Positions 1 to 64,000 of a DNA stretch of 64,000 nt are shown one piece after another. The translations under genes and the position numbers were made by a program. Under the pieces are notes generated by a model. The model made no database searches. It was given only the letters and a program-made list of their open reading frames with translations, and was not told where the DNA came from. The DNA lies in the IMG/VR virus record IMGVR_UViG_3300028888_001628, positions 1 to 64,000 of that record; one strand, given 5' to 3'. The DNA comes from a virus. Lineage: Duplodnaviria; Caudoviricetes. How positions within the stretch are numbered: position 1 is the stretch's first letter; each line of letters starts with the position of its first letter.

Positions 1-287
1 CTGCTATGTTTAAAACAATTCCAGCGTGCTATCATTACAAAGAGCCTCGATTATATACCATGAGAGAGTGGTTAACCACAATGGGAATGCCATACGATTT
101 TATTATGTATGGCGATGTTAAAAACTATTTTTATAAAATTGGTCAGAATGTTCCAGCTAGAACAGCTGAATTCATTATTAGTGAAGCTGTAAATGTAATA
201 GAAAATTGGGATTCAGTCGATCGTATTGTAGATAAGAAAAATGTACTATTTGACAATATTAAACAAAAAATTACTTCATTAAGTTAG
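1..287 (+). CDS. C5-cytosine DNA methyltransferase, C-terminal part (5' truncated)
   Basis: RLYTMREW..MGMPYDF and KIGQNVP resemble motifs IX and X of C5 MTases. Confidence 0.75.
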   Translation, partial: AMFKTIPACYHYKEPRLYTMREWLTTMGMPYDFIMYGDVKNYFYKIGQNVPARTAEFIISEAVNVIENWDSVDRIVDKKNVLFDNIKQKITSLS

Positions 288-309
288 TTAAATAGTTTAC
301 TTTAGAATA

Positions 310-339
310 AACCGTAGTTATTATAACTACGGTTATTTT
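310..339 (+). terminator. Intrinsic terminator-like hairpin
   Basis: AACCGTAGTTA/TAACTACGGTT inverted repeat followed by T-rich tail. Confidence 0.6.
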
Positions 340-361
340 ATGACTTAGTCAGAGGGATCAT

Positions 362-763
362 ATGAATACTTATAAGCGATTGATCGTTGATTTAGACAAT
401 ACAATTTCATTTACAATAAATGGTGATTATATAAACAGCAAACCTATTAAGCCAACTATTGATTTGCTTAAAAGATATCACGATGATGGCTGGGAAATTG
501 TAATAAATTCATCTAGAAATATGAGAACATATGATTGCAATGTTGGTAAAATAAATATATACACATTACCAAATATTGTAAATTGGTTAAATAAATATGA
601 AGTCCCTTATGATGAAATAATAGTAGGAAAGCCGTGGTGTGGCTATGATGGGTTTTACATAGACGATAAAGCTATTAGACCATCTGAATTTCATAGCATG
701 AATCTAGATGAAATTAATGATCTTCTTGAAAAAGAAAGATCTTATATAGAGAGTGTAGTATGA
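362..763 (+). CDS. HAD phosphatase, BcbF/EcbF capsule-biosynthesis type
   Basis: DLDNT motif I, SSRNMRTY, VPYDEIIVGKPWCG..FYIDDKAIRPSEF. Confidence 0.85.
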   Translation: MNTYKRLIVDLDNTISFTINGDYINSKPIKPTIDLLKRYHDDGWEIVINSSRNMRTYDCNVGKINIYTLPNIVNWLNKYEVPYDEIIVGKPWCGYDGFYIDDKAIRPSEFHSMNLDEINDLLEKERSYIESVV

Positions 764-2298
764 TCTTAATTACATCAGCCAGTTACGTAAATTATGGGTT
801 AGCTTCAGAGTTTGGCAATATTCCGCCATGTATGTTGCCAGTCCAAAATAGACGATTATATGAACATCAGTATAATTTAATAGAGCGCTTACAAGATAAA
901 TTAGATAGAAGAGAAAAAGTTTATCTGTCATTACCAGCAGATTATGAAATACCTTACTTTGATGAATTAAACTTTTATCGGCTTGGTATTAACATAATTA
1001 AGATTAGCAGCAAGCTGTCATTACTTTCATCTATTATTGAAGCTTTAGAGTACGCTGATGACACAGAAACTGTTCGTATATTATTCGGTGATACTTTGTT
1101 TGCTGAACTCCCTACTGACTTAGATGTGTACCTTTATGATGATAGTAACGATGATTACAAATGGGATTACTTAGATTCAAACAACGTTTACTCCGGTTAC
1201 TTTGCATTTTCAAATGTTAAAGAACTTCGATCATCTTTGAATTACATACATCATAATGATAATAGTGATAATTTTACTAATGTTATTAGTAAATATAAAC
1301 TTAATGGTCTTAAAGCTTTAGGTTGGTTGGATTTCGGCCTACAGAATACTTATTACCGCTCAACCTCAAAATTCACAACGCAACGTTCATTCAATTCACT
1401 ATACATAAAGAGATTTTCAGTTAAAAAATGCAGTAAAGATCTCAAGAAGATGCAGGCTGAGTATAATTGGTTCACTAATATACCAACTGATATGAAGCAT
1501 TATATTCCAGCAGTATTAAACACGTGTGAAAACGGTTATGAGATTGAGTACTTTTATTTAAGTTCATTGTCCAATATGTATGTGTATGGTGAGAGCTCAT
1601 TTCATACATGGGTTAACATTATTAATGCTTGCTGTGAGTATCTTACGTCTGAATATTCACATTCTGGAGATGAGTCAGTAGCTCATACAAATAACAAGTT
1701 ATTTACTGAAAAGACAAAAAACCGTATTGATAAGTATGCTAGTGATACAGGGTTTGATTTAAATAAACCAATTAAGATAAACAACATCACTGTACCATCT
1801 GTAAATGACATTATAAATGAACTAGATAGCTATATAGAAAAAGATTCTGTTCGTTATTCATCTATTATGCACGGAGATTTTTGCTTTAGTAATACTTTAT
1901 ATGATTTTAAATCGCAATCCGTTAAAGTAATTGATCCACGAGGTATATCAGCAGATGGAAAAGAAATTACGATATATGGTGATTTACGGTACGATGTTGC
2001 CAAACTTGCACATTCAATTATAGGTAAATATGACTTTATAATTGCGGGTAGGTTTGATTACAAAGAAGCTTCACCGTACGATATAACATTTAATGTTTAT
2101 TGCAATAAAAACTGCAGAATTTATAAATACTTTTTAGATCGTATGCTTTCATTATATAATATATCTGCAAATACTATTTACTCTATTATGATAAATCTAT
2201 TTCTTTCTATGCTACCATTGCACAGTGATGATAGATTACGTCAGAAAGCACTTTTCGTGAATGCGTTAAAACTTTATTTGGAGTATAAATCTTTATGA
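760..2298 (+). CDS. Nucleotidyltransferase-like domain fused to APH/kinase-fold domain (BcbG-like)
   Basis: N-term EFGNIPPCMLP, FGDTL, WLDFG; C-term HGDFCFSN and IDPRG kinase motifs. Confidence 0.75.
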   Translation: MILITSASYVNYGLASEFGNIPPCMLPVQNRRLYEHQYNLIERLQDKLDRREKVYLSLPADYEIPYFDELNFYRLGINIIKISSKLSLLSSIIEALEYADDTETVRILFGDTLFAELPTDLDVYLYDDSNDDYKWDYLDSNNVYSGYFAFSNVKELRSSLNYIHHNDNSDNFTNVISKYKLNGLKALGWLDFGLQNTYYRSTSKFTTQRSFNSLYIKRFSVKKCSKDLKKMQAEYNWFTNIPTDMKHYIPAVLNTCENGYEIEYFYLSSLSNMYVYGESSFHTWVNIINACCEYLTSEYSHSGDESVAHTNNKLFTEKTKNRIDKYASDTGFDLNKPIKINNITVPSVNDIINELDSYIEKDSVRYSSIMHGDFCFSNTLYDFKSQSVKVIDPRGISADGKEITIYGDLRYDVAKLAHSIIGKYDFIIAGRFDYKEASPYDITFNVYCNKNCRIYKYFLDRMLSLYNISANTIYSIMINLFLSMLPLHSDDRLRQKALFVNALKLYLEYKSL

Positions 2299-3038
2299 GA
2301 AAGCTACACGTTATAATGCCTATGGCAGGAGAAGGCTCTCGTTTTAAACAAGTTGGTATCGATACACCAAAACCTTTAATAAAAGCAAATGGTGTTCCAT
2401 TCTTTGTTAGAGCGCTGTCATCTATAAAAGATTCATTTGATGATTTAAAAGTTACGTGTATAATTCAATCAAAACATGATACAGATCATTGTTTAAGTAA
2501 TGGTATTAAAAGTGAGTTTCCATTTGCAAATATAGTAGTGTTACCAAAATTAACAAATGGTGCAGTTGAGACTTGTTTAGCTGCTAAGCCTTTTATGTGT
2601 AAAGACGATGCTATTCTTATTATGGATTGTGATCTAGAGTGGAAGTCTAATAAATATATATTAGCTATAAAAAGCCTTCTTAGAAGTGATTCTAGTACTA
2701 TTGGTGGGCTGCTACTTTCGTTTGATTCAGATAAACCAAGATATAGTTATGCTAAGGCTGACAAAGATAATGTTGTTATAGAAACTGCTGAGAAATCTGT
2801 AATATCAAATAATGCACTAGTTGGCGCATATTACTTTAATACTGTAGATGATTTTATCTTATCTTCAGATAAGCTAGTAACTAAAAATAAATTATCAGAT
2901 ATTAAAGAATACTATATTTCATTATTATATAATTATTTAATTCAGAATGGGCGCACAGTTATATTATATAAAGTCGACACTCTACACTCATTCGGTACAC
3001 CAGAGGAACTTAGCGAGTATGAACATTCTTTTAATTAA
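2295..3038 (+). CDS. Sugar nucleotidyltransferase (BcbE-like)
   Basis: MPMAGEGSRF..PKPLI, GAVET, DCD, EYYIS, FGTPEEL. Confidence 0.85.
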   Translation: MRKLHVIMPMAGEGSRFKQVGIDTPKPLIKANGVPFFVRALSSIKDSFDDLKVTCIIQSKHDTDHCLSNGIKSEFPFANIVVLPKLTNGAVETCLAAKPFMCKDDAILIMDCDLEWKSNKYILAIKSLLRSDSSTIGGLLLSFDSDKPRYSYAKADKDNVVIETAEKSVISNNALVGAYYFNTVDDFILSSDKLVTKNKLSDIKEYYISLLYNYLIQNGRTVILYKVDTLHSFGTPEELSEYEHSFN

Positions 3039-4197
3039 AACTGACACTATAAGATTTAAAGAATGCCAATCAAAAGAAATAACATTTGGAGGTGTTGATT
3101 TAGCAGCTTTATTTTTTGGCTCGTTAGTAAAACTTTATCAAGAACATACGTTTTATTTAGTTGGATCAAATGATATTTCTATAGCTAATATGCCAAAAAA
3201 TCTCGTCTCTTTAGAAGAGCCTATTAAAAATAAATCGAAAGAGTCAGGTAAAGTAAAATATAAAGCTGGAATAGATTACTGTAATGAAAATAATATTTCA
3301 TTCGATAAAGCTCTTATTTGGTACGGCCCATCGCTTGCTATAGTTCAATATGATGACAACTATCTTACGATGAAAGGAACTGTAAGAAGACCTTTACAGT
3401 CACAAACAAGATACAGTGATGGCTTAGCTATGGCTACGCAAATGCACGTTCCAACTTACTATATATTAAATGACGCTAGACAGCTTGGGTGTTTACCACT
3501 TGATGTTGATGATCCAAAGATGGTAATTTCACAGATGAACGGTGTGATTCATAATAAAGCTTATTTACCAAATAGTAAGTCTGATTTGTTTATTAGGGAT
3601 ATAGATGTAACATACAAACCGATAGAATTTTTATGGCTTGCTTCTAAAAATAAAATTGATTGGCGTAACTTTAAAAAAGATAATAAGTTTATTATAGTAT
3701 GCAATGGTATGCCATACAGATATAAATACATAAAAGAATGGATTTTAAAATATCTTCCAAATGAGGTTATTTACGGTAAATGGACTAGTCCAAAATTTAT
3801 TTGGGAAGCAATTGAGCGCGATGGTTATACAGATAACTTTAAATTTAAGCCAATGGTAACCATGGAAGATAAAATGTTTTCCACAAGATATACTTTGGTA
3901 ATTCCACTAGAAAAAGAATACCCATCATTTGTTACACAAAAAGCAATATCTATGGTTTACTATGGAATTATTCCATTCTGGTGTATATATGATTATGATA
4001 GTGACAATTTATATAAAGACTTTCCTGACTACATTAAGGTAAGATCTCCTGAAGAGTTTTACGCTAAAATGGATGAGTTAGATTCAAATGAAGAATTATA
4101 CACTGAGATTAAGAATCAGTTATATGATTTATTGTTAGACAAGTACTTTACAATTGACTTTGTAAAAGAAATATTCGATGATGTTATTTCAGACTAA
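3019..4197 (+). CDS. GT-B glycosyltransferase, T4 beta-glucosyltransferase-like (putative DNA glycosyltransferase)
   Basis: ILNDARQL resembles BGT LFTDIRL; FVTQK...YDSD resembles BGT FITLR...FDTK; adjacent to dCMP-modifying enzyme; start moved to ATG 3019. Confidence 0.6.
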   Translation: MNILLIKTDTIRFKECQSKEITFGGVDLAALFFGSLVKLYQEHTFYLVGSNDISIANMPKNLVSLEEPIKNKSKESGKVKYKAGIDYCNENNISFDKALIWYGPSLAIVQYDDNYLTMKGTVRRPLQSQTRYSDGLAMATQMHVPTYYILNDARQLGCLPLDVDDPKMVISQMNGVIHNKAYLPNSKSDLFIRDIDVTYKPIEFLWLASKNKIDWRNFKKDNKFIIVCNGMPYRYKYIKEWILKYLPNEVIYGKWTSPKFIWEAIERDGYTDNFKFKPMVTMEDKMFSTRYTLVIPLEKEYPSFVTQKAISMVYYGIIPFWCIYDYDSDNLYKDFPDYIKVRSPEEFYAKMDELDSNEELYTEIKNQLYDLLLDKYFTIDFVKEIFDDVISD

Positions 4198-4241
4198 ATA
4201 GCTTGTATATTATAATAAACTAACTAATCTGGAGTAACACT

Positions 4242-4934
4242 ATGAATAGTATTAAAACAACCGAAGACATTAGAAAAGAGCTTGTTAGTCTGTATAGCGA
4301 TAAGTGTTTTCGTACAGGCAAATATGGAATGACTGTAGAAATTCAAAATGTGCATTTTCTTGCTGATAAAGACTGGATTATTCGCAAACCAAATTATGAT
4401 TATGCAAAAAGAGAGATTCAATGGTATGAGTCACAGTCTCTGTATGTCAAAGATATTCCTGGTGATGTACCAAAGATTTGGCAAATGTGTGCTGATAAAG
4501 ATGGGAAGATAAATTCTAACTATGGATGGTGCATTTGGTCTGAAGAAAACGGTAGTCAGTTTAAACACTGTGTAGAAAGATTATTAGATGATCATTGTAC
4601 TCGTGAAGCATGTATGATTTACAATAGACCTTCTATGCAAGTTGATTGTAACAAGAACGATATGCATGATTTCATGTGTACATTCTCTACTCAACATTTT
4701 TTAAATGAAATTGATGAGAATAAATTTAGATTAGATTACACAGTTTTTCAGAGAAGCTGCGATGCGTGCTTTGGGTATAATAACGATAAACTCTGGCATG
4801 ATTACGTTCAATCTTATTTATTAGAAGCTCTACGGTCAAAAGGTCTTAACGTTAAATCAGGAAATATGATTTACAACTGTGGATCACTTCATGTTTACGA
4901 ACGACATTTTAAACATTTACAGTTAATAGATTAA
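4242..4934 (+). CDS. dCMP hydroxymethylase-like thymidylate synthase homolog (T4 gp42 family)
   Basis: INSNYG, DFMCT catalytic Cys, RSCDACFGYNND with Asp at the dCMP-specificity position, SLHVYERHF. Confidence 0.85.
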   Translation: MNSIKTTEDIRKELVSLYSDKCFRTGKYGMTVEIQNVHFLADKDWIIRKPNYDYAKREIQWYESQSLYVKDIPGDVPKIWQMCADKDGKINSNYGWCIWSEENGSQFKHCVERLLDDHCTREACMIYNRPSMQVDCNKNDMHDFMCTFSTQHFLNEIDENKFRLDYTVFQRSCDACFGYNNDKLWHDYVQSYLLEALRSKGLNVKSGNMIYNCGSLHVYERHFKHLQLID

Positions 4935-4942
4935 TTTACTTT

Positions 4943-4977
4943 AAATCACCAGAAAAAAATTTTTTCTGGTGATTTTT
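4943..4977 (+). terminator. Intrinsic terminator
   Basis: AAATCACCAGAAAAA/TTTTTCTGGTGATTT plus T tail. Confidence 0.7.
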
Positions 4978-4978
4978 G

Positions 4979-5007
4979 TTTACATATGAAATAGAAAGTT
5001 TTATAGT
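4979..5007 (+). promoter_or_regulatory. Sigma70-like promoter of second sugar module
   Basis: TTTACA-17 nt-TATAGT. Confidence 0.6.
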
Positions 5008-5052
5008 TATATTTGTAAGTTGGGATTACCTATTTTATTGAGAGGTAAGCAA

Positions 5053-5955
5053 ATGATTTCACAAAATAATCTTGGAATTAATCTTGGTTTTGCGAATAAT
5101 CGTTTTCCAGAACCAGAAGTATGGACTGACATAGTTGCTAATAAGCTTGACTTACATAAAGTTCAGTTTGTAGCTGACATTCTTAATCCAACTCTAAAGC
5201 TATACAATAAAGATTACTATGACAGTCAGATAAATAAAACTGTTGAATGTATAGCTAAACACAGCATTAGTGTTACTTCTATAATGACTTCATCATTTAC
5301 TAGAGTAAATCATTTCGCTCATCCGGATAAAGAATACAAAGATGCCTGGTTAGCATGGTTTAATGATTTTCTTGACATGGGTAAAAAGCTTGGGGCTAAA
5401 TCGGCTGGATCTCATTTTGGTATTTTAACAGTTGAGTCTTTGGTTAATAAAGATAAGTTATACAAAGATGCTATACATTATTGGGCTGAACTATCTATTA
5501 TAGCAAGAGATTTAAATTACGACTTTCTTTTCTTTGAACCAATGTCTGTTGATAGAGAATTTGGTAATACTATTGAGAAGACAGAACAAATACTAAGTGA
5601 TTTAAATGAAGTATCAGCTATTCCATTTAAGATTTGTTTAGATGTCGGTCATGCGCCTCATCCATCTCAAAGAGACTATAAAGAGTGGATGAAAAGATTA
5701 GCTAAAGACAGTCCAATAATTCATTTACAACAGACTACTTTAAATAATTCAAATCACTCTCCTTTCACATCTATCTACAACACTAATGGAATTATAGATC
5801 CGTATTGGATTATTAATTTACTAAATGAATCTGGACTATCTCCAGAATTGGATTTTGAGATTGGCTTTAGAGAAAAAGAAGAAATTGAGCATACAGTAAT
5901 AAATGACTTAGTTGAATCGGCTAACTATTGGAAACAGTGCATAGGTGGAAACTAA
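5053..5955 (+). CDS. Xylose-isomerase-like TIM-barrel sugar-phosphate epimerase (EryC-like)
   Basis: GINLGFANNRFPEP, EPM, LDVGH, IHLQQ metal ligands; ATG 5053 follows GAGG. Confidence 0.7.
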   Translation: MISQNNLGINLGFANNRFPEPEVWTDIVANKLDLHKVQFVADILNPTLKLYNKDYYDSQINKTVECIAKHSISVTSIMTSSFTRVNHFAHPDKEYKDAWLAWFNDFLDMGKKLGAKSAGSHFGILTVESLVNKDKLYKDAIHYWAELSIIARDLNYDFLFFEPMSVDREFGNTIEKTEQILSDLNEVSAIPFKICLDVGHAPHPSQRDYKEWMKRLAKDSPIIHLQQTTLNNSNHSPFTSIYNTNGIIDPYWIINLLNESGLSPELDFEIGFREKEEIEHTVINDLVESANYWKQCIGGN

Positions 5956-5956
5956 T

Positions 5957-6910
5957 ATGAAAGCAATTCAAATTGAAAAAGATTTTAATAATTCATCTAT
6001 TGTTGATTTAGATGAACCCACTGTAGAAGAAAATCAATTGTTATTAAACGTAAAAGCAGTAGGCATCTGTCAATCAGATATTGCTAGAGTATTTAATCAA
6101 TCTGCATATTATTATCCTATTATACTAGGACATGAGTTCTCTGGCATAGTTAATGGAAATAAATCAACAGTGTTTCCTATTATACCATGTAGAAAGTGTG
6201 CTGAATGTAGTTTGGGAAATTATGCACAGTGTTCTAATTATTCGTACTATGGCTCTAGACAAAGTGGTGGGATGCAGGAACGAATAGCCGTTAGAAAATG
6301 GAATATCATAAGTGATGATAAACTTTCTTGCGAAGAATTAGCTCTTATAGAACCAAGTGCAGTTGCTATGAATGCTATTCGTTTCATTGATAAATACTGT
6401 AGATCCGTTTTAATAAATGGATGTGGTTTTATCGCTTTAGTAGCTGCGCAAATACTTACACATGTTGGTAAAACAGTGTATATTAGAAATAGAAATCAGG
6501 AGAAGTTAAAGTTTGCAGTTAAGAACTTTGATTTAATTGAATATAAAGATCAGCCATTTGACTGTGCTATTGATTTTGTTTCTAACTCTGCGTCAATGAA
6601 TTTCTTAATTGAAAAAGTAAAATCGCATGGTTCAATCATAGCGGTAGGAAATCCTTCAAATGAAGTAACTTTTGATAAAGCTAATTATTCAAAAGTTTTG
6701 CGAAAAGAACTAAACATTCGTGGGATTTGGAATTCACATCGTGAAGATTGGCTTGATGTTATTAAACTTATTAGTGATCGTAGTATTGATGTGAATAAAC
6801 TAATTACACATAAATACGATTATACTGATTTTAAGAAAGCATTTGAGAAAATAAGAGATAATCAAACAAATTACAACGAGCTGATTATTAAGAGTGTTAT
6901 TTTATTTTAA
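5957..6910 (+). CDS. Zn-dependent polyol(-phosphate) dehydrogenase, GatD-like
   Basis: GICQSD, LGHEFSG, CxxCxxC(x7)C, EPSAV. Confidence 0.85.
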   Translation: MKAIQIEKDFNNSSIVDLDEPTVEENQLLLNVKAVGICQSDIARVFNQSAYYYPIILGHEFSGIVNGNKSTVFPIIPCRKCAECSLGNYAQCSNYSYYGSRQSGGMQERIAVRKWNIISDDKLSCEELALIEPSAVAMNAIRFIDKYCRSVLINGCGFIALVAAQILTHVGKTVYIRNRNQEKLKFAVKNFDLIEYKDQPFDCAIDFVSNSASMNFLIEKVKSHGSIIAVGNPSNEVTFDKANYSKVLRKELNIRGIWNSHREDWLDVIKLISDRSIDVNKLITHKYDYTDFKKAFEKIRDNQTNYNELIIKSVILF

Positions 6911-6933
6911 CCACTATCTATATAGGTGTAAGA

Positions 6934-7956
6934 ATGATTCAGGCTGTATTAAAAGAACTCGGTAAGATTGAACTAAAGCGCGTTTCTCGTAAAAAGCTTA
7001 AGCCAGGTGAGATACGACTTAAGGTTATTTCGTGTGCTATATGCGGATCAGATATTCGTATTTATAATTACGGTAATTCTAGAGTAAATTTACCGCACGT
7101 GATAGGTCATGAAGTAGTAGGTAAGATAATTGAAGTACCTGATGATTGTAATCTTACTGTTGGTGATTATTGCTGCTTTGGAGCAGATCTTCCATGTGGT
7201 GACTCTAATTGTAAATATTGTAAAGCTGGTGACTTTGGATCATGTGATAAAAATTTAGCAATTGGTTACCAATTTGATGGTGGATTTGCTGAAGAAATGA
7301 TTATTCCAAAAGTATGTTATAGCTATGGAGCTGCTTTTGGAGTTATACCAGTAGTAGGCAGTGATGTATATAAATACTCATTGGTTGAGCCTTTAGCATG
7401 TGCTATTCATGGAGTTGAGCCAATGAATATTAAAACATCAGATGATGTTTTAATATTTGGTGGTGGACCAATTGGATTAATGATTGGTGATATATGTTTA
7501 AATTTAGAAAAGTGTAATTCTGTTACTATTGTGGAATTATCACCAGCTAGAGTAGATCTAATTCATAAGCTGTTTCCAAAGTTTAATGTTACAAGTGATT
7601 ATAAAACACTCGATAAAGAGTTTGATGTAATATTTACAGCTAATTCAGCGTCAGATTGTCATAGAATAGCTGTTGATATGGCTGCTAAAAATGCACGTAT
7701 AAATTACTTTGGTGGATTAGGCATTAAAGAGCTTGTACCTATTGACACTAATAAAATTCATTATAAACAGTTAATGATTACTGGAACACACGGTTCACGA
7801 AAATGCGACTTTGATAAAGCTTATACATGCGTTAAGTCGAATTGGTTAGACATGAACAAATATATTACATCGGTGTTTTCTTTAAAAGACATCAATAAAG
7901 CCTTTGATGCTGCTAAAGACTTATGTAACCTTAAGATTATTATAAAGGGTGAGTAG
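6934..7956 (+). CDS. Zn-dependent polyol dehydrogenase, iditol/sorbitol DH-like
   Basis: ICGSD, GHEVVG, structural Zn cysteines, EPLAC, GGGPIG. Confidence 0.85.
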   Translation: MIQAVLKELGKIELKRVSRKKLKPGEIRLKVISCAICGSDIRIYNYGNSRVNLPHVIGHEVVGKIIEVPDDCNLTVGDYCCFGADLPCGDSNCKYCKAGDFGSCDKNLAIGYQFDGGFAEEMIIPKVCYSYGAAFGVIPVVGSDVYKYSLVEPLACAIHGVEPMNIKTSDDVLIFGGGPIGLMIGDICLNLEKCNSVTIVELSPARVDLIHKLFPKFNVTSDYKTLDKEFDVIFTANSASDCHRIAVDMAAKNARINYFGGLGIKELVPIDTNKIHYKQLMITGTHGSRKCDFDKAYTCVKSNWLDMNKYITSVFSLKDINKAFDAAKDLCNLKIIIKGE

Positions 7957-7958
7957 CT

Positions 7959-8594
7959 ATGTTTTCAAGTTCTATAATGTGTGTAAATCAGCTTGAATTA
8001 AAAAGCTATATAGATTTGTTTAATAAATATAAATTTGGAATGATTCACATTGACATTATGGACGGTAAATTTGTAAATAATATAATGTACGGTCCATACA
8101 TTATTAATGATCTTAGAAAGTATACAGATTTAAAATTTGACATTCACCTAATGATAGATAAACCAGAATATAAATTAGGTATGTTTAATTTTAATAGTAA
8201 TGATAGAGTGGCTATTCATTACGAATCTACAAAGAATTTAATGCAGACTATCTTAATGTATAAAGAAAAAGTGGGTGAGTTGTTTATTGCAATAAATCCA
8301 GCTACTCCAGTGTTTTTACTTGAAGAAGTTATTGGTATTATTGATGGCATATTAGTTATGTGCGTAAATCCAGGGTTTGCTTCACAGGATATGATTTTTA
8401 ATATACCAAACAAGATTAAGAATATTCATAAATTATATCCTGAATTAAAGATTGAAGTAGATGGTCATATTACGCCTGATTATTACTATCAATTCAAAGA
8501 TATGGGCGTAGAAGATTTTGTATTAGGGACTTCATTTATTTTTAAGAATGGTTTAATTGGGACTGAATCTATTATAAAAGGGTTATCTGTATAA
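7959..8594 (+). CDS. Ketose-phosphate 3-epimerase (Rpe/AlsE family)
   Basis: HIDIMDG, DIHLM, INPATP, VNPGF, EVDG; N-term SIMC resembles AlsE SLMC. Confidence 0.85.
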   Translation: MFSSSIMCVNQLELKSYIDLFNKYKFGMIHIDIMDGKFVNNIMYGPYIINDLRKYTDLKFDIHLMIDKPEYKLGMFNFNSNDRVAIHYESTKNLMQTILMYKEKVGELFIAINPATPVFLLEEVIGIIDGILVMCVNPGFASQDMIFNIPNKIKNIHKLYPELKIEVDGHITPDYYYQFKDMGVEDFVLGTSFIFKNGLIGTESIIKGLSV

Positions 8595-10150
8595 TGAGTG
8601 CGTACCAAGTAATTATTACATTAGGTGGGACTGGTAAACGATTTGCTGATGCGGGCTATGAGTTACCAAAGTATATGCTTCCTATTAGCATCTTTGATTC
8701 TAATTATAAGGTAATTGATTTAGTAACAAAGATGTATGAAGACAATGATACTGATATTTTATTTTTGTGTAATAAAGATCATATTGAAAAGTATAACCTA
8801 AAACAATTACTTGGTAAATATGGTACAGTGATACCAGTTGTACCTGGTAAAGGGCCAGGTGATGCTATATTGCAGGCTAAAAATTTTATCGATGTTAATA
8901 AACCAACGTTTGTACAGTATTGCGATACTTTTCAGCCATGGGATTTACAAAAGATTAAGAACTATATAGAAAAGTATAACCCAGATTCAGCAGTGGTTGT
9001 TACGAATGAGAAGTGTCCTTCTGTATATGACGGAACATTGTATGGAAGAGTAAAAATAAAAAATAATCTTATAAAAGATATTAAAGAAAAAGCTGAGCCA
9101 GAGTATTCAGACTATCTTGGCTGTGGTACATTTTACTTTAGAAGTGGTCTTGTATTACTTAAATATATTGAAATACAAGATAAAGATAAAGATAAGTATT
9201 ATTTAAACGGTGAGTCATATATTAATTGTACAATAAAGGCAATGCTAGATGATTGTCAAAATGTGATTCCTATAAATGTAACTGACTATCTAAATCTTGG
9301 TGTACCACGTGACTATGAAGAATATATGTATTGGCAAAGACTTGAGTGTAAGTATGCCAATAAAATTACTCATAAAGGACCAATACTCCAAGATTCTACC
9401 ATTATTATGCCTGCCGCTGGTTTAGGTTCAAGATTTAAAAATGTATATAATAAACCTAAGCCATTAATTGATGTTAATAATTCTCCGATGTACAAAGAGG
9501 CTATTAATCTATCTTTTAATCCGGAGAATGTTGTTATTGTTACTAGAAAGGATTTAGAATTTTATAAAGAATTCAAAGATTCTGCTGAAGGTAATGATTA
9601 CACTTTTATAGGTCTTGATTCTATAACTGATGGTCAAGCTATTACAGTTAAAGAGGGATTAAAAGAAATTACACATGGGCCTATTATTATAAATTCGTGT
9701 GATCAGGGAATTTTATATGATGAGGTTAGATTTAATAATATTTATGATTCATCAGATATTATAGTATGCGGTATTAAGAACTATCAACCAGCTTTACGAA
9801 AAGTGAATTCTTTTTCATGGATTAAATGTGATGGAGATAGTGTTATTGAAGTTACGTCAAAAAGATGTGACGGAGATCCAAAAGAAAGTTTAGCTTTTGT
9901 AAGCTGTTTATTGTATAAAAATAAACACATTTTAGAAGATAGTATAAATGCTCTTATTAAAAGAGGAGCTAAAACTAATGGTGAATATTATATAGATGAA
10001 TCCATAAATGATAGTATTTCACTTGGGTATAAAGTAAAAGTTCTTGAGATAGATGCTTATCTTAACTGGGGAACTCCAGAAGAATTAGAACTATATCAAT
10101 GGTGGAATCGATTTTTTACTAAAACAGGTTTGTATGATTATTTGGCATAG
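8594..10150 (+). CDS. Tandem two-domain sugar nucleotidyltransferase
   Basis: GGTGKRF..PKY...LGVPRDY and PAAGLGSRF..PKPLI...WGTPEEL. Confidence 0.85.
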   Translation: MSAYQVIITLGGTGKRFADAGYELPKYMLPISIFDSNYKVIDLVTKMYEDNDTDILFLCNKDHIEKYNLKQLLGKYGTVIPVVPGKGPGDAILQAKNFIDVNKPTFVQYCDTFQPWDLQKIKNYIEKYNPDSAVVVTNEKCPSVYDGTLYGRVKIKNNLIKDIKEKAEPEYSDYLGCGTFYFRSGLVLLKYIEIQDKDKDKYYLNGESYINCTIKAMLDDCQNVIPINVTDYLNLGVPRDYEEYMYWQRLECKYANKITHKGPILQDSTIIMPAAGLGSRFKNVYNKPKPLIDVNNSPMYKEAINLSFNPENVVIVTRKDLEFYKEFKDSAEGNDYTFIGLDSITDGQAITVKEGLKEITHGPIIINSCDQGILYDEVRFNNIYDSSDIIVCGIKNYQPALRKVNSFSWIKCDGDSVIEVTSKRCDGDPKESLAFVSCLLYKNKHILEDSINALIKRGAKTNGEYYIDESINDSISLGYKVKVLEIDAYLNWGTPEELELYQWWNRFFTKTGLYDYLA

Positions 10151-10694
10151 AGTAAATACTATCGATGAATTAAAAGAAATCCCACTTGATGATGGAGTTG
10201 AGATTGATATACGATCTATTAAAGGTAGACCATATTTATCACACTTCATTGATCAAGATGGGGTTCTGTTTGAAGAATGGATAAAATATTATCACCTTAA
10301 AGGTACGCTAGTACTAAATGTAAAAGAAGAGGGGCTAGAAAGCATTTTAATAGACATATTAAATAAATATCAAATAACAAATTATGTATTCTTAGATGAG
10401 CCTTTCTGGTACTTACTGAATGCTTCTAGAAAGCTAAATAACAAAAACTTTGCAATAAGAGTGTCTAAGTTTGAATCGGTTGATACTGCTATCAAATCAA
10501 GGAAGCTTTCTGATTGGGTATGGTACGACTACTTTGATGATTATGTATGTGTAGAAGATATTAAGAAACTCATAAATAATGGCTTTAAAGTTATAATGCC
10601 ATCATGTGAACTTGTAAATTCTAAAACAGATTTTACTAATACACTAGAAAGAAATAACGTTCATTTATGGGCTATTTGTAAAGATAGGAGCTAG
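10134..10694 (+). CDS. GDPD/PI-PLC-like phosphodiesterase
   Basis: HRVN, GVEIDIR, SH, LNVKEEG, RVSKFE. Confidence 0.7.
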   Translation: MIIWHRVNTIDELKEIPLDDGVEIDIRSIKGRPYLSHFIDQDGVLFEEWIKYYHLKGTLVLNVKEEGLESILIDILNKYQITNYVFLDEPFWYLLNASRKLNNKNFAIRVSKFESVDTAIKSRKLSDWVWYDYFDDYVCVEDIKKLINNGFKVIMPSCELVNSKTDFTNTLERNNVHLWAICKDRS

Positions 10695-10698
10695 TTAT

Positions 10699-11583
10699 AT
10701 GAAGTCAGCTGAAGCGGTATTTATGTTACATGGTGATGTTAATAGAAAGTCTACTCTATTAAATATTATAAATGATAATGCTTACATAGTAGTTTGGCCA
10801 GATACTTCTAAAGAAGATGCTGTAAAGAATTTAGTTGGCTATGATCCGGCTAAACATACAATTATTAATATTGGAAATAAAGATAAGCTGTATATTGGAA
10901 GAAATAACATTATAGATTATTGTAAAGAGCATGGTATTAAACGATTTTGGATGGTTGATGATGACGTTTTTGATTTTAGATTAGGTGGCCCATCACAAGA
11001 ATTTAAAGAAAAAGTACGTCAGAATGGTAAAACCACTTTGATGAATGTAGAGTTTGATGATGATGTAGGTTTGGGCGGGATGACAATGCGCGGTGTAATG
11101 TTCAACAAAGCTGTTGATAAACCGCAATTCGGTAAGAGATTTATATGGGCTGTAGTATTTATCGATTTAGATTATAATAATATACGTTATTCTGTTGAGG
11201 GATATGACGATATCGATATGCAGCTAGAATGTGTTAAAAATGGGATTAAAATTCAGACTGTAAATTGGTTAGGTCACGCAAAGCCACAGTGGACAGTTAA
11301 GAAATCACTCAACTCACAATTAGATAAAATAAACTATAATAACTATATCATTTATAAAAAGTGGGGTGATACAGTTAAGATTGATGTTTATTATGATAAA
11401 AATAAGACTAAATACTTTAGAGTGCATACAAAGTACCCATACAATATAAAAAGCACAGATACTACAATATTTGCGACAGACACACTTGAATCATTTGTTA
11501 AATCATTAGAAGATGCTTTTAATAGTCATCCAGAGTCTTTTCACGTGTGTGGCTTACCTCATTTAAAAAAGAAAGATACTTAG
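10699..11583 (+). CDS. GT-A glycosyltransferase of the TET/JBP-associated (GREB1-like) / T-even second glucosyltransferase type
   Basis: GRNNIIDY...FWMVDDD and DDIDMQL motifs. Confidence 0.65.
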   Translation: MKSAEAVFMLHGDVNRKSTLLNIINDNAYIVVWPDTSKEDAVKNLVGYDPAKHTIINIGNKDKLYIGRNNIIDYCKEHGIKRFWMVDDDVFDFRLGGPSQEFKEKVRQNGKTTLMNVEFDDDVGLGGMTMRGVMFNKAVDKPQFGKRFIWAVVFIDLDYNNIRYSVEGYDDIDMQLECVKNGIKIQTVNWLGHAKPQWTVKKSLNSQLDKINYNNYIIYKKWGDTVKIDVYYDKNKTKYFRVHTKYPYNIKSTDTTIFATDTLESFVKSLEDAFNSHPESFHVCGLPHLKKKDT

Positions 11584-11677
11584 TGTTTAATAAATTTAAT
11601 TATGATAAAAGCTATTACAATTATACTAATATTATTTGTAGCTTTACTGATAATTATTCTAAGTGGTTGAGGTTATT

Positions 11678-11956
11678 ATGAACAAATTATTTATTCTGAT
11701 TGCAGTATTGTTTGCACTTTTATTTGCAGTTAGTGCTAACGCGCAGCCAGTTGTATATTACCCGTATGACGTTTACGATTATATCTGCTATAAAGTAGCA
11801 CTTCCATACCCGCATACTAAATGTGAATATCGTAGAATTTATGATTACAGATATATTCCACCTCGTCATCATGTAAGACCATTACCTCCTCCGCCTCATA
11901 GGCATAGACATGGTCATCACCCACCGCCTCCGCCTAATAGAGGACATCATCGATAA
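11678..11956 (+). CDS. Small exported Pro/His/Arg-rich protein
   Basis: Signal peptide ending ANA; PPPPH repeats; GAGG before ATG 11678. Confidence 0.65.
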   Translation: MNKLFILIAVLFALLFAVSANAQPVVYYPYDVYDYICYKVALPYPHTKCEYRRIYDYRYIPPRHHVRPLPPPPHRHRHGHHPPPPPNRGHHR

Positions 11957-11960
11957 ATTT

Positions 11961-12054
11961 AAAGCCTATAGAAATTTCTATAGGCTTTTTCTATAATGTA
12001 TAGAGTTTTATAGATAAAATAAAAACCCATGAGGATTTGTTCTCATGGGTTTTT
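11961..12054. terminator. Two hairpins between convergent genes
   Basis: AAAGCCTATAGAA/TTCTATAGGCTTT and AAAAACCCATGAG/CTCATGGGTTTTT. Confidence 0.75.
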
Positions 12055-12066
12055 ATTAGCATTTAA

Positions 12067-13323
12067 TTAAAAAATTAGTGATCTTAAAAAGCTTTCTTTA
12101 AGTATTTCACATCCCTCTGGATTTTTCTCTGGGCGCCATTGCTCGATCACAGAGTGTGTTAATCGCAAACTTCTTGCTGAAACATTTTGTCCTTTAACAG
12201 TAGCAACCTTTCCATAATAATCAGGGTTAAGTTTTACAGATCCGTCATCAGCTATAATAGTAGCATCTTCTTTAATATAATCAGACACATTAGAGCAAGT
12301 TGCGATAGGATGTGTTACGATTGTACCGTCATCTTTTTCCATCTTAATAGAGAATACAAAACCAACAACCATATTAGCATTACGTGTATCATCATTACCA
12401 ACTACATAGTCAGTAACAAATGCGTCAATATCACTCGCAATGGAATCAGTTGTAGATCTTTTTACTTTTACACAATCAATAGTTCTTGAAGAAGTTGCAT
12501 GATAAACAGCATTTTTATTTTTAAGAACAATACCCTCACCATTGTTTGAGACAATACGATCATAAAAATCATGTTTTGCTTCTGGGTATTTATCTGTGTT
12601 TTCTACAACTGGGTTAATGTCACAACAGAATCCGCTTTTATTTAACATATTCGAAAGTTTTTTTGCATGATTGTGACGTACAGTCCATACTGAATCAATA
12701 AGTCTATCTTTATCATGCAGACAGTCAAACACGATAAATTTAAGTGGTGATCTCTTTTGTACTTCAATAGAATCAGCCGGGTTTAATGCTAATATTGCAG
12801 TTGTCGATTGCAGTTGTGTAAGACACCTAACGTTTGTTTCAGCTTCAGGGTCTGTACTAATAACTTCACAATCTAAAACGAAATTATATGCATAGTCAAA
12901 ATCTTTTGCAGTAACTAACACAGTGTCTGTATAATCCTGTGGAAGATAATCCTCAACTGAATTATTTCTACTATAGAAATGAAACTTTTTCTCTGAAGCA
13001 TCCCATACAATAAGCATCCTACAACCGTCGATCTTTTCTTCGGCAATCCAATCTTTTGAATCCCATACAAGCTTCTGTTGCTCTGGTTTAAGATCTTTAA
13101 TTCGTCTACATAATTGAGGTGTCTCTATTGATAGCATGAACTTTAAAGGCCATGGGATATTCTCAATAGACCCAAACTTTTCTTTAATAAAGTAATTACG
13201 AAGTGCAATTACGTAATCATCTTTCATTAGCTTTCGCCCAGCTGGTGTAACGGTGATACCTAATGAGTTACATTGATTCTGTAAATAATCAATTCTACGA
13301 CCACAAGAAATTGACATTAGCAA
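12067..13323 (-). CDS. ATP-dependent DNA ligase
   Basis: EEKIDGCR, LDCE, FD, EGIVLK, KVK, C-terminal OB domain. Confidence 0.92.
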   Translation of the reverse strand: MLMSISCGRRIDYLQNQCNSLGITVTPAGRKLMKDDYVIALRNYFIKEKFGSIENIPWPLKFMLSIETPQLCRRIKDLKPEQQKLVWDSKDWIAEEKIDGCRMLIVWDASEKKFHFYSRNNSVEDYLPQDYTDTVLVTAKDFDYAYNFVLDCEVISTDPEAETNVRCLTQLQSTTAILALNPADSIEVQKRSPLKFIVFDCLHDKDRLIDSVWTVRHNHAKKLSNMLNKSGFCCDINPVVENTDKYPEAKHDFYDRIVSNNGEGIVLKNKNAVYHATSSRTIDCVKVKRSTTDSIASDIDAFVTDYVVGNDDTRNANMVVGFVFSIKMEKDDGTIVTHPIATCSNVSDYIKEDATIIADDGSVKLNPDYYGKVATVKGQNVSARSLRLTHSVIEQWRPEKNPEGCEILKESFLRSLIF

Positions 13324-13355
13324 GCTCCTTATTTGTTATAACAAAAATAATTATT

Positions 13356-13688
13356 TTATATACACCAACCACCATCAGGCGTATACTTTAAATAGAGTTT
13401 ATGAAACAAATTTTTAATATCAGAGCGTGAAAATCTTCTTGTATATGCACATACACAATTTAATAATTGCTCTTCCTCAAATCTACATGAAGCCGCATTA
13501 TAGCTAGAGCCAGCTAGGTCAGCATATTTATTGTATATTGAATATAGCTTAGGCTTTACCACATCTGATAAGTTTTCTAAAGCTGTACATTTATTAACTA
13601 AATATGGAAATTCTAAATTAGTATCAGTTATTGTTTGTGCAGTAATTCGTATATTACGATCTGTAATTGATTCTTCGACTGAGTGCAT
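13356..13688 (-). CDS. Hypothetical protein
   Basis: Part of tightly packed minus-strand operon. Confidence 0.6.
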   Translation of the reverse strand: MHSVEESITDRNIRITAQTITDTNLEFPYLVNKCTALENLSDVVKPKLYSIYNKYADLAGSSYNAASCRFEEEQLLNCVCAYTRRFSRSDIKNLFHKLYLKYTPDGGWCI

Positions 13689-13715
13689 ATTTACATCCCA
13701 TATTAAAGTTATAAT

Positions 13716-13943
13716 TTAATTATTATAATTTCTAGAGTCATAGATACATTTACCGCCTTTTTCTATAATTTTGTAATAATCAGTTATTTCGCTATTACAA
13801 GTAAAGTTCGCTCTAGAAATATCTTTGCAAATTTCTAAATCATCGAAATCGTCATTTATAATACGACCATCCTTTAATTGGAACACTGTTCGATAATTCT
13901 TACTCAAGAAAATATTCATAAGTAACTCCATAGTATATGACAT
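13716..13943 (-). CDS. Hypothetical protein
   Basis: Operon packing. Confidence 0.55.
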   Translation of the reverse strand: MSYTMELLMNIFLSKNYRTVFQLKDGRIINDDFDDLEICKDISRANFTCNSEITDYYKIIEKGGKCIYDSRNYNN

Positions 13944-13951
13944 ATACCACT

Positions 13952-14140
13952 TTAGTTGTCATGTTTAGCCTCAACTATCCTTGTTTCAACTCTCTTATTA
14001 GAGTCATTCAACCACAAGAGGAAGTTTGCCCAAACGCGACCTCTAAAAGCACTAAACCAGGCGCCAATGTATGTACTATGAATAGTGTATTGGCGCCATT
14101 TATCCGTCTTTTGTGATCTAAGTTCAATCTGATATTTCAT
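13952..14140 (-). CDS. Hypothetical protein
   Basis: Likely start MKYQIELR; operon packing. Confidence 0.55.
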   Translation of the reverse strand: MKYQIELRSQKTDKWRQYTIHSTYIGAWFSAFRGRVWANFLLWLNDSNKRVETRIVEAKHDN

Positions 14141-14150
14141 TGTGCCAAAA

Positions 14151-14351
14151 TTAAAAGTGCATAATAGTATTACTAAACCATTCACCATCAACAAGCGTAA
14201 GCTTATCTACATGGCCACAATAATACATACTAGGCAGTGAATGAGTATAGCGAACAACCTCTTTAATAGAGGTAAATTCAATTTCATAATCAATGGAATC
14301 CTCTTTATGATTATGATCATTTACGTAAACAATATATCGAGTGTTGCTCAT
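14151..14351 (-). CDS. Hypothetical early protein
   Basis: AGGAG RBS, promoter and leader upstream. Confidence 0.65.
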   Translation of the reverse strand: MSNTRYIVYVNDHNHKEDSIDYEIEFTSIKEVVRYTHSLPSMYYCGHVDKLTLVDGEWFSNTIMHF

Positions 14352-14371
14352 ATTAGAATCTCCTGCTCAAT

Positions 14372-14436
14372 AATTGGAATGGCCCATTCCATCCAATTTA
14401 TGAATTACTTATAAACTTATCCATCATAAATGTAAA
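14372..14436 (-). promoter_or_regulatory. Promoter plus conserved leader hairpin (leftward copy)
   Basis: Minus strand TTTACA-17-TATAAG, TCATAAA, stem with AATGGG loop. Confidence 0.75.
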
Positions 14437-14466
14437 TAGAAAAGTTAACAAAGTTTGTGATTTTTA

Positions 14467-14514
14467 TGTATCATGATTGTATCACATCTGTATAATTTGT
14501 ATCATTCAGTATAA
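14467..14514. repeat. Phased TGTAT(C/A)A direct repeats between divergent promoters
   Basis: Copies at 14467, 14478, 14489, 14498 and AGTATAA at 14508. Confidence 0.55.
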
Positions 14515-14567
14515 GAATTTATGACATAGTTTGTTACACAAAAATTTCACATACTTTAAAATTTTTG

Positions 14568-14630
14568 TTTACAAGTACGCATAATTTTGTTATAAGTAAT
14601 TCATAAATTAAATGAGATGGGCTCATTTAA
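14568..14630 (+). promoter_or_regulatory. Promoter plus conserved leader hairpin
   Basis: TTTACA-17-TATAAG, TCATAAA, TTAAATGAG-ATGGG-CTCATTTAA. Confidence 0.8.
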
Positions 14631-14650
14631 TAAATATATAGGAGTTAGGT

Positions 14651-14983
14651 ATGGTAAAATTTACAGTGGCAAGCCCATTACGTAAAAAGTTAAATTCATT
14701 CACTGATTTAGGAGCACTGCTCAGCTATTATGCTGGGCACAACCCTCGTAAGTTCCTTAGTGAGGATGAATTTTTTGCACCATTAGCAAACACAAGTGAT
14801 ACACTGTACACAATGGCTAATGAAAATAATATGAGTGAAAGTGATATGCGTTTATGGGTATGGGGTCACCTTGATAAGAATGTTAAATGTTCCATTATAA
14901 CTAATGAAGGCCCATCTGGTTGGCCAATCGTTAGTGTTAGATGCTGTGATAAAACATTTACATTTGATTGGGCTGACAAATAA
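14651..14983 (+). CDS. Hypothetical early protein
   Basis: Promoter, GGAG RBS, downstream terminator; GPSGWP motif. Confidence 0.7.
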   Translation: MVKFTVASPLRKKLNSFTDLGALLSYYAGHNPRKFLSEDEFFAPLANTSDTLYTMANENNMSESDMRLWVWGHLDKNVKCSIITNEGPSGWPIVSVRCCDKTFTFDWADK

Positions 14984-15050
14984 TTAAAATGGGTGGTAAT
15001 GCCGCCCATTTATTGTGCCTAAAATTTTGCACTTTAGCTTAAAATTTTTG

Positions 15051-15116
15051 TTTACAAGTATTTAAATCTGTATTATAATACATTCATAAATTAAATGGAA
15101 AATGGGTTCCATTTAA
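15051..15116 (+). promoter_or_regulatory. Promoter plus conserved leader hairpin
   Basis: TTTACA-17-TATAAT, TCATAAA, TTAAATGGAA-AATGGG-TTCCATTTAA. Confidence 0.85.
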
Positions 15117-15135
15117 ACTCAAAAGAGGTAAACAT

Positions 15136-15789
15136 ATGCAAGAAAGTAATGAACAAACAAAAGTAACCTGTCTTGAACAAGGTGTTACCTATCACAATGA
15201 AAAGCAACAATGTTCAAAAATGATGAACGCGGTTGCTAAACAATGTTCACAAGAAACTAATATTGATAAAAAGATAATAATGAAAGTTAAAGACTATCTT
15301 CATTATAGAGGTCGAGGATGGGGTGATGATTGTTTATTAAAATCAGAAGAACACGAAGAGTACCCAGATCGTGTGTCACCTACTTTTCGCAATCTTGTAG
15401 AGATAATCAAAAATTCTTATGAAACAGGTAAAGAGGATTTACTTAATGTTTATCTTGAGGCGGTAAAAGAACGTGGTATAACAATAAGCATTGACACTTC
15501 TAAATTTGAACTTCCAAATGATGATACAAAACATAAAGTTGCACTTGCAATAAATCAAATGGATCCTCTGCAATGTGTTATTTGTGAAAAGAATGACTAT
15601 ATGAATGATGTACTTGCTGAAGAAGCAGAAAACATAAATCTTTCACCTAAGAACAAATACAAGAAGATAGTTCAGTTAGCCGCAGCAAAACAAGCAGGTA
15701 AAGATATTGATGATAAGATGCAAGATGAGTACCTTGACATTGAAATGTTCACAAATGGCCTTGAGACAGTGAATAACAATATTCATTAG
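15136..15789 (+). CDS. Hypothetical protein, possibly tandem T4 DsbA/GapR-like DNA-binding domains
   Basis: Two similar helical segments (MNAVAKQCSQETNIDKK; MNDVLAEEAENINLSPKNK); function weakly supported. Confidence 0.45.
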   Translation: MQESNEQTKVTCLEQGVTYHNEKQQCSKMMNAVAKQCSQETNIDKKIIMKVKDYLHYRGRGWGDDCLLKSEEHEEYPDRVSPTFRNLVEIIKNSYETGKEDLLNVYLEAVKERGITISIDTSKFELPNDDTKHKVALAINQMDPLQCVICEKNDYMNDVLAEEAENINLSPKNKYKKIVQLAAAKQAGKDIDDKMQDEYLDIEMFTNGLETVNNNIH

Positions 15790-15841
15790 TTCTACAGTAA
15801 TTCACTGAGTTGATAAAATAACACGCTCAGTGAATTTTTTG

Positions 15842-15907
15842 TTTACAAGTATTTAAATATGTATTATAAATAATTCATAAATTAAATGGAAAATGGATTC
15901 CATTTAA
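15842..15907 (+). promoter_or_regulatory. Promoter plus conserved leader hairpin
   Basis: TTTACA-17-TATAAA, TCATAAA, stem with AATGGA loop. Confidence 0.85.
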
Positions 15908-15926
15908 TAACATAGGAGATTTAAAA

Positions 15927-16043
15927 ATGACAAAGGAAGATATTCAAGGTTTCGCTCTTATACCAGTTGCTTTTATGGGATGTGTTTATCATGAAGAACT
16001 TGCTTCTTTTGTCGGTACAATTCTTCACATGATCTTAGGGTGA
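15927..16043 (+). CDS. 38-aa hydrophobic small protein (absent from ORF track)
   Basis: AGGAG RBS; MTKEDIQGFALIPVAFMGCVYHEELASFVGTILHMILG; first ORF after promoter. Confidence 0.7.
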   Translation: MTKEDIQGFALIPVAFMGCVYHEELASFVGTILHMILG

Positions 16044-16051
16044 GGTAAATT

Positions 16052-16243
16052 ATGTTTAGGTTATTTTATTTCACAAGTAACACTGCATCAGATCTTGTTT
16101 ATTCAAGCAACGATCTTGCACCCTGTTTAGAGTTTATAAAGACACATTCTCTTGTATGTCAACAATGTTTAATTGTTTCTCCAAATAACAGAAGAATAAC
16201 CTTTAACGAATATAACCAATTAGTCTTTGGAAACGCAGCTTAA
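16052..16243 (+). CDS. Hypothetical protein
   Basis: GAGGT RBS. Confidence 0.65.
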   Translation: MFRLFYFTSNTASDLVYSSNDLAPCLEFIKTHSLVCQQCLIVSPNNRRITFNEYNQLVFGNAA

Positions 16244-16253
16244 AAGTATTATT

Positions 16254-16628
16254 ATGAACAAAGTCGTATACAATAACAATTACGGTGGATTTTCAATTTC
16301 ATTAAAAGCTGTTGAGTGGCTTGAAGCAAATTGTAAAGATAATGAACTTCGTGATTTTATTAAATCACTACGTTCAGCTGGCAAAGAATATTCGTTTTCA
16401 TCAAAAGATGAATGTCTTTGTTATGATGTATCTGGTTGGTTTGAGGATAAACGGCACCATAAAGATTTAGTTGCTGTGGTTGAAGCTTTGGGTGATGAAG
16501 CAAACGGTTCATGTGCTCAACTAAATATTAGAAAGATCTGTGGTAATCAGTATCGTATTGAAGAATACGATGGCGCAGAAGATGTTATTACACCTAAAGA
16601 TGACAACGAATGGATTGTTATTAATTAA
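16254..16628 (+). CDS. Conserved phage hypothetical protein
   Basis: KVVYN..YGGFSIS, RHHKDLVAVVE, IEEYDGAE. Confidence 0.75.
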   Translation: MNKVVYNNNYGGFSISLKAVEWLEANCKDNELRDFIKSLRSAGKEYSFSSKDECLCYDVSGWFEDKRHHKDLVAVVEALGDEANGSCAQLNIRKICGNQYRIEEYDGAEDVITPKDDNEWIVIN

Positions 16629-16653
16629 TAATTTACATAGATGGAGATTTACT

Positions 16654-17079
16654 ATGAATGACACAAAGAAAGAACCTATTAATCTTCGTGCACTTGATGA
16701 TGTTTCATGTGCTAATGTAGTTACATCTAGACAGATAAGAAAGCTTATTAGAAAATTTCCTAATATGGAATACATGAATATTGACTGCTGGGTTCACGGT
16801 GGGCACTATATTAAATTTAAATCAGGTGATAATAGATTTGCTTGGTACTGTGACACTAAAGAATCTCACTTTGAAGGTTGTGAGAAGATTAAATCAGACG
16901 ATGAAGATCTTACTACTGAAGAATTAAATAAACTTGTTGTATGCACATATAGATCCATGTGTGATCAGCAAAATGGTGTAGATGTTTCAGATACACCTGA
17001 AGATATTTTAGCTTTTGCTGAATCTAGACTTCAAGAACTTTTGAGAGAAGAGAGTGTTCAATCTCTAGAAAATAATTAA
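16654..17079 (+). CDS. Hypothetical protein
   Basis: GGAG RBS before MNDTKK. Confidence 0.65.
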   Translation: MNDTKKEPINLRALDDVSCANVVTSRQIRKLIRKFPNMEYMNIDCWVHGGHYIKFKSGDNRFAWYCDTKESHFEGCEKIKSDDEDLTTEELNKLVVCTYRSMCDQQNGVDVSDTPEDILAFAESRLQELLREESVQSLENN

Positions 17080-17087
17080 ACTTTTTA

Positions 17088-17155
17088 TTTATAGAACTCT
17101 ACTTCTGTATTATAACGCTCTCATAAAATAAATGGAATAATGTAATTCCCTTTAA
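17088..17155 (+). promoter_or_regulatory. Degenerate copy of promoter plus leader element
   Basis: TTTATA-17-TATAAC, TCATAAA, GGAAT-AATGTA-ATTCC. Confidence 0.55.
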
Positions 17156-17172
17156 CATAATAAGGTGATTAT

Positions 17173-17610
17173 ATGAAATGGCATAAAGGAACTGACTTAC
17201 CAAACATTGAGACTGATACACAATTATGTGTAGTTCAGTATAAATATCCAATCCCTGATTATAGAACTGTTGATGATTGGTTGTTTGAAACACATTATGA
17301 AGTTATGCTGTTTCATAAAGATACACAATCATTCTCAAAGCCTGAAGATACAAAAGGTGTTAATGGTTTACGAAAAGAACTTGTAGTACGTTGGGCTTAT
17401 ATAGAAGAAGATGATGACGTTTATCAAGAGCAAGATGCTTTGACAGCAATATATGCTGCAATTACTCATGTTAGAGAGTTATTTGATTGCTTACTTACAG
17501 ATGGTATTTGCTGTGGAAAAGAATATCGCGATCTTGTAGGATTAAATGAACTTGACACATTGCAGGAAAAAGTCTCAAAAAGAATTTTGCACCTTGACAA
17601 TTTGGTATAA
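17173..17610 (+). CDS. Hypothetical protein (DUF551-like N-terminus)
   Basis: MKWH...LP...VVRWAYI pattern. Confidence 0.6.
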   Translation: MKWHKGTDLPNIETDTQLCVVQYKYPIPDYRTVDDWLFETHYEVMLFHKDTQSFSKPEDTKGVNGLRKELVVRWAYIEEDDDVYQEQDALTAIYAAITHVRELFDCLLTDGICCGKEYRDLVGLNELDTLQEKVSKRILHLDNLV

Positions 17611-17613
17611 GTT

Positions 17614-17892
17614 ATGAAAACATCTGGGTATCTCATTGTAGTTACTGCTCATTATAGAGATGATTCGTCTCTTGATCTTGAGACACGTGAGTGTAAAGAT
17701 AAAGCTGATGTTACTGGTAAGCTTGCTATATGTAAACTAGAATATGAATCAGCTTTATCAAAAGAATTATTTAAAGATGATTTTATTGAAATAAGCATTA
17801 GAGCGTTCGAACTTAATACATACTTTATTCCAAAACTTGTTTCGTCTTTCAGTTTAGAGGGCGGTGCGTGGGGTGGTTGGTCAATCATTTAA
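17614..17892 (+). CDS. Hypothetical protein
   Basis: Operon packing. Confidence 0.6.
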   Translation: MKTSGYLIVVTAHYRDDSSLDLETRECKDKADVTGKLAICKLEYESALSKELFKDDFIEISIRAFELNTYFIPKLVSSFSLEGGAWGGWSII

Positions 17893-18025
17893 TTTGGAGT
17901 ATATAGTAATATAAATTAATATTCCTTAAGAAATAATAACTACAATAGCGGATCAAATTAACAAAGATCCGCTATGTTTGTATATAATCTATATTTAAAC
18001 TACTTAATCACAAGGTACTATAATT

Positions 18026-18415
18026 ATGAAGTCAAGCTATTACGAATTAGACAATGGAAAACAGATCGTCTACTATATTTACAAATACAATCTAAATTTC
18101 TCTTATGGAAATGCAGCAAAATATCTGTGTCGTGCAGGACGAAAACAAAACAATTCAGCAGAGAGTGACTTAAACAAAGCACTTGTTTATATTATTTCAT
18201 CTGACAAAGAAATTCCTCTCGCTAAACGCCTTCTCATGCGAGCTATTAACACTATTAAGTTTAATGATAAAGTACAGTTTGCTGAACACCATTTACAAGA
18301 GATTCTTTGCTCTATTATAAAATATGATGATCCAATAAAAATTGCAAGAATGATAGTGTCTTATATGAAGTTTAGAGGGATCAACGTCAGTGATGAGTTT
18401 AAACTATTTGAGTAG
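18026..18415 (+). CDS. DUF3310-like protein
   Basis: FSYGNAAKYLCRAGRK...DLNKALVYI. Confidence 0.75.
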   Translation: MKSSYYELDNGKQIVYYIYKYNLNFSYGNAAKYLCRAGRKQNNSAESDLNKALVYIISSDKEIPLAKRLLMRAINTIKFNDKVQFAEHHLQEILCSIIKYDDPIKIARMIVSYMKFRGINVSDEFKLFE

Positions 18416-18423
18416 AGGTATTT

Positions 18424-18975
18424 ATGTCAGTACAGCCACGTGTGTTTCCAAAACTATTTATAGGACAGGCTGCTATTTCATTTAAATCATTTCTCAAAAA
18501 GAAGAATTTAGATTATAATATAAATTACATTTCGACAAAAGAAGATTTAGAATCTATTATAGACATTTATAGTGCTTATAAAAACTATACACTTCCAGTT
18601 ATAATAAGTGATATTTCATATCTTGATAGTAGAGGGCAGTCGCTTCTTCTGAAATTTATGGATGACACGAATCTAAATATTATCTTGCTTGCAAGTAGAG
18701 ATAATATATTAGACACTATAATTTCTAGAGTGAAAGAATTCAGAAAGTTCTACGTATTTAATAGAGGTGATAAAGCAGGTTTTATAAATATCGGTAAAGC
18801 ACGAGAAATGTTTAATAATGACATTGGTTCGTTTGATGAAGATACTTCTTATGAGGATAAGTTACTTCAATATAACAAATATAATCCGCTACTATCTTAT
18901 GATGATTTACTTGTAAGATCGTATAATTCTGCTGATCGTAAAAAGTTACTTAATATTATAGAGTACAGTCAATGA
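18424..18975 (+). CDS. Clamp-loader delta-prime-like subunit
   Basis: QSLLLKFMDD...ILDTIISR AAA+ segment without Walker A. Confidence 0.65.
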   Translation: MSVQPRVFPKLFIGQAAISFKSFLKKKNLDYNINYISTKEDLESIIDIYSAYKNYTLPVIISDISYLDSRGQSLLLKFMDDTNLNIILLASRDNILDTIISRVKEFRKFYVFNRGDKAGFINIGKAREMFNNDIGSFDEDTSYEDKLLQYNKYNPLLSYDDLLVRSYNSADRKKLLNIIEYSQ

Positions 18976-19682
18976 ATAACAATCTTCTTTTAAGAAAGCG
19001 AATAAATTTTCCAAAACAGTATATAGAATTTCTACATTTCATTCATCCTCAATTTGAAATAGTTGAAGACATAGATTCGTATGATAATGGTATCTCTAAT
19101 GGAATTATCTATACTGGGAATTATTCAAACGATCTTATCGACAAACTAAATCGTTTTACCGATAATTGGATTATAGTTAATGCACATCACTTTGATGAAG
19201 ATCTCACCACTAATGACGGTTTAGTAAAAAACTTACTTCCACTACATTATATTAGAGCAAAGAATTTAAATAAAGATGGTTTTTCAATATATAATAATAT
19301 AAGTTATGATTTGCTTCTTGAGAAAGTAAAGAACTGTCTTATTAGTAATACGCAGTTGATTTTAGATGATTCTTCAGATGTATCTGTTTATAGTTTGTTT
19401 TCATCTATATTAGGTACACAAGATATTCTAAACAATGAATTTTTTAATCTTGTTAATAAAGACAACGTATCATTAGTAACCTCGTCTGTTTTAACATTTC
19501 TTAATAAAGTACAGACGCAAAACATTCGCGGATCATCTGCGCATTATGCGAATTTAATAATACAGTCGAATCGAAGATATGGAAAGAGAATTAAACAAGC
19601 GATTAGTAAATTTATAAAGTCAAAGTCAAACAAAGAAGTGTCTCTTTATAATTTATTAACAGATTTAAACAGGGTAAAGTGA
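18972..19682 (+). CDS. Hypothetical protein, possible clamp-loader accessory subunit
   Basis: Coupled to preceding gene; function from context only. Confidence 0.45.
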   Translation: MNNNLLLRKRINFPKQYIEFLHFIHPQFEIVEDIDSYDNGISNGIIYTGNYSNDLIDKLNRFTDNWIIVNAHHFDEDLTTNDGLVKNLLPLHYIRAKNLNKDGFSIYNNISYDLLLEKVKNCLISNTQLILDDSSDVSVYSLFSSILGTQDILNNEFFNLVNKDNVSLVTSSVLTFLNKVQTQNIRGSSAHYANLIIQSNRRYGKRIKQAISKFIKSKSNKEVSLYNLLTDLNRVK

Positions 19683-19684
19683 TT

Positions 19685-20119
19685 ATGACTAGACCAGTTG
19701 GATTGGAAAGTATTTATAAGTATATTTGCTCTTTAATAGAATCTATGGAAGTTATCCCGACAGCAGATAAACTTCCTGACTATCGAGAACTTCGAAGTTC
19801 ACCTGATAAATTCTATGAAATGTTTTCAGAAGCTACTTATAAATACAATGTTATTTGTGATTCATTACAAAAACTTCAGTACTCAAATGCAATGATTGTA
19901 AAAGCATTAAATGAATTAATGGGTGCTGAATGTAAAGAATCTTATAACGTTAAAAATCAGTACATTAAATCGTTTACCGGAATTAAGTCAGAGTGTAACG
20001 CACTTATTTCAGGTTATGAAACAGCGAAAGCATCTGCTGAATCAATAGTTAAGTTTTTTAATTCAGCGCAGTATATCATCTGCAGCAATCGCTTCGAAAG
20101 TACGTCAGCAAATTATTAA
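19685..20119 (+). CDS. Hypothetical helical protein (UvsY-like size)
   Basis: Coiled-coil character only. Confidence 0.5.
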   Translation: MTRPVGLESIYKYICSLIESMEVIPTADKLPDYRELRSSPDKFYEMFSEATYKYNVICDSLQKLQYSNAMIVKALNELMGAECKESYNVKNQYIKSFTGIKSECNALISGYETAKASAESIVKFFNSAQYIICSNRFESTSANY

Positions 20120-20224
20120 TAATATAAGACCTCTATAATAATAGAATAATTATAGAGGTTTGTTTGTCTATCTATAATAGAACTTTTCTATTGAAAATAA
20201 TTTTAGCTTAGAGATAAATTTTTG

Positions 20225-20290
20225 TTTACAAAACTAATTAGTTTAGTTATAATACACTCATAAATTAAATGGAAAATGGGTTCCATTTAA
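20225..20290 (+). promoter_or_regulatory. Promoter plus conserved leader hairpin
   Basis: TTTACA-17-TATAAT, TCATAAA, hairpin identical to 15091-15116. Confidence 0.85.
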
Positions 20291-20312
20291 TCATACAAGA
20301 AAGGTTAAAGAT

Positions 20313-20654
20313 ATGACAAACAGCGAAAAGCTCAATAAAACATTTCAAATTCGCAACTTCGTTGAATCATGGTTCTTCGATGAATTTTGTGCTAATAAAT
20401 ACAATTACTCACAAGATGAACTTGTAGATCATATCTGGAGCTTTTTCTCATACAGTAACGATATTGATTTAGAATCATGTTGCAAAGACGCTTCTGATAA
20501 AGGTTTTATTGTAGATAGTAATGATATTAAAAATTATCTTGCAGATTTTGCAGGTGATGTTGTGTTTAATATGTATGAAGATGACTTACTTCCAGATATG
20601 TATGCAAGTATGATTGAAGAGGATAAATATGACAAACGTTTTCTCAATAGTTAA
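20313..20654 (+). CDS. Acidic hypothetical early protein
   Basis: First ORF after promoter; D/E and aromatic rich. Confidence 0.65.
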   Translation: MTNSEKLNKTFQIRNFVESWFFDEFCANKYNYSQDELVDHIWSFFSYSNDIDLESCCKDASDKGFIVDSNDIKNYLADFAGDVVFNMYEDDLLPDMYASMIEEDKYDKRFLNS

Positions 20655-21045
20655 TTTCTCATTAAGCGCTGACGAAAATAATAAGCAGTTTACGAAAAGC
20701 TCATTGCAAAAAGCAGTGAGTAAAACTGCTTGGCAGATATTAAATGAGATTAATTGTTTTAAGTATGAAAACTATGTTCCGAGTAATTATGATACACCAT
20801 TTGATAAGCAAAGTGTCATTGTGATTGTTAGATCTAATGATGGTTTAGTACTCGATAAATTCGGCCGTCATTTTGGGTACAACGAATGGATTGCACTTAA
20901 AGAGATATGTAGAAAGTTTTTAAAGAGAGGTAGACGCCCTGAAGAATTTGTTTTATTATTTATGACAGAAGCAGACTACAAAACTGCAAGAAAAGCTGAT
21001 GACAACACAGGCAGGTTATTCTTCGACATAGGAGCTTGCAAATGA
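20629..21045 (+). CDS. Hypothetical protein
   Basis: GAGGA RBS before MTNVF. Confidence 0.6.
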   Translation: MTNVFSIVNFSLSADENNKQFTKSSLQKAVSKTAWQILNEINCFKYENYVPSNYDTPFDKQSVIVIVRSNDGLVLDKFGRHFGYNEWIALKEICRKFLKRGRRPEEFVLLFMTEADYKTARKADDNTGRLFFDIGACK

Positions 21046-21278
21046 GTGAATTTTACACTGTAGAAATTCCATACGAATCATTAAATTTTAACACATGGGT
21101 ACCATACACTGGAGAAATGACTGGCATAAATGATTGGTGGAACAGTTCACCATGTAAATACAACTCTGTTGATGACGCTTTCGCTGCAATTAAAGCTGAT
21201 TCTAATTTCTCTAACTGTCATTGGAGAATTGTAAAGAATGTGACAATAACTGAAATAGTTAAAGAAAATATTTTATAA
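21042..21278 (+). CDS. Hypothetical protein
   Basis: AGGAG RBS, ATGA overlap. Confidence 0.6.
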   Translation: MSEFYTVEIPYESLNFNTWVPYTGEMTGINDWWNSSPCKYNSVDDAFAAIKADSNFSNCHWRIVKNVTITEIVKENIL

Positions 21279-21291
21279 TATAAAATAAATA

Positions 21292-21342
21292 TTTACATTA
21301 ATTTTAAAGTGTATTATATTAGTATAGTTGAAAGGATCAACT
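21292..21342 (+). promoter_or_regulatory. Sigma70-like promoter with AAGGA-loop leader hairpin
   Basis: TTTACA-17-TATATT, AGTTGA-AAGGA-TCAACT. Confidence 0.6.
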
Positions 21343-21358
21343 CAATAAGGAGCTTATA

Positions 21359-22234
21359 ATGATTAAATTTTCGTCATCAAAATCTAGTGCTATTCGCGAT
21401 ATTGAAAACACTTATAAAATTAATCTCACTACTTGTACAAAAGAACAGTTAGATCGATTAACTTCTAGTCACAATAACACGCATAGAGTTAAAAAATTAT
21501 GTGATCTCATGTTAAATTGTAAGCAGTTTGATTTAGATAATATGACACCTATTGAGAGATCTAATTTGAAGTATCTTGTTATGTCAACAGATGAACTTCT
21601 AACTACTCTTAAAAAGAAAGCCTCAAGTATTTACTACAAACCACGTGAAGCGAGACTTCGTTGGCTGATGTCTTTTAATGACTTTTATCAGATATGTGCA
21701 TATAAATTGTTACTTAATGATGGAATTCTTCGATTTAATGCGAACTATAAATTAGACCCAGCTATTCATTGCTGGTTACTTCGTACAGCTATGTGGCAGT
21801 CTTATAAGAGGCCTACTAGACCAGATGAAATAACTGTCTTGGATAAACCGTGCGGTGATGATACAAATACTACTATAGGTGATCTTATTCTTAAAGATGA
21901 TGAGATTGGTATTCACAATAACTTTGATTCAGATAAACGAATTGAATGGATTTTGTCAAAGATGGATAAGACGCCTCATAATAAAATCGTATTAAAAGCT
22001 AATGATACGGTAGTTCCATTCAGTGAATATTTGTTTGCAAAACTGTTTATCATTCACCAACTAGGTAAAAAAGAACTTTCTAAAATGATGTATAACTCAT
22101 CAAATGATAAGTTAGTTAGTAATCAAATATTTAATAAGTTTTACAAGAAAGTTATGACACATATAGCAACACTTTTAAATGAAGAAGCAAACGAATGCGG
22201 TGAGACATTTAGTATTAATGAGGACGATCTGTAA
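21359..22234 (+). CDS. Putative phage sigma70-like factor
   Basis: LDKPCGDDTNTTIGDLI matches sigma region 3.2 pattern; region-2-like RFN..YKLDPAIHCW. Confidence 0.55.
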   Translation: MIKFSSSKSSAIRDIENTYKINLTTCTKEQLDRLTSSHNNTHRVKKLCDLMLNCKQFDLDNMTPIERSNLKYLVMSTDELLTTLKKKASSIYYKPREARLRWLMSFNDFYQICAYKLLLNDGILRFNANYKLDPAIHCWLLRTAMWQSYKRPTRPDEITVLDKPCGDDTNTTIGDLILKDDEIGIHNNFDSDKRIEWILSKMDKTPHNKIVLKANDTVVPFSEYLFAKLFIIHQLGKKELSKMMYNSSNDKLVSNQIFNKFYKKVMTHIATLLNEEANECGETFSINEDDL

Positions 22235-22235
22235 T

Positions 22236-22751
22236 ATGTCGTGGAATATTTATTTATTTGCAGAAATTTCTTCAGACAGTATGAAAACATGGAAGCCACT
22301 TACTGATAAATGTGTATGTGACAATTTTAAATATTATGATAACGACTTCTATGATTCATTACCATATATGAAAGTATCTGATTCATCTCATCCATCTGTA
22401 AATAGTTTTGCAGATACAGATAAAGTAAAATTTTGCACTTTGACAGAACTGCGTAATCATTATAATAAAATTATTGAGAGTATTTTAACGAGATTTAGAT
22501 CATTGTATTTAGCGTTAGGTGTTTCAACGTCTGTAATATGTGCCGATTATTCAGAATATGAAGACAGTGGAAATGATGATTCTTGGATTAAGCGTATGAC
22601 TTTTCCTGTTAATAAAGAACTTTTGTATGATGCAGCTTTATCACTAAGTGTTTATAACAAAGCATCTGAAGTAATCGGTATCTGTAATACGCTTGATAAT
22701 CTTAAAAATGATTATAATGATGAGATACGTTTAACTTTTATACCTATGTAG
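22236..22751 (+). CDS. Hypothetical protein
   Basis: GAGG RBS before MSWNIYLFAE. Confidence 0.65.
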   Translation: MSWNIYLFAEISSDSMKTWKPLTDKCVCDNFKYYDNDFYDSLPYMKVSDSSHPSVNSFADTDKVKFCTLTELRNHYNKIIESILTRFRSLYLALGVSTSVICADYSEYEDSGNDDSWIKRMTFPVNKELLYDAALSLSVYNKASEVIGICNTLDNLKNDYNDEIRLTFIPM

Positions 22752-22799
22752 AAATTTGTATATTATAATAGTTAATTGAACAGCGTAAGGAGTTTTAAT

Positions 22800-23843
22800 A
22801 TGACTATTGAAAGTTACAGTTTAGTAGAACATTTCGATTATATGTGTAAATGTGTTCCTCAACCTTTTATGATTCCAAGCGATACAGTTAAATCATTCTC
22901 TGTTAGAATTAATGAAGGTTGTGAGAGGGATTATTGTATCGAGACTAATAAAAATGTTTATACATTAACACTACAATCAGTTAGAAAGCTTGTAGACACT
23001 CTCGGAATTAAATCTAAACTTCTTAATCAGGTTTGTTCTGAAACAGATGTCTTTGATTTAACTGTACCGATTATTAATAAGTTACTGAAATGCTTTTCAG
23101 ACTGCTTTGTGTTTTATGCTACTGACGATGATGCACTCACTATAATCGATCTAAATGTAAATATGGTTAAGGGTGAAGAAGGCACAAAGTATGAATTAGG
23201 ACCTAGTCCGTGGACTGTTGATGTATCAAGCTCACCTTCTTCATTTACTTGTTTTGCTGACTTTAAGGGTAAATATAGTATTGACGATAAAAATGATACA
23301 AATCTTCTTGTTAAGGCAGAAGATCTTATGCAAGGCACAAATGTAAATTTTGCACTTTTTAAAACAGTAGTCGGTGCTAATTTGCAACCAATGCTAGTAT
23401 TTAGTAGCAAATTTACTAATATGAAAGGTTTCTCTGATATTCATCCAATGTTATATGATGAGGTATCAGACACAAAGATAGTATTCCCTATTAATTATGC
23501 AAAAGATTCAGAAGCTACTATGAATGACTTGCTTAGAAAAGTAACTCATTTATACGAGTCAACAGATATGAATGACTTTATTTTTAGAGAGGTAAATGAG
23601 CTTGCTTCATCTGATGATACACCTAACCCAGTGAAAGCATTTATTGCTGATATTTTAGTAAATAGCGTTATAAATCTTAACCAACCTGTTAAAGATATTC
23701 TTACTGAATCTGTAACTATTACAAATAATATGAAGCCATCAAAGAAAGCTAAATTTAAAAAGCAACTTGGTGCTTTACTTGGTTGGTGTTTTGTGGCTAA
23801 ACACGCGTGTTGCGAACATTGTGGTCACATGGATATCAACTAA
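22800..23843 (+). CDS. Hypothetical protein with C-terminal CxxC
   Basis: AAGGAG RBS; long ORF. Confidence 0.7.
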   Translation: MTIESYSLVEHFDYMCKCVPQPFMIPSDTVKSFSVRINEGCERDYCIETNKNVYTLTLQSVRKLVDTLGIKSKLLNQVCSETDVFDLTVPIINKLLKCFSDCFVFYATDDDALTIIDLNVNMVKGEEGTKYELGPSPWTVDVSSSPSSFTCFADFKGKYSIDDKNDTNLLVKAEDLMQGTNVNFALFKTVVGANLQPMLVFSSKFTNMKGFSDIHPMLYDEVSDTKIVFPINYAKDSEATMNDLLRKVTHLYESTDMNDFIFREVNELASSDDTPNPVKAFIADILVNSVINLNQPVKDILTESVTITNNMKPSKKAKFKKQLGALLGWCFVAKHACCEHCGHMDIN

Positions 23844-23870
23844 ATAATAAATAACAGTAAGGTCTCTGAG

Positions 23871-24122
23871 ATGGAAAAAGAATTTTATTTGTATAAAATA
23901 GATCCTGACGGAAATGGTGAAATATATGGAAAGTTTCCAAATCTTATGATGGCCAAAATGTCAGCAGATCTATTACTAATAAAAGACTATTGTTTTATTC
24001 TATCAGGTGATCTTACTAAGATTTATTTTTATGAAAACGGTATTTGGGATTATGATATAATTACTGATAAAGGTAAACTTGATTTTTTGGATATCTATCC
24101 TAATCCACATGATTATAAATGA
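23871..24122 (+). CDS. Hypothetical protein
   Basis: Operon packing. Confidence 0.6.
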   Translation: MEKEFYLYKIDPDGNGEIYGKFPNLMMAKMSADLLLIKDYCFILSGDLTKIYFYENGIWDYDIITDKGKLDFLDIYPNPHDYK

Positions 24123-24130
24123 GGTAATAA

Positions 24131-24628
24131 ATGAAACGAAAACTTACATTAGAAGAACGTGTTGCAAAACTAGAAAAAGCACTAAAACTTGAGTATCGTG
24201 ACGTTGAATATACAGAATATTATCCTAAGTATAGTAAAGCCGTATTTGCACGGCTACTTGACGATAAAACTGTTAATCCTACTGGCGCAGAATGGAAAGA
24301 TTTTCAAAAATCAATAGAAGCTGATGGTCTACGAGTCTCTGGTCCAGCTAATCTTGTTGATTCTCTTGATGTAGAGTGCCCAGAAGCTGAAGCTATTATT
24401 AAGAAAGCTGAACAAGAAGTTGCAAAAGTGCTTAAAAATGATAAAGTAGAAGTGGATGTGGTTCAGCAGAAAAACAAACACCTTATTGAAATTTGGGTTA
24501 TTGAAGACACTATGGATCAGTATAACAAAGATAATGATCCAGATTTATTTGCACAAGATTATTATGGTGGTCGTCGATTCTATGGTGGCGATAGATACGG
24601 CACATACGGCTATCATCGAAAATGGTAA
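24131..24628 (+). CDS. Leader-family protein (putative internal virion protein)
   Basis: LEERVAKLEKALKLE leader. Confidence 0.6.
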   Translation: MKRKLTLEERVAKLEKALKLEYRDVEYTEYYPKYSKAVFARLLDDKTVNPTGAEWKDFQKSIEADGLRVSGPANLVDSLDVECPEAEAIIKKAEQEVAKVLKNDKVEVDVVQQKNKHLIEIWVIEDTMDQYNKDNDPDLFAQDYYGGRRFYGGDRYGTYGYHRKW

Positions 24629-24718
24629 TTTAAAATATAACTAAAATGTAATAAACCCCACTATTATCAAATATAATAGTTGGGTTTATTTGTATATAAT
24701 TAATAGTGAGTTTATTGT

Positions 24719-26686
24719 ATGAGCAAAAAGAATACTAAGGTAGCAAAGTTAATAAAACTTTTAACAGGTGATAATAAAGTTGAACAGATTGCGAATGTAA
24801 TCGATAAAGTACAAGTAAAAGAGTACGAGCAGATAAGGCCTATAGTTCCAATAGAGAAATGGATAAACGATCAGTATTATGTTGGGAAAGACTGTGTTGA
24901 TAAATTATATCCTTTTTGGAAGGATCTCATCTGTGAAATATTTGGTGGTGGAAAGCAAAATTATAATCAGATAGTTTTAACGGGTGGTATCGGTACAGGT
25001 AAATCAACTTGTGGATTGTATATAGTTCTAAGAAAGTTGTATGAACTATCTTGTTATGAAAATGTTGCAGGTCTATTTGGTTTAATGTCAAATACTATGA
25101 CAGCATTTTTGTATTTTTCTCTAACTAAGTATCAGGCTGAGCGATCAGGGTTTTCGCAGTTAAGATCCATTATAGATGGTGTCCCATACTTTAAAGAATT
25201 ATTTAAACGTAATCAATATAGAAATTCTACATTAGACTTTCCAGAGAACATCCGTATTTTTTACGGTTCATCTACATCTGATATGATTGGTCTTAACTGT
25301 ATTAGTGCAGTTATTGACGAGGCTAACTTCTTTGGTGATAGCTCAGGTTCTGAAGTTGATTTAGGATCAGTAGAAGAATTATACAATGCAGTTCTATCAA
25401 GAACGTCTTCGCGTTTTACTTCAAATGGTGTTAATAACTCGCTCAATTTAGTTATATCTTCATCTACATTTAAAACGTCAATGACTTCTAAATTATATGA
25501 GAAGTCACTAACAGATCCTTCTATTAAATATGCAAGAGCAAGGCTATGGGATATTAAACCTAAAGGCACATATAAAGATGAGACATTCTTTGTATTTGCA
25601 GGCAATGATAAATTTGATCCATTTATAATAAATGATGTATCTGATCTCAGTGTTAAATTAGGTATTAGTTTAGACCCTAGTTTATCTATGAAAGAAGCTA
25701 TCTCTAAACTATCACAAGAATACAGAAATCTCATTGACGAAGTACCTATTGATTTTTACCCAAACTATGCAAATAATGTATCACAGGCGCTTCAAGATTT
25801 CTCTGGTATGTCAGTCTCTTCTACTGGAAGATTATTCTCTTCAAGATCAACTTTTGAGGCTTGCATAGATCCTTCTGTACAGCCGTTATTTACTAAGGAT
25901 GAGTTTGTTGTAGAGACGTGTAATAATGAACCTTCTAACTGCATACAGTATTATTTAAATGGCATAGAATTTCCACACAAAGAATGTCCAAGATATTTGC
26001 ACATAGATATTGGCGTTGCAAACGACGCCTACGGTATTGCTTGTTGTTATAAATATGGAAGTAAAGTTATAGATGGTGTTGAATCACCTGAGTTTTACTA
26101 TGACTTTGTTTTACGAATAGTCCCACCTGCACCACCGAAACGAGTGTCTATTTCAAGATGCCATGAGTTCATTAAATATATGAGAGACACACTTGGATTA
26201 AGAATAGGTTTAATCTCATTCGACCAATTTCAAAGTGAAGCAAGTAGACAGTATCTCTCTGAGAATGGTTTTAACGTTGCTTATCAGAGTGTAGATAAAA
26301 CTGATACACAGTACTTATTCTTTGTAGATTGTTTATATAAAGGTGTGGTTCATTTCAGTCAAGAATTTGCAGATTCTATTAAGAAAGAATTATTCGAACT
26401 TATCTGGTATAAGGCAAAACATAAGGTAGACCACCCAGGATCCACAAAGACTGGTGGTATGAAAGACCGCTGCGACGGTGTTGTTGGTGCATTATATAAT
26501 GCTTACACTTCTAAAGAAGCTGTTTTCGACCCATCTGACATTCTGAATCTTTCTAAATTTAACAATGAATTTGATCTAGCGCCTAGTGTAGATGATTTTA
26601 ATGATAATTTATTAAATGGAATAAAGCGAGTGTCTTTGGATGAGATAGATGATATATCGCCATATCTTAATAGAGATAATATTTAA
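24719..26686 (+). CDS. terL: Terminase large subunit
   Basis: GGIGTGKS Walker A, VIDEANF Walker B, HIDIG, SFDQFQS, KVDHP...KDRCD nuclease. Confidence 0.92.
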   Translation: MSKKNTKVAKLIKLLTGDNKVEQIANVIDKVQVKEYEQIRPIVPIEKWINDQYYVGKDCVDKLYPFWKDLICEIFGGGKQNYNQIVLTGGIGTGKSTCGLYIVLRKLYELSCYENVAGLFGLMSNTMTAFLYFSLTKYQAERSGFSQLRSIIDGVPYFKELFKRNQYRNSTLDFPENIRIFYGSSTSDMIGLNCISAVIDEANFFGDSSGSEVDLGSVEELYNAVLSRTSSRFTSNGVNNSLNLVISSSTFKTSMTSKLYEKSLTDPSIKYARARLWDIKPKGTYKDETFFVFAGNDKFDPFIINDVSDLSVKLGISLDPSLSMKEAISKLSQEYRNLIDEVPIDFYPNYANNVSQALQDFSGMSVSSTGRLFSSRSTFEACIDPSVQPLFTKDEFVVETCNNEPSNCIQYYLNGIEFPHKECPRYLHIDIGVANDAYGIACCYKYGSKVIDGVESPEFYYDFVLRIVPPAPPKRVSISRCHEFIKYMRDTLGLRIGLISFDQFQSEASRQYLSENGFNVAYQSVDKTDTQYLFFVDCLYKGVVHFSQEFADSIKKELFELIWYKAKHKVDHPGSTKTGGMKDRCDGVVGALYNAYTSKEAVFDPSDILNLSKFNNEFDLAPSVDDFNDNLLNGIKRVSLDEIDDISPYLNRDNI

Positions 26687-26797
26687 CACTATCTAAATTC
26701 ATATAAACCATCTATTTAATTTTAAATAGATGGTTTTGTATTATCTATTATATAGTAAATATTCTTTGTAGTGTGTAAATTATTTTGAGGCTATAAG

Positions 26798-28579
26798 ATG
26801 GGTTTATTAGATAATTATAAATTACAAAAAAGATTAGAAAAATTAGAGTATCTTATATACGAAAAAACATCTTGGAGAGGTGAGCCGTCAAAAGCGTATT
26901 TAATTTGGAAATACTTAATGGACAATGGACCGTCATCCACAAGCACATTAAAAAGAGAATTTCCACCTAAAATATCATCTGATACGGCGATAAAGTTCTT
27001 TGTTGATAATAATCTGTTATACAAAAATGGTGATACAGTATCTGCTAATGCAGATTACAGTTGGGATGATGTTGGAGTTATACCTAGAACTGCCCAGCAA
27101 GAGCAAATAATCAATACCATGAATGATAACTCTAGCGTAGAAGAAGAGCCAGTACAACCACGAACTAGGACACCTCGCGCTAGACAAGTAAAACAGAATT
27201 TATTTTCTAAGAAATTAGAAGAAGTAAAAGCAGCTGTTGAAGCTGGTCAAGATGTAAATCAAGAAAATGATAAAGAACAAACTCCATTAATGTTTGCTTT
27301 AAACGCTAAAAATGCAGATAATCTAGACATTATTCAGTATTTATTACAGAACGGGGCAGATATTACCAGTACATATAGAGGCTATGATGCCTATGGATTA
27401 GCATGTAAAAATAATAAAGAAGAAGCTGCTAGAATTATATTAATTAATGATACATATAGTACTATTACTAAACCAATGTATTTATTTTCACGTATTAATG
27501 GTGGAACGCCTAGTGATAGTGAGTTTGTAATGGTAGCTTCTACTAAAGAAAGAGGTGCTTTTGATTCATCAACGCATCTATTATATTATAGAATATTTTT
27601 GTATGGTACAATTACGTTAGATCAATATGAACAAGCTATTTCTACAATAATTAATAATAGTAACATTGATAACGGCGTATCTGGGTTGGCATTAAACGGT
27701 GAATTTGAAAGAAATATATTTAACACGTATAAATGTTTTGCTGATAAGTATCATAGATTGCCAGTAACATTTTTAAATCAAATTGAGCGGTTTTCTATTA
27801 ATATAAAGAGAAATCTTCTTGAATACTTCAAAAAAGCTTTAGATGGTAAATTACGATCTTCATTAGGTATCTCTGATTTTATTGATCAGTATACTTATTT
27901 ATGTAATGAGCTTAATGAGCAACCAGATTTAAGTAATGTTTTTTCATCAGAAATTCTTCGTAATCAAACTGAAACACAAATACGCCGTCTCATTTCTAAT
28001 TTAGTTCATAATAACGATGTATCGACTCTTAGAAAGATAGTAAACTCCGGTGTTAAAATTAGTTTGAGTGCAGCTATAGATGAGTGCAGCTCTGTAAGTG
28101 ATGATAATATAGCTAGACTAATATTAAAGTTAGCTAACAAAGAACGACCAAGCGTTTACGATTTTAGATCTGTAGCACAGTCTAAAAATAAATATTTAGT
28201 TGAATACTTTATTGATAATGGTTACGCTGAAGATATTATGTATGAATGTATTTCTAGTATTGTAACTGGTGATTCTTTATGTATAAAAGTTCTTATAGAT
28301 AATGGTTATGAATTTCCACGTGGAGAAGAAGTCTCTAATTTTAGAAGTAATGTACGTAATAAAAGAAATATACAGAATTATATCGATAAAATAGTAGCTG
28401 GTATTAATAGAGATGAAATAAATAGAGATTTATTAACAGCTATTGAGCAAAACACTGATATTATGAATAGTAAAGAAATAGCTAATGCTATTAAAAATAA
28501 TGATAACGTGACGTCTAGACAGATTCAAAGAATACTAGATAGAAATAACGTTTCACAGTCAGATACTTACGATATGTAA
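26798..28579 (+). CDS. Leader + wHTH-like + ankyrin-repeat protein, paralog 1
   Basis: LQKRLEKLEYLIYE; GQDVN...TPLMFA...LLQNGADI. Confidence 0.8.
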   Translation: MGLLDNYKLQKRLEKLEYLIYEKTSWRGEPSKAYLIWKYLMDNGPSSTSTLKREFPPKISSDTAIKFFVDNNLLYKNGDTVSANADYSWDDVGVIPRTAQQEQIINTMNDNSSVEEEPVQPRTRTPRARQVKQNLFSKKLEEVKAAVEAGQDVNQENDKEQTPLMFALNAKNADNLDIIQYLLQNGADITSTYRGYDAYGLACKNNKEEAARIILINDTYSTITKPMYLFSRINGGTPSDSEFVMVASTKERGAFDSSTHLLYYRIFLYGTITLDQYEQAISTIINNSNIDNGVSGLALNGEFERNIFNTYKCFADKYHRLPVTFLNQIERFSINIKRNLLEYFKKALDGKLRSSLGISDFIDQYTYLCNELNEQPDLSNVFSSEILRNQTETQIRRLISNLVHNNDVSTLRKIVNSGVKISLSAAIDECSSVSDDNIARLILKLANKERPSVYDFRSVAQSKNKYLVEYFIDNGYAEDIMYECISSIVTGDSLCIKVLIDNGYEFPRGEEVSNFRSNVRNKRNIQNYIDKIVAGINRDEINRDLLTAIEQNTDIMNSKEIANAIKNNDNVTSRQIQRILDRNNVSQSDTYDM

Positions 28580-28595
28580 TTATATGGAGTGCAGC

Positions 28596-30437
28596 ATGAG
28601 TTTATTAGATAATTATAAATTACGAAAGAGATTAGAAAAATTAGAATCACTTGCATATGAAAAGACTTCTTGGAGAGGTGAACCATCAAAAGCGTATCTT
28701 TTATGGAAATATCTAATGGATAATGGGCCTCAGACTGTAAGTAATGTACAATCTGAATTTCCACCTAAGATATCATCTAACACAGCCATTAACTTTTTTG
28801 CTAGCAATGACTTAATTTATAGAAATGGAAATACACTTTCAGCCAATCCTGATTATAATTGGGAAGACGTTGGTGTTATTCCTAGAACTGCTCAACAAGA
28901 GACTATAAGTGACATGATGAGCGGTTCGCTAGATGTAGAAGATGAAGCACCGGTACAAACAAGAGCTCCTATATCTAGAAGGCGTGCTGTTAAGGCTAAT
29001 ATATTTTCTAAAAAAGTAGAAGAAGTTCAAGCAGCTATAGATGAAGGCGTTGATGTAAACACAACAGATAATAGAGATAGAACACCTTTAATGGTAGCCT
29101 GTATGGCTAGAAATGGTGACACTGGAGCAGTTATTAAGCTTCTTCTAGACAATGGTGCTAACCCAAACGACGATTATAATACAAAGCCGGCTGTATTATA
29201 TACTGTAAAGTATAATAATAAAGAAGGCACTTTAGCATTAGCTAACGCCGGAGCTTATTTAGCCATAGTTGGAGATTCAGCTGCGCTAATGGTTAATATA
29301 ATAAATAGTAAGCTATTTAGTGCTAATGAAATAGTCAGTATGATTACTGAAGACTTCATGAGAAAGTATATTGAAAAAGATTTTTTCATTAGACCTATGA
29401 TTTCGAGTGGTTGCTCTAATCTTGATAATCCTAATTTATTCTTAGACAAGCTTATAAGCACTACTTTAAAAGTTACTAATAAGCCTACTGTTATAAATGA
29501 TGGTCTGTCTGTAAATGTGAACTCTCCTTACTGGTTTATAGTAGCAGATGCACTTGAAAGAAATGGACGTGCTATCTATATATCTGGTAACGATGATTAC
29601 GTAATATCTAGGGTTGTTGAACAGCGTAAAGTAGCCGATAAAGTATATGACTTAGCAGAAAAGATTGGTAATGGAGTTCTTAAAACTGGTAGTCTAACTG
29701 GTTATTGTAGAGCTGTAATTGGAATATGTAATAAATATAACAAATCAGTAAATGTACTAGAAAATCTGCTAAAACAAGATGTGTTTAATGACTTTAGTCC
29801 GTATTATCAATGGGAGATTCTCTCATTAGCTACTGATGATGAGAGAGAAAACGAGGTGGTTAGTGATACACTTATAAGATGTCTTAATAAATTAAAATTT
29901 AAAAAACCTACACCTGATATGCTTTATGATGTTATTTATAATTGTTCAGAAATAGGCAATCTTGATATGAATGGTGAAATACCTAGTTCAATAACAAGAC
30001 TCGTGTGCAAAAAAATTAAACCATACGCTAGAATTATTAATGATATTGGTATAACACGAATAGCTGGTATGAGAGATAGATTATTCATTGAAGAAATGAT
30101 CGATGCTGGGTTAGGTGAAGATTTAGCTGCAAGCTGGGCACTATCTAATGTGTGTAAACAGGAATTAGAAAAAGCAGGCGTATCTAATATAGGCAAACCA
30201 CGTAACAGTTTAACGGGAAATAGCTTAATTAATAGAATTATAGATCATATATATAATGACACAATGGATCAACATGCCAGACAACGTATAAATGAAGATC
30301 CAGAAATATTAAGTAATGAAGTAATTCAAGATGCTTTAAATGATCCATCTAATGAAGATTCAGTTACAGCAGCTCAATTAAAGAGACAGTACGATCAGTG
30401 GCTCGCTTCAGGTGAAAAACCTAAGTATGATATGTAA
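28596..30437 (+). CDS. Leader + wHTH-like + ankyrin-repeat protein, paralog 2
   Basis: First ~100 aa highly similar to paralog 1; TPLMVAC...LLDNGANPN. Confidence 0.8.
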   Translation: MSLLDNYKLRKRLEKLESLAYEKTSWRGEPSKAYLLWKYLMDNGPQTVSNVQSEFPPKISSNTAINFFASNDLIYRNGNTLSANPDYNWEDVGVIPRTAQQETISDMMSGSLDVEDEAPVQTRAPISRRRAVKANIFSKKVEEVQAAIDEGVDVNTTDNRDRTPLMVACMARNGDTGAVIKLLLDNGANPNDDYNTKPAVLYTVKYNNKEGTLALANAGAYLAIVGDSAALMVNIINSKLFSANEIVSMITEDFMRKYIEKDFFIRPMISSGCSNLDNPNLFLDKLISTTLKVTNKPTVINDGLSVNVNSPYWFIVADALERNGRAIYISGNDDYVISRVVEQRKVADKVYDLAEKIGNGVLKTGSLTGYCRAVIGICNKYNKSVNVLENLLKQDVFNDFSPYYQWEILSLATDDERENEVVSDTLIRCLNKLKFKKPTPDMLYDVIYNCSEIGNLDMNGEIPSSITRLVCKKIKPYARIINDIGITRIAGMRDRLFIEEMIDAGLGEDLAASWALSNVCKQELEKAGVSNIGKPRNSLTGNSLINRIIDHIYNDTMDQHARQRINEDPEILSNEVIQDALNDPSNEDSVTAAQLKRQYDQWLASGEKPKYDM

Positions 30438-30495
30438 ATAAATTAACGAGCTATATAGCTCGTTAATAAATCTATACTTTATATAGGATATACAA

Positions 30496-32088
30496 ATGAA
30501 CTTATTAAACACTTATAAGTTACAAAAAAGATTAGAAAAGTTAGAATCAATCTTGCGTATATTTAATGAGGATGAGATAACTGACATAAACAACACTGCA
30601 CGCACGCAACGTGCAAGAAAATCAAAAGCTAACATATTTTCAAGAAAACTTGATAGTGTGTTAGCAGCAATAGATGAAGGTCAAGATATAAATCAAGTTA
30701 ATAGTAAAGGTCAAACGCCATTGTTAGCGATGACAGCTGCAACACCGATCGAAGTAGTTAAATGCTTATTGGATAATGGTGCAGATTTAAATCTTACATA
30801 TAAAGACAAAGACGCGTTTGAGTTAGCAAGTAAAAATAACCGCGAAGATATTGCAAGCTTAATTCTTAGCGATAGTAATTTTAAACCTAAATACAATATT
30901 TTACAGACATATTACAATCTTAGCAGGCATACGGCTACTGATACTAGTTTTATTTCATTAGCTGCTTCTAAAGAATCTGGTGAGTTTTCATTTGATCTAT
31001 ATTTACCATACTACTATACTTTTAATAGTGGTGTATTAACAAAAGAACAGTATAAAAATGTAATGACTACAGTTGTTAATAATTGTAGTAGTTTTAAAGA
31101 TGATACATCAGAGTATAATAAATATCTAGTGTCTGAACTGGATAAAGATGCACCTGTTACTATATGCTGTATTGCTGATAGATTTAAACTTTTTGTAAAG
31201 TTATATGATCAGAATGTAAATCTTAAATCATTGCCGCATGATAGTCAACTAGCACTTATCGATCTTTGCAAGAGATGCATAGAGGGTGATATACAGCTCA
31301 CGCGTGGTGATGTATATGATGCTATTTCAATGTGCAGTACACTGTGTGATTTAGTTGGTTACGACTATAATCCATACGAAGCTGTCTATGATCCATCTAC
31401 AATTAAAAAACTCTCTGAAAAAAATCTGTATCATTTAATGAATGCTGCTATACGAGGTAATCGTGAAGATAGACTTAAACAAATGATTGCTGCTAGAGCA
31501 AAGATTAGTTTATGTACAGCAAAAACGTATCTAAGTAATAATAAAAACTTAGATAGAAAGTGGGTACAGTTAATAGTACAGTTGATAGATTTACCTAAAG
31601 GTAGAACAGACGCCACAACATTACAATGTATATACGAATCTATATTTAGCCACTATGATGACTATATAGAATTTCTAATTGATAGAGGCTATGGTGATAG
31701 ATTAGCTTATTATTGTGCTGATAGACGAAAAGGAAAACCAGGAGGTATTGATCGTGACACTCGTGACTGTGCGGTAGTATTAGTAAGAAATGGTTATGAT
31801 CTTAATAAAGATTATAATTACGCTGTTGATGATGAAGTTAACCCTAACAATGTAAATGCTGTAGCAAAAGCTATTGTTAGAGCTATAAAATATGATTCTA
31901 TTGATAGCAACCTTATAAAATCTATTGAAAAATACCCTGCGGCTTTAGGTAGTGATATTGTTACAGATGCTATAGCTAATGCTGGTGATAATAACGCAAT
32001 TAGTCGTCAGATTCAAAGAATGAAAGATAGACTATATAGCGATGATCTTGATAACGATAGTGGTGATGATAACGTTTATGATTTCTAA
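30496..32088 (+). CDS. Leader + ankyrin-repeat protein, paralog 3 (no wHTH)
   Basis: LQKRLEKLESILRIFNE; GQTPLL...LLDNGADLN. Confidence 0.8.
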   Translation: MNLLNTYKLQKRLEKLESILRIFNEDEITDINNTARTQRARKSKANIFSRKLDSVLAAIDEGQDINQVNSKGQTPLLAMTAATPIEVVKCLLDNGADLNLTYKDKDAFELASKNNREDIASLILSDSNFKPKYNILQTYYNLSRHTATDTSFISLAASKESGEFSFDLYLPYYYTFNSGVLTKEQYKNVMTTVVNNCSSFKDDTSEYNKYLVSELDKDAPVTICCIADRFKLFVKLYDQNVNLKSLPHDSQLALIDLCKRCIEGDIQLTRGDVYDAISMCSTLCDLVGYDYNPYEAVYDPSTIKKLSEKNLYHLMNAAIRGNREDRLKQMIAARAKISLCTAKTYLSNNKNLDRKWVQLIVQLIDLPKGRTDATTLQCIYESIFSHYDDYIEFLIDRGYGDRLAYYCADRRKGKPGGIDRDTRDCAVVLVRNGYDLNKDYNYAVDDEVNPNNVNAVAKAIVRAIKYDSIDSNLIKSIEKYPAALGSDIVTDAIANAGDNNAISRQIQRMKDRLYSDDLDNDSGDDNVYDF

Positions 32089-32121
32089 ATATTTTTATAA
32101 CTTACCATAAGGAATTATATT

Positions 32122-33330
32122 ATGAAATATAAAATAGTTAAAAATGAATCCTTCGATAAATATATTGACTATATTATGCGTGGGCGAGGTCGTCGATTTG
32201 AAGACCGCTGGGATAGCCTTGATTTAGATGATGTCGCTGCTGATGTAGAAGTACCTTCAAATAGTGAGATCAGCACTGCAGTACGCGAACTTGATTTGTT
32301 TGATGATGTTGCTATAAAGACTGGTGCTGGTGATGTTAAAGTCGGCGGTGATGGCAAACTTCGTTTACTAGACTTTGATGATGAGCCTGTTAAAAAGCAA
32401 TCTAAATCTGACGATGACGAGAAACCAGACTCACGTACTAAGGGTCTTGATTGGGATGATGACGGTAACAAAGTTAGCAATAAAAAATCCGCTATTGGCG
32501 GTGTTATTGGTGCACTTGATTACGATGATGACATTGATACTTCAAAAATTGTTGCTTCTATTGATGATGTTTACGCGGCATTATCAAGTGCAGATCCTAA
32601 GGTTGTAAAATCAATGATTAAACGATATGCTGCAGATATTACAGATGAGAATAAAATCAAAGAGGTTTTATTAGGCCATGCAGTACAGCTAAATTATGAA
32701 TCTCTACGTGTTATGTGTGGTGATATGAAAGTTGTACTATCTGCTAAAGAAAAGCAAATAGAGTATATCGATAGAGGTGATATTACAAAAGCTCTAGAAC
32801 GATTTAAAAAGATTGCTTCTAAATTAGATGGCTCAAATAATACGTACGGATTAATTCCAAATGCTATTGTATCATGTAATGAAAATGATCAGATTAAATG
32901 TACTAATATAATTGACTTTCTTATGACATGGTGTGAACTTCCACTTGTACCAATGTATTTCCGCGGTGCTATTGTAAAGAAATGTTATAGCTTAGCTGAT
33001 TTCTTAATCGATAATATGCCAGATGTTAAATTCTCGGTTGAGTTTTTAGTTGGTGCACGAGGATTACTTACACGCACTAAAAATTACACTGACATTCCAA
33101 AGAGTGTATTAAATAAGATTGTTGAACACGTTGACGTTGAAAAATTAAGATCTACTACTATTGGTGATCTAATGATTATGATGGCAAATAATAAAAATAA
33201 TAAAGCTGTTAAAGATATTTATGCAAAATGTAGCGATAATAAAAAATATATGGTGATTGACTATATTGAAGAAAACGAAATGGCTGCATTTCAAACTATC
33301 TCAGATATTCTCAATCTCGACAAAGAATAA
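32122..33330 (+). CDS. Hypothetical protein, acidic N-terminus and helical C-terminus
   Basis: Long ORF with AGGA RBS; KNES possible cleavage site. Confidence 0.7.
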   Translation: MKYKIVKNESFDKYIDYIMRGRGRRFEDRWDSLDLDDVAADVEVPSNSEISTAVRELDLFDDVAIKTGAGDVKVGGDGKLRLLDFDDEPVKKQSKSDDDEKPDSRTKGLDWDDDGNKVSNKKSAIGGVIGALDYDDDIDTSKIVASIDDVYAALSSADPKVVKSMIKRYAADITDENKIKEVLLGHAVQLNYESLRVMCGDMKVVLSAKEKQIEYIDRGDITKALERFKKIASKLDGSNNTYGLIPNAIVSCNENDQIKCTNIIDFLMTWCELPLVPMYFRGAIVKKCYSLADFLIDNMPDVKFSVEFLVGARGLLTRTKNYTDIPKSVLNKIVEHVDVEKLRSTTIGDLMIMMANNKNNKAVKDIYAKCSDNKKYMVIDYIEENEMAAFQTISDILNLDKE

Positions 33331-33376
33331 ACTTAATGGCGTATCAATTACGATACGCCATTTTAATATGTAAATA

Positions 33377-34378
33377 ATGCTTATGAAAGATAAATTAATC
33401 TCTCGTTTAAAAAAATTAGAACATAGAATTTCTCTATTAGAGTCTAAACAAGTTGGTATTTTGTATCATGTATGCACGCTAAATGCTTATCTTGACTATA
33501 TATTACCTGAAGATAAATTATCTGCATCTGGTAAATATATGAATTGGCTTTATGGTAGTAATTCTTATGTATCATTTACGCGTGATAGACGATTCGTTGT
33601 ACAAACCGATAATGTACAAGATTCTGATATTCTAGTGCAACTTGTTATTGATGGTGATAAGCTATCAGAGAAATATAAAGTAGGCCCATATAATGACTTC
33701 GCTTATGACTATGACGGAAATGAAATAGATGATAACGAGTTAGTTAAGTATAGAGAAAAAGAAGAAGTTGTTAGAGGACCCATTAAAAATATCTCTAGAT
33801 ATATAAAGAATGTTTATATTGACGCTAGGGATGCAAATAATAGTTCGATAGACAACCTTAAAGATCTCATTGAATTAAATCCGAGTGCAAAATATTTTAA
33901 TTTTATTAGTGGTAAAGACTCTGCGTTTGGTAATTTTATAAAATCACATGGCTTAAAAAATGGTGACTCTGTTAAAGACTGTCTAAATGTATTTACAGAA
34001 TATTATTATACTGTAATGAATAATCTATTTAGTGGTGATATACATAAGATAGAAATGGCTATGTGGGCTATGGAAGATGATTCGTCAAAAATAAATAAAG
34101 TGTATGGTGACAAAGGTACTTTATTGAATTACTACTGTGACAGTGATAAGAACACAGATATCGTAAAATTGTTGTTAAAGTACGGTGCTGATGCAAATGT
34201 ACAAAATAATAATGGTGATACTGCATTAATAATTGCAGCTAGAAGTGGAAGTCCTGATATAGTTAAACTTATCTTAAAAGCAGGTGTATATAGAGGTGAG
34301 GTAAATGATAAAGGTGAGACAGCATTTGATGTTGCAGCTACACCATACATAAAAGAACTGCTAGACAAAAAGAAATAG
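33377..34378 (+). CDS. Leader + ADP-ribosyltransferase-like domain + ankyrin repeats
   Basis: LYH, VSFTR, EKEE; canonical GDTALIIAA and GETAFDVA ankyrins. Confidence 0.65.
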   Translation: MLMKDKLISRLKKLEHRISLLESKQVGILYHVCTLNAYLDYILPEDKLSASGKYMNWLYGSNSYVSFTRDRRFVVQTDNVQDSDILVQLVIDGDKLSEKYKVGPYNDFAYDYDGNEIDDNELVKYREKEEVVRGPIKNISRYIKNVYIDARDANNSSIDNLKDLIELNPSAKYFNFISGKDSAFGNFIKSHGLKNGDSVKDCLNVFTEYYYTVMNNLFSGDIHKIEMAMWAMEDDSSKINKVYGDKGTLLNYYCDSDKNTDIVKLLLKYGADANVQNNNGDTALIIAARSGSPDIVKLILKAGVYRGEVNDKGETAFDVAATPYIKELLDKKK

Positions 34379-34454
34379 TTAATACAGAAAGCAAATCTAT
34401 TGTATATAAAACCTAGTATAATAATACTAGGTTTTATTTTTATAAAGAGTGGTT

Positions 34455-35522
34455 ATGAACAGTGTTACTTATAATTACAGACCGCAGAATTTCTCAAGCA
34501 TAGTTGGTAATGAAATAAACAACAAACTGCTGTTAGAAATAGCAAGATCAGGTGGGCCTTCTACGTTAGTTCTTGCAGGTTCTTATGGTTGTGGCAAGAC
34601 TACATCAGCGAGGTGCTTTGCAAAAGCTGTTAATTGTGATCATCTTACAAATGACATCTGCTGTAAATGTGAATCATGTATGATGGATTTATCAAATAGC
34701 CCATTCTACAGTGAAATGGATTCATCTATAATAGGCAACGTAGATAATATTAGAGATCTATATGAAGATCTAACTTTTGTGCCTAGAGGTAAAAAGAGAG
34801 TGATAGTGTTTGATGAATGCCATTTGATTAGTAGGGCAGGTCAATCGGCATTATTAAAAGTATTTGAGGACGCGCCACCAAATATATACTATCTACTATG
34901 TACAACTAATAAAGACGCTTTACTTCCAACTATCATTTCAAGATCACTTACATTAGAGTTTAATACTAAATCTAAAGATGAAGTAATTAGTAACTTAAAG
35001 AAAATTTCTCTTGAGATGAATATCAATTTACCGGATAGTGTTGCAAGTTTAATAGCACTAAGATCGAAAGGTCATATGCGAGATGCACATAAACTTTTTG
35101 AGAAGTTTTTATTAATAGGTGAGAAGGATTTCTTAAACCTTGAAGAATCAGGCTATATTTATTTAGCAAAATATTTCGCACAGGTGCTATGGTTATTAAA
35201 GAATAATAGAGCCTCTTCAGAAGAGATCAAAAAGCACAAAGAAATAATGATAGAGATAGTTGATCGTTTAATGCGAATACCTATTGCATTATTAAAAGAT
35301 GATTATCAAAACTTATTTCTTGATCTTGCAAAGAAATGTTTTAATAGTGAATACAAAACAGAACCGATAATAGATGCAATAGTAAAACAGTTTGATGTAC
35401 GATCTATAATGAATCTGTACAAAGTTGCATTAGATGATTTCACAATGAGTTCTTTTGATAGTGATATAAGATTTCAAACTGCATTGCTGTCTACATATCA
35501 AAGATTGCTTATGGGGATATAG
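34455..35522 (+). CDS. dnaX: DNA polymerase III gamma/tau-like clamp loader ATPase
   Basis: YRPQNF, GSYGCGKTT, Cys cluster, DECH, ALLKVFE, TIISR, GHMRDA. Confidence 0.9.
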   Translation: MNSVTYNYRPQNFSSIVGNEINNKLLLEIARSGGPSTLVLAGSYGCGKTTSARCFAKAVNCDHLTNDICCKCESCMMDLSNSPFYSEMDSSIIGNVDNIRDLYEDLTFVPRGKKRVIVFDECHLISRAGQSALLKVFEDAPPNIYYLLCTTNKDALLPTIISRSLTLEFNTKSKDEVISNLKKISLEMNINLPDSVASLIALRSKGHMRDAHKLFEKFLLIGEKDFLNLEESGYIYLAKYFAQVLWLLKNNRASSEEIKKHKEIMIEIVDRLMRIPIALLKDDYQNLFLDLAKKCFNSEYKTEPIIDAIVKQFDVRSIMNLYKVALDDFTMSSFDSDIRFQTALLSTYQRLLMGI

Positions 35523-35526
35523 TTTT

Positions 35527-36234
35527 ATGAAAAGACATACTTTAGAGTATAGAATAGCTCGATTAGAGCGATATATAAAAAATGAATTTATAGATCAGTT
35601 CGACAAGCCTAAAAGATCAGAAGAAAAAGAATGGGTAAATGATTTATTCAGTAAATATAAATCGCTAAAAAGTAGTCTTACTACAAATTTAAATTCAGTA
35701 ACAGACACTAATAAAGATAGCCCATTTAATTTAATTTTATCATCTAAAGATAAGTGCATAGATTTTCTTATTACCTCAAAAGGTAATAGAGATGAGATGT
35801 CATGTACGGCTTTTAATAAGGGTGATAATGCAAAGATAGACTCACTGAAAAAATTTCATTTAAATAATGAAATTAACAAAGTTGCAGCATTTATCTTACA
35901 AACACTAAAGAGTCACAAATGTGAGAGTCGCAGTAGAAAGTTCGAAGAAGTATCGTTGACTGCACTTGACTGCCAATACATACTTAAGAGCGTTGATAGA
36001 TTACTTAGTGATATTTCAGATAACGCTTCTTCTAAAGTAGAAGACGATAACTCTGATTATGGATTTATTAATGTAGCTATATATAACCCTAACTATGTAA
36101 CGGACTACGATATTATCGCTCGTGATTATAATAAATTTGAAGTTATACACAACGATAAAAATATTCGCACAGTAAGTGATCTTAAGAAGGTTGCTGAAGT
36201 TGTTGTAAATGATTTTAGTAGCAATTATATGTGA
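35527..36234 (+). CDS. Leader-family protein
   Basis: LEYRIARLERYIKNE. Confidence 0.65.
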   Translation: MKRHTLEYRIARLERYIKNEFIDQFDKPKRSEEKEWVNDLFSKYKSLKSSLTTNLNSVTDTNKDSPFNLILSSKDKCIDFLITSKGNRDEMSCTAFNKGDNAKIDSLKKFHLNNEINKVAAFILQTLKSHKCESRSRKFEEVSLTALDCQYILKSVDRLLSDISDNASSKVEDDNSDYGFINVAIYNPNYVTDYDIIARDYNKFEVIHNDKNIRTVSDLKKVAEVVVNDFSSNYM

Positions 36235-36260
36235 TACTGATATTTAATAAATGCAAAATA

Positions 36261-36308
36261 AAGTGTATATTATAACACATCATCGTTATAATATACACTT
36301 TTCTTTTA
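36261..36308. terminator. Perfect 16-bp inverted repeat (terminator overlapping a promoter motif)
   Basis: AAGTGTATATTATAAC-8 nt-GTTATAATATACACTT then T tail. Confidence 0.65.
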
Positions 36309-36321
36309 TAAGGAACATTGT

Positions 36322-36954
36322 ATGATAGTTAGTATTATTGGTTTAATAGGATCTGGGAAAACAACTCTTGTTAGTAATCTTGCACGTAATAACGGATATA
36401 CTGTATTTGAAGAACCTGTTAACTCAAACCCATTCTTAAGTGATTATTACAAAGATCCTACTAGATGGAGTTTTACACTTCAAACATATTATTTATGGGA
36501 ACGATATAAACAATCGCAAGAAGCATACATGAGATCTTTACGCGGTGATACTGTAATACTAGACAGTTCTTTATATTCTGATTATGCTTTTGCTATCTTA
36601 CAAAAAGAATCTAACTACTTCACTTATGATGAATTTGCTACTTATTTGAATATGCATTCTATATTAGCAACACAGACAGCGTACCCTGATTTAGTCATAA
36701 AGTTAGAGCTATCACCTGAAGAATCATTGAATAGAATTAATAAGAGATCACGAGAATGTGAATCTAATATTTCAATTGAGTATCTCATTAAATTAGATGC
36801 TGCATATAATACAGTTTTAGAAAAGCTAAATAAACATACTAGTATTGTTAAAGTTGATGCAAGTCCTTGTGAAATGTATGTATATAAAGATGTTAATGAC
36901 ATTATTAATAACTCTAAAGTAAAAGAAAAAGATTTAGATTTAAAATATCTATAA
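36322..36954 (+). CDS. Deoxynucleoside kinase
   Basis: GLIGSGKTT, EPV..NPFL..YY.DP.RW, RINKRSR. Confidence 0.9.
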   Translation: MIVSIIGLIGSGKTTLVSNLARNNGYTVFEEPVNSNPFLSDYYKDPTRWSFTLQTYYLWERYKQSQEAYMRSLRGDTVILDSSLYSDYAFAILQKESNYFTYDEFATYLNMHSILATQTAYPDLVIKLELSPEESLNRINKRSRECESNISIEYLIKLDAAYNTVLEKLNKHTSIVKVDASPCEMYVYKDVNDIINNSKVKEKDLDLKYL

Positions 36955-37020
36955 ACAGTGATTAAACGTATATCATATAATGTGATATACGTTTTATTAT
37001 TATAAGTATAAGGTGATAAT

Positions 37021-38268
37021 ATGAATGATAAAGAAGTAGAGAGTATAATATTAGCGGAACAGAGCAGACAGAAAAACACTCTTAGAATGATAGCATCTGA
37101 AAGTGAACCGTCTGACGATGTGCTAGAATGCCTTGGGTCATGTTTTACTTCAAAATATAGTGAGGGGTACCCAAATGGAACTAACAACCCAGCCGGCTTT
37201 CGTTACTACCAAGGACAAGAGAACACTAATAAGATTGAGAATCTTTGCATAGAACGTGCTAGAGAAGCTTTTAATTTACCTGACGATTGGCACGTTAACG
37301 TACAAGCGTTAAGTGGGTCACCTGCAAATATTGCTGTCTATACTGCGCTATGTAATATTGGTGATAAAGTTGTTGGCTTAGGGCTTAATTCTGGAGGGCA
37401 TTTAAGTCATGGTCATAAAGTTAATTTTACTGGAAAGAATTATGAAGTTCACCAGTTCGACGTTGATAAAGACACTCAACTAATTAACTATGACAAATTA
37501 AATGACTTTGTTTATAACGCAAGACCTAAGATGATGATTATTGGTACAACTGCATATAGTCGCGTTCTTGATTGGAAAAGATTAAGAGACATTGCAAATA
37601 AAGCAGGTTGTTACTTTGTAGCAGATGTTGCTCATGTTGCAGGTTTAATTGCAGGTGGTGCTTATCCGTCACCGGTCCCGTATGCAGATGTAGTTACTAT
37701 GACTACGCATAAAACACTGCGTGGACCTAGAGGCGCGCTTATATTTTGTAGAAATGAATTTGCTAAAAAGATCGATAGAGCTGTTTTCCCGGGCAACTCT
37801 GGTGGGCCACACATGAATAATATAGCTGGGATTGCAGTTGCTCTTAAAGAAGCTACTACAGAAGACTTTAAAGATTATGCACACCAGGTTGTTAAAAATG
37901 CAAAGTGCCTCGCCAATATTTTATGTAATATTTATGGGTTTAATATTATCTCAGGTGGGACAGACTCTCATTTGATGGTTGTAGATGTTACAAATAAAAA
38001 TATTGATGGGAAAACTGCAGCAATAGCACTTGAAAAAGCTGGCATAGAGTGTTCTTATTCTACTATCCCGTATGATCCTAATCCACCAGCAAATCCATCT
38101 GGGATTAGATTAGGTACTTCAATTTTAACTACACGTGGAATGAAGGAAGATGATATGAGCGTAGTTGCAGCTTATATCAATAAATCATTGGATAATTATA
38201 ATGATGATCAAGTCTTAGAGACTATAAAAGATTCTGTATCTAAATTTGTAAAACAATTTAATAAGTGA
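37021..38268 (+). CDS. glyA: Serine hydroxymethyltransferase
   Basis: KYSEGYP, GGHLSHG, DVAH, TTHKTLRGPRG, SGIRLGT. Confidence 0.97.
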   Translation: MNDKEVESIILAEQSRQKNTLRMIASESEPSDDVLECLGSCFTSKYSEGYPNGTNNPAGFRYYQGQENTNKIENLCIERAREAFNLPDDWHVNVQALSGSPANIAVYTALCNIGDKVVGLGLNSGGHLSHGHKVNFTGKNYEVHQFDVDKDTQLINYDKLNDFVYNARPKMMIIGTTAYSRVLDWKRLRDIANKAGCYFVADVAHVAGLIAGGAYPSPVPYADVVTMTTHKTLRGPRGALIFCRNEFAKKIDRAVFPGNSGGPHMNNIAGIAVALKEATTEDFKDYAHQVVKNAKCLANILCNIYGFNIISGGTDSHLMVVDVTNKNIDGKTAAIALEKAGIECSYSTIPYDPNPPANPSGIRLGTSILTTRGMKEDDMSVVAAYINKSLDNYNDDQVLETIKDSVSKFVKQFNK

Positions 38269-38275
38269 GGTACCT

Positions 38276-39040
38276 ATGTTTAATAAGAAACACAAAATGC
38301 TAATTGAGCGACGTCTTTCACGTCTTGAAAAAGCTATTGATGAAGAAATTAAATTAGAAAATTTGTATGAATTTGAAGATGATATTGAGGACGATTTTGA
38401 TGAGTTTGAAGATGAGCTAGAAGATGATCTTGAAGATGATCTTGAAGATGATCTTGAAGATGAGCTTGATGATGATGAAGATGATATGTATGAATCTCGT
38501 CGTCGCAAATTAGAGCGGCGTGTTAGATTCTTAGAACGAAAACTTGCAGATGAAGGTATCCTTGACAGCATTAAAAATGTAGCCAACAAAATTTCTGGCA
38601 AAGCAGCTGATGCTAAATTATCTGCGAAAGAACTTGTTAGTAAACTAAAACTAGAACTTGAAACTATGGCACTCGGTATTACATCAAAGCTTGATGATGC
38701 TGTTGGAGCTTTTGATTGGGGTGATCCAATTATAAAATCAGGGTCTAATGGCATTGTGAGGTGTCGTATTGTAGGTGAAAATGGTAGTTTACCACACACA
38801 AAGCGTACTAAAGATAATGTAGGTATAGATTTAGAGGTTAATACAGACGGCGCTGATAAATTAAAAGATTGCGTTGTTAATTATGACGTGTATATTAATT
38901 CAAAAGCAACAACCGCTAGTGCACCAGATCCTATTAGTGATAGCAATAAATTACTTTCACTATTAAAACCAAACGAATGGAAAAAGATTGCACAATCTTT
39001 TAAACCTGTATTTAATAAGTACGTAGAAGACAATACTTAA
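38276..39040 (+). CDS. Leader-family protein with two leader copies flanking an acidic tract (scaffold/core-like)
   Basis: IERRLSRLEKAIDE and LERRVRFLERKLADE around (EDDL)n. Confidence 0.65.
   Translation: MFNKKHKMLIERRLSRLEKAIDEEIKLENLYEFEDDIEDDFDEFEDELEDDLEDDLEDDLEDELDDDEDDMYESRRRKLERRVRFLERKLADEGILDSIKNVANKISGKAADAKLSAKELVSKLKLELETMALGITSKLDDAVGAFDWGDPIIKSGSNGIVRCRIVGENGSLPHTKRTKDNVGIDLEVNTDGADKLKDCVVNYDVYINSKATTASAPDPISDSNKLLSLLKPNEWKKIAQSFKPVFNKYVEDNT
38408..38476 (+). repeat. 12-bp tandem repeat GAAGATGATCTT encoding EDDL
   Basis: Three exact and several degenerate copies. Confidence 0.8.
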
Positions 39041-39142
39041 TGTCTAACACATTATAAATTTAAGCCCTTAGATTTATTCTAAGGGCTTTATTTGTATATC
39101 TAAATAATAAGACTAACCTATCATTTATAGTGAGGTAGTTAT

Positions 39143-39949
39143 ATGTTTGATTTGTATAATAAAATAAGTTCATCTATAAAAAATCTCTTTAGTAAGAAAG
39201 AAATTAAAACAGAAGTAAAAGATTTTCCAGTTGATAGTAATAATTCTGTAGAAATAAATGTAAACAAAGAACCTATAAATATTACTATTACAAAATCACA
39301 GTATGAGTACGCACATGGAAAACGCTTTAAGAATGGTCAGCCTAAGTGGATAGTTATTCATTATACAGCATGTGCAAATGTGTCAGCTAAATCTATGGCT
39401 AAAGCTATGAAGAATAATACAGGTGCGTCTTCTCATTTTTATATAGATGAGAAAGATATTTACTCTGCAGTACCGCTTGACTATATAGCTTGGCACGTTG
39501 GTGACGGTAAATGTAAACAGCCTTATGGTAAAAAACTATCATTATTAGAATTAAGTAAATCTAAATCTAATGATTGGCGATATGACTTAGCTGCTTCTAA
39601 TCACTTAAAATGGCAAAAAGAAAATGATGACTTCTTAGGGAATTCACAGTCAATTGGTGTTGACATTTGTGTTAAGAAAAAATCTACTAAAACGACAAAA
39701 GCAACTGACACTGATTGGTACTTTGAAGATAAGGCCATTGATAATCTTGCAAAAACTGTTGCTCATCTAATGCAAGAATATAATATAGACATAAATCATG
39801 TAATTAGGCACGGAGATGCGACAGGAAAGTTATGCCCTCGTCCGCTAATATCAATTTTATCAAATGAGGATAATGATAGTAAATGGGAAGCTTTTAAGGA
39901 AAAAGTTAGATATTACAGAGATAGAGGTGTTACTGCAAAGTGGAAATAA
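39143..39949 (+). CDS. N-acetylmuramoyl-L-alanine amidase (endolysin)
   Basis: IVIHYT, SSHFYID, AWHVG, SIGVD, RH.D..GKLCP. Confidence 0.9.
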   Translation: MFDLYNKISSSIKNLFSKKEIKTEVKDFPVDSNNSVEINVNKEPINITITKSQYEYAHGKRFKNGQPKWIVIHYTACANVSAKSMAKAMKNNTGASSHFYIDEKDIYSAVPLDYIAWHVGDGKCKQPYGKKLSLLELSKSKSNDWRYDLAASNHLKWQKENDDFLGNSQSIGVDICVKKKSTKTTKATDTDWYFEDKAIDNLAKTVAHLMQEYNIDINHVIRHGDATGKLCPRPLISILSNEDNDSKWEAFKEKVRYYRDRGVTAKWK

Positions 39950-39980
39950 AGTAGCACTTTTATCATAAACATGAGGTACA

Positions 39981-41462
39981 GTGATGCCAGCAAGATTAAA
40001 CTTAGACGAGCTCAAAAAAGAGTATATATGTAAGATTTTTGGATGGCTCACTGTACTTGATGTGATTAGAACAGACGCTGGTGCGTACCTTTTTAGATGC
40101 AAATGCAAGTGTGGCGCACTAAAAGATGTTGATAAAAAGCACGTTTTACATGGTAGCATAAAAAGCTGTGGTTGTTATCAAAAGTCTAAAGAAAAAGCCG
40201 ATAAGTATTCTAAATGGTGTAAAGAAAATCCTGATAAGGTAAAGGCAAAAGCAGAAAAAGCAAAAGAATACTTTAAAGAACACCCTGATCAACTTATAGA
40301 GCAAGGTAAATCTCATTCTGAGTGGATAAAAAGTAATGACAGTGAAAGATATAGACTTGCTAATTGGCATAAAGAAAATTCAGAGCTGTCTGCAAAAGCT
40401 TCCGCAAAAAGATCTCAGTGGAGTAAGGATCATCCAGACCTTCAAAAGAAAATAAATGAAAAAGTATCAAAGGCTATTACAGATGATGAAAGAAAGTCGC
40501 GCAGTGAAAGAAGACGTAGATTTTATATAGAGCGGCCTGATGATGCCGCTGAAATGAATAAACGTATAAGTGAAACTGTAAAACAGTTTTGGAAAGACAA
40601 CCCTGACGTAATGGCTAACATTACACAAAAGAGAGCTTTGCTGCTAAAAGAAAACCCAGAAATAATAGCAGGAATATCAGAGTCTGTTAAACAAGCATTT
40701 GCTAAAAAACGGTCAGAAATAGACTTTAGCGGCATCATTGACATTATACATCCTGATTATGTTAGCGATTTACTAAGTGGAAACATAAAATGCGATAGTA
40801 AAGTAATGACGAAATGCCCTAGGTGTAATAATTATGAAACACATCCATTTGGTGCAATATTTAGTCTCAGACAATCTGCTATAAGAAGTGAATTACTATG
40901 TAAAAAATGTGCGTACTCAATTACATCGTCTAAAGCTGAAGGTGAGATAGCTGAATATATTTCATCATTCTACAAAGGTGATTGTGTAAGAAACATACGT
41001 AGCATTATACCACCGCAGGAACTTGACTTATATTATCCTGAAAAGAAAATTGCTATTGAGTTCAATGGTGATTATTGGCATGATGAAAATCATAAACCTA
41101 AAGACTATCACTATAACAAGTTCAAAGCGTGTTTAGAAAAAGGAATCTTACTAGTTTCAATTTTTGAACATGATTGGAACACAAGAAAAGATGTCATTAA
41201 ACAGTACTTAATAGACTTATTTAATGGTACAGAAAACTGTCTATCATTTGTAAATGAAAAATATGTAAATAATAACTATCCACTGCCAAATATGTGTGAT
41301 AAATCATTATTAAGTGTCATTAGCAATAGCTATATTTATGATAAAGATGACGTAAAAGTATTCACATGTGGCTATTCTGAAGTTGGTGATAAACAATGGG
41401 AATTATTTAAAGAAAAAATAAAGTCATACAAAGACAGCGTGATTAAAGTAACAATAGTGTAA
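39981..41462 (+). mobile_element. Free-standing homing endonuclease-like gene (helical repeats, Zn finger, PD-(D/E)xK/Vsr-like nuclease)
   Basis: CKCKCG..KSCGC, WxKENP repeats, CPRC..CKKC, ELDLY..IAIEFNGDYWH. Confidence 0.8.
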
Positions 41463-41535
41463 CATTTAAAAGTATCTATTGTATATCAAATAATAGTAAC
41501 TGTGTACACAATTATAATATAGTGGAGAATTTAGT

Positions 41536-42330
41536 ATGGCGTTTTCAGAAAATTTATTATTACCTTCTAGAGGTATCATTTATCGTAGAAGTGACTTTGA
41601 CGGCAATGTAAAAGTAAAACCATTTACCACAAAAGCGTATAAATCATTACTTGCAAGTAACGCATCTGACTCAGGTTTAAAACAGTTTATAGACACTTGT
41701 TTGGAAGATTGCCCAGTTAAAGCTAAAGACATGAATCAAGAGGACCTTCTAGCTATTCTGTTTAAAGCTAGAACAATGACACTTGGTAACACTTTAAAGA
41801 TGCAGGTAAAGTGCCCAGAATGTAAACACATTGAAGATCTAGAATGGGATCTTAACAGCATTGAGATAAATTATTTATTTGCTGAAAATTATCCTATTGT
41901 AGTAACATTACCTAGCGGAAAAGAAATTAGAGTAAGATTCCCAACTGGTGCTGATATCAATAAAGCTAAACAAGAAGCTGATCGTCGAGCTGGTATCTTT
42001 AAAAAGCAAGCATCAGATTTCATCCATATTTATACTACAGTGTCTTTGATAGATGTAGATAACATGGACATTATTGAGAAGGCTGATTGGTATGAAAATC
42101 TTTCACCACATGATGCAATCTATATCGACGAAATTTTCTCAGAAATGAATGATACATTTGGTGTTAAAATGACACGAGAAGTTCATTGTTCTGTTTGTGA
42201 TAAATTATTCACAACATACATAGACATCTCTTCTGATTTTTTTCGCCCCGACAGACACATCTCTCTCGGCATTACAAGCAAGGCAGGAAATTTGGCAGGC
42301 ACTACTGAAGAACCAAGTATTTCTGAGTAA
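41536..42330 (+). CDS. Baseplate hub/tail assembly chaperone (T4 gp26-like)
   Basis: LPSRG.Y, KPFT, CPEC, LPSG, RFPT, CSVC, DFFRP. Confidence 0.75.
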   Translation: MAFSENLLLPSRGIIYRRSDFDGNVKVKPFTTKAYKSLLASNASDSGLKQFIDTCLEDCPVKAKDMNQEDLLAILFKARTMTLGNTLKMQVKCPECKHIEDLEWDLNSIEINYLFAENYPIVVTLPSGKEIRVRFPTGADINKAKQEADRRAGIFKKQASDFIHIYTTVSLIDVDNMDIIEKADWYENLSPHDAIYIDEIFSEMNDTFGVKMTREVHCSVCDKLFTTYIDISSDFFRPDRHISLGITSKAGNLAGTTEEPSISE

Positions 42331-42451
42331 GCATATAGGAATTTCTTTCACTGAAAGTGATAGCATGACTTATATGGAATTTAAAGCTGCATTGCATATT
42401 TCGTCAGAATATCTGAAAGAGATAGGACCTCAAATGTCAGATCTAGGATAA
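42242..42451 (+). CDS. +1 frame extension of the chaperone (putative frameshift product)
   Basis: 69 sense codons open from the T7 run to a stop just before a terminator. Confidence 0.6.
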   Translation, partial: FAPTDTSLSALQARQEIWQALLKNQVFLSKHIGISFTESDSMTYMEFKAALHISSEYLKEIGPQMSDLG

Positions 42452-42453
42452 TC

Positions 42454-42490
42454 AAAAACCCTCTATATTTAAATATAGAGGGTTTTATTT
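42454..42490 (+). terminator. Intrinsic terminator
   Basis: AAAACCCTCTATATTT/AAATATAGAGGGTTTT. Confidence 0.75.
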
Positions 42491-42544
42491 GTATAATTAT
42501 AAACAGTAAAGAATTATTCACTATACACAAACTGAGGGTGTGAA

Positions 42545-43171
42545 ATGTCAAAAATTTCTACAAAAGATGTGATAAATTATTCTGCACTTATCACAGAACA
42601 AGATGGTTATGTAAAAAGATCTGAAAATTCATCTGTAGTATGTACAGCTGATAAGGTATTAGATGCAATAGAATTGAATAATGTAAATGAAGATGATATT
42701 TCAGATGTGAAAGACCGCGTTAATAATTGGTTGAAATATATAAATGATACTGATCATCAAACAGGTGAGTACTTTGATAATGTAAGATCAGAGATTTGTA
42801 AGCCAACTGTAGATGAAACTAAAATCGGTCTTATTGCAAGCTCGTTTGCATCTTTTGATAGATACAGATTATATAAGATAAAGAATGATAGAGATAAGCA
42901 GTCTGATTTTCTTGGTGAAGAAGGTGATAAAATTACTTTCACTATATCTGAATATAAACTTGTAAAATCAGGAAATTCTAAATTTGGAAATCAAGGTAAG
43001 TATTATCTATATAAAATAAAAGATGAGTCTAATAATATTATCATGTGGTTTGCTGATCACGACTGCGAAGATGAATTTTCTAATCACGAAAAAGCAACAG
43101 CTACTATCACTAAACTAAATACATTTAATGAAGTTAAGCAGACAAATGTATCAAAGCTCAGATTCCTATAA
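42545..43171 (+). CDS. Hypothetical protein with C-terminal OB-fold-like domain
   Basis: FLGEEGDKI...FG...FNEVKQT beta-rich pattern. Confidence 0.65.
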   Translation: MSKISTKDVINYSALITEQDGYVKRSENSSVVCTADKVLDAIELNNVNEDDISDVKDRVNNWLKYINDTDHQTGEYFDNVRSEICKPTVDETKIGLIASSFASFDRYRLYKIKNDRDKQSDFLGEEGDKITFTISEYKLVKSGNSKFGNQGKYYLYKIKDESNNIIMWFADHDCEDEFSNHEKATATITKLNTFNEVKQTNVSKLRFL

Positions 43172-43424
43172 TATTATAAACGAAGTTAGATATAAGATTC
43201 TATGTAAATTGTATGCACGTTATAAAGCTGCATTTAAGATAGCATTAGACAATGCTAATTTCAAACCTATCGCAGATGCAAAGATGAATGAGCTTGACTC
43301 TATATTATGCGAAATAGAGAACTATCCAATATCATGGTCTTATTACACTAGGCAAGATATTCAGTTTACAAGTGACTTTGAAAATTTAGTAGTCTTTAAT
43401 GACACTACAATATCAAATTATTAG
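43128..43424 (+). CDS. Hypothetical protein
   Basis: Fills gap; start uncertain. Confidence 0.4.
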   Translation: MKLSRQMYQSSDSYNIINEVRYKILCKLYARYKAAFKIALDNANFKPIADAKMNELDSILCEIENYPISWSYYTRQDIQFTSDFENLVVFNDTTISNY

Positions 43425-43609
43425 CTGATCGGTAACATTTATAATGTTGTGAAATATAATAATGTGTTACTTGCTATTCTACTGATTTAAGTTGAATATT
43501 AAGCTCGCATCTAAATTGCTGATGTGATAGTTCATACTAAAGCTCCTACCTCTATCTATATCTAAATTTTTATTTATAGATAGAGGTTTTATCTTAAGAA
43601 GGTAAAAGT

Positions 43610-44305
43610 ATGTTAATAATATCTGAAGATAAATTAAAAGAACTCGCAAGTACGAAATATAAAGTATATTCTAAAGAACCTTTATCAGAAGGTGTGGAGT
43701 GTTTAGCTAATCGTGATACTATTAATGATAATGAGAAGTTCTATATCACAAGTGTAGCAGCTAGTAATATAAAACATGATAATGATAAATTCTATTACAC
43801 TACAGAGGATCTCAGCGCTGTAGCCGATTGGTTTCCAGCACAGATAATCCAGATTGGAACTACTTTTAAAAAATGCCGCAATAAATCTGCAATGAAGTGT
43901 ACTTCTATTGTAGATGACAAAGTTGGAAAGTCTATTAAGAGCAATAAGTGCATAGTTGATGTATCAGGGCTTCCAGCATTTAACGGTGTTAATGAAGATC
44001 TTACTGTAAATGAATATAGATTTTATTTAACTTTATTTAATGATTATTCAGTTAAACAGTGCCAGTATGAGCGCCATAACTTACAAGATGCTATATTTAA
44101 ATCATCAAAGTATGATTTAGTTGCTAAACTCCAAAATTCAGATTTTCTTAAGTCTAAAGATTTCAAGATGATTAACAATTTGAGACAAAAAGATGAGTCT
44201 GTTAAAGTAGGCCTTATTATAAAAGAAGGTGACATGAGATATGGTACCGATTATGGAAGTGTTTATATAAACATGGACAATAAGATTTCTATTATATGGC
44301 ACTAG
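43610..44305 (+). CDS. Hypothetical protein
   Basis: AAGG RBS. Confidence 0.7.
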   Translation: MLIISEDKLKELASTKYKVYSKEPLSEGVECLANRDTINDNEKFYITSVAASNIKHDNDKFYYTTEDLSAVADWFPAQIIQIGTTFKKCRNKSAMKCTSIVDDKVGKSIKSNKCIVDVSGLPAFNGVNEDLTVNEYRFYLTLFNDYSVKQCQYERHNLQDAIFKSSKYDLVAKLQNSDFLKSKDFKMINNLRQKDESVKVGLIIKEGDMRYGTDYGSVYINMDNKISIIWH

Positions 44306-44385
44306 ATTAATAACATTTTCTATTTATTGTATATAAACCTATATAGAATATTCTATATAGGTTATTTATTTATGAGGTATTTAGT

Positions 44386-44727
44386 ATGGCTAAACAAAAG
44401 CAAATTAATGTGTCTGAGTTAATTGATGATTATGATGATAAGTTTATAGAGTCTATCTCATTAAAGAACGTAACGAATTACAAAGAATTCAAAGAACTTC
44501 TTTTGAAATTAGAGAAGGCAAATTACGTTGTTACAAACTTCTACGAAACAATGTATAATGATTATGTGATGATGATAAATAGTGATTGTGAAATATCACC
44601 TACAGGTTTAGAAATTAGTACACTTAAAAAGTATAAATCTCTAGCGTCAAAAATACAAAAAGCTTATAGTTATATTCTGTATATGAGTACTTTTGAAAAT
44701 CCATTTAAATCTGCGCCGAGGAAATAA
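44386..44727 (+). CDS. Hypothetical protein
   Basis: GAGGT RBS. Confidence 0.7.
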   Translation: MAKQKQINVSELIDDYDDKFIESISLKNVTNYKEFKELLLKLEKANYVVTNFYETMYNDYVMMINSDCEISPTGLEISTLKKYKSLASKIQKAYSYILYMSTFENPFKSAPRK

Positions 44728-44728
44728 T

Positions 44729-45034
44729 ATGAAAGAAGTTCTAATTAAAAAGAAAAAGACATTGGAAAGTGCTATTGATAGATTTAACGAATATAAAAAA
44801 TTCGTAGATCACTATAATTCTACAAAGTCACTTGATATGTATGTTGAATTTATCGGTAGAGCATCTAACACTTTCAGTGAAGGACTATCAGAGCATTATG
44901 ACAATTTAATTCGACTCTATCAAAATGGAAATGAAAAACCGCTTCTTTCTAATTTATATGATAGGCTTCTTGCTGCAGATGAATATAAGAATAAGATTGC
45001 TGATGAACTTACAAACTTACTTAAAGAACTATGA
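44729..45034 (+). CDS. Hypothetical protein
   Basis: GAGG RBS before MKEVL. Confidence 0.65.
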   Translation: MKEVLIKKKKTLESAIDRFNEYKKFVDHYNSTKSLDMYVEFIGRASNTFSEGLSEHYDNLIRLYQNGNEKPLLSNLYDRLLAADEYKNKIADELTNLLKEL

Positions 45035-46293
45035 AAGTAAAACTAAACAATGTAGGTATTATAAGTAACTGTGAAGTAGAGTTTGTCCCTGGTGTAAACC
45101 TAGTTATAGGAAACTCAGGGTCAGGTAAATCCACTCTAATGAGATGTATTTATAACGTAGCTGCAAATGATTTCGCAGATAGCGATATATCATTCGGTAA
45201 AAATACAATGTCAGTTAGAGTGGATCACGATGATAATACCATTGAATATACAAGAAGCATAAAATCAAAAGATGACAAATGTTCTTATGTGGTTAATGGT
45301 GAGAAATATGTGAAATTAGGAAGACAACCTCTACCTGCAGTTAAGAATCTTTTAAAAATAGGTAATGTAAATGTAAATGGTGAAGATGTGAATTTTAATT
45401 TTAATTTACAGTTCTCTTCGCCATTTTTAATTCTAGGTAGTCAGTCAACGTTATACAATGTACTTACGTACAGAAGTAATTTTGACATATCGTCTATAAA
45501 TGATTATTATGCGACTGATATAAGAAAGAATGCAACAGAAACTGCTACAGATGTAAAACTTAAAGAGCAACTTAAAAATAATTTAGAGTCTCTTAAAAAG
45601 CAAGCTGATTTACTATCACCGATCGAAAACTTATACAGCAATCTTGTTGACTATAAACACAAGAATAATACTTTAAAAGAATTAGAACTATTATATGACT
45701 CAATGATTTCACTTGATAAATGTAATAGTAAATCTAAAGATTGCAGTACTCAATTAAACATTATAAGTAATTGTATTTCAAAGATAGAATCAGTTATAGA
45801 ACTTACTTCATATAATAACACAAACAAATCTATAAAAGATTGTAATAACAAAATAGACTTACTTGCTAATTTAGTTAGTGATACAGATTGTGCAATGAAT
45901 AAGATTCACATACTTTCTGACATTAATAAATGCAGCAAATTATTGTTAGTATTAGATAGTACTTGCGATAATATTAAGACAATTAATAAGTGTTTAAATA
46001 CAGATACTAATATAACTAACGATCTTGTAAATGACATAATAAAAGTTTATAAATTGCATCTATCACTGAATAAATATAATGAATCACTATGTACTCTACA
46101 AGATGTAAACAATCTATCTGTAAATTCAGTTGGTGATTTGATTGAGATTCTTCGTCAGCTAAATAATTTAAGCAGCTTAAATGAAAGAATATCATCTGTT
46201 GATTCAAAGATAAAGGTAGTTGATAACCGTATGTCTGAATTTGAAGTTTGTCCATTATGTGGCTGCAATTTAAAAAATTGCATATCACACTAA
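45031..46293 (+). CDS. SbcC/Rad50 N-terminal half
   Basis: GNSGSGKST Walker A, Q-loop, coiled coil ending at CPLCG zinc hook. Confidence 0.85.
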   Translation: MKVKLNNVGIISNCEVEFVPGVNLVIGNSGSGKSTLMRCIYNVAANDFADSDISFGKNTMSVRVDHDDNTIEYTRSIKSKDDKCSYVVNGEKYVKLGRQPLPAVKNLLKIGNVNVNGEDVNFNFNLQFSSPFLILGSQSTLYNVLTYRSNFDISSINDYYATDIRKNATETATDVKLKEQLKNNLESLKKQADLLSPIENLYSNLVDYKHKNNTLKELELLYDSMISLDKCNSKSKDCSTQLNIISNCISKIESVIELTSYNNTNKSIKDCNNKIDLLANLVSDTDCAMNKIHILSDINKCSKLLLVLDSTCDNIKTINKCLNTDTNITNDLVNDIIKVYKLHLSLNKYNESLCTLQDVNNLSVNSVGDLIEILRQLNNLSSLNERISSVDSKIKVVDNRMSEFEVCPLCGCNLKNCISH

Positions 46294-46358
46294 ATTAGTT
46301 TACATCCCATGTAGTTTATTGTATAAATATTACGTAAACTAACATGGGGTTTTATTTT

Positions 46359-46790
46359 ATGAAGTTCACTAAACAGCAGATGAAATTTTTTGAAAAAGCT
46401 GCAGAGATTGCATCTTATTCTGATTTTACAAAACAGCACTTGGGTTGTGTTGCGGTTATTAAAAATAAGATAGTAGCTGCTGCACATAACAAATTAAAGA
46501 CACACCCTATTCAGAAAAGATACGATGAATTTAGAAAATTTAACTGTGTTAGTGATACTCAGAATATGCACAGTCTTCACGCTGAAATAGCGTGTATAAA
46601 TTCTTTAAAGGACGTTAATATCAATTATAAAGATTTGGAATTGTACATTGTGCGTCTTAGGAAAGACAGAGATTATGGTCTTGCAAGACCATGCGCAGCT
46701 TGCATGAAATTTATTCAAAGCAAGGGGATTAGAAGAATTTTCTATAGTACGAATACAGGTTTTGCTTTTGAAGAACTTTCGAAAGCTTAA
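46359..46790 (+). CDS. Cytidine/dCMP deaminase-fold protein
   Basis: HAE...PCAAC. Confidence 0.85.
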   Translation: MKFTKQQMKFFEKAAEIASYSDFTKQHLGCVAVIKNKIVAAAHNKLKTHPIQKRYDEFRKFNCVSDTQNMHSLHAEIACINSLKDVNINYKDLELYIVRLRKDRDYGLARPCAACMKFIQSKGIRRIFYSTNTGFAFEELSKA

Positions 46791-46842
46791 TATCTATATA
46801 TTTGTATTTGTTTTATTTACTTTTATAAAGGAGTTATTTGGT

Positions 46843-47121
46843 ATGACAAAAGGCGATTTCACAAAGAAAGTTAAAGAAGCACTCGAACTTACTTCACTTA
46901 AAGTTGCAGATGAGGTTATTGACAAAATGTCCGCACTTCTAATCGATCTTTTAAAAGAAGGCGAAGAGGTTTCATTTGGTAGCCTTGGAAAACTTTCAGT
47001 GACTGAACGTGCAGCGCGTAAAGGACGTAACCCACAGACTGGTGAAGAGATTGACATTCCAGCGAAGAAGGCTGTTAAACTTAAAGTGTCAAATACAGCA
47101 AAGAAAATGATCAACTCATAA
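46843..47121 (+). CDS. hup: HU-like DNA-binding protein
   Basis: RAARKGRNPQTGEEIDIPA; AAGGAG RBS. Confidence 0.95.
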   Translation: MTKGDFTKKVKEALELTSLKVADEVIDKMSALLIDLLKEGEEVSFGSLGKLSVTERAARKGRNPQTGEEIDIPAKKAVKLKVSNTAKKMINS

Positions 47122-47205
47122 TTTCATATCTGATCTAATTATTGTATATAAATACCTAGGATTATGTGACAATCCTAGGTATTTTAGTATAATGGAGAAT
47201 TTAGT

Positions 47206-47454
47206 ATGGACAATCTAGTAAAGAAATTTCAAGAACTTAAATCAAAGCACAGTGAACTTACAGCTGAAAAGTTAAAGTGTGAAGCAAAACGTGATCAGTT
47301 AATGAGTGACATTAAAGCTATCCAGGATAAGTATCCTAATTATGATTTATCGTCTACTTCTTCTGTAGAAAAAATTATCAATGAACTTACAAGTCAGTTG
47401 TCTTTAGAACTTAAACAGATTAACGATAAGTACGATAAAATTAAGGCTGTCTAA
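47206..47454 (+). CDS. Small coiled-coil protein, possible third SbcC piece
   Basis: Heptad pattern; coupled to SbcD-like gene. Confidence 0.6.
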   Translation: MDNLVKKFQELKSKHSELTAEKLKCEAKRDQLMSDIKAIQDKYPNYDLSSTSSVEKIINELTSQLSLELKQINDKYDKIKAV

Positions 47455-48350
47455 TGTGTAATAATATTCTATTCATCGGTGATCTACATTTAAAGTGTAC
47501 TTCACCGATTTCTCGTTGTGATGATTACCCATCTGCTATTCTAAAGAAATTAGAGTACTTATCTAACTGCGTTAGTATTGAGAAATGTAATACTTTTGTT
47601 TTATTAGGCGATGTATTTGATTCACCTGTAACTTCATTACCTTATCTTGCACAAGTAATAAATACTTTTAAAAAGATACAAGACAGGGGTATTACCGTTT
47701 ACACTATCGTAGGTAATCATGATATTAAAAATAACAGAATGGATAGTCTTGAATCAACTGCACTTGGGATTTTAATATCTACAGGGTATTTAAAACTTGC
47801 GCCTTCGTCTCTAGAGATAGAAAACACTGTATTTAAGTTTTACAATTACCCAGAAGATATAGAATCTAAAAAATCTGATAAATATGAAGTATGCGTAGCA
47901 CATAGGTATTATGACTTCGGTTTAGCGTGTGATTCTTTACACGAAGATGATTTAGAAAAACTAAATTATGATGCGATGATATTAGGTCATTATCATGTAC
48001 CTTGTGATACTGTAACTATTCATAATACTGTGTTATATAGACCTGGTTCATTGTCAAGATCTACTTCAGAGCCATATAATAAATTAAGAACACCACGTGC
48101 ACTTGTATTTAACTGTGTAAATCATAAAGCTAATTATATAGAGGTACAGTGCAGTCCTGGATCAGATATATTTGTAAATAAAATTGAATCTAATAATCAA
48201 CCGTCTTTAACGATGAAAGATCTTATTAGTTTTATTACTACATCTTATTCTTCATCTGATATTGACGTTAGAGAATATTTTAATCAAATGAAGATTCCAC
48301 TTGACTGCAAACTAATAATAGCAAAATATCTTGACAATATTGGAGCTTAG
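47454..48350 (+). CDS. SbcD/Mre11-like nuclease
   Basis: GDLH, GDVFD, GNHD, AH, GHYH, PGS. Confidence 0.88.
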   Translation: MCNNILFIGDLHLKCTSPISRCDDYPSAILKKLEYLSNCVSIEKCNTFVLLGDVFDSPVTSLPYLAQVINTFKKIQDRGITVYTIVGNHDIKNNRMDSLESTALGILISTGYLKLAPSSLEIENTVFKFYNYPEDIESKKSDKYEVCVAHRYYDFGLACDSLHEDDLEKLNYDAMILGHYHVPCDTVTIHNTVLYRPGSLSRSTSEPYNKLRTPRALVFNCVNHKANYIEVQCSPGSDIFVNKIESNNQPSLTMKDLISFITTSYSSSDIDVREYFNQMKIPLDCKLIIAKYLDNIGA

Positions 48351-48352
48351 TT

Positions 48353-49459
48353 ATGGATAAGATAACTTTTCTTAAATTTAATGGGAATGACTTTACTAAC
48401 TTTATCTCATTTGTAAAGTCGATGAACTCTAGAGATAAGTCAAAGTATTCTAGAGTCGCATTTTTAAGTGTAGAAAATGATCAGTTAGTATGTAGAGCTA
48501 TAGATGATGTTTCAAACACAGTTGAATATTATGTTGAACTGTATAAAGAAGATTCAAATATAGACGAGCCTATAGCTGCTTCTATATCAGATTTATCAGC
48601 TCTAATTAAAAGTGCTGATAGTGATAAGTTCACAATTAGAAAGTCTTATGGGCAGTATGAATTTAAGGTTGTAGGTGGCGGATGGATGCCATTTAAAACT
48701 TCTGACGCAGATCTAAGTAAGTTTAATCTACATGGTGACATTACTCACTTAGGTGATATCAATTCAACGAAATTAAAAAATGCTATTTCATCTGTCTTAG
48801 GATACACACAAGAATATACTTATGCACGAGATAAATATATTCAATTCAGTAAAGATCAGATGGTTGTAACTTCAAGACTATCTAGTGTCATTACAAATGA
48901 CGAATTTATCGAAATGACATTACATAGAGATGACGCTACAATGTTGAGATCACTATTAAAAGATAACTTTAATTTGTCAGTTGATAGAATCTCTGGTGCG
49001 GTTAGCAGAATGCTATTTAGCGGGCCAAAATTTAAGCTATCTACAATAGAAGCCGGAATTGAATTAGGTAATATAAAATACAATAAAGACATTAAAGACT
49101 ACGTCACAGTTAATTGTGACGAATTATACAAGCTAACTACTTTTGCAGAAGAATATTCAGCGTCTAAACACATTGTTGGAATGTCAATTAAGAATAAAGA
49201 ACTAAATGTGAGTGTTAAGAATGTTCTCGCTGCAAAACATGTATCAACTGTAAAATCAACCTTTAATGGCGATGTTGTAGACACTTCTAAAGAGGCTGAA
49301 GTTTCATCACATAATTTATTAAAGGCATTAAAACTATTTCAGGATAAGCATTCTAGAGAGGTTAATATCTATATTACAGATAAGCTTGTAACTGAGCAGA
49401 ACAGTATTATTTTGTTTGACAATAGCACTCAAGCTATAATTAATATTTATAATAGATAG
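48353..49459 (+). CDS. Putative beta-type sliding clamp
   Basis: 368 aa with three alpha/beta units; clamp loader genes present. Confidence 0.55.
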   Translation: MDKITFLKFNGNDFTNFISFVKSMNSRDKSKYSRVAFLSVENDQLVCRAIDDVSNTVEYYVELYKEDSNIDEPIAASISDLSALIKSADSDKFTIRKSYGQYEFKVVGGGWMPFKTSDADLSKFNLHGDITHLGDINSTKLKNAISSVLGYTQEYTYARDKYIQFSKDQMVVTSRLSSVITNDEFIEMTLHRDDATMLRSLLKDNFNLSVDRISGAVSRMLFSGPKFKLSTIEAGIELGNIKYNKDIKDYVTVNCDELYKLTTFAEEYSASKHIVGMSIKNKELNVSVKNVLAAKHVSTVKSTFNGDVVDTSKEAEVSSHNLLKALKLFQDKHSREVNIYITDKLVTEQNSIILFDNSTQAIINIYNR

Positions 49460-49462
49460 ACT

Positions 49463-49624
49463 ATGGGTAAATCTTTTAAGAAAAATAATTTCTCAGAAAA
49501 TAATAGTAGAAATAAATCAAATGACTATAAACGCCGTAAGAATCAAATTAGGGAAGAACACGTTCATGAAGAATTCTCTGATTACAAAATTCATGGTTTT
49601 AAGAAGGATAAAATTCCTAGATAA
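49463..49624 (+). CDS. 53-aa basic small protein (absent from ORF track)
   Basis: MGKSFKK...; lies between upstream stop and terminator. Confidence 0.55.
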   Translation: MGKSFKKNNFSENNSRNKSNDYKRRKNQIREEHVHEEFSDYKIHGFKKDKIPR

Positions 49625-49692
49625 TTAATATATAATAAGCCTAGCTATATCTAACAAATGTAGCTAGGCTTATTTATTATATAGGATAAAAA

Positions 49693-50691
49693 ATGAATAC
49701 AAGATTGTTAGAATATAGAATTTATAGATTAGAAAGACTTATCAATGAAGCCAAACAAGTTGGAACTCTGTATCATAACTGTTCAGCTGAGATAGCAGCT
49801 AAATATATTGTAAAAGATAATATACTTCAATCATCTGGAGCATATGTAAATAAGATCACAGGTACTACAGATATTGTATCATTTACAAGATTTAAACATA
49901 AAAAACTTCCTCATAATATCCTGTCATTGATAAACACTCCATTTATAGTTCGTTTTAGAGTAAATGGTGATAAACTATCTGAGAACTATAAAGTTTTTCC
50001 ATATAATGACTTTCCTGACGCTACAGGTAAGCTTGCTATGCTTAGTGATCAGCAAGAAGAGTGCGTCAAAGGACCTATTAAAAACTTTTCTAAATACGTA
50101 GAAAGCGTTGAATTTATCTTTAGTAGTGATATAAATATTGATTACTCTAATGATTCATACGCATCAGACAAAGGAAGAATAAATACATTTAATCAGATCG
50201 TTGATTGGTGTAATAAAAATAATATTGAATATGTTGTCGATAAAAAATATGCAGACTTTATAGATAAAGCAAAGAATGGTAAAGGTGATCCATACGAAGT
50301 TAGCCCTCATGTAAATGAAAGAAACACTCTTCGAACTTTAATTAGTAATATAGGTCTAAAAAGAATGGGCTTGCCAAATACATATAAGATAAACGGTGAT
50401 ATTTTTGGTTATGACAATGACAAGATTTACTTTGTCATGGAATACATAAATTCTGTAAAAGACCCAGCTGGGTATGTATCATTTGATGCGTACATTACTA
50501 ATTATAACACTCCAATACAATGTGAAGACACACCTGATGTAAGTGAGATTTGCAATAAAGCCAAGATAAATGCTAGTAAGTTTAGTGAAATGGACGACAA
50601 AGCTTTTATAAAATTTATTAAGAAATTACCAATAGCGTGTGGTATATCAAGAAAAGTTAAAAACGTAATGAATAAACTAGGATACGTTTAG
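49693..50691 (+). CDS. Leader + ADP-ribosyltransferase-like domain protein
   Basis: LEYRIYRLERLINE; LYH, VSFTR, QQEE; paralog of 33377 N-terminal domain. Confidence 0.65.
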   Translation: MNTRLLEYRIYRLERLINEAKQVGTLYHNCSAEIAAKYIVKDNILQSSGAYVNKITGTTDIVSFTRFKHKKLPHNILSLINTPFIVRFRVNGDKLSENYKVFPYNDFPDATGKLAMLSDQQEECVKGPIKNFSKYVESVEFIFSSDINIDYSNDSYASDKGRINTFNQIVDWCNKNNIEYVVDKKYADFIDKAKNGKGDPYEVSPHVNERNTLRTLISNIGLKRMGLPNTYKINGDIFGYDNDKIYFVMEYINSVKDPAGYVSFDAYITNYNTPIQCEDTPDVSEICNKAKINASKFSEMDDKAFIKFIKKLPIACGISRKVKNVMNKLGYV

Positions 50692-50723
50692 TTATAGACG
50701 TATAATTCTATATCAAATAATTA

Positions 50724-50788
50724 TTGAATGAAGCTTGTATGGATTAAGCAATAAATATATGTAGCAGGTTCGAATCCTGTCATTCAAT
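50724..50788 (+). ncRNA. tRNA-like element lacking an anticodon arm
   Basis: TTGAATG/CATTCAA acceptor, GCTT/AAGC D-stem with GG, GCAGG-TTCGAAT-CCTGT T-arm. Confidence 0.65.
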
Positions 50789-50861
50789 GACAACTAATGA
50801 GTTGTTTCATACTGTTCTAGGTCGGTATGACAGTTTACTAATTACTGAACTAATAATTAGT

Positions 50862-50897
50862 AAATCCCTAGTAAAATTTACTAGGGATTTTATTTTA
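50862..50897 (+). terminator. Intrinsic terminator
   Basis: AAATCCCTAGTAAA/TTTACTAGGGATTT. Confidence 0.7.
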
Positions 50898-50996
50898 GTA
50901 ATTTAAAATTATTTTCATAATTAGTTAAATAACTTAAAATAGCTTTGTATATTATAGTTATGAATATAACCTCCTCTATTATAGGAGACAATAACT

Positions 50997-51284
50997 ATGA
51001 TGAGATTTCAAACTAAAGAAGGTAAAATATTTAATGCTGTTTCATTTAACCGCTTCATATCTAAAATGGAACAGGGAACACTTTACATAGCAAAAGTGAT
51101 TCTCGATAATGAAACTTGGATTGTAAACAGTAATGAAGATAAAAATGATCTTCGAAATAAAGCAATTTCATTTGTTAAGAAATTCAAACAACCTGTAAAA
51201 ATTTGCAGAGTTGATAGATTCATTGATGAATATGAATCTAATGAACTATATAGCTTATCTTATGAAGATTGCTTATCTAAGTAA
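50997..51284 (+). CDS. Hypothetical protein
   Basis: AGGAG RBS. Confidence 0.7.
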   Translation: MMRFQTKEGKIFNAVSFNRFISKMEQGTLYIAKVILDNETWIVNSNEDKNDLRNKAISFVKKFKQPVKICRVDRFIDEYESNELYSLSYEDCLSK

Positions 51285-51298
51285 TAAATCAAATATAC

Positions 51299-51394
51299 TG
51301 TAGCCAATTTTGAAATTCTTTGCCCTGGTGGGAGATACCGCTACATATCGTTTACCACTGGAGGTTAACTTCCCGTCCTGTGTAGGGGCGCCAG
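51299..51394 (+). ncRNA. Candidate structured RNA
   Basis: GC-rich island with nested stems and possible pseudoknot; strand uncertain. Confidence 0.35.
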
Positions 51395-51637
51395 TTATAG
51401 AATCTATTATGATTTCTATAATCAGTAAAGATGAACTGCTCAAATAATGAGTAAGCACTTTATGACATGGTTTTCAGCAGACTATTGGGCGTACAAACAA
51501 AATAATCCAGAAGGTAGTTGGATATCTTTTGAATTATTATAGAGAGTGATACTACCGAATTTCTTACTCTCTTTTTAAATAATTCATTAGGTTCGCGACA
51601 TTGAAATAAGTGGTTCTCGAACTAAAATAAAATAGTA

Positions 51638-51993
51638 AATCTAAATTCCAATCTAAATTCTAATCTAAATTCCAATCCAAACTCCAATCTCAATCTTCAA
51701 CTTCGTACTTCGGTCTAATTCTTAAGCTGATTCACTGAATCTTAATTTGCTTTACGTAATTCAAAACGACCTTCTGAATTTTAGAACTGATGAACTTCTA
51801 CTGAACGGAATTTCTTCTAAAGAATTTTTAAAAGACTGATCACCTTCTAAAAATTTTCAAAGAGGATTTCATTCAACTGATGACTCAATCTAAATTCTAA
51901 TCTAAATTCTAATCTAAATTCTAATCTAAATAATAATATTATTTTATTTATTAATACTATAAATAATAATATAAATATTTAAAATAGAATTTT
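51638..51993. repeat. AATCTAAATTC(T/C) 12-mer arrays plus AT-rich tract; candidate replication origin
   Basis: Arrays at 51638-51697 and 51887-51931, near-pure AT 51931-51993. Confidence 0.6.
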
Positions 51994-52280
51994 TAGAACT
52001 CAGAATTCAGATCAAAAATAAACCAACCTTCAAAACTAAAAAATTCTTTAAAAGAAATTCCGCGTCTGTGGACCTTCAACCTAATTAAATCTTTAGAAGA
52101 AGTTCCGCGCCGTGCCTCAACTTGATGATTAAGTTCGTAAAACATAACCGCTATTAAGCGTAGAGAGGCCTCTGAGATCACTTTAGAATCGTTGCATATA
52201 ATTTATCCTCTACAAATTAACCAATGATTCTACATGTTGTATATTAAATAATATAACAATTAACTCAAATGGAGGTCATT

Positions 52281-52442
52281 ATGTTTGAGATTTCTTTTTC
52301 TGAATTTACGAATAACAATTTCTATTCTGACTATTCAATTTCGTACATGACTGGTTTTACAGTTGCAGATACGCATAACTCTAAAGCTAAGGTCATTGTG
52401 AACGTTGATTCCAAAACAGCTTTTGCTTACATGGATAAATAA
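52281..52442 (+). CDS. 53-aa small protein (absent from ORF track)
   Basis: GGAGG RBS, TTGTATA motif upstream; MFEISFSEF... Confidence 0.65.
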   Translation: MFEISFSEFTNNNFYSDYSISYMTGFTVADTHNSKAKVIVNVDSKTAFAYMDK

Positions 52443-52444
52443 GT

Positions 52445-53077
52445 ATGAATATTGAAAGTCTAGAAAGTAGTATTACAGATTTACTTATTAAGTACAGAGG
52501 TATTCAATCTTCAATAGAGAACGTGAAGAATTCTATTTCTGAAGTAGATTCTAGACTTTCTATCTTAGAAGAAGAGAAGAATACACTTAAATTATGTAAA
52601 CCTATAATCGATGATATTATTAGTAAGTTCTCTAATTCTCTTCTAAAGAAATTAGAAGATCTACTTACAATAGGTTTAAAACAAATATTCTTTGATAAGA
52701 ACTATTCAGTGCAGATAAAAGTAGTTGATAAACGCAATTCTAAGTGCGTAGAATTACTTTTGAATGACAATGGTAATTTAATACCTATTAAGAATTCAAA
52801 TGTTGCTGGTGGTGTTTTGGTTGTTATAGCATCTATTATACAGATGTTCTACATAATCAATCTCGATTCAGTAGACAAGTTTATGTTCTTAGATGAGCAG
52901 TTCACAGCTATTTCAAAGATTTACGTTCCACAGTTTATGGAATTTGTTAAATCACTTTGTGAAGAAACTGGTCTTGTTATAGTACTAATTACACATGATG
53001 ATAAATTCATGCAATATGGTGATAGAGTTTATCTCGCAAATAGCGGTAAATTTACATTACAAGAATCAGTGGAATAG
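52445..53077 (+). CDS. SbcC/Rad50 C-terminal half
   Basis: Coiled coil, AGG signature, FMFLDE Walker B, ITHD H-loop; no Walker A. Confidence 0.85.
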   Translation: MNIESLESSITDLLIKYRGIQSSIENVKNSISEVDSRLSILEEEKNTLKLCKPIIDDIISKFSNSLLKKLEDLLTIGLKQIFFDKNYSVQIKVVDKRNSKCVELLLNDNGNLIPIKNSNVAGGVLVVIASIIQMFYIINLDSVDKFMFLDEQFTAISKIYVPQFMEFVKSLCEETGLVIVLITHDDKFMQYGDRVYLANSGKFTLQESVE

Positions 53078-53080
53078 CTT

Positions 53081-53764
53081 ATGAATCTTACAGAGTATTT
53101 CAATTCTTTATCAAAGATAGACAGAGTTTATAATAAATATGCAGCTTATTCAGCTGCATTTAATGATCCGTATAGACTAGCAACATCTTATGACGCGTTT
53201 AAGTATGATGGATTTGATAGTAATCTTAAACGATGGATTGCTAGTCAAGGTAAATGTATCGCAATGCCTAACATGATAGGTAATGAAGTTGTATCAATCA
53301 TGTTTCGATCTTGTGCAGATAAGGTGTTTAGATATTATACAGAATGTCACAGGATTCCATACGGTGCAGGTTTTAATGAAAAGCGTTATAGTCAACCATG
53401 GATTATAGTTGAATCTGTGTTAGACTCTGATTTTATTAGAAATTTTTATCCGTTTGTTATTTCAACAAACGGTGTATCAGTTTCTAAGAATACAATGGAA
53501 TTCTTAATGGGTACTTCATCAAAGGTATATTGTGGATTCGATACAGATAAAGCTGGGACAGATTCATTTCATTCTTTAGCAAAGAAGTATTCAAACAGAG
53601 ATAATAATTGCTTTCATATAAAGCGTTTTCTAACGCCTATGAATTTTGAAGGTAAATATTTAAAAGACTTTGGTGAAATTATAGATTGTCTATACAATAA
53701 AAGATTAGACGACTATGATTATTATGTATCGTCTCTTAAATATTCCATTGCTATATTAGATTAA
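53081..53764 (+). CDS. TOPRIM primase-like protein
   Basis: IVESVLD, FDTDKAG, KDFGE. Confidence 0.8.
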   Translation: MNLTEYFNSLSKIDRVYNKYAAYSAAFNDPYRLATSYDAFKYDGFDSNLKRWIASQGKCIAMPNMIGNEVVSIMFRSCADKVFRYYTECHRIPYGAGFNEKRYSQPWIIVESVLDSDFIRNFYPFVISTNGVSVSKNTMEFLMGTSSKVYCGFDTDKAGTDSFHSLAKKYSNRDNNCFHIKRFLTPMNFEGKYLKDFGEIIDCLYNKRLDDYDYYVSSLKYSIAILD

Positions 53765-53766
53765 TT

Positions 53767-54549
53767 ATGTTAAATGAAAAGTACGCACTTCAGTATAAAG
53801 TATCAGAAATAAATTCACTTGCTGATAAGATATACGATCACATTATAGAAGTTTCAAATGATTTGGAAGATGGTTTGTCAGATTTAAACGATGAGTTGTC
53901 TGATGAAGGTTCCGTATTAGCATATAAAGAGAAAGTCACTGGTCTATTGAAATATTCTATAATGATTTACGTCTATATATTGGATTATGATTCAAATCAG
54001 ACAGGTGGATACATTCCAGATACAGGCGCTATAAAGTTATATTTCTCTTTACCACAATTCAATTCTAGAAAGAATAATTATAATCACGATAGATTTAGAA
54101 AGACTTTACTGCATGAGTTAACTCATGCTAATGATTATTTTATTGACTATTATAATCACAAAGTCTCTCATCAATACACGCATAACAATTTATCAGACGA
54201 TGATAGATCAATCATAGAGAATTCTAATAAAGGTATTTTTGATTTATTGTATCGCCTATGGAATGACTCAGAATTAAACGCACAGCAGATAACTATAACA
54301 GATGATCTTGTAAAACAACTTAAAGATACGATTTCTTATTTGAAAACTGTATCGTTAGATAGTGGTTTGTTTGATGCTATAAAGAGAGCTCTTTCTTATA
54401 ATAAATACTATAACAGAAAACACGATTACATGTCATGGTCAGATTACAAATTCAAGAAATGGTTTATTATAAATTCTGAAAAGAGATTAGAATCTTTGTT
54501 ATATAGAAAACGCAAGAATGATTTCTTGTTAGATTCTTCATATGATTAA
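53767..54549 (+). CDS. HExxH metallopeptidase-like protein
   Basis: LLHELTH and downstream ELNA. Confidence 0.65.
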   Translation: MLNEKYALQYKVSEINSLADKIYDHIIEVSNDLEDGLSDLNDELSDEGSVLAYKEKVTGLLKYSIMIYVYILDYDSNQTGGYIPDTGAIKLYFSLPQFNSRKNNYNHDRFRKTLLHELTHANDYFIDYYNHKVSHQYTHNNLSDDDRSIIENSNKGIFDLLYRLWNDSELNAQQITITDDLVKQLKDTISYLKTVSLDSGLFDAIKRALSYNKYYNRKHDYMSWSDYKFKKWFIINSEKRLESLLYRKRKNDFLLDSSYD

Positions 54550-54617
54550 ACCAATTTATATCACTTTGTATATAATAATTAAATCTAATTTATTTGTTAT
54601 TATATAAGGATTTAAAC

Positions 54618-55493
54618 ATGGCGAGATATAGTAATAAACCGAGTGCTATGCCAAAGTTAAGCGAATTTGTAGTAAATAATGAAGCAACGCAACTTTGTTG
54701 GGATTACACATTTACATTAGCGAAAGTTGTAGTTGCTAAATATTTCTCTAAGTATTTAGAGTACTTTGATAGAGAGGATCTTGCACAGTTAGCGACTGCA
54801 GACGCTGTTGCTTTTATAGTCAAGATTTCAAGTACTCAAAAAGACGATGATATTCGTAATATGAGAAATGTTCTCTTTACGAGAATTAGAAATACAGTTT
54901 CTAATTTTATATTTAGATCGAATCGTTTAGTAAATACAGATAATGAAGTTTTAGACAAGCAAGCTGTATATCCAAAATCGTTTAGCATTAATGCTGATCT
55001 TGTAAAGATGGATGATCTTTCAATCGAATCTATAGATTCATTTCGCGATATATCATTGCGTGTTTGGAAATTCTTTAAAACAAATTCTGCTAAAAGAGAA
55101 TATTTTATCAATGATTCTAACAATTCTATAGATGATTGGAAGTCATATTCAGAGGTTCATAATATGCGGACACCGTGTGATTTGATTAATTCATACAATA
55201 AATATTCAGATGATCAGATTGAAGCACTAGCTGAAAAATTAGATAGTATCACTGGACAGAATTATTTTTATATTCTATATCAGTTATTAGGTGATAAGTT
55301 TTTAGCATTTCTTGATGTCTTTCAAGAGGACAAGTTTAATATTCCATCAACCTCTTTAGTTAAAAAGATTTTAACAGATATGTCAATCTTTGAAGATTTT
55401 GATAAAGGTCTCACAGTTGAAACATTATCGAATAAATATAATAAATCACAAAAGGTAATTCAGCGTGTGATTGATTCTAGAGAGGTAATTTAA
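54618..55493 (+). CDS. Putative transcription factor: sigma-region-2-like N-terminus, Mor-like HTH C-terminus
   Basis: DREDLAQ...FTRIRN; FQEDKFNIPS...GLTVETLSNKYNKSQKVIQRVI. Confidence 0.5.
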   Translation: MARYSNKPSAMPKLSEFVVNNEATQLCWDYTFTLAKVVVAKYFSKYLEYFDREDLAQLATADAVAFIVKISSTQKDDDIRNMRNVLFTRIRNTVSNFIFRSNRLVNTDNEVLDKQAVYPKSFSINADLVKMDDLSIESIDSFRDISLRVWKFFKTNSAKREYFINDSNNSIDDWKSYSEVHNMRTPCDLINSYNKYSDDQIEALAEKLDSITGQNYFYILYQLLGDKFLAFLDVFQEDKFNIPSTSLVKKILTDMSIFEDFDKGLTVETLSNKYNKSQKVIQRVIDSREVI

Positions 55494-55495
55494 TT

Positions 55496-55975
55496 ATGGC
55501 TAAAAATAATAAAGAAGATACATCTTCTATTGCTAAAAAGTCATCTCAAGCGAAAGAAATTATTGATGCTTCTGTTATCTCTGATATTCCAGTTGAACTT
55601 GCAAATAATTTAACGTTAGTTGCGAAAAGAATCACTGCATTTCTTTCATATTATTCAGCAGCTTCTCTAACACGATTAAATACATTAAACAAATTTATTT
55701 CAGATGCTGAAGATAAGCTATATAACGTGAATGTAGACAGGCTCGATATGAAAGATCTTAATGCACGTTATAAAGAGGCAAAGAAAGCACAGGCTGAAAT
55801 TATGGGTATTTGTAGTCAGGTATCAAAGCAAGCTGTTGACACAGAGAATACAGCTCGTGTTGATGAGATTTACAACTTACTTAAATCAATGTCTGCTACA
55901 ACACTTTCACAGTTAAAAGATGCTCTAACATCAGATGATGATTTTGATTCAGATGATTCTGATTCAGAGGAATAA
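55496..55975 (+). CDS. Hypothetical helical protein (possible small terminase)
   Basis: Helical with acidic tail; function is a guess. Confidence 0.45.
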   Translation: MAKNNKEDTSSIAKKSSQAKEIIDASVISDIPVELANNLTLVAKRITAFLSYYSAASLTRLNTLNKFISDAEDKLYNVNVDRLDMKDLNARYKEAKKAQAEIMGICSQVSKQAVDTENTARVDEIYNLLKSMSATTLSQLKDALTSDDDFDSDDSDSEE

Positions 55976-55978
55976 TAC

Positions 55979-56737
55979 ATGATAGCTGATTTAATAAGTG
56001 ACTCTTTAAAGATTAGACTTATTACAAGAAATGTAATGTCAGTTTTTTCTACAAAAGATGAGTACACAGATACATTTCTAATGAAATTGAAGCATTCAAA
56101 TTATATAATCAATAAAGAGATTATTAAATCAGATGAGTTTATTGCATACACAAGAAAAACTTATAATCCGTATAAGAATATTTATAAGTACGTTTCAAAG
56201 CGCAAAGACGTTAGAACTGATAAGTTTGTAGAGTTCTTGAATTACTTTGGTTTAAATCATTTATTATGGATGCACTTTTATCAACTAAACAGTGATTCAT
56301 TATCATTAGTTGAGACTCTAATACTACTTGCAACAGAAAAACCGATTGTTATTACAAATTATTTAGATGATTCTGAGTACAAGAAAAAGTTATATTCATT
56401 ATTATTTCATGTGGGTCTAGAAAATAGACTAATAATAATTCCATGTAAAGATCTTCATGACGCTGTAAATAATTCAACTTGCCAATGTTATGTTAAAAAT
56501 AATGAGACAGTTAAAATACAGTCTACTTTCTCAAGCAGTTTTCTCAACAGTGAATTTAATACATCTGAGGAATATTATAATAACAAACGACCACGATTAT
56601 ATGTAGAGGATTCTAATTATATTGTTCCAGTGTCATATACCTACACTTTGTATGAACTATTTCTTATTTACTTATTTACAATAAAGACGTTTATATTATC
56701 TTTAAATAATTGGAGATATCAACTACCATGTCTGTAG
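55979..56737 (+). CDS. Hypothetical protein, possible degenerate ABC-ATPase fold
   Basis: FLNYFGL...QL...KPIVI..YLD pattern lacking catalytic motifs. Confidence 0.4.
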   Translation: MIADLISDSLKIRLITRNVMSVFSTKDEYTDTFLMKLKHSNYIINKEIIKSDEFIAYTRKTYNPYKNIYKYVSKRKDVRTDKFVEFLNYFGLNHLLWMHFYQLNSDSLSLVETLILLATEKPIVITNYLDDSEYKKKLYSLLFHVGLENRLIIIPCKDLHDAVNNSTCQCYVKNNETVKIQSTFSSSFLNSEFNTSEEYYNNKRPRLYVEDSNYIVPVSYTYTLYELFLIYLFTIKTFILSLNNWRYQLPCL

Positions 56738-57024
56738 ATTATAATGTAGATTATTCAAATCATACTCTTATAGACAATAAATCTAAGTATAGTAAAATAT
56801 ATAAGCTAACTGAGGTTGAAGCTTCAGATGTACATTTGGGTGATCTTATTTTACTAAAAACCCCATGTGGACAATTTAGACTCTATATGGCAATAGGTGA
56901 TTCTGATGAAGACAACACACTTCATCTAACAAGATATTCAGAGATTGATTTTGCAAAAGCTGGTGAAATCTCATCTGATATTTTATCAAATGACAATAAT
57001 ACTTCTTATCCATGTGGTTGTTAA
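56728..57024 (+). CDS. Hypothetical protein
   Basis: GGAG RBS. Confidence 0.6.
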   Translation: MSVDYNVDYSNHTLIDNKSKYSKIYKLTEVEASDVHLGDLILLKTPCGQFRLYMAIGDSDEDNTLHLTRYSEIDFAKAGEISSDILSNDNNTSYPCGC

Positions 57025-57126
57025 ATAGGTAAGAAGACTGTTGTATATATTATATGTTGGTTGCTATTGATGGTAGAAATGAAATAGGTCATTCTAACTA
57101 TATAGCTAACAATAGGAGAAACTAAT

Positions 57127-57393
57127 ATGGCAAATGTAAACGAATTTTATGATGCACAAACAGAATGCTCAATTCTTTTAGAGACTTTAAGAACCACCGC
57201 AAATTATGCAAATGATTTGATAGGCTTTATCTCTGTAAAAAGAGTAGATGATGAAGAGAATATTCTTGAGCTTCAATCTTACTCTAAAGAGAGTTTAGAC
57301 AATCTGCAGAAAATTGCACGTCAGATGAGTTCTTATGCTGATCGTTTTAATGCGAAACTAAACAAACTAAAAAGTATTACAGATGAATTTTAA
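57127..57393 (+). CDS. Hypothetical helical protein
   Basis: AGGAG RBS, terminator downstream. Confidence 0.7.
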   Translation: MANVNEFYDAQTECSILLETLRTTANYANDLIGFISVKRVDDEENILELQSYSKESLDNLQKIARQMSSYADRFNAKLNKLKSITDEF

Positions 57394-57568
57394 TAGCTAT
57401 TGATTCAAATACCCAGAAATAAATTTTCTGGGTATTATTTTATATATTAGTTACAGATCTGTAACTCTATTAAAATGTTCAGTAGTATTTTGTATAATAT
57501 AATTATGTTAGGGTTAATATATAAATCATAGTGAGTAATAACAACTTACTTTATTAGGAGCGTAGGAT

Positions 57569-58657
57569 ATGGCAGGTCGTACAGACTTCAAAAAATTATA
57601 TGGCGAACTTATGGATCTTACTACTAAAGAAGAGTCATTTTCGCCAAGTGGATCGATTATTTTAGATGCGATTATTTCAAATGGGAAAGGATTACCTTCA
57701 GGTACATTTATTGAGATTGCTTCCGAATCAGGATGTGGTAAATCCACAATGTGTCTGCATATTGCAAAGAAATACTGCGCGCAGGGAAAACGTGTAATTT
57801 ACATAGACACAGAGTCAGGGTTAAACGGTAATCAGATCGACTGTTTTGGAATGAGACAGTACGTAGATGATATGTTATTCATTCCGGTTCGTATGCAGAC
57901 ATACGGTGAAGTTGATAACTTTTTAATGCAAGTCCTTGAAGATAAAGATGTAGCACTTATTATTTACGATAGTATTACAGCTACAGTTCCAGGTCGTTTG
58001 ACAGAAAAGAATGTAGATGAAATGAATGAACCTGGCGTAGCTGCTCGTATTCAGTCAAACTTCATGCAGAAATTCAAAGCCCGTTTCAAGAACTCAAATA
58101 AAACAGTTATCTTTGTAAATCAGTTAAGAACAAAGATTGCAATGGGTTATGGTCAGGTTACAAAACTTGCACAGGCTGGTGGTCAAGCGTTAGGTTATTA
58201 TATGGACATTCGCATTATGATGAAGAAAATCAAAATGCTTGAACAGACTTTACCTGGTTATGAAAAACCTGTTCCTTATGGATGCGATCTTGCAATTTGG
58301 ACTGATAAGAATCGTTATGCTAGACCAATGCTCAAAAAGATTATTACAATTCATTTCGGTAAAGGCATTTCAAATGCAGGTGCTATTCGTGCAGTTTTAG
58401 AATATCATGGTGTAGTTGAAAAGGTTCCTCGAAAGGGATATAAGATTAAATATCAAGATGAAGAGGTAATGGTTAAAACTGATGAGGTTGAAGGATTTAT
58501 TAAAGAACGTCTAAAATATTTTGCAGAGGTTGCAGATAGCTTAGGTGGAATCGCTCTAATTCCAAATGAAGAAGATGAGGTTATTGATTCTTCGGCTGAA
58601 TTAGGCGAGACTGTTTCATTAGACGAAGATGATGTAGAAGAACCTTCAGATGATTAA
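57569..58657 (+). CDS. recA: RecA/UvsX recombinase
   Basis: SESGCGKST, YIDTE, YDSI, VIFVNQLR, GGQAL, KNR. Confidence 0.92.
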   Translation: MAGRTDFKKLYGELMDLTTKEESFSPSGSIILDAIISNGKGLPSGTFIEIASESGCGKSTMCLHIAKKYCAQGKRVIYIDTESGLNGNQIDCFGMRQYVDDMLFIPVRMQTYGEVDNFLMQVLEDKDVALIIYDSITATVPGRLTEKNVDEMNEPGVAARIQSNFMQKFKARFKNSNKTVIFVNQLRTKIAMGYGQVTKLAQAGGQALGYYMDIRIMMKKIKMLEQTLPGYEKPVPYGCDLAIWTDKNRYARPMLKKIITIHFGKGISNAGAIRAVLEYHGVVEKVPRKGYKIKYQDEEVMVKTDEVEGFIKERLKYFAEVADSLGGIALIPNEEDEVIDSSAELGETVSLDEDDVEEPSDD

Positions 58658-58692
58658 TTAAAGTTATAAAGTAATATCTAATTTGTAAATAT

Positions 58693-58730
58693 AAAACTCT
58701 CTATGGAATCTAATCTATAGAGAGTTTTAT
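58693..58730 (+). terminator. Intrinsic terminator
   Basis: AAAACTCTCTAT/ATAGAGAGTTTT. Confidence 0.7.
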
Positions 58731-58753
58731 TTGTATAAGAAAGGGTATTTACT

Positions 58754-60292
58754 ATGCCAGAAGAAAACGACAAATTAGAATATACTGCAAAAGATTTCGA
58801 GTCATTTGATTCTGTAGATCTTTTGTGCGATAAGATTGAAGATATTAATAAAAATGATGATAATGGCTATACACCTCTATGTGCAGCTATATTATCAAAT
58901 GCAGATCCTTTAATAATCTTATATTTAACACGGGCAGTATTAAATAATAGTCTTATAATAGACAGTTCAATCGACACTAATAACTGTCTTCCTGAGAGAT
59001 ATGATCACTTTTATAACAGTAATGACGAAGAAATTAAGGTAAGTTCTAAAGATGCGTCTATTACAGAAGTGTGTGATAAAGGTAAATCGCCGTTACAAAT
59101 TGCTATAATGTCAGGTAATATACCTGCGATTAATATTCTATTACAGAATAAAAATTACCCCATCTATATAAATGCAGAGCGTAAAAGAGAGTATGACAAT
59201 AAAGAATACTTTTACATCTATTATAAGAAATATGATAGTAATGGTATCCCAGAGTTTGAACCAGATGAGCCAGATACACCTAAGTATTTAAAAATACCTC
59301 TAATGATAGAGTATGTAAATGGCAGACCAAAACCTACTGTACTTTCATCAGATATATTATCTGCATCTTCAAATACAAAATCAGATATTTTAATAGCTTT
59401 ATCTTCAACCTACACTGGGATTTGGCATTATGTAGGTAAAACAAAATATGACAACGAATGTAACATATTTGACTTATATGGAAATACGCCTCTTATATTT
59501 GCAACTAAATATCAGTGCTATGACTCTATTAGATTTATTTTAGACCGCATAGTAGAATCAGGTGACGATCCTATTAATGCTATTGTATATACAAATAAGA
59601 AATTAGGTGATACTGAAGAATCTGCGCTTTCAATAGCACTTAGTAATAATGACAAAGGTGCATTAAGAATCTTCTATGGTTATTATAGTGAAGATAATTT
59701 ATTACGCACTGCTTTTGTAACTGGCTATACTGATATGATAAACGCTCTTCTGTATAATAAGATGCAAGATGCTGCATTTAGCATATTAAAATGGAAAGAT
59801 AGTAACAATAACTTATTTCTTACAAAAAACTATAATACTAATAATTTACTTTCATACATAAATGATAGTTATAACAACTCACTTAATGCAGAGAGCCCAG
59901 TAAAGTATTTCTTTGAATATATCACAGATAGACTAGATACTAATACTAGCACTTTAGATTCTATTTTATCGTTACTGCATATTATTGTAGATTATCATTG
60001 TTACAAATTTGTAGCAGATGATTACATCGAATCTATAGTCGATAATGAAGATGATCTATATAACAGCGTAATGACTGTTATAGAGGATAAGCATGATAGT
60101 ATGCCAAATAATTCGTTTGTATTAGAAAAGTATATAGAGTCTTCTTGTTATTATTTAGTAAAACTTCTAATTCAGAGAAGTATTAATGGTGAAGAATCGT
60201 TTGTATTGAATGATAAAGAATATGGGTATCTTGCTAACTGCGATGACGAAAGTGTAATAGAGATCTTAAAGGAATTAGCGTATGAGCAATAG
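58754..60292 (+). CDS. Ankyrin-repeat protein with inserts
   Basis: GYTPLCAAI, GKSPLQIAI, GNTPLIFAT, ESALSIAL. Confidence 0.8.
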   Translation: MPEENDKLEYTAKDFESFDSVDLLCDKIEDINKNDDNGYTPLCAAILSNADPLIILYLTRAVLNNSLIIDSSIDTNNCLPERYDHFYNSNDEEIKVSSKDASITEVCDKGKSPLQIAIMSGNIPAINILLQNKNYPIYINAERKREYDNKEYFYIYYKKYDSNGIPEFEPDEPDTPKYLKIPLMIEYVNGRPKPTVLSSDILSASSNTKSDILIALSSTYTGIWHYVGKTKYDNECNIFDLYGNTPLIFATKYQCYDSIRFILDRIVESGDDPINAIVYTNKKLGDTEESALSIALSNNDKGALRIFYGYYSEDNLLRTAFVTGYTDMINALLYNKMQDAAFSILKWKDSNNNLFLTKNYNTNNLLSYINDSYNNSLNAESPVKYFFEYITDRLDTNTSTLDSILSLLHIIVDYHCYKFVADDYIESIVDNEDDLYNSVMTVIEDKHDSMPNNSFVLEKYIESSCYYLVKLLIQRSINGEESFVLNDKEYGYLANCDDESVIEILKELAYEQ

Positions 60293-62624
60293 TCTTAATA
60301 ATTCCGTAATTAATTTTTATGTTAATCGTAATCTTATAAATATATTAGCATATCTTATAAAAGAAAATAGTATTTCTGCTGATACTGTAGTTAATAGCAT
60401 TTATGAGAAATATAGTGTTGCTTCACGTGAAGATAAAGAACGGTTATCGTCATTATATATAAAGTATGATTTATCAGTTTTAGTAGAAAGAATTCTTTAT
60501 GAGTGTGCAGACTATGATACAGTAGATCGTATGTATGCATTAGTTAAAGAATCAAATAATGCAACTATTAACGATAGTATAGACGCTTACTTAAGCATTA
60601 CTAACTTGTCAAACTTTATAGCAGAAAAACCACATATAGCTGCTTTTATATTCTTAAATGTGGAAGAATCACATTTTTCAGATTTAGATGGTTTTTCAAT
60701 TTCAGATGAAGCATTTCTTAATTCAGTAGTTAGTAACTATAATGACTCAAAACACAGTAACTTACTAAACTACTTAATAGAAAATAATAGTACTATTATA
60801 AAGAATCTTTGGAAGAAAGACATTCAATTCAATGACAATCAGATAAAGCTATTGAATAATAGTACTGAATATAATCATAATATTTCAGATACAGACATAG
60901 TAAATAATATAAATAGACATATAGACCGCTATATAAAGTGCGTAAGCGATAAGATTATTGCTGATCTATATTCACACAATAGATTAGTCTACAGTTCTTA
61001 CACAGCAATCGATAATTGCTATAATGATTCTATATTAGAAATATTTAGAAATAATTATGTTACTGTGACACCGTCCACTTACAGTAGCTCTTTACTTAGA
61101 AAGATAAACGACTATAATCTAGTACACTTGTTTTCATATCTTAAATCACATGATACATTCTCTGAATCAGAATTAAACTACTTAATTGGAAGATCAGATT
61201 GCAATAGTAACATCAAGTCACTTATATTATGCAGCTACACAACAGTAGAAGACATTGATAGAGATTCTAATTATCAGTTATATCTTGAAGTATTTAAATC
61301 AACTGTTTATAGTGACTTTGTATATAATATAATAAATAATTATTCGTATTCTTCAGATGAAATAGACTCGCTGGAAGATTTTGCGTTAGATATAGCGCTG
61401 TGTGTTAGTAACAATGACTTGCATGAAATATTTGACTATGCAATAAACAATAATATGCACAATCTTTTAAGTTGTCTTCTATATGAAAGAGAATTAAATG
61501 AAACAGATTATATTGAGATTAAAAACTTAACAAGCAATAATAATTTCAAATCAGCACTCGATAGAAATATTGGGAATGACAAAGTACGAAGCTCATACAA
61601 ATTATTAGAGCATGACTGTTTTGACTTATTCAATTATCTTTTAATGAATTCTTTGGATGATAGTGATTGCTACGGGTTTTTAACGACAGATATAAACTCA
61701 AACTACAAAAGATTTAGAGACTATCTAATTTCATATATAAATGATAATACTAGTTTAATACATTCATACACAGATAGAGGTATCTATAGCGCTCTAATAT
61801 ATGTATTATTTAACGATATTGTGCCTGTAAGTGAATCTTCAATAGATATCTGTACAAACATATATAGTTCTTCAGCCTTCGATTTAACAAGTGAGCTTGA
61901 CTCTATATATGATGTTTGTGATAATAAAGAAAACTGTATATCTGTCATAGCAGACGTACACAAACACAGATGTTTAGTACATAATACATCAGCAGGGTTT
62001 TTAAATTGGGCATACACTATAGCACAGCTTAATGATTACAGTACAGATCAACTTATAAAAGCGGCTGATTATTGTTACAGTGGTACAGTCTCTGATTACG
62101 ATGGAAATATCATAAATGATTACACAGATAGCTTCATTTACAAGCTGTGTGATAATACAGTTTCAATAGGTGTGCGTGGATCAGGGATGATTTATTCAAT
62201 TCCATTCGGTGTTAATAATTACGCAGATCTAAGTTTTTCAGAATCTCTATATGCAGACGTAGATTGGGACGATTTAGTATCTGCAAACAGTTATAGTATA
62301 ATTTCACTTAAGATTATGAATAGCTATGTAACAGTTGATTCCAATGTAAGAACATATATAATAAATAATTGGAAGAAATTTATTCCATATATTACAGAAG
62401 GTTATACACGCGGATGTAAACCTCTTACTAATGTTACTTATGATTACAATTTATTCTTATCATCAGATAACTTTGCAAGTGAAGTAGGACATAGTACAAA
62501 TCAATCTACGTATAGTAATATATTGAACAGTAATTATTACCCAATAACAGTTTGTTATATGCAGTACACAAAACACGTAATAGCTTCTAAAATAACTAAT
62601 ATTTCAGAAAGTGATCTTGTTTAA
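60282..62624 (+). CDS. Large helical-repeat hypothetical protein
   Basis: 780 aa N/S/D/Y-rich; degenerate ankyrin-like units. Confidence 0.65.
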   Translation: MSNSLNNSVINFYVNRNLINILAYLIKENSISADTVVNSIYEKYSVASREDKERLSSLYIKYDLSVLVERILYECADYDTVDRMYALVKESNNATINDSIDAYLSITNLSNFIAEKPHIAAFIFLNVEESHFSDLDGFSISDEAFLNSVVSNYNDSKHSNLLNYLIENNSTIIKNLWKKDIQFNDNQIKLLNNSTEYNHNISDTDIVNNINRHIDRYIKCVSDKIIADLYSHNRLVYSSYTAIDNCYNDSILEIFRNNYVTVTPSTYSSSLLRKINDYNLVHLFSYLKSHDTFSESELNYLIGRSDCNSNIKSLILCSYTTVEDIDRDSNYQLYLEVFKSTVYSDFVYNIINNYSYSSDEIDSLEDFALDIALCVSNNDLHEIFDYAINNNMHNLLSCLLYERELNETDYIEIKNLTSNNNFKSALDRNIGNDKVRSSYKLLEHDCFDLFNYLLMNSLDDSDCYGFLTTDINSNYKRFRDYLISYINDNTSLIHSYTDRGIYSALIYVLFNDIVPVSESSIDICTNIYSSSAFDLTSELDSIYDVCDNKENCISVIADVHKHRCLVHNTSAGFLNWAYTIAQLNDYSTDQLIKAADYCYSGTVSDYDGNIINDYTDSFIYKLCDNTVSIGVRGSGMIYSIPFGVNNYADLSFSESLYADVDWDDLVSANSYSIISLKIMNSYVTVDSNVRTYIINNWKKFIPYITEGYTRGCKPLTNVTYDYNLFLSSDNFASEVGHSTNQSTYSNILNSNYYPITVCYMQYTKHVIASKITNISESDLV

Positions 62625-62642
62625 GTCATAGAGAGTTATATC

Positions 62643-64000
62643 ATGAGTTTAAAATCATTTTTTAAAAATCTATTTGGTTTAGGTCAAAAGATAGAAGTAA
62701 TAAAAGACACAACTGACTCACGTGATGATAAGTTAGAGAATTTATTTCTAAATAGAGATAATAACATTCTAACTTCATTACGTGATCTTTCAACTGATCG
62801 TCTCTCAAGAATCAAAGATTATCGTGAAATGATGAAAGACGGTATTACTCTTTCAGCAATCGAGCTTATCTCTGAAGACGCATCTCTGATAGATCAAGAC
62901 ATTGGTTTAGCTGCATGGATTGAGTCTTCAGATAATCCTGACTTTGCTGAAATGATGACAGATTTTCTAAAGAATAAATTACGCATTAACGATATTATTT
63001 ATCCTATTGCGTTTAATATAGTTGCGTTTGGTGAATGTTTTCTTAATACGAATTATTCTAATATAGCGTATCGAAAAGAATACAACGTAGGTGACTTTTT
63101 TACTATTGCTGAACCTGAAGACGTAGTTCATATTTATAGATTCGGTGTTCCATTAGGTTATTTATATAGACCACAAAGTACAGATAAGAATTCTATCGAT
63201 AGTGATAAGTTATTACCTGAGAGATCATTTATTCACTTCATTTCTGATAGAGCTAATCATGATTCTATCTCTGAAGATTCATATATTCAATATGGTGCAT
63301 CTTTTCTTGAGGCTGCAAGGCCTTATTATAAACAGAGACAGCTATTAGACGATCTTTTAATTCTTGCAAGATTAACAAGATCTTCTTTTTATAGACTGTT
63401 TTCTGTAGATGTTGGTGCTGCATCTTCACAAGATACTGCTCGTATGATGAGAGAGTTAAAGACAGCTATTTCATCAAAACAATCTATCAATGTTAGTACA
63501 GAGGTTTTTAGTTCAAGATCTTCACCTATTTTAACAGGTGGTAATGTTTATTTCCCAACTCGTAATGGTCAGGGTGCAGTAACAGTTCAAGAGGTTGGTG
63601 GTGAAGTTAACGTGTCAGCATTAGCTGATATTGATTATTTTGATGATCGCTATTATGGTGCGTTAAAGGTCCCTAAACAATTCTTAGGGCAGTCTGATGA
63701 AGCTCCTGGCGGATTAGGTGATACAACACTAACACAGTTAGACATTCGTTATGCAAGGACAGTAAAACGTTGTCAGCGAATTATTAAATCAGGTTTAAAA
63801 GATTTAATTTATTGGTTCTGCTCAATTCACAATATTCTTCCACCAAACTTTACAGTTGAAATGCCTCGCATATTAACTGCAGAAGACACGAGATTATCAG
63901 ATATTCAAAAGTCAGAAATTGAGGTTACAAATTCTATATTAGAACTTATCAAAGGTGTTGATGAAAACGCGTTAAATAATGCTGACAAAGCAAAGTTAAT
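62643..64000 (+). CDS. Portal protein, T4 gp20-like (3' truncated; absent from ORF track)
   Basis: YREM...SAIELISED, YGASFLEAAR..KQ..LLDD...R..R..F.VDVG, DIDYF...ALKVP. Confidence 0.88.
   Translation, partial: MSLKSFFKNLFGLGQKIEVIKDTTDSRDDKLENLFLNRDNNILTSLRDLSTDRLSRIKDYREMMKDGITLSAIELISEDASLIDQDIGLAAWIESSDNPDFAEMMTDFLKNKLRINDIIYPIAFNIVAFGECFLNTNYSNIAYRKEYNVGDFFTIAEPEDVVHIYRFGVPLGYLYRPQSTDKNSIDSDKLLPERSFIHFISDRANHDSISEDSYIQYGASFLEAARPYYKQRQLLDDLLILARLTRSSFYRLFSVDVGAASSQDTARMMRELKTAISSKQSINVSTEVFSSRSSPILTGGNVYFPTRNGQGAVTVQEVGGEVNVSALADIDYFDDRYYGALKVPKQFLGQSDEAPGGLGDTTLTQLDIRYARTVKRCQRIIKSGLKDLIYWFCSIHNILPPNFTVEMPRILTAEDTRLSDIQKSEIEVTNSILELIKGVDENALNNADKAKL

Follow-up and report, generated by a model that had tools for sequence, protein, structure and literature searches.

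Almost all early messages of the uncultured gut/rumen phage analysed here and of its relatives are driven by one recurring promoter, strong and host-type, with a small hairpin after it. The two form a cassette that recurs in many copies, is conserved across the clade, and combines a covarying stem and fixed spacing with a loop whose type is linked to a following ribosome-binding site (RBS). On balance, we consider it probable that the hairpin protects the 5′ end of the RNA and that a putative factor recognises its conserved, RBS-linked apex, making the whole a reusable control cassette for early genes. The AUGG tip is as a rule conserved only in hairpins that precede a gene, a pattern suggestive of an undescribed tag for the control of early messages.

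The cassette, its promoter and its distribution

The window, the whole 64-kb stretch of DNA that was analysed, contains six cassettes according to both a regular expression and a covariance model (Table 1). They lie where the original prediction had placed them, including the degenerate copy near 17130, and the stem variants quoted there were correct, with the loop kept as (A)AUGG(G/A). The hairpin of the decayed cassette 5 is absent from the minimum-energy fold (z -1.2). The set is larger than those six: in the 155,974-bp contig, the full layout (TTTACA-17-TATAAN, 5 nt, CATAAA and a hairpin of 23-28 nt) was detected 17 times by the regular expression and 20 times by the covariance model. All copies are confined to 14.3-20.3 kb or 141.8-155.8 kb, and the covariance model gave no match in the contig outside these two early clusters, in agreement with the proposal that the hairpin marks one class of early host-sigma-type promoters. 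A search of Rfam returned only tRNAs and no relevant match (thresholds E<=1 for 14-21 kb and E<=0.1 for 140.5-156 kb); the hairpin is without an Rfam family, while leader hairpins and operators are themselves already known themes.

Table 1. Cassettes and terminator-like hairpins of the 64-kb window
Feature	Position	Strand	Details
Cassette 1	14349..14436	-	Divergent, reads left; -35 TTTACA 14431-14436; -10 TATAAG 14408-14413; CATAAA 14397-14402
Cassette 1 hairpin	14374-14396	-	TTGGATGG/AATGGG/CCATTCCAA; covariance model 44 bits, E 2e-6
Cassette 1 gene start	ATG 14351	-	SD AGGAG; 66-aa ORF
Cassette 2	14568..14653	+	-35 14568-14573; -10 TATAAG 14591-14596; CATAAA 14602-14607
Cassette 2 hairpin	14608-14630	+	TTAAATGAG/ATGGG/CTCATTTAA; 53.5 bits; dG -8.9, z -2.9
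Cassette 2 gene start	ATG 14651	+	SD AGGAG; 110-aa ORFan
Cassette 3	15051..15138	+	-35 15051-15056; -10 TATAAT 15074-15079; predicted start A 15086 within CATAAA
Cassette 3 hairpin	15091-15116	+	Loop AATGGG; dG -11, z -3.0
Cassette 3 gene	ATG 15136	+	217-aa protein, 72% identical in 204-kb relative
Cassette 4	15842..15929	+	-35 15842-15847; -10 TATAAA 15865-15870; CATAAA 15876-15881
Cassette 4 hairpin	15882-15907	+	Loop AATGGA; 54.6 bits
Cassette 4 operon	First ATG 15927	+	Includes highly conserved 124-aa gene 16254-16628
Cassette 5, decayed	17088..17175	+	-35 TTTATA; -10 TATAAC 17111-17116; CATAAA 17122-17127; ATG 17173
Cassette 5 weak hairpin	~17129-17155	+	Loop AATGTA, one mismatch; 34 bits, E 4e-4
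Cassette 6	20225..20315	+	-35 20225-20230; -10 TATAAT 20248-20253; CATAAA 20259-20264
Cassette 6 hairpin	20265-20290	+	Loop AATGGG; 51.8 bits
Cassette 6 gene start	ATG 20313	+	113-aa ORFan
Terminator-like hairpin, U-rich tail	14987..15016	+	Ends unit 2 just before cassette 3; dG -16.2, z -3.3
Terminator-like hairpin, then UUUUUU	15799..15840	+	Ends unit 3; dG -14.4, z -3.6
Terminator-like hairpin, UUUGUUUGU	20127..20170	+	Ends 18026-20119 operon, ahead of cassette 6; dG -14.4, z -3.4

The promoter is near the consensus of the host sigma-70/sigma-A type: an A/T-rich tract precedes TTTACA or TTGACA, a 17-bp spacer and TATAAN. The TCATAAA box that had been proposed as a shared element is present in the cassettes. 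Alone it is not enriched (39 matches against 34.9 expected), whereas the 22-nt string of box plus hairpin is enriched (3 exact matches against 0.02 expected). In phage T5, TATAAT-N5-CATAAA occurs at 12 sites, compared with one in the reversed control, and ATT comes next in the same register as here. The box is therefore better read as the predicted start-site region common to T5 early promoters than as a binding box of its own, and promoter geometry together with the T5 analogy predicts that the A of CATAAA is the first transcribed base. The hairpin begins 8-12 nt past the -10 hexamer in essentially every unit, even where the loop is unrelated, which puts it no more than ~5 nt from the predicted 5′ end of the RNA; counted from the predicted start, nearly all units have 3-5 unpaired nt ahead of the stem. 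The hairpins are A/U-rich, lack a U-tract, lie inside the predicted transcript and have dG values of -8 to -15 kcal/mol. The T-run of the terminator-like hairpin at 15799..15840 runs into the A/T-rich upstream element of cassette 4.

The genes downstream of the cassettes are unrelated ORFans and anti-defence-type genes without paralogy, so the repetition of the cassette is no by-product of gene duplication. The cassettes flank ORFans that are unrelated to one another, they do so in two variable early regions, and terminators lie directly before them, an arrangement that resembles the promoter-early stem-loops (PeSL) of T4-type phages. Together with relatives that differ in early gene content, this might suggest a PeSL-type recombination module, whose 90-bp repeats would serve as homology patches for shuffling early ORFans while the hairpin is incidental. 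Such a module leaves the fixed leader position, the stem covariation, the loop conservation and the RBS link unexplained, and we find it hardly probable at all as the full explanation, although it is compatible with the control-cassette reading as a side effect.

Conservation in relatives and covariation of the stem

A covariance model across related phages, proposed as a check on the original prediction, found 25 cassette matches in a 204-kb relative (terminase 84% identical) and further matches in eight other gut/rumen phage contigs. Among 52 distinct copies from 10 phages, 88.4% of cells pair, as opposed to just 20-65% in slid controls, and double (compensatory) changes affect eight of the ten pairs, a value reached by none of 500 shuffles. 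The stems show 18 G-U against 10 A-C mismatches, and the loop is asymmetric and in the sense orientation in every case. The claim of a covarying hairpin was thus borne out, as a strand-specific element of the predicted transcribed leader. Within the window itself the covariation rests on three stem types; it is the 52 copies from 10 phages that give the strong statistics. Orthologous cassettes preceding orthologous genes (147451(-) and L026:19915; 144667(-) and L025:7427; 155750(-) and L026:1959) differ in their stems and keep AUGG. The cassette copies are related by descent and have probably been exchanged by recombination; they are not independent, so the shuffle statistics, like the Fisher tests below, overstate the evidence.

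The same data bear on whether the element is read as DNA. An inverted repeat at +5 to +30 could be an operator through which a dimeric phage repressor shuts early transcription, perhaps being bound as RNA too, as with Aca2. However, the compensatory and G-U changes of the outer stem are not needed by a DNA-reading protein, the centre is asymmetric and its orientation fixed, and the gap between the ATGGA repeats varies between 5 nt and 7 nt among phages, which is easy for an RNA loop and awkward for a DNA dimer. Neither a conserved second repeat within the promoter nor an HTH_3 gene in the 68%-complete contig was found. An operator is very unlikely on these grounds, despite a location just downstream of the start that is classic for repressor roadblocks, almost invariant inner half-sites (ATGGA/TCCAT) and the precedent of Aca-type HTH proteins, which in phage early operons bind the promoter DNA as well as hairpins in the 5′ UTR.

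Loop type, ribosome-binding sites and candidate functions

Loop classes were taken from an unbiased scan of promoter-proximal hairpins. AUGG-type loops precede an SD and a start codon in 37 of 43 cases (6 lack a following ORF), whereas 31 of the 34 hairpins with other loops have no following ORF (3 do) and lie behind upstream tandem promoters or before tRNA genes; strict curation lowers the 31 to 24. The association of loop class with a following ORF gives Fisher p values of 3e-12 and, once curated, 3e-10, both inflated by the non-independence of copies. This link was overlooked in the original prediction. In the relative, units that drive tRNAs have loops other than AUGG; in this genome such units lack a hairpin. 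The hairpin is 10-25 nt (median 18) from the start codon, with the SD (AGGAG type) 5-10 nt past the hairpin and ~17-25 nt from the loop. The split between loop classes could partly be due to decay of redundant upstream copies and not to a positive function of the loop, and the variable fifth loop position (A 57%, G 22%, U 19%) is loose for a sequence-specific site.

From these patterns we infer where transcription starts, that the element acts as RNA and protects the 5′ end, and that a factor of a certain kind binds it, with function arranged in two layers. A host sigma-70/sigma-A-type promoter would start RNA at the A of CATAAA, the start box also found in early promoters of T5, and the first 30 nt would fold into a hairpin beginning 3-5 nt from the 5′ end. 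In the first layer, any stable hairpin at this place would shield the early transcript from 5′-end-dependent decay (of the RppH/RNase E or RNase J type), which would account for a stem, and a distance to the start, that are kept whatever the loop. In the second layer, the gene-proximal copy keeps the apex 5′-GGA(A)-(A)AUGGR-(U)UCC-3′ with a median distance of 18 nt to the start codon that follows. This apex would be the recognition site for a trans-acting factor, possibly a phage protein (early or injected) or one of the host's RNA-binding proteins, that could adjust how well all messages of the early regulon are translated, or how long they last, jointly, for example in early-gene shut-off. 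Searches of the 68%-complete contig for such a protein revealed no CsrA (PF02599) and no HTH_3, and the ~50 early ORFs carry no informative domain and no Pfam HTH; a RegA homologue gave no match in that contig, in a search whose control gave no match either.

Of the interpretations offered originally, a 5′ stabiliser fits the fixed position at most ~5 nt from the predicted 5′ end, and the conserved loop suggests recognition by a factor. The first layer might even suffice, with the hairpin a mere 5′-terminal stabiliser or a purely structural element and the AUGG apex kept unread through duplication, recombination or gene conversion. Unrelated-loop hairpins at the same distance from the promoter in ~25-30 units are consistent with this, and copying is suggested by identical -35/-10 spacers in the distant cassettes at 20225(+) and 155789(-) and in a second sub-family (15051, 15842, 152217, 151964). 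We nevertheless judge a stabiliser without a read loop unlikely, given how strongly loop type is tied to the following RBS, the information in the apex columns, which equals that of the -35 and -10 hexamers, and the retention of AUGG in orthologous cassettes of phages whose terminases are only 72-84% identical and whose stems and promoter spacers have diverged.

Recognition by a host CsrA/RsmA-type protein, which the original prediction had raised as an ANGGA site, would have the dimer bridge the GG(A) loop and the SD GGA ~17-25 nt downstream, either repressing translation or protecting the 5′ end as in flhDC. Loops of 5-6 nt with GG are shared with known ligands (SELEX RUACARGGAUGU; the ACGGAU loop of hcnA), and AUGGAU, ACGGAU and AAGGAU resemble the SELEX core ARGGAU in a hairpin loop. 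The second GGA lies inside the two-site bridging range of 10-63 nt (PMC7652899); most SDs contain GGA, however, so this is a weak criterion. The loop itself fits poorly: among the 37 gene-proximal loops, GGA is present in 21 (57%), the others being GGG (8), GGU (7) and GGC (1), whereas it is 100% conserved in CsrA ligands (PMC7652899). The base preferred before GG is U instead of the purine of the SELEX consensus, and the stems are long and stable, at 9-11 bp compared with <=4 bp in SELEX hairpins. With csrA not found in the 68%-complete phage contig either, a classical site of this kind is quite unlikely.

The boxA/boxB analogy fares worse. A promoter-proximal RNA hairpin with a conserved loop could in principle signal antitermination or processivity in the manner of nut/boxB or put, with RNA polymerase picking up a factor at each early promoter, and terminator-like hairpins part the early units, so that read-through could give delayed-early expression. 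Yet there is no boxA, the hairpin does not combine a GNRA-like pentaloop with a 5-bp stem, and the genome has 20 sites, with each unit having its own promoter and terminator. Moreover, the AUGG loop tracks the following RBS and not downstream terminators, and it is missing from upstream tandem promoters and tRNA units, which need elongation too. We regard antitermination as extremely unlikely.

Comparison with known systems

T5 early promoters (for example the PN25-type TATAATAGATTCATAAATTTGAG at T5 63086) share the start box TATAAT-N5-CATAAATT exactly and likewise have an A/T-rich tract upstream. They differ in a TTGCTT-like -35 element, TTTACA being used here, and in leaders that mostly run straight to the SD, with a 5′ hairpin in only 1 of 12.

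PeSL cassettes of T4-type phages (PMC2839356, PMC4122927) similarly combine a repeated A/T-rich tract, a sigma-70-like early promoter, a stem-loop and an SD before ORFans in plastic early regions. Their stem-loops, however, are G/C-rich terminators of variable place, mostly upstream of or overlapping the promoter, whereas here a separate terminator lies upstream and the hairpin has a fixed place in the predicted transcript and a specific loop.

In 5′-terminal stabiliser stem-loops, such as those of the E. coli ompA leader and B. subtilis/SP82, the hairpin lies a few nt from the RNA 5′ end. The present hairpin, a candidate stabiliser, is likewise a few nt from the predicted 5′ end, its position is tied to the start site and not to the gene, and a particular loop is dispensable in some copies; it differs in being regulon-wide and clade-conserved with a sequence-conserved apex that tracks the RBS. 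The T4 gene 32 leader (cited in PMC8948821) is a phage precedent for a 5′ hairpin stabiliser.

In phage acr-aca operons, Aca1 and Aca2 bind 5′ UTR hairpins that begin right after the transcription start of the early operon (Birkholz et al. 2024, as summarised in PMC13551039). The shared features are a 5′ UTR motif with a covarying stem after the start (predicted here) at a conserved distance to the start codon, and the prediction that a single regulator governs several adjacent anti-defence operons. Here, in contrast, no aca-like HTH gene (in the 68%-complete contig) and no matching inverted repeat inside the promoter were found, promoter spacers are not conserved, the AUGG apex is a different sequence motif, and there are at least 20 sites per genome against 1-3.

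Compared with lambda-type nut sites, the loop here is (A)AUGGR on a 9-11 bp stem, with no conserved boxA; one copy has a partial boxA resemblance inside its 3′ arm. T4 RegA sites also differ, being unstructured, AU-rich and overlapping the AUG, but as one factor that shuts many early mRNAs at their initiation regions, RegA is the nearest functional model for the putative second layer.

Promoter–hairpin cassettes in the contig and its relatives

The IMG/VR phage contig (155,974 bp, 31.7% G+C, with a completeness rated at 68%), of which the window makes up the first 64 kb, contains 17 sites that fit a regular expression for the cassette, TT[TG]A[CT]A-N16-18-TA[TAG]AAN-N2-8-CATAAA, and a hairpin follows every one of them. 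The original prediction described six promoters with a TCATAAA box and a leader hairpin at 14372–20290; all six units are present in that region, so this observation is confirmed, and it is much extended here. By itself, TCATAAA is not enriched (39 observed versus 34.9 expected); joined to the hairpin's first half, it is (3 observed versus 0.02 expected). No AUGG apex motif was found in the contig away from promoters, intercistronic copies included.

Not all sigma-70-like promoters of the phage carry the leader element, because one located after a terminator and before the sugar-gene module (TTTACA-17-TATAGT, near 4977) has neither CATAAA box nor hairpin. Both are likewise missing from promoter-like sites of the TTGTATA class. 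Terminator-like hairpins end early units immediately upstream of the next promoter. The arms of the terminator of the first early gene, AAAUGGGUGG/CCGCCCAUUU, resemble the AAUGGG motif in the loops of the leader hairpins, possibly by coincidence. The divergent early promoters are separated by TGTATCA/TGATACA repeats that are kept in relatives, where a hairpin-less TTGACA-17-TATAAT promoter is followed by three GATACA copies.

No close relative was detected among deposited phages (megablast, 14–21 kb, against INPHARED), and the terminase is only ~29% identical to those of Vibrio siphophages. A terminase search of IMG/VR yielded nine loci at 72–84% identity. One relative, G003 (204 kb, 95% complete), has the promoter, CATAAA box and hairpin of the contig with different stems. 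A covariance model of 48 positions and 10 pairs matches 20 places in the contig, every one within two clusters, 25 in G003 and one in each of two partial relatives. It also matches in the syntenic early regions of seven further contigs, which were fetched through a 124-aa early protein and whose sample names indicate cattle, ruminant and pig gut studies. An exact scan of IMG/VR for a 32-nt motif gave no match, and G003 was the sole match found with a strict promoter-plus-apex pattern; the seven loci added by a looser apex pattern are chance matches, all within coding sequence. A search of Rfam returned no relevant family, the motif being absent from that database, and no description of it was found in the literature searched.

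Positions of cassettes and associated features (cassette sites as found with the regular expression)
Feature	Sequence	Position	Strand
Cassette sites, n = 6	Window	14436(-), 14568, 15051, 15842, 17088, 20225	
Cassette sites, far cluster, n = 11	Contig	141.8–155.8 kb	minus
Promoter without box or hairpin	Window	4940–5020	
TGTATCA/TGATACA repeats	Window	14440–14560	
Counterparts of these repeats	Loci of relatives	L056:5579–5660, L057:9256–9330, L058:5957–6040, L028 around 15893(-)	
Terminator of first early gene	Window	14987–15016	
124-aa early protein	Window	16254–16628	
Cassette-driven genes and nearby GGACT gene	Contig (G000)	150052–151074, 152797–154540, 142740–143429	minus
tRNA cluster	Contig (G000)	144817–146051 (L024:4318–5552)	minus
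tRNA-cluster promoter	Contig	146143	minus
tRNA and tmRNA genes	G003	L025:3033–6708	minus
Tandem promoter arrays	Loci of relatives	L061:6804–7260, L060:9336–9660, L059:8970–9165, L025:11508–11710	
5'-terminal hairpin	T5, NC_005859 (L051)	~41530–41585	minus

The predicted start box and the putative RNA hairpin

Given the 17-bp spacer and TATAAN, transcription would be expected to start 7 nt past the -10 hexamer, which is where the A of CATAAA falls. Phage T5 contains 12 copies of TATAAT-N5-CATAAA, as opposed to one in a reversed control; these are followed by TT, as in the cassettes, and the sequences upstream of them resemble T5 early promoters. In the classic T5 promoter papers, T5 transcripts are reported to start at the A of CATAAA. 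Given the predicted start position and the match to T5, the simplest reading of the TCATAAA 'box' is as the start region of a strong class of promoters used by the host polymerase. The two systems differ in what follows: only one of the 12 T5 promoters has a hairpin behind it, and the remaining ones proceed straight to the SD sequence. That single T5 hairpin, 13 bp long and 5'-terminal (ATAAATTAGAGAG...CTCTCTAATTTAT), directly follows its promoter.

Pairing was evaluated in 52 distinct copies from 10 phages; a set of 45 copies gave the same result. Standard pairs occupy 88.4% of cells, both sides change in eight of the 10 pairs and none of 500 shuffles reaches any covariation measure, although these statistics are upper bounds because the alignments are model-fitted and the copies share descent. 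Sliding the 3' partner lowers pairing to 20–65%, and a model-free RNAfold scan recovers the same hairpins. The lower stem is variable (UUAA/UUAA, AUGA/UCAU, UUGG/CCAA). AUGGA/UCCAU, the upper stem, hardly varies, yet in several copies it is wholly replaced, with compensation (AUGAG/CUCAU, AGGGAAU/AUUCCCU, ACGG/CCGU, AGAGG/CCUCU).

The hairpin is taken here to form in RNA, on these grounds: mismatches favor G-U over A-C (18 versus 10), the asymmetric loop always reads (A)AUGGR in the sense orientation, and the gap between the repeated AUGGA units varies between phages, from 7 nt in the contig to 5 nt in G003. An RNA loop of 5 or 6 nt readily accommodates such a difference, which would be awkward for a dimer site in DNA. 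A DNA operator, moreover, does not explain the covariation of the outer stem or the asymmetry of the loop.

A CsrA-type site would fit the shape of the loop and the additional GGA of the SD sequence, but GGA, which should be invariant, occurs in 21 of 37 loops, and the stems do not follow the preference of CsrA for short ones. For a boxA/boxB antitermination site, none of the structural hallmarks is present; the only resemblance to boxA is in one copy, within the stem. The interpretation offered in the original prediction is partly supported: its boxA/boxB and classical CsrA versions lack support, and its 5' stabilizer version fits the position of the hairpin. The idea that the loop or 5' arm holds a mini-ORF or mimics a start codon was also rejected, as frames and lengths are inconsistent among copies and loop variants with ACGG and AAGG exist.

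Loop classes and downstream genes

In every unit the hairpin starts 8–12 nt past the -10 hexamer, that is, 3–5 nt from the predicted 5' end. All fetched loci were scanned for promoter, start box and best local hairpin, independently of the covariance model. Two groups were clearly separated. Of the 43 hairpins whose loop contains UGG (or CGGA/AGGA), 37 are followed at 10–25 nt by an SD sequence and an ORF of 30 codons or more (median distance to the ORF 18 nt, standard deviation 3 nt), whereas 31 of the 34 hairpins with other loops have no following gene (Fisher p = 3e-12, or 3e-10 after seven doubtful promoter matches are dropped). The latter stand behind upstream members of tandem promoter arrays, spaced 100–125 bp, and in G003 also precede tRNA genes. 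Orthologous genes of the contig and G003 keep the AUGG of the leader while their stems differ.

A hairpin tied to the start site irrespective of its loop is, judging from position, what one would expect of a structure that protects the 5' end; a phage precedent is the T4 gene 32 leader (cited in PMC8948821). Since the apex is kept only beside the ribosome-binding site and at a narrow distance from it, it points to a second, message-specific role.

The tandem arrays of relatives comprise two to four full promoters, each with its own 5' hairpin, with the AUGG loop and a gene at the last one only; ahead of the gene-proximal unit stand three units with other loops in L061 and two in L060. The upstream hairpins in L061 end in U-rich tracts and resemble weak terminators, so these units may be abundant sources of very short RNAs or serve as sinks for polymerase.

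Genes behind the cassettes show no similarity to one another (no BLASTP pair at 1e-3) and are mostly ORFans; a homologue of RNA ligase 1 and a GATase/amidoligase/GGACT set are the exceptions, and such content is typical of early or anti-defence genes. Pfam and PHROGs searches of ~50 early ORFs identified DUF3310, a weak clamp-loader-like match, RNA ligase 1, GATase_4, Amidoligase_2 and GGACT, and nothing else. The cassettes drive the T4 Rnl1-like RNA ligase and the GATase_4 and Amidoligase_2 pair, with the GGACT (gamma-glutamyl cyclotransferase-like) gene nearby; these are candidates for tRNA-repair and peptide- or DNA-modification functions. The cassettes share a modular layout with the PeSL of T4-type phages, but PeSL stem-loops are terminators and mostly lie upstream of the promoter (PMC2839356, PMC4122927). 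Shuffling of early genes by the repeated cassettes is a likely side effect.

The early region of the contig also contains a tRNA cluster (Ser, Trp, Arg-UCU, Ile-UAU, Tyr and one more by Rfam), whose promoter is without any hairpin; ARAGORN assigns one of the tRNA genes a four-base anticodon (agtt). In G003, 16 tRNA genes and a tmRNA gene (tag ANDDIELAIAA) are interleaved with early promoter units.

A possible binding factor and known parallels

The same searches of ~50 early ORFs revealed no nucleic-acid-binding regulator, and neither CsrA nor HTH_3 was found in the 68%-complete contig. A search of the contig for T4 RegA gave no match, nor did its control, and therefore carries no weight. The 124-aa early protein belongs to phrog_16527, has >150 metagenomic homologues with an invariant core HH-D-L-A-V-E-L-G, and is 86–87% identical in relatives whose terminases are 77–84% identical. 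Its AlphaFold model is confident (pLDDT 87) but matches no PDB fold at E<=0.001, and so offers no clue to the function of this candidate hairpin binder. Further conserved early proteins that are candidates are encoded at 15136–15789 and 19685–20119 in the window and at 144416–144619 and 147047–147397 in the contig. A scan of species genomes with this protein for the host gave only distant matches in unrelated MAGs. An anti-loop sponge or antisense RNA was rejected, as YCCAU(U) does not cluster in non-coding gaps or genome-wide.

For large uncultured phages, whose early-gene control has been little described, promoter, start box and hairpin make a compact, easily recognised signature of a whole early regulon in a widespread gut and rumen clade, one with which genes for host takeover and anti-defence can be annotated. 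The cassette also offers strong expression as a ready-made module that includes its own leader. The distinction between a loop-independent 5' hairpin and an AUGG apex linked to the ribosome-binding site predicts that two RNA functions can be separated. A binding factor, if there is one, would be a new master switch at the post-transcriptional level.

The cassette hairpin is classed here as a variation on known leader-hairpin and translational-operator themes. The closest documented case to the AUGG-apex hairpin is that of acr-aca phage operons, in which a hairpin right after the transcription start site is bound by Aca1 and Aca2, and Aca2 binding blocks the ribosome (PMC13551039). We tentatively suggest, as a conjecture somewhat against the odds, that the AUGG-apex hairpin serves as operator in a new RNA–protein switch acting on the whole regulon. 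In it, a dedicated phage protein, either early or virion-injected, would recognize the loop adjacent to the ribosome-binding site of ~20 early messages and coordinate when these are translated or decay, throughout a large clade of gut and rumen phages with hypermodified DNA. Such a switch would parallel T4 RegA, with structured RNA as its target, and would extend control of the Aca2 kind to genome scale.

Follow-up and report, generated by a model that had tools for sequence, protein, structure and literature searches.

In bacteriophage T4, the internal proteins (IPs) and Alt reach the core by means of N-terminal propeptides, the capsid-targeting sequences (CTS), which are 7–19 residues long and are removed by gp21 (PMC9026906, PMC3012670). 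IPII and IPIII carry an identical propeptide on divergent bodies, the set of IPs differs between T4 relatives, probably through arms races, and Alt provides a case of a large cargo protein in which signals are possible at both ends (PMC9026906, PMC3012670). In SPN3US and phiKZ, the head and ejection proteins form paralog families of variable copy number, with shared N-terminal propeptides that contain a protease motif (PMC5694885). Ankyrin genes are also found in phages, namely ANKp of sponge-symbiont phages and those of Wolbachia phage WO (bioRxiv 10.1101/608950, PMC3563639), and a eukaryote-directed role is proposed for them.

The locus described here belongs to a large uncultured T4-like phage and lies within a window of 64,000 nucleotides. 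It resembles the T4 system in three respects: a short N-terminal sequence, apparently followed by a Glu-terminated site, is common to otherwise unrelated proteins of one phage; genes for a gp23-type capsid protein and a gp21-type protease are both present; and repertoires vary between related phages. It differs in that the leader is a heptad helix of about 20 residues (L-E-x-R-I-x-x-L-E) without likeness to the T4 CTS, in that about 19 ORFs are tagged, and in that the three cargo candidates at this locus are acidic ankyrin solenoids of 60–69 kDa, unlike the small and basic IPI–III. Alt-type large cargo is a possible analogue for them. The gp53/gp54 proteins of SPN3US and phiKZ (pfam12699 family) likewise vary in paralog copy number and share an N-terminal sequence; however, the protease there is of the S80 type and its motif is (A/S/G)-x-E, there is no kinship in sequence or fold, and the evidence here is genomic.

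The three tandem ORFs, all on the + strand, were recovered where the original prediction had placed them: P1 (26798–28579, 593 aa), P2 (28596–30437, 613 aa) and P3 (30496–32088, 530 aa). The start of P2 was most likely 28596 (MSLLD...), rather than 28584 as in the ORF listing, because GGAG lies 6 nt upstream and a homologue is called at 613 aa. P1 and P2 have the full architecture of leader, winged-helix-like (wHTH) module, linker, ankyrin/helical solenoid and tail, and P2 has the most diverged middle of the trio; in P3 the leader is joined straight to the Arg-rich linker, and its body groups with the P1 clade. The proteins are acidic (pI 5.1–5.3). The array is anchored upstream by the large terminase subunit (TerL, 24719–26686, + strand), which is conserved in every related locus that includes the upstream gene, with a terminator-like hairpin on the + strand of the TerL–P1 gap (26705–26736); a palindromic hairpin, not assigned to a strand, occupies the P2–P3 gap (30442–30467). 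The conserved downstream neighbour is ORF32122 (32122–33330, + strand), which was considered as a fourth paralog and rejected at the sequence level (hhalign against the family, E = 0.12).

AlphaFold (AF2) models of family proteins had pLDDT values of 89.8 and 91.3 and predicted, in order, a leader helix, an optional winged helix and an Arg-rich linker that is disordered, then a solenoid composed of canonical ankyrin repeats, variable helical insert, degenerate ankyrin block and helical cap, and lastly a C-terminus that is free and reads Y-D-hydrophobic. In P1, the leader (aa 1–22, 26798–26863) is an amphipathic helix (...LQKRLEKLE...) that ends in I-Y-E at E22, and the winged-helix-like module follows it (aa 23–105, 26864–27112). 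The linker ends in the motif N-L-F-S-K-K, which caps the first ankyrin repeat (aa 106–139, 27113–27214), and the canonical ankyrin block (aa ~131–255, 27188–27562) was matched by Pfam Ank_2, VIA and PDB profiles. The variable helical insert (aa ~256–385, 27563–27952) and the degenerate ankyrin-like block (aa ~386–520, 27953–28357) lead to the C-terminal cap (aa 521–588, 28358–28561), with conserved P553, L556 and T572 and an R-Q-(I/L)-x-R helix, and to the tail ...D-T-Y-D-M (28562–28576), which is predicted to be free. The corresponding ends of P2 are its leader (aa 1–22, 28596–28661) and tail ...K-P-K-Y-D-M (30420–30434), and those of P3 its leader (aa 1–22, 30496–30561) and tail ...D-N-V-Y-D-F, with an acidic stretch before it (32071–32085), all on the + strand.

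The shared ankyrin block and the K(A/Q)N(I/L)FS(K/R)K motif were both borne out. Pfam Ank_2 matched P1, P2 and P3 with 40.7, 35.2 and 39.3 bits against a curated cut-off of 27.3 (E = 4e-10 to 2e-8), a PDB profile search returned only ankyrin proteins, at profile positions ~153–262, and within the motif K-x-N-(I/L)-F-S-(K/R)-K, residues N134, F136, S137 and K139 are at least 90% conserved among 61 family members. In the model with pLDDT 89.8, residues 132–252 form stacked repeats of ~33 residues, which superposed on designed ankyrin repeat proteins (DARPins) with a VIA Z of 13.7 and an rmsd of 2.6–2.7 Å over 109–110 residues (24% identity). Long solenoids of the AnkR/AnkB and FEM1 kind were also matched, over 400–550 columns; unlike those proteins, the trio has only about four canonical repeats, and residues 221–593 modelled alone had no significant structural match (Foldseek best E = 0.017 against a threshold of 1e-3; VIA best Z = 7.4, which falls below the level meaningful for helical repeats). 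Residues ~386–520 showed weak hhalign similarity to the ankyrin block (E = 5e-4 and 4e-3) and VIA Z scores of 5.3–7.4 to many ankyrin proteins over ~115 residues. The middle was therefore accepted neither as cryptic ankyrin by sequence, given only these weak signals, nor as a known fold by structure. Neither Pfam nor the PDB profile search found an enzymatic domain in P1–P3, and the predicted architecture, an ankyrin/helical solenoid without such a domain, supports their being repeat-protein binders.

The middles of the three proteins had been described as unalignable. This was true of the pairs that include P2, where P1–P2 and P2–P3 scored at chance (z about 0, 8–13% identity), and untrue of P1–P3, with a local score of 171 where shuffled sequences gave 34.6 ± 5.1 (z = 27, 21% identity). 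Clade profiles show the latter half of the middle (P1 331–460) to be homologous (hhalign probability 96.7%, E = 3e-10), leaving about 110 residues, P1 ~221–330, the hypervariable core of the P1 middle, as the only part that lacks detectable homology at the profile level. Across the family, the two ends were strongly conserved and the middle poorly so.

The wHTH module was present in two of the three proteins and absent from P3, as predicted; the P1 and P2 units were described as near-identical, when in fact they are 74% identical. The model gives residues 32–83 as H-H-H-strand-strand, and an Atlas structure search placed them at TM 0.5–0.64, over 55–75 residues, to the HTH_5, TrmB, IclR and SelB winged-helix clusters; an Atlas feature search gave a score of at most 0.88, a lead only. 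The module alone had no Pfam match even at E = 10, nor did the C-terminal parts, so that membership of an HTH sequence family was not seen; nor was a conserved basic recognition helix, the third-helix region (aa 61–80) being among the least conserved of a module that is near-neutral (pI 6.4). Leader and wHTH evolve in concert, such that pairs from the same genome are 74% and 68% identical against 56–65% across genomes; the bodies instead reflect orthology (39–49% against 23–24%). Recent gene conversion was ruled out as the source of the wHTH likeness. Synonymous-site identity between P1 and P2 is elevated only in the first ~20–40 codons, and the likeness therefore reflects older homogenisation or co-evolution.

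No family member was found outside one clade of ~200-kb uncultured T4-like phages; beyond the clade, the 150 best-scoring representatives match the generic ankyrin block only. The nearest TerL from a cultured phage is 27–29% identical, and megablast of the region against cultured phages gave no match. Related loci were found with an alignment query, a single-protein query having returned none. Copy number across these loci ranges from one to three, with or without the wHTH. Family members are 27–49% identical across them, against 72–84% for TerL and 79% for the clamp loader. For one locus (L011), the comparison with the present genome gave 84% for TerL, 79% for the clamp loader and 28–32% for the family, and the array order was [WH-,WH-,WH+] against [WH+,WH+,WH-] here. 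In two others (L013 and L014) the ankyrin body is absent and the leader and wHTH are fused to an ORF32122-like body. The family therefore evolves and turns over much faster than its neighbouring genes. The original prediction, that the trio are diversifying binders of host targets such as defence proteins, would have been contradicted by structural proteins with middles conserved among relatives, which was not what was observed. Its binder component was supported by the repeat architecture, the conserved ends around a variable middle, and the rapid turnover; as for diversification, relaxed constraint, instead of diversifying selection, could account for the poor conservation of the middle.

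The genomic position of the array could point to a different role. Wherever a related locus contained both TerL and a family member (L005–L007, L010–L012), the array directly followed TerL, and the paralogs could be accessory proteins of head assembly or DNA packaging, assembly factors rather than effectors, whose wHTH, coiled coil and tail act with the adjacent terminase or portal. Small terminases combine an N-terminal HTH-type module, a coiled coil and a C-terminal partner-binding tail, which the present proteins loosely resemble, and the leader motif also occurs in two head-module ORFs (76392 and 78450). However, this clade conserves its structural and assembly proteins well, with the protease 70–80% identical and TerL as given above, which is not so for the family; copy number is variable, domains are optional and the ankyrin body can be lost altogether; the wHTH is near-neutral with an unconserved recognition-helix region; and no PHROG structural matches were obtained. 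An accessory role is thus improbable.

The leader had been regarded as a feature of the trio. It is indeed shared by P1, P2 and P3 (70–82% identity), and is present in all related loci, yet it is not specific to them. The ORFs of the genome contain 22 instances of the motif [LIM][EQ]x[RK][LIVM]xx[LIVM]E, and 18 of these start within the first 30 residues, where 19% were expected (binomial P = 4e-10); with P2, which the strict pattern misses, about 19 ORFs open with the leader. The bias was replicated in a 95%-complete relative (G002), where 13 of 18 occurrences were N-terminal (P = 5e-6). Many of the ORFs concerned are shorter than 100 aa. When five of the leader proteins (ORFs 24131, 33377, 35527, 38276 and 49693) were compared with Pfam and PHROGs, none was assigned to a family except ORF33377, through its ankyrin repeats; for the domain of ORF33377 that had no assigned family, an Atlas feature search scored at most 0.83, again a lead only. 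A few proteins also contain leader-like motifs internally, and the two head-module ORFs have them at the C-terminus; the leader is a canonical heptad helix, which could make it simply an oligomerisation module. Because its polar E, R and E positions are conserved on unrelated bodies, recognition by one partner is suggested, rather than a generic coiled coil.

A processing site may accompany the leader. In the family, conservation of E22 reaches at least 90%, in the context (I/V/L)-x-E|(K/R)(S/T), although the definition of the post-leader hydrophobic-x-E site is loose and P3 has no clean example. The genome encodes a protease of the Peptidase_S77/gp21 type (327 aa, genome coordinates 73423–74406; 50.5 bits; phrog_207, E = 1e-39), whose C-terminal half has many hydrophobic-x-E sites with S or A at the next position, together with a Gp23-type major capsid protein (119 bits). 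The propeptide of the capsid protein has a conserved (M/V)-K-N-E|S site in four relatives, and K-N-E, as at that site, follows many of the leaders.

The reading preferred here, at a probability of roughly 0.4, is that P1–P3 are protein-binding effectors loaded into the prohead by a leader that would act like the capsid-targeting sequences of the T4 internal proteins and Alt. Each protein would be docked by its leader on the scaffold and protease core of the prohead as it assembles; cleavage by the gp21-type protease after Glu would then take the leader off, leaving a mature solenoid of 55–65 kDa in the head that would enter the cell with the DNA. Once there, the variable insert and ankyrin groove would bind lineage-specific targets, while the invariant tail would plug into a conserved partner. 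Loading, cleavage and ejection, as well as the identity of the targets and of the tail partner, are what we infer from the genes and models. Several observations were counted against head loading: the T4 IPs are small and basic, whereas these proteins are large and acidic, though Alt is large too; the genes lie between TerL and the replication genes, outside the head module, and no T4-type late promoter (TATAAATA) was found upstream of the trio; and the leader is a heptad helix whose motif is found elsewhere in proteins and whose Glu site is loose. Genome-wide, TATAAATA was not enriched (44 occurrences against ~31), and sigma-70-like sites did not exceed shuffles (61 against 73 ± 9).

If the leader is a capsid-targeting signal, the principle of the T4 internal proteins would extend to a different tag and a much larger cargo set, and ankyrin solenoids of 60–70 kDa would be a new class of cargo. 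The array would then be a natural library of binders for bacterial targets, possibly defence systems, and the leader could be of practical use as a tag that takes foreign proteins into phage heads. A broader form of this reading is tentative and, on balance, doubtful: that the ~200-kb T4-like clade loads about twenty cargo proteins into the head by one universal tag, the coiled-coil leader; that the ankyrin array is the largest and fastest-evolving of these cargoes, and the first case of phage-injected ankyrin effectors; that leader and winged helix form a portable delivery module, homogenised between paralogs of one genome and re-attachable, as in the ORF32122 fusion; and that the Y-D-hydrophobic carboxylate plugs into a conserved machine of host or phage. 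Even without packaging, the locus is a clear case of modular phage evolution, in which a concerted N-terminal module is combined with a fast-diverging binding body.

Ankyrin repeats are mainly eukaryotic, and with the symbiont phages as precedents, the proteins might leave the bacteria at lysis and act on an animal or protist host; the Arg-rich linker bears a superficial resemblance to a nuclear localisation signal. The trio family shares with ANKp and WO the fact of ankyrin repeats encoded by a bacteriophage. Those proteins are proposed to be secreted or eukaryote-directed and belong to temperate or symbiont phages; the present family has no signal peptide, its N-terminus being the genome-wide leader helix, has its own conserved termini, and is confined to a phage clade that looks lytic and T4-like, with DNA hypermodification genes, there being only generic ankyrin matches beyond it. 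A eukaryote-directed function is accordingly very improbable.

A more serious alternative, though one still considered unlikely, is that the proteins never enter the virion, but are made during infection and stay in the cytoplasm as adaptors. The leader would then be a short coiled coil that oligomerises the proteins or ties them to a shared phage hub, the solenoid would capture host or phage proteins, and the C-terminal helix and Y-D-hydrophobic tail would dock on a protease, a chaperone or a replication or packaging factor. The logic would be that of the poxvirus ANK/PRANC (ankyrin + F-box-like) host-range proteins, a multigene family of large DNA viruses in which variable ankyrin repeats are combined with a conserved C-terminal docking element. 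The heptad pattern and modelled helix of the leader, the size and acidity of the proteins, the adjacent replication genes and the conserved ends around a variable middle all agree with adaptors, as do the structural neighbours of the model, among them FEM1 substrate receptors and ankyrin proteins of poxviruses and mimivirus. If the tail were a short linear docking motif, it would also be expected to be family-specific, invariant and free, as it is observed or predicted to be. The family differs from ANK/PRANC in its leader, its optional winged helix, its bacterial host and the nature of its C-terminal element, a terminal Y-D-hydrophobic carboxylate; in Pfam scans, neither P1–P3 (E = 0.1) nor their C-terminal parts (E = 10) gave a PRANC or F-box signal, SCF systems are absent from bacteria, and nothing emerged as a candidate receptor for the tail. 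Adaptors would moreover leave unexplained why ~19 unrelated ORFs share an extreme N-terminal leader and Glu site when the genome also encodes a gp21-type protease. Head loading is preferred to adaptors here.

The shared C-terminal end was confirmed as ...T-x-R-Q-(I/L)-x-R...Y-D-(M/F) in all three proteins. The original prediction offered the tail as a docking or an ejection signal, and the first of these fits better: the tail, being family-specific and predicted to be free (pLDDT < 50), is as expected of a motif that docks on a partner particular to the family, and unlike a signal for ejection in general. The N-terminal leader is by far the likelier candidate for a general signal of packaging or ejection, if one exists, because about 19 unrelated ORFs carry it and the genome encodes a gp21-type protease. 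To our knowledge, neither an SSB-like acidic tail, a clamp-binding motif, HbYX nor a PDZ/DegS ligand fits the consensus P-K-D-x-Y-D-hydrophobic well. The partner of the invariant three-residue C-terminal motif can be sought directly. Among the 61 family members Y591 never varies and D592 shows at least 90% conservation; the trio alone has the YD-hydrophobic tail among the real ORFs of the genome, while this ending, as YD(M/F/L), is seen in 119 of the 120 best-matching homologues in the database.

Three tandem ORFs on the + strand, encoding ankyrin-repeat paralogs, were found where the original prediction had placed them: P1 (26798–28579, 593 aa), P2 (613 aa) and P3 (30496–32088, 530 aa). The most likely start of P2 was 28596: a GGAG precedes it by 6 nt, and homologues were called from the same methionine. 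The IMG/VR record containing the window is 155,974 bp long (estimated completeness 68%); the window has a G+C content of 31% and carries nearly all genes on the + strand. All three proteins exceeded the Pfam Ank_2 cut-off, though across ~80 residues only. Identity among them was 70–82% in the leader (the ~20-residue N-terminal helix), 40–43% in the ankyrin block, 8–21% in the middle and 19–45% over the last 33 residues; the optional winged-helix-like unit (wHTH) was 74% identical between P1 and P2. The middle had been described as unalignable, which held for P2 (at chance level against P1 and P3) but not for P1 and P3, which were homologous here (z = 27 vs shuffles). Its second half (P1 331–460) was still homologous between clade profiles (probability 96.7%, E = 3e-10), and the truly hypervariable segment comprises residues ~221–330.

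The AlphaFold2 model of P1 (alignment of 61 family members, pLDDT 89.8) showed a helix at 2–20 corresponding to the leader, a helix-helix-helix-hairpin unit at residues 32–83, a disordered linker (110–135) and a single continuous helical-repeat body spanning 140–588, with the last few residues disordered. In superposition of the model, P1 132–252 matched designed ankyrin proteins (Z = 13.7, rmsd 2.6–2.7 Å), and in Foldseek the entire body aligned with long ankyrin solenoids as well as with poxvirus and mimivirus ankyrin proteins. When residues 221–593 were modelled separately (pLDDT 91.3), structure searches gave no significant match. Repeated weak alignments to ankyrin proteins at 385–520 (Z = 5.3–7.4, ~115 residues) were consistent with weak profile signals, while weak structural matches for 227–382 indicated likeness to generic helical repeats only. 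The N-terminal unit resembled winged-helix domains in an Atlas structure search (TM 0.5–0.64). Since a Pfam search gave no match for it, its charge is near-neutral and conservation of its third helix is low, this unit is read from sequence and model as a putative protein-binding module and not as a DNA reader.

Full-length family homologues numbered ~160, every one metagenomic. Clustering at 50% produced roughly 50 family clusters, wHTH-less forms included, beyond which the remaining entries among the best 150 representatives matched the generic ankyrin block only. Conservation across the family covered the leader with its terminal glutamate (E22), the N-L-F-S-x-K motif and the first repeats at one end, and the last helix with the terminal Y-D at the other; residues 221–460 were variable yet nearly gap-free. 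The family lay directly 3' of the terminase large subunit (TerL) in the related loci covering both (L005–L007, L010–L012); in L005 a homing endonuclease and an ORF33377-like ankyrin gene lie between the two. Where downstream DNA was present (L005, L010, L011, L012) an ORF32122-like gene came next, and the clamp loader followed further downstream in L005, L011 and L012. There was one family copy in L005 and L012, two in L007 and L010, and three in L011 and the window. TerL and the clamp loader were 84% and 79% identical between L011 and the window, against just 28–32% for the three family copies, and domain order also differed ([no wHTH, no wHTH, wHTH] in L011 vs [wHTH, wHTH, no wHTH] in the window). 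Family turnover is fast; a morphogenetic role, which would fit the synteny with TerL, does not fit such rapid turnover and is quite improbable.

A quick maximum-likelihood tree grouped P1 with P3 and assigned P2 to a separate clade, with orthologues elsewhere for each. The N-terminal module and the body differ in history: wHTH units were most alike among same-genome paralogs (74% and 68%), with no orthology signal, whereas bodies were 39–49% identical between orthologues and 23–24% between paralogs. Third-codon-position (synonymous-site) identity between P1 and P2 was raised in the first 20–40 codons only (14/16 and 12/19 vs ~50% later), the gene starts compared being 26798–26920 and 28596–28718. 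The cause is either recent conversion over a short tract or a nucleotide-level constraint on gene starts.

The leader is a tag found genome-wide. Its motif, L-E-x-R-(I/V/L)-x-x-L-E, occurred 22 times in the genome, and in 18 ORFs it began no later than residue 30 (P = 4e-10), giving 19 leader-bearing ORFs once P2 was counted; this N-terminal placement was repeated in a near-complete relative (G002) and all related loci. Family leaders ended in (I/V/L)-x-E|(K/R)(S/T), the glutamate being at least 90% conserved. The phage is a distant relative of T4, and its genome encodes a Peptidase_S77/gp21-type prohead protease and a Gp23-type major capsid protein (MCP). The protease ORF (genome 73423–74406; L016:2424–3404; 327 aa) continues beyond its S77 domain into a helical extension of ~165 residues that carries five or more hydrophobic-x-E|S/A sites; there is no separate scaffold gene ahead of the MCP, and the ORF is probably a protease-scaffold fusion. 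The MCP (genome 74399–75874) has a propeptide region (aa 1–60) containing V-V-E-S (aa 14–17) and (M/V)-K-N-E-S (aa 51–55), conserved in four relatives, immediately N-terminal to the conserved mature domain; K-N-E also occurs after many leaders. In T4, N-terminal capsid-targeting propeptides load internal proteins and Alt into the prohead core and are removed by gp21; IPII and IPIII have divergent bodies and an identical propeptide, and Alt is processed at both termini (PMC9026906; PMC3012670). Among the head proteins of giant phages there are paralog families whose copy number varies and whose members share propeptides (PMC5694885).

Head loading and delivery is the best-supported of the proposed mechanisms for the trio. 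P1–P3 may be protein-binding solenoids, a reading given a probability of roughly 0.4: the leader would load the solenoid into the head for delivery upon infection, the variable insert would determine which targets are bound, and the invariant tail would serve to attach the protein to a conserved partner. No real ORF of this genome outside the trio ends in the Y-D-hydrophobic tail. This tail had been proposed as a docking or ejection signal; given that the tail is limited to the family and the leader is general, a family-specific docking motif is the likelier. Against packaging, the proteins are acidic (pI) and large, no late promoter was recognisable and the cleavage site after the leader is loosely defined. 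The nearest cultured TerL was 27–29% identical. The main rival, somewhat less likely than head loading, is a cytoplasmic adaptor with a logic analogous to poxvirus ANK/PRANC proteins, in which the leader would be an oligomerisation or hub-binding helix. A eukaryote-directed role for the trio is considered unlikely. A 165-aa leader-bearing ORF (24131–24628) lies directly 5' of TerL, in the position expected for the small terminase (TerS); if it is TerS, its leader motif would act there as a coiled coil for oligomerisation, and this would count against a pure capsid-targeting reading. Two head-module ORFs (genome 76392–77321 and 78450–78890) carried C-terminal leader-like motifs (...RRITKLENLF... 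and ...IENRLAALERRF..., respectively); the second is extremely acidic and its motif was retained in the G002 homologue. Both could be candidate core proteins pairing with N-terminal leaders.

ORF32122 (32122–33330, 402 aa), the conserved neighbour 3' of the array, had no match in Pfam and PHROG searches; an acidic L-D-(L/F/W/Y)-D-D motif is repeated five times in its N-terminal half, and the C-terminal half is helical. In L013 and L014, where the ankyrin member is absent, the leader and wHTH precede an ORF32122-like body within one fused protein; this Rosetta-stone arrangement hints at a functional link. ORF33377 (33377–34378) comprises a leader, a ~145-aa domain and C-terminal ankyrin repeats, and the domain recurs in ORF49693 (49693–50691), where ~148 aligned residues are 38% identical. 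The Atlas feature search matched this domain to OspC3, a family combining an ART-like domain with ankyrin, at a score of just 0.81; having no Pfam support, the match is a weak lead. Mobile elements surround the packaging genes: TerL in L013 (L013:1796–4993) reaches 1065 aa, probably through an intein or insertion; in L005 a homing endonuclease of the NUMOD3 type (L005:7041–8045) separates TerL from the array; and an HNH/homing endonuclease ORF (phrog_3339) lies at 39981–41462 in the window. Strong hairpins at 26705–26736, 30442–30467, 33335–33362 and 34406–34437 divide the region into the units [P1-P2], [P3-ORF32122] and [ORF33377], and terminator-like sites were enriched (13 vs 3.2 ± 1.8 in shuffles).
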